The position numbers and the translations under genes were made by a program. From the NCBI GenBank assembly GCA_030141605.1, contig JAQGDQ010000370.1:166088-230087 (forward strand): a DNA stretch of 64,000 bases, written 5' to 3'. This DNA comes from Tubiluchus corallicola. Taxonomy: Eukaryota > Animalia > Priapulida. The notes under the pieces are model-generated. The model ran no database searches. It worked only from the letters and a program-made list of their open reading frames with translations, and was not told the DNA's origin. Of the stretch, positions 1 through 64,000 are shown piece by piece (the first letter of the stretch is position 1; every line of letters begins with the position of its first letter).

Positions 1-6
1 ATGTGT

Positions 7-50
7 TGACGTCATCATCTCGTAGGTTCTGCGCATGCGCAACATAAACA
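7..50. promoter_or_regulatory. Cluster of housekeeping-promoter motifs (CRE, NRF1, forkhead-like)
   Basis: TGACGTCA at 7-14, TGCGCATGCGCA at 30-41, ACATAAACA at 42-50. The target gene is not established. Confidence 0.35.
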
Positions 51-517
51 TTTATTTGCAATTTTCAATTGCCTTCCTAATGAGCCATCGTGTGTACGAA
101 TCGGTCCACCATGAGGGAGAATATATGGTATTGAATACCAAAATAGCTCAAAATTCACGTCGTAATCACAGGTGGGCTTAAACTTCTGGCCACGACTGTA
201 AAATGAATCTTTTTTGTTGCTGATGAAAACGTGTAAGTTCTTGTGTACCTCAGTGATACGTAATTCAGTTTTTCTGCATTATTTTGCTACCATTGTTATA
301 GGTACTGTATTTATATTGACTAACATTTTTATATATCAACTGATACCTGTGCAACGCATATGAAAGATAGAGAATTGCTGTCCTAATTAGGGTTACCATA
401 CGTCCGGGATCCCCGAGCACATCCTCTTTTTGCTCCTCTGTCCGGATGGGTTTTCAAAAAATTGGCAGTTTGTCTGGGTTTTGCCTCATATGAAAGATAG
501 AGAATTGCTGTCCTAAT

Positions 518-1103
518 TAGGGTTACCATACATCCGGGTTTCCCCAGACACGTCCTCTTTTTGGGCATCTGTCCGGGCGGGTTTTCAAAAACTTGGCAGT
601 TTGTCTTCCGTGTTTTGCCTCAATCCGTAAGCATGTACAGACGTTGCCAACTGCAGAGGCATACGACAGTACGAAACAAAGAAAAGCTCGTTAATTTTCA
701 ATACAAGATGCTGCTAACATCTCAAAATGCAACCCTTGTAAAAGCTTTGTGTACATATTTACTGAACAAAAGCAAGCGATGCGCACATCACTATGGGTCA
801 CACGACTCACACCGCTGTCGATACTTGGCGTATTCGCTAACGAGTTAAAATGACGTCAGCTTCCGGGAGCCATTTTGTTTGTTTCTATGTGAATTTCTTT
901 AAATTTGTATAGTTTCGCTGTTTTGCAGTTTTGAGCGTAACTGACAAAACTTAATTAGAAAGTAGCAATGCCGAAACGACAGTGTGCATTTACAGATGAA
1001 ATGAAGGCCAAGTACCCGTGATTTCGCGCAGGTCGATATTACTGGGAAGCCGAATGCTCGACATGTGGTCCTCTTTTTCAACTTGGACAATATGGTAACC
1101 CTA
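518..1103 (+). mobile_element. Non-autonomous hAT-type DNA transposon retaining the transposase N-terminus; left end tandemly duplicated (second left TIR at 388)
   Basis: TIR TAGGGTTACCATA at 518 (and 388), inverted copy at 1091-1103. Flanks TCCTAAT / TCCTAAA. 968-1070 reads MPKRQCAFTDEMKAKYP*FRAGRYYWEAECSTCG, resembling a hAT zinc-finger N-terminus. Confidence 0.75.
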
Positions 1104-1480
1104 TCCTAAATGACATTTTTCTCTTGTTCCTCCTCGAGTAAAATTTCGTAAGAGTAATTTTAACAGTAACCTTTTAGCCGAATTTGCTTACTTTCGTACT
1201 GTTAACAAGTTTTTTTCTGAAAAAATTTATGGAAATGGTCATTGCTGCTGGATTTGTGTTTGGGTGATCAGGAAGTAGTGAATAATGTGCTTGTTGTTAC
1301 TTCCTCTAAGAGGAGACCGCATTGGCAGAGACGTTTTACGTACATATAGGCGTATATGCATTCTTTCTCAATAAAAAAATAGTCGGTAGCAGTGTGGCAA
1401 GTGAAACGATCTGAAATGATCGTTCAAATCCACAATCAATTGAATTTACTTTAAAAAACAGGATGTCTAAAAGTTCTGAA

Positions 1481-1551
1481 CAGCCTGGATTTGAACCTGG
1501 GACCTTCTGCTTAGAAGTTCAATGTCATAACTGCAAGGCTGCAAGATCGCC
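1481..1551 (-). mobile_element. tRNA-derived SINE head / tRNA pseudogene (Arg TCT-like)
   Basis: Minus strand has B box GGTTCAAATCC and anticodon loop CTTCTAA. The D arm and acceptor stem are degenerate. Confidence 0.55.
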
Positions 1552-1892
1552 ACTGTCCAAAGTTCATCCCTTGTACTTGGGTAACTAAGCCAGCAGGTTT
1601 CAGGGTTTCTGATGTTAGACTGCTCATACGAGAGTGATTCTATCTGATTAGATTAACTTCTTGCATTAGGAAACTTCTCATATGACGTACCTCACAGCCA
1701 CATGGCTTTCTGTCATGTATGGAACAATATAGTCTTTCTGTTCTCTTGCCATTATGCGTACAATGATGCATACAAGTAATTATATATATATTATCCACTT
1801 TTTCATATTCCAAATTTGTCTGCATATGTAGACCAGTGCAAGCGTATAGTAGTGACATGGCTAAATATTTTCACTTGCGTGATACTGTAATA

Positions 1893-2374
1893 CAGTGGAC
1901 TCTCGTTACAAGAATCACACGTATAAGAATCAGCTCGATATAAGAATCAAAATCGCGTTTCCCGAATTGAATCGGCATTTTCCTAGTGAAAATCCGCTCG
2001 TATAAGAATCACCCTTCTTTCGATAGTAGAATCAATTTTGGCGCCAACTCCATTGTCTCTCACATGGTTCTGCGCAGTGGGCGTGGAGAAAAAAATTATG
2101 TGCATTAAAAAAATTTTAAGGCAATTCTGTCATCATGAAATATTTACCCAACCATGAAATGAAAATATTAGTCTAGTAATTTTTAGGTCCTTTTTAGGCC
2201 AGAAAAACATTATGCTGTTTCATGTCATTTCTAGCGTAATTTCGGGAAATAAATAATTTTTATGTGCATAAAATTTTTTTAAAGCAATTCTGTGTCGTGC
2301 TCGTTATAAGAATCGCTTGTTATAAGAATCACTTTGCCTTCTCCCGAGGTGATTCTTATAACGAGAGTCCACTG
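1893..2374. mobile_element. Tc1/mariner (pogo/Tigger-like) MITE
   Basis: TIR CAGTGGACTCTCGTTAYAAGAATCAC at both ends, TA duplication, subterminal ATAAGAATC repeats. Confidence 0.85.
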
Positions 2375-4844
2375 TAGTTGTTAATTAGTAGTTTTAATGG
2401 GCGACTTTAATGTCTAGGACAGGAAACCTTTCAGACTATGTTAATGACAACCAGGACGAATATGTAGCACCTGGCCTTGAGACTGAGATCTTAAGAAATG
2501 GAGCTACATTGTATTTTATAGTTAAAGACCTTAAGTAATAGAAATACCTTGTATTTTATAATTTTTCTGTGCCCTGGAGTAACCATAGTATTTTAGTCAA
2601 TGTAAAAATATCAGATCAAATCCGGTTTTGGGAAAATTGACTGAAACTAGTTTTGTGTGCACGAAGAGCCTCATTCTTTTGTGCATACACAGCCTCATAA
2701 AGGGCCAAAGACTGACCAATAACGTTAGATAAAGCTATGTTACCATACTACAATACCAACATAATAAATAATACAGTACATTAGGCAGCCAGTCACTTTT
2801 TAACGTAATTCATTTTTTGTACTTGCAAAATCAAAATTAGAAGAGTTATTTTTAGGCTGTTTATTAGAAAAACTTTTACTTAGCCAAGTAAGAAACTACC
2901 GTAGATATTGTAACCCCTCGTGTTATAAAATTATGTAAAATAGGATTTTGTAATTAACGATGTATAGTTTATTTGATATTGTATGTATGTATAGTTTATT
3001 TGATATTGTATGTATGTTACCTGATGATTCACAGTTTACGTCTTTAAACTTTGGTATACCATATTTTTGTAATATATTGCTTTAAATATCACAATATATT
3101 CGTTGTCACAAACGCGAAGCGTAAAATTATGGAATACAAAGTAGAAATCGTTTTTGTTTTCGTTTTACTTGGATACAGCAAAATGAGAGGGAATATACAG
3201 TTTTCGATAGATTGTAATGTATCCCTAGGCCAACCACAGCACAGCCATGAGACCGCGGTGTTTTGAGAGGAGGCGTGTCGACCATTGCTGTACTTCAAAA
3301 TTCTACCAAATGATAATAATGCAATGACGAGATAGGGAAATGCTTGTCTTTAACTTTTTATTCCTCCATTTAGTCCAAAACTGAACAAGCGACCAAAGAT
3401 CCAAAAACAATTGTGAACCAATTAACAAAGGTGCACATCTGAAAAAAAAACAAAATTGGGGTTTCAAAAAACAAATAATTGCATTTGATGGCACTGACAA
3501 AATTTTCCTCAAATTAACATGCAAATTTTCTGCAGAATGTAAGATAAAAACACTCGGGACTATGTACTGTTTTAGACTTTGTGAGTTAACACATGCAATT
3601 TTATGGAAACTAGAATTGTAAATTTGAACTTTTGATTCAGTAAGATGAACAGGCTGCAACAGTGGGTGTATTTACTGCTATTTTATTCAGCAGCTTAGTG
3701 TAAGGTTTGCTGAATTAGATTAACATAGAAACGTTTTTATTAATTTATCATAGCCACAAGTTTTTATCTTTAACTATAGCTGAATACTGAATAGCTTTGC
3801 CTACAGGCCTTATCTTGTCTGTTTTGCATTGTCTTACCTTGTTTTGTCTTACCTTGCCTTTTCCTATCATAATATCCTGTCCTGCTTTATCTACGCTGCT
3901 CTACCCCACTCCTACCCTGTCTTATCTTACCTTATCCTATCTGATATCCTACTTTTCTGTCTTATCCTGCTCTGCCTTGGCTTACCCTGCACTGTCTAAA
4001 ATCGTCTCATCTTATCTCTTTAAAATGTACGCGAGCAATAAAAGTTTATGCGAACTTATTTGAAATGGCGAAAATGGTTATTAATTTTTTATAATTATTA
4101 GAATATCTATGGTTTTAACAATACTTCCATGCATACTTTACCTTTATCAGCGCTAGAGAGCAGCATCTGCGACGTACCGACGCACTGGTTTTGCTTTTGT
4201 ATTTTGATGGTTTTACACCACATATAATCAACATTTAGTTAATTAATTGACAGTTCTTTCTTTTCGGGTTCAGGTATTTTTACTTTGATTGTTTAATTTA
4301 GTGTTACCGCGTATATAAATACTATGATTCACTGTTTTCGTTCAAACAGGCTGGTACAACTCAATTCTGATTTTTCTATTTTTTCCCGTAGTAACAATGT
4401 CATATAACACTTTAACAGAAATGATGTAAATAACGAATAGAAATAGCAAACATATTCGAGATTAGCTTTTTTATTTGCACGTACAATTAGTTAATACTAA
4501 GATAAATGGAGAAAACTAGTATGGGCAGAAAGCTAGATAGATTCGCGCGGTACATCACAGGTATGTTGAGTAACAATAATTTATGTCTCTTGCATTTTGG
4601 AAACTTGAGTAAGAAACAGACGAGATCGTGACATGACAATATTGAGATGCAAATTTACAGTGATCGATTAGTATTACAGTCATTATGTTAGTAAATATGT
4701 CGTAAGAGTAAACAGTCCTTAAACAATATAAAAAAGCCTGGCATGTAAAGAATGTTTAAACTGCTGGCCTAAACAAGTTAGTATAAATGTACATGATAAA
4801 ATGAGCTAAGTCAAAGCAAGACTAGAAATACCAAGCTTAACTCA

Positions 4845-5290
4845 TAGAAAATGTGCAATGAAGGGCTACAAAACTGGTTCCATCATTCAGTGACTTGCAT
4901 TATACAGAAAGATTAAGAAAATTAAGCATTACACCTTTGCAATACAGACGCCAACGAAGTGAGATGATTCAGGTTTTTAGAATTATCAATAAAATAGATG
5001 TTTTGGACGAGTCATCGTTCTTTTTGAGGAATTCAGCATTTACAAGAGGGCATCCTTATAAATTCTATAAACCCCGAAGCCAGACTGGATGTGAGGAAGT
5101 ACGTCTTCAGCAACCGAGTTGTAAACAGTTGGAATGGTCTAAACAGCAAAACTATAGCATCTAAATCAATAAATGAATTTAAACGAAATTTAGAATATGA
5201 GTGGAATCAAAAGAACTTTTTTGTAACATACACACATTAATGTCAGCAGAGAACAGGCATTATAGGTTATCCATGGATCTACCTCTAGCC
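4845..5290 (+). mobile_element. CR1-type LINE 3' fragment (decayed ORF2 C-terminus)
   Basis: Reads ENVQ*RATKLVP..YTERLRKL..LQYRRQRSEMIQVFRI..TRGHPYKF then, after a frameshift, RLDVRKYVFSNRVVNSWNGL. Confidence 0.85.
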
Positions 5291-5764
5291 TTAAGATTGG
5301 ATATGGATCGTGTACTGAAATTTAAACGGACACTCTCGCTTTTATTATTTTAGATGTGCTGTAAAAGTGTCTATTGCTTCTAATACTTAACTTTTTTATA
5401 TTTGTATATATTATATGTTCTATTGCACCCATTATTCGTTTCAGTGTACTAAAAAAAATGTTGAATTGAAATTGAGTTCAATTAAAATTTTGCGAACACA
5501 AAATTAGATTTCTGTGGTAACAATTCATTCAAGTAAATCATTAAAATATAATGTTCCCGTTCAATATTTGATACGTTAGATTGTTTTGAGCCATTGTTTA
5601 AGATTGGGTCCTGTATCCCTTTAAGTGGAATGGTAGATAATAGAAGGTCAAACAGGTCTTCATGTGCAGTAGATGAATGTGTAAGTGGATGGAGCTTTGA
5701 TCAAGCGTAGAACAAGGCTGGCCTTGTTTAGCAGGTTACGTGAAAATAGAAACCTCTTCATTTG

Positions 5765-6644
5765 CAGGGATGAGAATGACAAAATGCAAAAAACTCTGAA
5801 ACAGGACGGGGTTTTGGGGGCCGTGTAGGAGCCCCCTTGGAGCTAGCAACAAATTGCAATTTTGTGACCATAGAGAGCCTCTAATTGTACTTAAAATATC
5901 AGTTACCTTGTTTCATGCATAATTTAAAATACCAAACTATCAAGGATACATGATACCTAATTGTCTCAAAAACGCCTAAGTACTGGCCGCTCCTATGCAA
6001 AAGTATATAAAAACTGTCTGCAATTGACTCAAATAACTCCGCACAATTGATTCTATATTTTTATACATAGAGATATACACGTGGTTACACTGATGTACGT
6101 GATGTAAACAAAGTGACGGCCTGCCAACTAGCGGTCAGCTTGTGAAATAATGTACTGGGTCCGTAAAAATTTTCTCAACAAATTTACGCGATTTACAAAA
6201 ATGGCACTACTGGTCTTCCAAAAGCTCGGAATTTCCGTGTATCCGCAGAAAATTCTCATCCCTGGACATTAAATGCTAACAATAAGAAAGTGACGCGAGC
6301 AACAAACCTTGTCTCCCTCCACTACATCAAACTCTACGATCTCTCCGTCACCCACGCTGCGTAGGTACTTGCGCGGGTTGTTCTTAATAATAGCCGTCTG
6401 AAAAAGCAATAAACATAAACAGCTAGCTTTTGCAATGACACCGAATGGACTTTCGTAAAGTGACCGTCCTGCCTTAAAACCTAGGCGTGTTTGTCAGCCT
6501 TATGTAGTTTTAACCATTCTGTAACGACCGCAGAAATTAGAAACCAACTAGCGTAAAACTTTTCTCAACGAATTTACAAAAATGGCACTACTGGTCTTCC
6601 AAAAACTCGGAATTCCGCGTATCTGCTGAAAATTCTCATCCCTC
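5765..6644 (+). mobile_element. Composite hAT-like MITE (CAGGGATGAGAAT family) carrying a captured exon
   Basis: Complete MITE at 5765-6264, about 280 bp of cargo, then a second right end at 6544-6644. CATTTG directly flanks both outer ends (5759-5764, 6645-6650). Confidence 0.8.
6308..6397 (-). pseudogene. Orphan Y-box binding protein (cold-shock domain) exon
   Basis: 90-nt phase 0/0 exon, TTTTTCAG|...|GTTTGT, encoding [30 protein letters not shown], nearly identical to the YBX1 CSD exon. No neighbouring YBX exons were found in the window. Confidence 0.85.
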
Positions 6645-6771
6645 CATTTGATAATAATAATAATCTTTTTATTTATGTTGCAACACACGCACAGTTGTAC
6701 TACAATTAATTTGGAAACAAAAATGTGAAGAAAGGGCAGCGAAAGACCTTAAGGTGTAATCTTTAATAGTA

Positions 6772-7252
6772 CAGTTAACCTCCGATATAAGGGACACCTC
6801 CGTACCAGAAAAAATCGTCTCTTATATCCGATGTCCCTTATAGCCAAAGTTGAGTCAGACCAAGGGTGTATCTAGACCTGTACTTTTACCCATATTTTTA
6901 TGGATTATTGCTACACATTCAGACATTCAGTGCAAACGGTATGTAGGAAGCTCCTTCAGTGTTGCGAGATGTACGTGACCGCGGAAACCGAGCTGTTCGA
7001 AGGTCGAGTTCGCAAAAAAGTGAGGTTAAAAATTGATAAATTTCGCTTCAATCATAGGGCCCTTTAGATGCGAGGTAATTTACCTGGGTTTCTATTACGC
7101 GGGACCTGAAGATACCGTCCCTTTTAACCGAAAGTCTCTTATATCCGAGTACCTTATATACGAAGATTTTTACATGGGAAAAACATTACGAAAAATCGGG
7201 ACCGCTGTTGGTGGTCCCTTATAAGCGAGTACCTTATACCTGAGGTTGACTG
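6772..7252. mobile_element. Tc1/mariner (pogo/Tigger-like) MITE
   Basis: TA|CAGTTAACCTCCGATATAAGG ... CCTTATACCTGAGGTTGACTG|TA. Confidence 0.8.
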
Positions 7253-7479
7253 TAGTTGTAAATTGTAATGTTTCACATTACTTCACATTGTTTAGCATTT
7301 ACTGTAAGAGTTTATGGTTTGCTGCAGATGTTATTATCAATCATTATCTTTCATTTTATAGCTAAATACATTTTACACAACAGTGCTGTTTTCGTGCACC
7401 AAACATTGATGGTCATTCCATAACTGATTTGTCTACTCTCTTGAACCAGCAATAGCGTAATTTTATTTTCAGAAGCCTA

Positions 7480-10180
7480 ATGGCAGAATCCACATTGCCT
7501 AACGAGCAGCCGGAAGAAGATGCTGCCGCCTTGCAGTTTCCCAAAGGTAAGCCCTAGGAGATTCTTACAGGATTGATTTATGTCAGATCTGACAACTTGA
7601 ACTCTGTATCATAAAAGGGGGGGGGGGCGCAGATTGTGTTCGCAAGCCGAGCAAGACTGTTAATCTCTTTTAATTGTAAGTGACTAAGGTAAAAGACTGT
7701 ACAGGTTTTAGTCTTTGTTTTGCAGCTCTCGAGAACATATAGAATACATCAAAACTGAACACCTCTGAACTGAGAGGTACAGTAGCTGCTTTTTGTGCAA
7801 CGTGTTTCCGAGATGTAGGCTCTAGTGCCATTTAATCAGCGAATGGCAAAATGCATCTAGCAGCAAAGAACTACACAAAGCAAATACTTAATTACCAGTC
7901 TGTAGTAATAATTCTTTCATGTAAGCCCTTCTTGACAAAATAGTATGTTCCATTTCAATATTTTGTAGACTAGACTGTCTTGAGTTATAGTTTAAGATTG
8001 CGCCTGGTTTTCCTTTAAACAATTCCTGATCACATCATACAAAAATCCATTGGTCTTTCGACTAATTTGCTGCAAAGTGATAGAGTAAAATAGCATCAAT
8101 GTTGTGGGTACTATATACAATAGCATCAATATTGTGGGTACAATATACAATAGCATCAATATTGTGGGTACAATATACAGTAGCATCAATATTGTGGGTA
8201 CAATATACAATAGCATCAATATTGTGGGTACAATATACAATAGCATCAATATTGTGGGTACAATATACAATAGCATCAATATTGTGGGTACAATATACAA
8301 TAGCATCAATATTGTGGGCACAATATACAGTAGCATCAATATTGTGGGTACAATATACAATAGCATCAATATTGTGGGTACAATATACAATAGCATAAAT
8401 ATTGTGGTACAATATACAATAGCATCAATATTGTGGGTACAATATACAATAGCATCAATTTTGTGGGTACAATATACAATAGCATCAATATTGTGGGTAC
8501 AATATACAATAGCATCTATATTGTGGGTACAATATACAATAGCATCAATATTGTGGGTACAATATACAATAGCATCTATATTGTGGGTACAATATACAAT
8601 AGCATCAATATTGTGGGTACAATATGCAATAGCATCAATATTGTGGGTACAATATACAATAGCATCAATATTGTGGGTACAGTATACAATAGCATCAATA
8701 TTGTGGGTACAATATACAATAGCATCAGTATTGTGGGTGCAATATACAATAGCATCAATATTGTGGGTGCAATATACAATAGCATCAATATTGTGCTACA
8801 ATATACAATAGCATCAATATTGTGGGTGCAATATACAATAGCATCAATTTTGTGGGTACAATATACAATAGCATCAATATTGTGGGTGCAATATACAATA
8901 GCATCTATATTGTGGGTGCAATATACAATAGCATCAATATTGTGGGTACAATATACAATAGCATCTATATTGTGGGTACAATATACAATAGCATCAATAT
9001 TGTGGGTACAATATACAATAGCATCAATATTGTGGGTACAGTATACAATAGCATCAATATTGTGGGTACAATATACAATAGCATCAATATTGTGGGTGCA
9101 ATATACAATAGCATCAATATTGTGGGTGCAATATACAATAGCATCAATATTATGGGTACAATATACAATAGCATCAATATTGTGGGTACAATATACAATA
9201 GCATCAATATTGTAGGTACAATATACAATAGCATCAATATTGTGGGTACAATATAAAATAGCATCAATATACGTAAAAAAAATATGTGATAGTAACATGC
9301 CTGTAACCTGCATAATATTTTTTCACAGTGGTACAAAACAATGAGTAATGCTACAGAACAGTTTGTTACATCAGAGTATTAGTGAGACTCAAAGATTTAG
9401 CGTGGCACATTCGCGCATCTTGTAACCTAACGGCAGCTATTCTCAAGACCGTGCTAGAAAATATCGTTTTCTGTGAACTATTGTAATCTATCTTTCTCCA
9501 TTTTAAGTTTTTTTCTCGTTTAATGATAAAATTTTTACTGCACATGTATTTATTTTATAACAGTGATTGTAAACACATTGTAAATTATTTTATATTGTAT
9601 TATATGGCAAGGAGAAGTGCTACATACCTGCTGCCATTTTCTTTGTAAAAATGCATTTTTATGAATGTTCTTAAATAAAAAAACTAAACTAAAATCATAG
9701 GCTGCTTTTAGATGGTTGAAATATAGAGTTGTTTGTCAGCAAATTCTCTTTTGAACCCATTTTATTATTTCAGAATTATTGAATATACCAAAATGCTGAA
9801 TGACACCTATTGGTGAATCACATTTTTCATCATTAGATTTTAGTAGCTTTGATTACACTTGTTCAATATGATAAACCATGTAATAGACTATAATAGATCA
9901 AGAAAAATCATTTCCATTATCTGTTTTTATAATCACTTGTAGTCGTAATTATTTCTATTAAATCTATTCCCAAACCTAAAGAGCCCTATAGCCTGCTAGT
10001 TCTTTTTTTATAAGATACTATACATTTTATAAACGTTCTTAATAGTAATACCACTACTGCTGCTACTGCACTGCTACTACTACTACTACTACTACTACTA
10101 CTGCTACTGCTACTACTACTGCTACTGCTACTACTGCTACTACTACTACTACTACTACTACTACTGCTACTCTGCTACTG

Positions 10181-10213
<33 letters not shown>

Positions 10214-13200
10214 ACTAATAATAATAATAATAATAATAATAACAACAACAACAAGAAAAACAACAACAGCAACAACAAAAACAACAACAACGTGGTAGTG
10301 AAGCCAGCCATTCTTACTTTCGGGCACGCAAAACCATAAAGTCTTGAAGTCTTGAATAAAATACTTCTAAAAGTCTTTGACGACATACTAGAAGTATTTG
10401 GAGTAAATCTACAGCTGACGGCAATGATTAGGCAACGCGGTGCTGAAGTTATAAATTGTTCACTTGTTTTATCGTGAATATTTTCAACTTTTCAGAATTC
10501 GAGAATGCCGAAACATTGCTGATCTCCGAAGTTTTCATGTTGCTTGAGCACAGGAAGTCGCAGAATGAGGGAGCAGAGGATGAGCAGGAATTATCCGAAG
10601 TCTTTCTCAAAACACTCAGCTATACGGAACGATTTAGTAAATTTAAGAACAGAGAAACCATCGCTGCCGTACGAAGGTACGTTGTGCCTATTTCCGGACT
10701 GTCGATTTTTTGTTTGCTGCAATTGCTAGGTTAACATGTACTTTATTGTAGTTCGGCGTCTATTCAGGTTCCGATTCAGATACAAGCCCGATTTAGGCGC
10801 GCATTCAAAGGTGCTTAAAACATGCTACAAACTAATTACTATTCAGACAAGGTGAAAGTATTAAGAAGACTGAAACATAGTATAGTGCAGGGGTGTGCAA
10901 ATTATCTGACTAGCCGGGCCACATTAAACTTTCCCGCAATTCCCGCGGGCCACAGGCAGTTTGATCAAGGAGCCAAGTACAGAAAGGCCAAATAACGATT
11001 TTTTTCGCATTTGACCTGCGTACATCATTACTACTACACTCAAGAAACTATTTTAGGAATTATTAAAATTTATATTACAAACCATATATTTCTACTTTCA
11101 GGACAGATAGTGGTAATTTCATTACAATGCATATATTACTAATGTGTATCACATAGTCTGTGTAGTACAGTGTTATTAAGCTACAATCGTCTTGTAAGGG
11201 TTAATGGCATCCGATCTAGTAGAAAAAACTACCCGCACTATCTTTGGGATCGTGGCACGGACTTCAGCTGGATACACTCAATTAATCGCCCAGGCCGCAC
11301 TTTCATTAGGTTGACAAATCTCTTTGCGGGCCGCACAAATTCTCTCGGCGGGCTGCAAGTGGCCCACGGGCCGCAATTTGCACACCCCTGGTATAGTGGG
11401 AGCCTAATGAGGTTCAATGCAAAATTCAAGCACAAAAGGTATGAGTAGTTAAATAGACTGCGCAAAGCCCGAGTTTCAAAAATACATTTGCCTTGTGTTG
11501 TGCCTCTGCAACCAGTCAGCAGAGGGTCAAAGGTCTTGTAGGTCAAAGGTCGAAACCAAAAAATAACTATTTCATGCAAAATTTGAGCACAAGGAAAATT
11601 TTTGTGGCAGCCTGTAGAGCATGGCTAGTAGTGCTTAGATTTATGATCAAGATGAAAAATACCAGTCATAAGTAGACACAAGACAAACTTGACCGTGGGT
11701 CAGTAGTCATTATTTCACCTTAAATGGAGCAGAAGAAAAAAATTTGTGGGAGCTTGTAGCACAGTTGTACATTTTATGGTTTGTGGAGAATATTTGAATA
11801 TTTGTAATTGTGTGTTACTCTTTTATGCATGTAAATGGTAACTACGCGATTGTATTGCATAATACTGTTGAAAATATTTAACTGCAAGCTGTGGCTGAAA
11901 AATAAATTATTGTTACCTGATTGTAACTTGACAGTTTTATCATTTTAAATAAGAAAGTTAGTTTTAAATAAGCAAGTAATGTTGTTTTTTTTGTGTAGTT
12001 CCTCGTCGCAAATTAAGCTGCATAAGTTTGAGATGGCAGCCATAGCCAACCTGTGTCCGGAAACGGCTGAAGAAGCCAAAGCACTCATTCCTAGGTAAGT
12101 TGATTTAATATTTCGTTTAATAGGCAGTGGCTGAAGCATGACATTTGTTGAAAATTCTTGTCATTATTTTGATGTAGAGCTCCTTTGCGAAATCTTAGAG
12201 TGAACCACATTGATAATACAGTCAGAGCTCGTTCTAATGCCAGGTCTAGCACACCACTAAACATGGTGCTATAGCGGGGTTGACAGTAAGACGAGGTTCA
12301 TTAAATATCAAAGCCCTTCTGCTGTGTAGCTTCTATTTTGTTTCCTAGTTACTTTTGATACGTGATAAAATAGTATAACGTTCAACGGTGGGTGTAATAG
12401 GCATATTTAGAATTTGCGAGAGGGCCGCTGCGTTTTCCCGTACCCAACTCCCGATTTTTTCGAAATTCTGACCAAACAGGCTGCAGAAGAAACGTTCTAG
12501 TGACACCTGGTGGGACTCTCAAAAGGAGATATATAGCTCTTTAGAAAGAGGAAGAACAGGGCTACATGATGATGTGGGCTATATTTTAGGATGCTTCCTT
12601 CCTGAGGAGCTGTGATGAGTTAATTGGCGGTTCCATTTTGCACAATTTTCGCTTGGAAATCTGCTGATGCAAAGCCATTGTTCTGACGTCATCCATTATA
12701 CTCTGTCTATAACCTTATAACTTTAATTCAGTAAAAGCTACTGGCTTTGCATTATGAATGAGGACCATGTAGGATGTTTGCGTATTTTTGATTATGGATG
12801 TATTTATGTGCAATTTTTTTGTGCGGCCTTTGCTAGTAATGTTATTATACCTGCAAGAATGCATGTGTTATATACTGCATTAACAATGCAGGTGTAGTTC
12901 TACGGTGATACATTGCCAGGGAAATTTATTTTAAAATTCTGTGGGAACCCTTAATAAACTGCACAAGATATCAACACAATCACTTAGAGTTTTGTTTATA
13001 ATAACACCTTGTACATGTGTCACAACGTCTTTTGTAATGTGTGACACTTATACAATGCAGTGTTCCCTCGCTACTTCGCGGTTCGTTTATCGCGGACTCG
13101 CTGTTTCGCGGGTTTTTGCGGCACTCCGCCTAAAGTATTTTTGCACATGCGTAGTACGTATTGTACAGTAATGTATAGATTTGATGAATTTTGCATAAAA

Positions 13201-14673
13201 AATCACAAAATGTATAAAAATATATTAAAAATATTAATTCTAACATTAAAAGAATATTATAAATCATAAAAAATTACCATTTACAGTAAGTAATGTATTT
13301 ATTCGGCAAATGAATACACCCCAAAAACGAAATGTAGTACTTGCGCCCGCTTGAGATGCTACTTACCGACGTGAGATTGTACACAACACACGATTGGTTG
13401 ATTGATTAATTTAAGTAAAGTTTTTTAAAAGGTACATGTACAGTATGTGAAAAGTTATTAAGGGAATGAGAAAGGGCTATGTATAAGAGTGTGGGGATGG
13501 TTTATAAAGACTTATAATAATGTATAACTACTAAAATAAGTATAGCGTCTACTTTGCGGAAATTCACTTATCACGGGTAGGCCACGGAACACCCGCGATA
13601 AGTGAGGGAACGCTGTACATTACAGCCATTACATCAGGTATAAAGAATGATCCTTTTGGTAATTTATACTGCAAATGAAATGATGTGATATTCCACCTTC
13701 TCCACTAATTTGAAATAAAATCCCAGGGATATGTTTATCCAGCCTGAGCAGTCTCATTAACATCGTATCGCAAATTGCAGCTGTTAACACACGAGTTGGT
13801 CGAATCCTCGTTCATTGCTCGATTACCTAAAACTTAGAACATTTGAAGTTTTACTTTCATCACTACGATCGCTTAATTAAAACTGAAAAAATATAAGTTA
13901 ATCAGTGTGTAAACAGTCTGACACCGCAAATGCAGCATTCATGCATTTTAGCGAGGGATAAACGAAGAGCTTGCAATTATTGTTAGTTTTCATACTGTAC
14001 TCATACGTTAATCATTACTCATTAATTAACCTAGTCATTATCCAGTTGGTAGCTAGCTTAAACAACTTGGGAACTTTAAACTCTTTAAATACATGTTTTC
14101 TATAAACCCTTTAAATACATGTTTTCTATAAACCCTTTAAATACATGTTTTCTATAAACCCTTTAAGTACATTTTTTCTATAAAACCATTTAAATACATT
14201 TTTTCTATAAACCCTTTAAATACATTTTTTCTATAAACCCTTTAAGTACATGTTTTCTATAAACCATTTAAATACATTTTTTCTATAAACCCTTTAAATA
14301 TATTTTTTCTATAAACCCTTTAAATACATTTTTTCTATAAACCCTTTAAGTACGTGTTTTCTATAAACCATTTAAATACATGTTTTCTATAAACCATTTA
14401 AATACATTTTTTCTATAAACCCTTTAAATACATTTTTTCTATAAACCCTTTAAATACATGTTTTCTATAAACCCTTTCAATACATTTTTTCTATAAACCC
14501 TTTCAATACATGTTTTCTAATGTCTGTGTATCTCGTCAAACGTTTTGGCAATCTTTTTCCGCAAATTTCACAATCATCTTCGTTTGCTTTTCAGTTTGGA
14601 AGGTCGATTTGAAGATGAAAGTCTCCAGCAGTACCTTGACGACATTCAGACTAAGAGGAGCTTTCAGTACTGA
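7480..14673 (+). CDS. POLR2D: RNA polymerase II subunit RPB4 (140 aa, 4 coding exons)
   Basis: Exons 7480-7546, 10496-10676, 11999-12094, 14595-14673, all GT-AG, phases 1/2/2. Protein [43 protein letters not shown]...[52 protein letters not shown]. An acceptor at 7471-7472 implies an upstream non-coding exon. Confidence 0.97.
8088..9270. repeat. 30-bp minisatellite, about 39 copies
   Basis: Unit AATAGCATCAATATTGTGGGTACAATATAC, head-to-tail with no spacers, in a POLR2D intron. Confidence 0.97.
10024..10290. repeat. Compound trinucleotide microsatellite (ACT/GCT, then AAT, then AAC)
   Basis: Directly visible. Confidence 0.95.
10888..11390. mobile_element. hAT (Charlie-like) MITE
   Basis: TIR CAGGGGTGTGCAAATT, perfect 8-bp TSD GTATAGTG (10880-10887, 11391-11398), subterminal GGGCCGCA motifs. 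Confidence 0.92.
13058..13615 (+). mobile_element. Tigger/pogo-like MITE (same family as 55703-56419)
   Basis: TIR CAGTGTTCCCTCRCT. The internal sequence is shared, in inverted orientation, with 55703-56419. Confidence 0.85.
14083..14520. repeat. 26-27-bp minisatellite, about 16-17 copies
   Basis: Unit CTTTAAATACATGTTTTCTATAAACC. It ends about 75 bp before the last POLR2D acceptor. Confidence 0.95.
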
Positions 14674-15913
14674 AGCAAAAATGCTAAAGTTTGATTCCCA
14701 TTGTAACTGTAATGTATTTTAATGCAGGTGGCGCCACTGAAGACTTGTTTGCTTCTCAATTCTGCCAGTAACAATTGCAGTGCAGTAAGAGTAAATGTGT
14801 GTAATTTTGTTTGCATGGGTGTAGCGCCATCTGTAGGTGAAATGTGGGACTCGTTCGAAATGTGTAAATTTTGCAATGATGTCGGCGCGTGCGTGGACTC
14901 GAATCTACTAAGTTTGGAAACATGGTGCCCTCGTGGTTTCTGCTGAAAGAGAAGCAAAGTGTGGTCTAGCTTACACGCGATTTCGACACCATCGTTTGGC
15001 AGACATGGGATTACGATGTCAGCAACATTTCTGAAGAAGTTATGCGTTATTTGTTGCAGATTCGACGTTTTTTAAAGTGGGCCAACTAGTTTATAATAAC
15101 AACATTTTGAATTGTTCGATGCACCAAGCAGGTCCGGAACTAGATGTGGCAAGCAGGGGGGGAGAGGCGCAAAAATTTTCTGGGGGGGGAGGTATCCGAA
15201 GTGGTTAAATAATGGTTAAGCCAATTTTAACCCCTTTTATACTGCATGCAGGCCTATAATTAGCATATGTGTAGGACAGCGTAGCGGACAAAGCAATAAT
15301 GAGAAAATTAACTCTCAGTTAACCTAACGTTATTAATGTGCCTCTAACTAAATTGTTATTTACACAAATTCATCATACACAAGTTTTAAGAAAATAATCC
15401 ACTGAAGCTACCAAACATTCACAATTCTAATTCATATTGAAAATGATTACATGCGAACTGCAATTTTCACTGCAAAAAAATTATTTGTCTGATTTTGCAG
15501 GGGGGGGGGCGCCCCCCCTGGCACCAAGTGACAGTTCCATAGGTGAATTTTCGAAACAGAATGGACTATAGACGGAATAGATTAGAAAAATTACATTTAT
15601 GTCTGCAGAAATGTACAGATTGAGTGTAAATAAACTGTGCTCACACATGATCTGAAAAGCTTGTGTGCTGAATTATTGAATAGTTCTTTGAAATTTTTTG
15701 AATTTTTTTTTTGAAATTTTGGTACCGGATGTGCTCAATTTGGAAATAACTGGTGATGCTTATATTGGTAAAATTTAAGCAAAGTTTATGAATTTTCTTA
15801 TTGTAGTTTGCAAGCTATACGAAGCTACATCGTACACTGTATCTAAACTCGAATTTGAACAAGTATTATCACTCCAGGTTAGGTATGTGATTTGTTAGTG
15901 CACGTGTTCTTAA

Positions 15914-16374
15914 CCCTTTCATACCCGTTGTATCCCATGGGAATACGAGAATATTTTCTGCCTTTAAGATTAATAAAATTTTAAAACTGACAGTTATTTG
16001 ATCTGTTAATAGTTATTTTGATTTAAGCCAATAACAATAGACTAAAAATGGTGATAAAATGGCAAACTAGAAAATTTACATAGCATAAAAAACTGCGCAA
16101 GGTACAGTACTATAGAGACGACTTTGTACTGATCTGCATAGCGTGCATACTAAATGTCTTAAATACTTTAAAAAATTATCAGCAGTTGCAAAATGAAGCA
16201 CATTTTACGCTTCCATTGAATCCCAATGTATTCCGTGGGATACAGGTTATATTTACCACACGGGCACAGGTAGAAAAAAATAATTATTATGTGTAAACAA
16301 GATGGACATACTGAACAAAAGTACCAAGCGAAAAAAAATTTTCTTATTAAAAAAATAATTTGGGACTGAAAGGG
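15914..16374 (+). mobile_element. piggyBac-type MITE, copy 1
   Basis: TTAA|CCCTTTCA ... TGAAAGGG|TTAA. Near-identical copies at 25424 and 48914. Confidence 0.9.
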
Positions 16375-17284
16375 TTAACAGAAAAGACAGTAACTGTTAG
16401 TAATTAAATTGCATTATACTATCAATTTGACCAAGCAACGGCTCAGATTAACAATTTATTCCGTGTGGCTGTATCATTGATCATTGTCCAGTACATTGCA
16501 TTATACTATCAATTTGACCAAGCAAAAGCCCACAGTAACAAGTTATTTCATGTGGCTGTATCATTGACCACTGTCCAGTAAGGCCACCTACATTTACAGT
16601 CAGCATTATTTTTGTTATTCTCATGATACAAATAACATAAAGCAACGAATCATTTTTGTGGTCCCACTGTGGTTAGCAATTAATGAAAAATGAATAATTT
16701 TTTCTACAGTATGGTGATTAATGAATAATTACATCTCAGTCTTTTAAGAACTGCGTATTTCATCTCATTTGGAGTGTTTAAGTAAAACAAAAAAAAACTA
16801 AAACAGATTTTACTTTGCGTTCCATAGTTTTATACTTCGCATTGAAGTCAATTATATATTATAATGTCTAAAACAATATATTACAAAAATATTGTACACT
16901 AAAAGTTAAAGTAACAAAAACATATATATATATATATATGAATCATCACGTAGCATATGTAGAATCTGCTATAAACTAGAAAAGTATCTAAATCATTAAT
17001 TACAAAATCCTTTTACGTGATTTGGCAACACGAGGGGTTACAACAATATAGTAACTTCCTACGGCAAAGTAAGTTTTTAAACAGCCTAATAACTTTTAAT
17101 TTTGATTTTGTAAGTGCAAAAAATAAATGATGTTGAAAAGAGACTGGCTTCCTGACTTCAGTATGTTTACAAAACGGCCGCATCACTTAGAAAAATTGTA
17201 TTTGCAATCTCGTTTCAGTGGACGATTAGATCGATGTGCGCTAGTTATAAAAACGGAATGTATGCTCTTTATCTTACAGAAATG

Positions 17285-17645
17285 CAGGGATGAGAATGAC
17301 AAATTGCAAAAAACTCTGAAACAGGCCGGGGGTTTTGGGGCCACCTAGGCCCCCAATGGGGTTGAAATTGTAATATTGTGACCACAGAGTAAAAACTGTC
17401 TGCAATTGACGCAAATAACTCCGCACAATTGATTCTATATTTTTATACATAGAGATATACACGTGGTTACACTGATGTACGTGATGTAAACAAAGTGACG
17501 GCTTGCCACCTAGCGGTCAGTTTGTGAAATAATGTATTGGCTCCGTAAACATTTTCTCAACGAATTTACGCGATTTATAAAAATGGCACTACTGGTATTC
17601 CAAAAACTCGGAATTCCGCATATCCGCGCAAAATTCTCATCCCTG
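17285..17645 (+). mobile_element. hAT-like MITE (CAGGGATGAGAAT family), internally deleted copy
   Basis: Both TIRs present. Flanks CAGAAATG / CACAAATG. Confidence 0.88.
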
Positions 17646-18481
17646 CACAAATGTATAAGATTTATAGATAAACGCACTTTGCCTGGCAAAAGATAGAGTT
17701 ATGTATTTACTTAACAGGCTAAAAAAGCTGGCAGTGCCTAAAGAGTTATGCTAGTATAACTTTAAAAATGATGAAACCGGACTGTTGTCCTAAACGCACG
17801 ACACCAATAAGTAGCAACAACTCTGCCATCTGTGAGCAAAAATCTGCAGCTACTTGAGGTAACTAATCTCACACACGGGAGTAACTTCATTTGTACGGAC
17901 AAAAATATCACGCAAATCAAAATAGCTAATGAGAAATCTAGCATTTTCCGATTTTCACACGACTAAAATTGCACACATAATTTGACAAAGCAAACAAATA
18001 TATTAAAAACACTATCAACAAAAACGTTTTCTAATAAAACAACAAAAAATATGAGATGAGCTGGAGCTCAGAAGTATGACAATTGCACAGCTGTTTGTTT
18101 AGCGTCGTTTAGCACCAAAGTCGACGGTGTGCGCTATTCTAAGACAGCGTCTCACTCTCGACACAAGTGTGATTACATCTCACCGATACAAAGACTATTA
18201 ACACCTGAAAAGACTAACTACAAAAATGAACATCTCGAATCCCCTAGCAGTTTACATAGAACAGCTGGGATTTGCTCATATTCTCAGACCAAAGCTCTGA
18301 TTGGCTATTTAGGACTGAAACAAATACAGCATTTCAGTTCAAATAAAGAAAACTGGTTATCAAATCTCTCTATCTAGAAGATATAAAAGTGACCTGTATA
18401 AATGTGGAATTGCACTTTCATTTCTATTGCGTCAATTTTGCAACATTTATAACTAGTAAGTCATAATAAGAGACCACCATC

Positions 18482-35191
<16,710 letters not shown>

Positions 35192-36351
35192 GTTTAAAAC
35201 TCTTTCATCTATTTGAACTCAAACGCTACCTGAAACCAGAAACAAAACTGCTCGTCAGCACAAGTATCTGATTTGCAATGAAACACAACACCGAGCCAGG
35301 CACATAAGATTAGAGTTTGCTAAGGCAGCTACCAGTGCAACAAACACAATAGATTCAAGAAAAGCAGATGAAATATGTAAAGGAAGTTAGAGTAGAAACA
35401 GATTTACAAGAATAAACTGCATATAACATTCAACAACCATAGCCACTGAACTAAGCATAAGAGTTTAATCTTTTTGTTAGAATGTGTGTTGATGTCATAA
35501 TATAATACTTAATTTATTTACAGTTGAATGGTCATTGTCTAAAACAGATAGTATAAGCTGACGGTTTTTCTAGTTGTTAAATTTGGTCTCCTTTGCTTCA
35601 GTCTGACGTCAAGGGTGAAACAAAAAGTTCAAGACAGGTGTGTGTGCATATGTTATGCCGCTGATCTATGTATGTACTCCAACAGCGAAGAGAAATAGCT
35701 TATTTATATGAGGTATATATAAGTACCTGCATGGAGATAATAGTGCGAGAAACTATTCAAAGTTGCATCTTTACAGTCGGCGCCATCTAGCAGAGGTATA
35801 GTGAGGAAGCGAAACAAGATCGTCTGTACAAGAAAACATTCAAAAACTTATTAAAACCGCGTGCAGGAACAGATTTATAATTTTAAGTGAAATTATGAAG
35901 GTGTTACATTTATAAAATTCAACATCAATTCAGTTTATCACAAACCAACACATCTGACCCGTACGCCATACCACCATTGACCTTGCTTCCTCACCATACC
36001 ATGACAACTGCCGATAAGCGGCACTTCCACTTGAGAGACAACTTTAAATAGATAACATAAATGGAAAATGCGAGACAGAAAACGTGATAAAACAATTAAT
36101 AGAGGTTAACAAGAGAGACAACTATGGGCAGAAAGCCTACTTATAGGCTTTCATAGTCACTCCAAGAAACTATTCAAACCATACGCAAGAACTAACTGTA
36201 AGAGGTTGTTGTTTTTTCATCGAGTAAAAGACACGTTGAATAGTTTACCAGAGAGTGTTGTCAATACACCAAATTTAAACCTTTTAAGGAGAGATTGGGG
36301 CTTCGAGACAGCTATAGTTTGGGAAGCCAATATTCTTCATGAAAGTTAATT

Positions 36352-37010
36352 TGCGTGCTTGCATAGCAAAATCGCACATAAGTTCGCAATTAATTTTTTC
36401 TAGTTATTCACACAACCTGAATTTGCATTTCATGGGATCATTTTGATACCAAGCTCATCAATCTACGATATATCTAAGCTAAGATACTCCACGTTGAAGT
36501 TGAGGTGCTGGCTACGCACTGAAAAACAATCTTGAGAAAATACCTGTTAGGGTCAGCCATTGTTTTTTGTCGCATTTCCACAAAATGCTTTAGCAACCAT
36601 ACAAATGTTGGTTGCTACGGACTTTGCAAGAGCACATTGAAGTTATGTTTAAATCCAGTAGATGGGTCTTACTGACAAAAATTTGGGCTTGGCAATAGCA
36701 AAAACCCAAAGCAAAATGATTGCTTCCATAAGCTACTATTGGAGTTTGAAAATAGGAGTTTTTACAATTGCAGTACAAGTTTTTAAACAGAAAAGTGGGT
36801 AAGGAGTTATAAAATTAAATTTTTAGTGTTTTTGAACACTTCCTTGATAATCTAATGCTAGAATACAAAAGTCCAATATATTTAGTGTTGGTTTTTATAA
36901 AATACGAAAAACTGACATTCGACCAAATTTTTGGGTCATTCTACTTTGAAGCATCATAATGTAGTTTTAAGTATGTTGACTTATGGATGGTTCTGGTTTG
37001 CAATTACACA
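36352..37010 (+). mobile_element. MITE-like dispersed repeat, copy 2 of 20135-20760
   Basis: Shared blocks such as GTTGAAGTTGAGGTGC and CCCAAAGCAAAATGATTGCTTCCAT. Confidence 0.7.
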
Positions 37011-37321
37011 TATATTAAGCTCAATAAAACGTGTACTAGAATTTATGATACAGGCAACAGCCTGCAGTAAGAATGACGATTATTAATATCTGCTATGCTC
37101 AAATCATTCATACTATAATCAATTCCAGCCGCTTGCTAGAATTTTCTTATTTATTTCATATCAAGAGTATGTCACAGTAACATACATTTTACATACATGT
37201 AGGTACTTCATTGCATAATTTTAGTTCAAGTTAATGGGTATAATGATTGGAATTAGCATCTATTTATGATTACACTACTGCAGCAACTCAAGAAGAACTT
37301 GAGCCTTGAAATTAAAATTAA

Positions 37322-38333
37322 AGGGATATCAATAACACCAATTCTGCCATTTTCGTAATGACTAATGATCTTTTTTCTATTATAATATATATGTACTGCA
37401 AAGAAAGAAAATAAGTGTGGTGACTTATAGGCCTCATAACCTGCTGTTCTAATCCATAACCTATAACATAATTCCAGAAAGAGAAATTCCTTATAATTCT
37501 ACACTTAAATTCAACCAGTCGATTTTTGGTAAATTAAAATCACCAACAACTTCGCGCGCAAGCAAGTTAATAACAATAATTGGATTAATAAACTTTCGTC
37601 TAGAATGGTCTTACCACTTGACGATAATGTTTTTTGACGTACGTGAACGTCATTTTGATTTAGATTTCACTATTACATTATTTCCCAATCACAACAGTAA
37701 GCGGCCATGTAAATCACGGAAAAACACGAGTTAGATTCGGTAACTTTCGATAACGTTCAGTCGTATTCGTCACGTGTTTTCGTGACATGGTGAAGTGTGA
37801 ACTTTTACAGCAGAAGTCTGCGTTGCTGCTCTTGGGCTTGTATTTATTGTATTGTATTGTTCATCCTTTGAAATTTAGGCCTATTATGCATTGTAATAAG
37901 TTTTTACCTCACAGTGGCTTAAGTTAGCGGCCGTAAGCTGTGCCAATGTAATTTTATTACTTTAGTAAATATGTAGTTTTTCTGTTTTACAAAATTCAGC
38001 TAGTGCGCTACAATCAGAGCGAGATGCGTCTTAGTTCATCTGTGGACTTTCAGTATTTAAAAAATTAATAAATGACTTTTAGGCTTCGCAGCAAAGTGCA
38101 ACATGCATGTAGTAGATAGTGAATGGTGAATTTAGAAGCTATCACGATGGCGGTGATTATGATGAATCTATTGAGAGATTAGTAGGAATCTGTTACTATT
38201 GCTATTAAATTATCATAGATAATATTATTAACTTTGATTTATTGTGGTTTCTTGAACTTTCTTTGCAGTACAAACATATAATAGAAAAGAAGATCATTAC
38301 GGAAATGGCAGAATTCGTGTTATTGATATCCCT
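37322..38333. mobile_element. Kolobok-like non-autonomous DNA transposon with about 90-bp TIRs
   Basis: TTAA|AGGGATATCAATAACACCAATTCTGCCATTT... with inverted copy ...AAATGGCAGAATTCGTGTTATTGATATCCCT. The right TSD is degenerate. Confidence 0.65.
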
Positions 38334-38519
38334 GAACTTTAACTTGATATCATGTCAAAATGAAGAAATTTAAAATCACTTTTGTAACTTACCTTCATGG
38401 TGAGTAAACCCTGATTTCCATCTCTTGCACCAATCTCTCATCCACTGAGTAGCTATCCAAAAGCACATCCTGGTCCAGTCATTCGTTGTTGGTTTACTCT
38501 CCTCCTCCTAATATACCGA

Positions 38520-38760
38520 TGGGTATTAAAATTTGAGGTTTCTCCCACGCAGTTCTCAATCAAGTTTATCTTTGAAACTGTTGACATTATTTGTACTCAC
38601 TAATGATTATGGTAATGAGTTCCACAGTATTACTTCGGCTTGTGAAAAACTATACCGATACTTTTCAGTATTCACCCTACGCTTTAACAGTTTTAACACT
38701 GTACCCACGTGTAATGCTTCTATTGAGTGTAAAAAACTGGCTTGCATTGATGTCAGTGAT
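38520..38760 (-). mobile_element. CR1-type LINE 3' remnant
   Basis: ITRG / KLLKRRVNTEKYRYSFS..LWNSLP..NSFKDKL. Confidence 0.65.
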
Positions 38761-39082
38761 TAATTTAAAAGTGACCTGTACAGCTTTATATATAGTTTTA
38801 GAAATTGCAGTGCAGTTGTGGGCCGTGTCACAATGGTAAGGCTTACTGGATATATTTATGCAGTGTCCCAGAATTTTTAGTGATTCCAAGTTTTATGTTC
38901 ATGTTTAATAATTATATGTACTCAACTTTCGTAATATTTGTAGGTTCGCAGAAAATGCAATGAGGACTTTAGTTCTCTTTAGAGATAACAGTCGTATTTT
39001 GTAGTATTTCTAGAGCTAATTTCTTTTTTTATTTCTGCCAGGGTCTTTGCTGAACCTGCTATAGTCATTTGCTGAACGTATT

Positions 39083-63111
<24,029 letters not shown>

Positions 63112-63534
63112 GTATTCGTGCCTCCTGGTTATTAAATAGATTTTTTCAGTTTGAAAGTGTGTGAAGTTTGAGCACCCCTGATAATCTTTTTAATCCGACT
63201 AAAGCTTTAAGGTTTAAAATTACGATATTGAAGATAATAACAAATTCAGAAGTGTTTAAACACAAACACCAAGAAGAACAATTACTATGCTGACCACTCT
63301 CTTCGGATACAGAAAGAGTTGTCATAAATTGATCTGTGGGAAAGGCAGATAGATAAATAAAATCATCTTTACACTCAGATCTCAGTTTGCCGGACAAAGT
63401 GGGGAGATGTCGATCCGAATTTGGCGATTGTCTGTATTTACTAATACTAAGCTAATATAGTAGGTGCCGCGTATTAGATTCACGGTAATCTAGAATCAAT
63501 CGCCTAATTACCTTAAAAACATCTAGTACGGGTC

Positions 63535-63700
63535 ACTCCAATGCAAAAGTATATAAAAACTGTTGGCAATTGACTCAAATAACTCCGCATAATTGACTCT
63601 ATATTTTTGTACATAGAGATATACACGTGGTTACACTGATATAATAATCTAAACAAAGTGATGGCCCGCCATCTAGCGGTAGGCTCGCGAAACAACTGTC
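63535..63700 (+). mobile_element. Internal fragment of the CAGGGATGAGAAT MITE family
   Basis: ATGCAAAAGTATATAAAAACTG..CACGTGGTTACACTGAT..CTAGCGGT, without TIRs. Confidence 0.7.
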
Positions 63701-64000
63701 TGTGTCCATAGGATGCGGAACTTTTAATGGTCCAGATTTTGTCCGATTCTTCTGATATCAGATATCGGAATTGCAGAAATGCAGTTCAAAGCATAACAAG
63801 GAATAATATGAAGCAAAAAATTAATAAAATTCAATGTAGAGCAAAAAATGACATCAAACAAAAGCAACAAAAATCAACTCAAAACAGAAATGCAATTCAA
63901 AGCATAACAAGGCATAACATCAAGCAAAAAATTCAATATAGAGAAAAAAATAATACCAAACAAAAAAAGCAACAAAAATCTACTCAAAGCAAAAATGCAA

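What the first reader, a model, noticed from the sequence alone, without database searches (positions are those of the whole stretch)
5765..6650. Intact Y-box (cold-shock domain) exon packaged inside a composite hAT-like MITE
Seen: a complete MITE (5765-6264), about 280 bp of foreign DNA and a second right end (6544-6644). The whole unit is flanked by CATTTG, whereas the inner right TIR is not. The cargo holds a 90-nt minus-strand exon (6397-6308) with a pyrimidine tract, AG and GT, encoding [30 protein letters not shown]. Known: this is the phase 0/0 internal CSD exon of YBX1/2/3-type genes. I found no flanking YBX exons (KWFNV..GYGFI, EDVFVHQ, AANVTGP) in the window. Inference: the transposon family transduced a splice-ready, frame-preserving exon from a YBX locus, a Pack-TIR-like exon-shuffling unit, now sitting antisense just upstream of the POLR2D coding exons. 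It is absent from the ORF track.
Basis: partly seen in the sequence, partly recalled or inferred. Interest (0 to 1): 0.88.

Follow-up and report, generated by a model that had tools for sequence, protein, structure and literature searches.

The report
YBX exon copied between MITE ends
A 279-base piece of a Y-box gene, holding one whole exon, lies backwards between the ends of a small jumping element upstream of an RNA-polymerase gene; it is likely an extra copy made when a broken element was repaired from a sister copy, a known kind of accident that is probably inert here.

Summary
The anatomy is real: a 500-bp MITE, 279 bp of YBX DNA with one 90-nt exon (AG/GT intact), a second, different MITE right end, and a 6-bp TSD around the whole unit. 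Public contigs show a second version of the cargo. It differs by 13 substitutions and 3 indels, and the shared path runs on into non-MITE DNA exactly at 6543. A spliced YBX contig matches this second version at both diagnostic exon sites, so it is the likely parent. The parent likely also has a MITE end at the same spot. The best reading is therefore repair of a broken MITE copied from a sister MITE in a YBX intron, running 279 bp past its end (0.55). Transposition of a composite is the rival (0.3). The copy appears single, is antisense to POLR2D and encodes only part of a cold-shock domain. No contig crossed the 6543/6544 junction, so that join is unverified. This is Pack-TIR-like, but of the donor-linked kind that Tan et al. 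2021 excluded. The scan has noted exon captures by MITEs in other genomes before.

The parts
5759..5764 (.). left target-site duplication CATTTG
   Evidence: chance 0.0007
5765..6264 (+). full-length MITE (13-bp TIRs) of a high-copy family; likely a hybrid of the resident left arm and the right part of the YBX-intron copy (inferred)
   Evidence: 92.5-94.1% identical to 5 other window copies; TIRs; thousands-fold summed contig depth over flanks (not a copy number)
6265..6543 (-). 279-bp cargo from a YBX gene: 146 nt upstream intron, exon, 43 nt downstream intron
   Evidence: no second match in window; second version in runs X1, X2, X3, and a contig leaving the window sequence exactly at 6543
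6308..6397 (-). 90-nt phase 0/0 YBX exon encoding the C-terminal part of the cold-shock domain; open frame, AG and GT intact
   Evidence: the same borders are used in spliced contigs of run X6
6398..6420 (-). splice acceptor AG and pyrimidine tract
   Evidence: no listed difference between the two versions over 6399-6428
6544..6644 (+). right-end stub of a second MITE copy, with 30-nt and 9-nt deletions and a terminal C in place of G
   Evidence: 86 of 93 identical to inner end; k-mers carrying the 9-nt deletion are common in X2 (depth 1650 and 750)
6645..6650 (.). right target-site duplication CATTTG
7473..7546 (+). neighbour: POLR2D (RPB4) first coding exon, ATG at 7480, preceded by an AG acceptor, so the unit may lie in a 5'-UTR intron (inferred, untested)
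   Evidence: next exon 10496-10676 matches Pfam RNA_pol_Rpb4 at E 9e-8

Best explanation
The unit is a likely single, likely inert extra copy of one YBX exon, probably made when a MITE already sitting upstream of POLR2D broke and was repaired by copying a sister MITE that lies in a YBX intron. Step 1 (TSD shown, order inferred): a MITE inserted here and made the CATTTG duplication. Step 2 (supported by contigs): another family member sits in the YBX intron, 43 nt past the exon's donor site. Step 3 (inferred): after a break inside the resident MITE, its left arm invaded that sister copy by homology, and synthesis ran through the sister's right TIR and 279 bp into YBX DNA. Step 4 (inferred): the new strand was end-joined, without homology, to the remaining right stub of the resident MITE, which lost a further 30 nt between short repeats. 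No transposase step is needed after step 1. The exon faces away from POLR2D and encodes only part of a cold-shock domain, so it likely makes no protein.
For: (a) In X2, 6399-6534 is held by two contigs: one identical to the window (depth 186) and one with 10 substitutions and 3 indels (176.6). The POLR2D exon contig has depth 169.2. If these were two alleles of one locus, the POLR2D contig would need more than all of its k-mers at half depth (f = 1.07 in X2, 1.31 in X1). (b) The merged contig leaves the window exactly at 6543 and runs 166 nt into sequence that is not MITE and not in the window. Its depth there, about 194, fits one of the two versions only. (c) Spliced contigs in X6 use the same exon borders, continue into the next YBX exon, and carry G at 6326 and 6389 like the non-window version in X1 and X3, unlike the window. 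All 4 X6 differences are synonymous. (d) The non-window allele 6280G lies in contigs that run unbroken into the inner TIR (X1 from 6239, X2 from 6248), and one search lists no loose end at 6265 among its 3 loose-end rows, so the parent likely has the MITE end at the same place. (e) Inner and outer right ends come from different copies (86 of 93), and the outer TIR has lost its terminal G, which fits an old resident element better than a fresh jump (weak). (f) Transposition-independent gap filling is reported as the main origin of single-copy Pack-TIRs (median cargo 224 bp, 13.4% exonic; PMC8277862 sections 7, 8, 10). Repair-mediated duplication inside TEs is reported in PMC2671141 (abstract, sections 6, 7).
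Against: The tool warns that contig depth is no copy number, and X1/X2/X4 are one sample that may be the source of the assembly. The differences between the two versions are clustered (10 of 13 substitutions within 76 nt, p = 0.004 by permutation), and both exon differences are synonymous (chance about 0.05-0.12's fractions). That looks like divergence between working alleles rather than decay of a dead copy, so the capture must be recent and from a different parent allele, or the copy is constrained. The linkage of 6280G to the parent version is inferred from graph shape, not read directly. No microhomology is visible at 6543/6544. A chimera point inside the 500-bp MITE was not found: its per-bin divergence looks like that of the other copies. 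A flush TSD fits transposition of the whole unit equally well.
Confidence: 0.55

Rival explanations
1. The composite formed at or near the YBX gene and was then moved here by a transposase, which made the CATTTG duplication. It would have formed by a template switch (FoSTeST) or because a donor haplotype had a second MITE end 279 bp from the first; the transposase used the left end and the outer right end, bypassing the inner TIR. This is.
For: Perfect flush 6-bp TSD around the whole unit, the length seen at 2 of 6 other family copies. The parent appears MITE-linked, as in the end-bypass model (PMC8277862, passages). The stub keeps about 100 bp of subterminal sequence, as does the copy at 31250-31910.
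Against: The parent version seen in X2 has no MITE end after 6543, so an extra insertion and deletion on an unseen donor haplotype must be assumed. The outer TIR lacks its terminal G. Only one non-parent version was seen in X2.
Confidence: 0.3
2. The two versions are alleles of the one resident YBX exon. Either the assembly mis-joined that allele into the POLR2D-site MITE through MITE homology, or the YBX gene really runs across this window with very long introns.
For: The pattern of differences (exon synonymous only, splice flanks unchanged, intron middle diverged) is what working alleles show. X1 depths of the two versions (6.15 and 8.05) are near those of other single contigs (4.9-13.6).
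Against: The depth arithmetic does not fit. The X6 spliced contigs match the other version at both diagnostic sites. The 6543/6544 join has no homology for an assembler to slip on, and a TSD closes the unit. A resident gene would need its upstream exons more than 57 kb away with POLR2D nested between, and its next exon more than 6.3 kb away.
Confidence: 0.1
3. The copy is kept by selection as a regulator: POLR2D pre-mRNA read through it would carry 90 nt antisense to YBX mRNA, or a minus-strand transcript would splice the exon in frame.
For: Frame and both splice sites intact, 2 of 2 exon differences from the parent version synonymous. Depth suggests both haplotypes of sample S1 carry it (weak). 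Pack-TIRs are often co-transcribed with hosts, and one worm case alters the rpb-4 5' UTR (PMC8277862 section 10).
Against: A recent capture explains the intact state without selection. The window's exon alleles do not appear in the two X6 contigs. The plus-strand cargo has stops in all 3 frames.
Confidence: 0.05

Closest known systems
Single-copy Pack-TIRs of animals made by gap filling (Tan et al. 2021, PMC8277862; abstract, sections 7-10, 12, 14, passages and a supplement word search seen)
   Same: Non-TE cargo of 100-5000 bp between ends of one TIR family; hAT-type ends are the commonest class (208 of 370); size near the 224-bp median; exon capture is common (13.4%); apparently single copy.
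   Different: Here a complete inner TIR remains and the parent is itself MITE-linked. That paper excluded parents with a TE within 100 bp and says it may miss such cases. The left switch would be by MITE-to-MITE homology rather than microhomology.
End-bypass (3' transduction) by TIR elements, as cited for Drosophila P elements in PMC8277862 (passages only; the original paper and the figure were not seen)
   Same: A whole element plus the DNA next to one of its ends is duplicated; the parent keeps the element.
   Different: End bypass uses a chance TIR-like downstream sequence as the new end. Here the new end is a real 100-bp MITE right end from another copy, which the parent version seen does not have.
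Repair-mediated duplications inside TEs (Pace et al. 2009, PMC2671141; abstract, sections 6 and 7 seen)
   Same: A short unique sequence with one donor, inserted in a TE, with deletions at the breakpoint; exons and splice sites are among the cargo.
   Different: Most described cases have the donor within 5 kb; here the donor is not in the 64-kb window. Their survey covers vertebrates.
hAT6 group of hAT transposons (6-bp TSD; PMC12730594, passages only)
   Same: 6-bp TSD at 3 of 7 two-ended units in the window; short TIR starting CAGGG (its likeness to hAT ends is recalled, from no call).
   Different: No transposase was found or tested; other superfamilies also make 6-bp TSDs (IS3EU in the same passages).

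Membership tests
Pack-TIR (Tan et al. 2021 criteria) | cargo of 100-5000 bp flanked by two TIR-element pieces of one family, each covering at least 10 bp of a terminus | tested here: met
   279 bp between 5765-6264 and 6544-6644; outer terminal base mismatched
Pack-TIR (Tan et al. 2021 criteria) | a unique parental copy of at least 90% identity and similar length | tested here: inconclusive
   a second version with 13 substitutions and 3 indels over 279 bp is seen in contigs, but no genome was held, so locus and uniqueness are inferred
Pack-TIR (Tan et al. 2021 criteria) | parental copy has no TE within 100 bp | tested here: not met
   the non-window allele 6280G runs unbroken into the MITE TIR in X1 and X2; linkage to the parent is inferred
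Pack-TIR (Tan et al. 2021 criteria) | not a retrocopy (introns kept) | tested here: met
   146 nt and 43 nt of intron flank the exon; the spliced X6 contigs leave the window at the exon borders
Multicopy Pack-TIR / FoSTeST | several copies with distinct TSDs | tested here: inconclusive
   only two cargo versions in X2, of similar depth; depth is not a copy number
Gap-filling model | plain element without cargo at the orthologous site in other haplotypes or species | not testable with these tools
   no genome or raw reads; an X1 contig with 7 differences enters the MITE left end at 5765 but does not reach the cargo
End-bypass transduction | parent linked to the element | tested here: met
   (inferred from contig paths)
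End-bypass transduction | new end taken from a cryptic TIR-like sequence in the parent's flank | tested here: not met
   the parent path continues in non-MITE DNA at 6543; the outer end is a true MITE stub
hAT6 | 6-bp TSD | tested here: met
   3 of 7 two-ended units; one other shows a 7/8 8-mer, three show none
hAT6 | hAT-type transposase of the partner element | not tested
   no autonomous partner was identified in the window (ORF lists)
YBX (Y-box) gene exon | sequence and borders of the 90-nt cold-shock-domain exon | tested here: met
   spliced X6 contigs
Cold-shock domain (PF00313) | whole domain above the Pfam cut-off | tested here: not met
   13.9 bits against 27; model positions 37-56 of 66

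The most novel reading that the evidence does not exclude
A natural case of TIR read-through transduction in an invertebrate: a very abundant MITE family whose copies sit in introns exports neighbouring splice-ready exons by ignoring one TIR and closing on a borrowed second end, then jumps as a composite. This class was filtered out of the published animal survey, so a genome-wide count in this species could show it to be a common route of exon shuffling.
Probability: 0.2. Interest if true: 0.55.

Novelty: new variant of a known kind. Interest (0 to 1): 0.33.

Why it matters
If the parent really keeps its MITE, this is an example of the donor-linked captures that the main animal Pack-TIR survey excluded by design. 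It would show that repair between dispersed MITE copies can move whole exons with both splice sites over long distances. The two mechanisms make opposite predictions at this one site (plain MITE versus empty site in other individuals), so a single PCR panel can test them. The biological effect of this particular copy is probably nil: it is antisense to its neighbour and encodes a domain fragment.

Tried and rejected
No RNA holder was listed; X6 came in by species label and its RNA status is the tool's guess, although its contigs behave as spliced. No contig in X2, X3, X4 or X6 covered 6544-6549, the cargo-to-stub join. A hole proves nothing: short links into high-depth repeats are plausibly pruned from such contigs (recalled, not tested). 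No empty-site joint (5764 to 6651) was among the 15 of 124 joints shown. X3, a second sample, showed only the non-window version over 6285-6441 at depth 8.1; at that depth this is no proof that it lacks the copy. A local tandem duplication of the MITE end was rejected (86 of 93 identity, different indels). A retrocopy was rejected (introns kept). The search for a chimera point inside the MITE was uninformative. The bacterial promoter scan does not apply to an animal. An exact search for the MITE left end in metagenome contigs found 0 matches. The homologue search confirmed YBX but did not fix the taxon; among the named best matches are molluscs, tunicates and vertebrates, and an invertebrate host is my inference. 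Literature: no paper on YBX exon capture appeared or 44 (listings only), and 0 hits for YBX, Y-box, cold shock or CSDA in the 12 supplement files of PMC8277862 held as text. Figures and any picture tables were not visible, so a listed case could have been missed.

Full report
Observation. A 13-bp TIR opens a 500-bp element at 5765 and closes it at 6264. Then come 279 bp with no other match in the window and a 101-bp right end (6544-6644). CATTTG lies flush on both sides of the whole unit. A 6-mer match at this spacing arises in 143 of 200,000 random pairs. The element belongs to a family with six other two-ended copies and one fragment in the 64 kb; the five compared are 92.5-94.1% identical to it. 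Of the six others, two have a perfect 6-bp TSD, one a 7/8 8-mer and three none. So 6 bp is a plausible but not uniform family TSD, as in hAT6 (PMC12730594, passages); no transposase was tested. The outer end is not a duplicate of the inner one: 86 of 93 aligned bases match, it lacks 30 nt and 9 nt, and its last base is C rather than G. The 9-nt deletion is a common family variant in run X2.

The exon. 6397-6308 on the minus strand is 90 nt between AG and GT, with an open frame. It matches YB-1 at E 1.3e-12 and sits between HQ and G.EA.NV in most of the 120 homologues listed (96 and 90 of 120). It covers only model positions 37-56 of the Pfam cold-shock domain, below the cut-off; that it lacks the RNP1/RNP2 motifs is recalled knowledge. 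No other YBX exon is in the window. POLR2D lies on the plus strand, with its first coding exon at 7473-7546. An AG 7 nt before the ATG suggests an upstream untranslated exon, so the unit may be intronic; this was not tested. Either way the exon is antisense to POLR2D.

Is there a parent? No genome was held, so contigs of public runs were laid on the region. X1, X2 and X4 are one sample, possibly the source of the assembly; X3 and X6 are other samples. In X2, 6399-6534 is held by two contigs, one identical to the window (depth 186) and one with 10 substitutions and 3 indels (176.6). They merge at 6505, and the merged contig leaves the window exactly at 6543 for 166 nt of sequence that is neither MITE nor in the window. 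Its depth beyond the split works out at about 194, one version's worth. The POLR2D exon contig has depth 169.2. Treating the two versions as alleles of one locus would need more than all of that contig's k-mers at half depth. The tool cautions that depth is no copy number, so this is support, not proof. X6 holds two contigs that leave the window at the exon borders: one continues into the next YBX exon, the other stops matching at 6400, where the last codon of the upstream exon would equal the acceptor. They differ from the window at 4 sites, all synonymous. At 6326 and 6389 they agree with the non-window version in X1 and X3. So the spliced YBX mRNA seen is not from the window's version, and a resident-gene reading is unlikely.

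The parent is MITE-linked. The non-window allele at 6280 lies in contigs that run unbroken into the inner TIR (X1 from 6239, X2 from 6248), which hid no loose-end rows, lists none at 6265. The simplest reading is that the YBX intron itself has a MITE right end at this base. The link between 6280G and the parent version is inferred from graph shape. The cargo is therefore bounded on one side by the parent's own MITE and on the other by a join, with no visible microhomology, to an internal point of a different MITE copy.

Mechanism. Best reading (0.55): a MITE already at the POLR2D site broke internally; its left arm was repaired by copying the sister MITE in the YBX intron; synthesis ran 279 bp past the sister's TIR; and the strand was end-joined to the resident right stub. 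One event then explains the outer TSD, the TSD-less inner TIR, the two unlike right ends and the single copy. Rival (0.3): the composite formed at the YBX locus and was transposed here, which explains the TSD equally well but needs a second MITE end that the parent version seen does not have. Rival (0.1): alleles plus misassembly, or a resident gene. Rival (0.05): a selected antisense regulator. Results against my reading: the differences between versions are clustered in the intron middle (10 of 13 within 76 nt, p = 0.004) and the exon changes are synonymous, which looks like allele divergence and forces a recent capture from a different allele. No switch point was found inside the MITE. The 6543/6544 join was not covered by any contig laid and remains unverified.

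Comparison. It works like the single-copy Pack-TIRs of Tan et al. 2021 (PMC8277862; abstract, sections 7-10, 12, 14, passages, supplement word search) and the repair-mediated duplications of Pace et al. 2009 (PMC2671141; abstract, sections 6-7). It fails one Pack-TIR criterion, a TE-free parent, which that paper used as a filter while noting that it may miss end-bypass cases. It also fails strict end bypass, because the new end is a true MITE stub. I file it as a variant of a known kind. Searches showed no report of a YBX capture. The scan's own notes list six similar captures of gene pieces by MITEs in other genomes (unchecked), so the kind is recurrent.

Verdict. Real anatomy, probable duplicate, known class with one mechanistic twist, no sign of function. 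Interest 0.33.

Noticed in passing
window 31250-31910: Same MITE family: about 180 nt left end, about 380 nt middle that matches neither the family nor the rest of the window, about 98 nt right end, perfect 6-bp TSD AATAAA. A second candidate capture, or a subfamily with a different interior; no clear coding frame.
   Followed up: partly
window 6772-7252: A TA-flanked element with short inverted ends, very high contig depth, between the composite and the first POLR2D coding exon; likely a Tc1/mariner-type MITE (recalled class).
   Followed up: no
window 6317-6346 (run X6, record 13): The YBX mRNA contig begins and ends with the same 30 letters, forming a 285-nt loop in the graph: a cDNA or assembly artefact, a back-joined RNA or a tandem repeat.
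   Followed up: no
window 19385-19909, 39884-40406, 46780-47281, 17285-17645: Three family copies have no flush TSD (at 46780-47281 the matching 6-mer is displaced by 10 nt) and one shows a 7/8 8-mer, hinting at frequent end rearrangement or variable TSD length.
   Followed up: partly
window 63503-63710: A 210-bp internal piece of the MITE embedded in different sequence; loose ends near 5979, 6062, 6100 and 6140 in three runs show other elements sharing this interior module.
   Followed up: no
window about 380-1150: Repeated TAGGGTTACCATAC-type ends and a short broken reading frame starting near 968 suggest a decayed DNA transposon of another family (class recalled).
   Followed up: no
window 7473-7546: Coincidence: the worm Pack-TIR example in PMC8277862 section 10 also lies upstream of the RPB4 gene and supplies alternative 5' UTRs there.
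   Followed up: no
window 18482-24154 (-), 43074-44759 (-): Exons resembling a cation-diffusion-facilitator metal transporter, and a 561-codon reverse-transcriptase-like frame of a LINE (names recalled, not searched).
   Followed up: no
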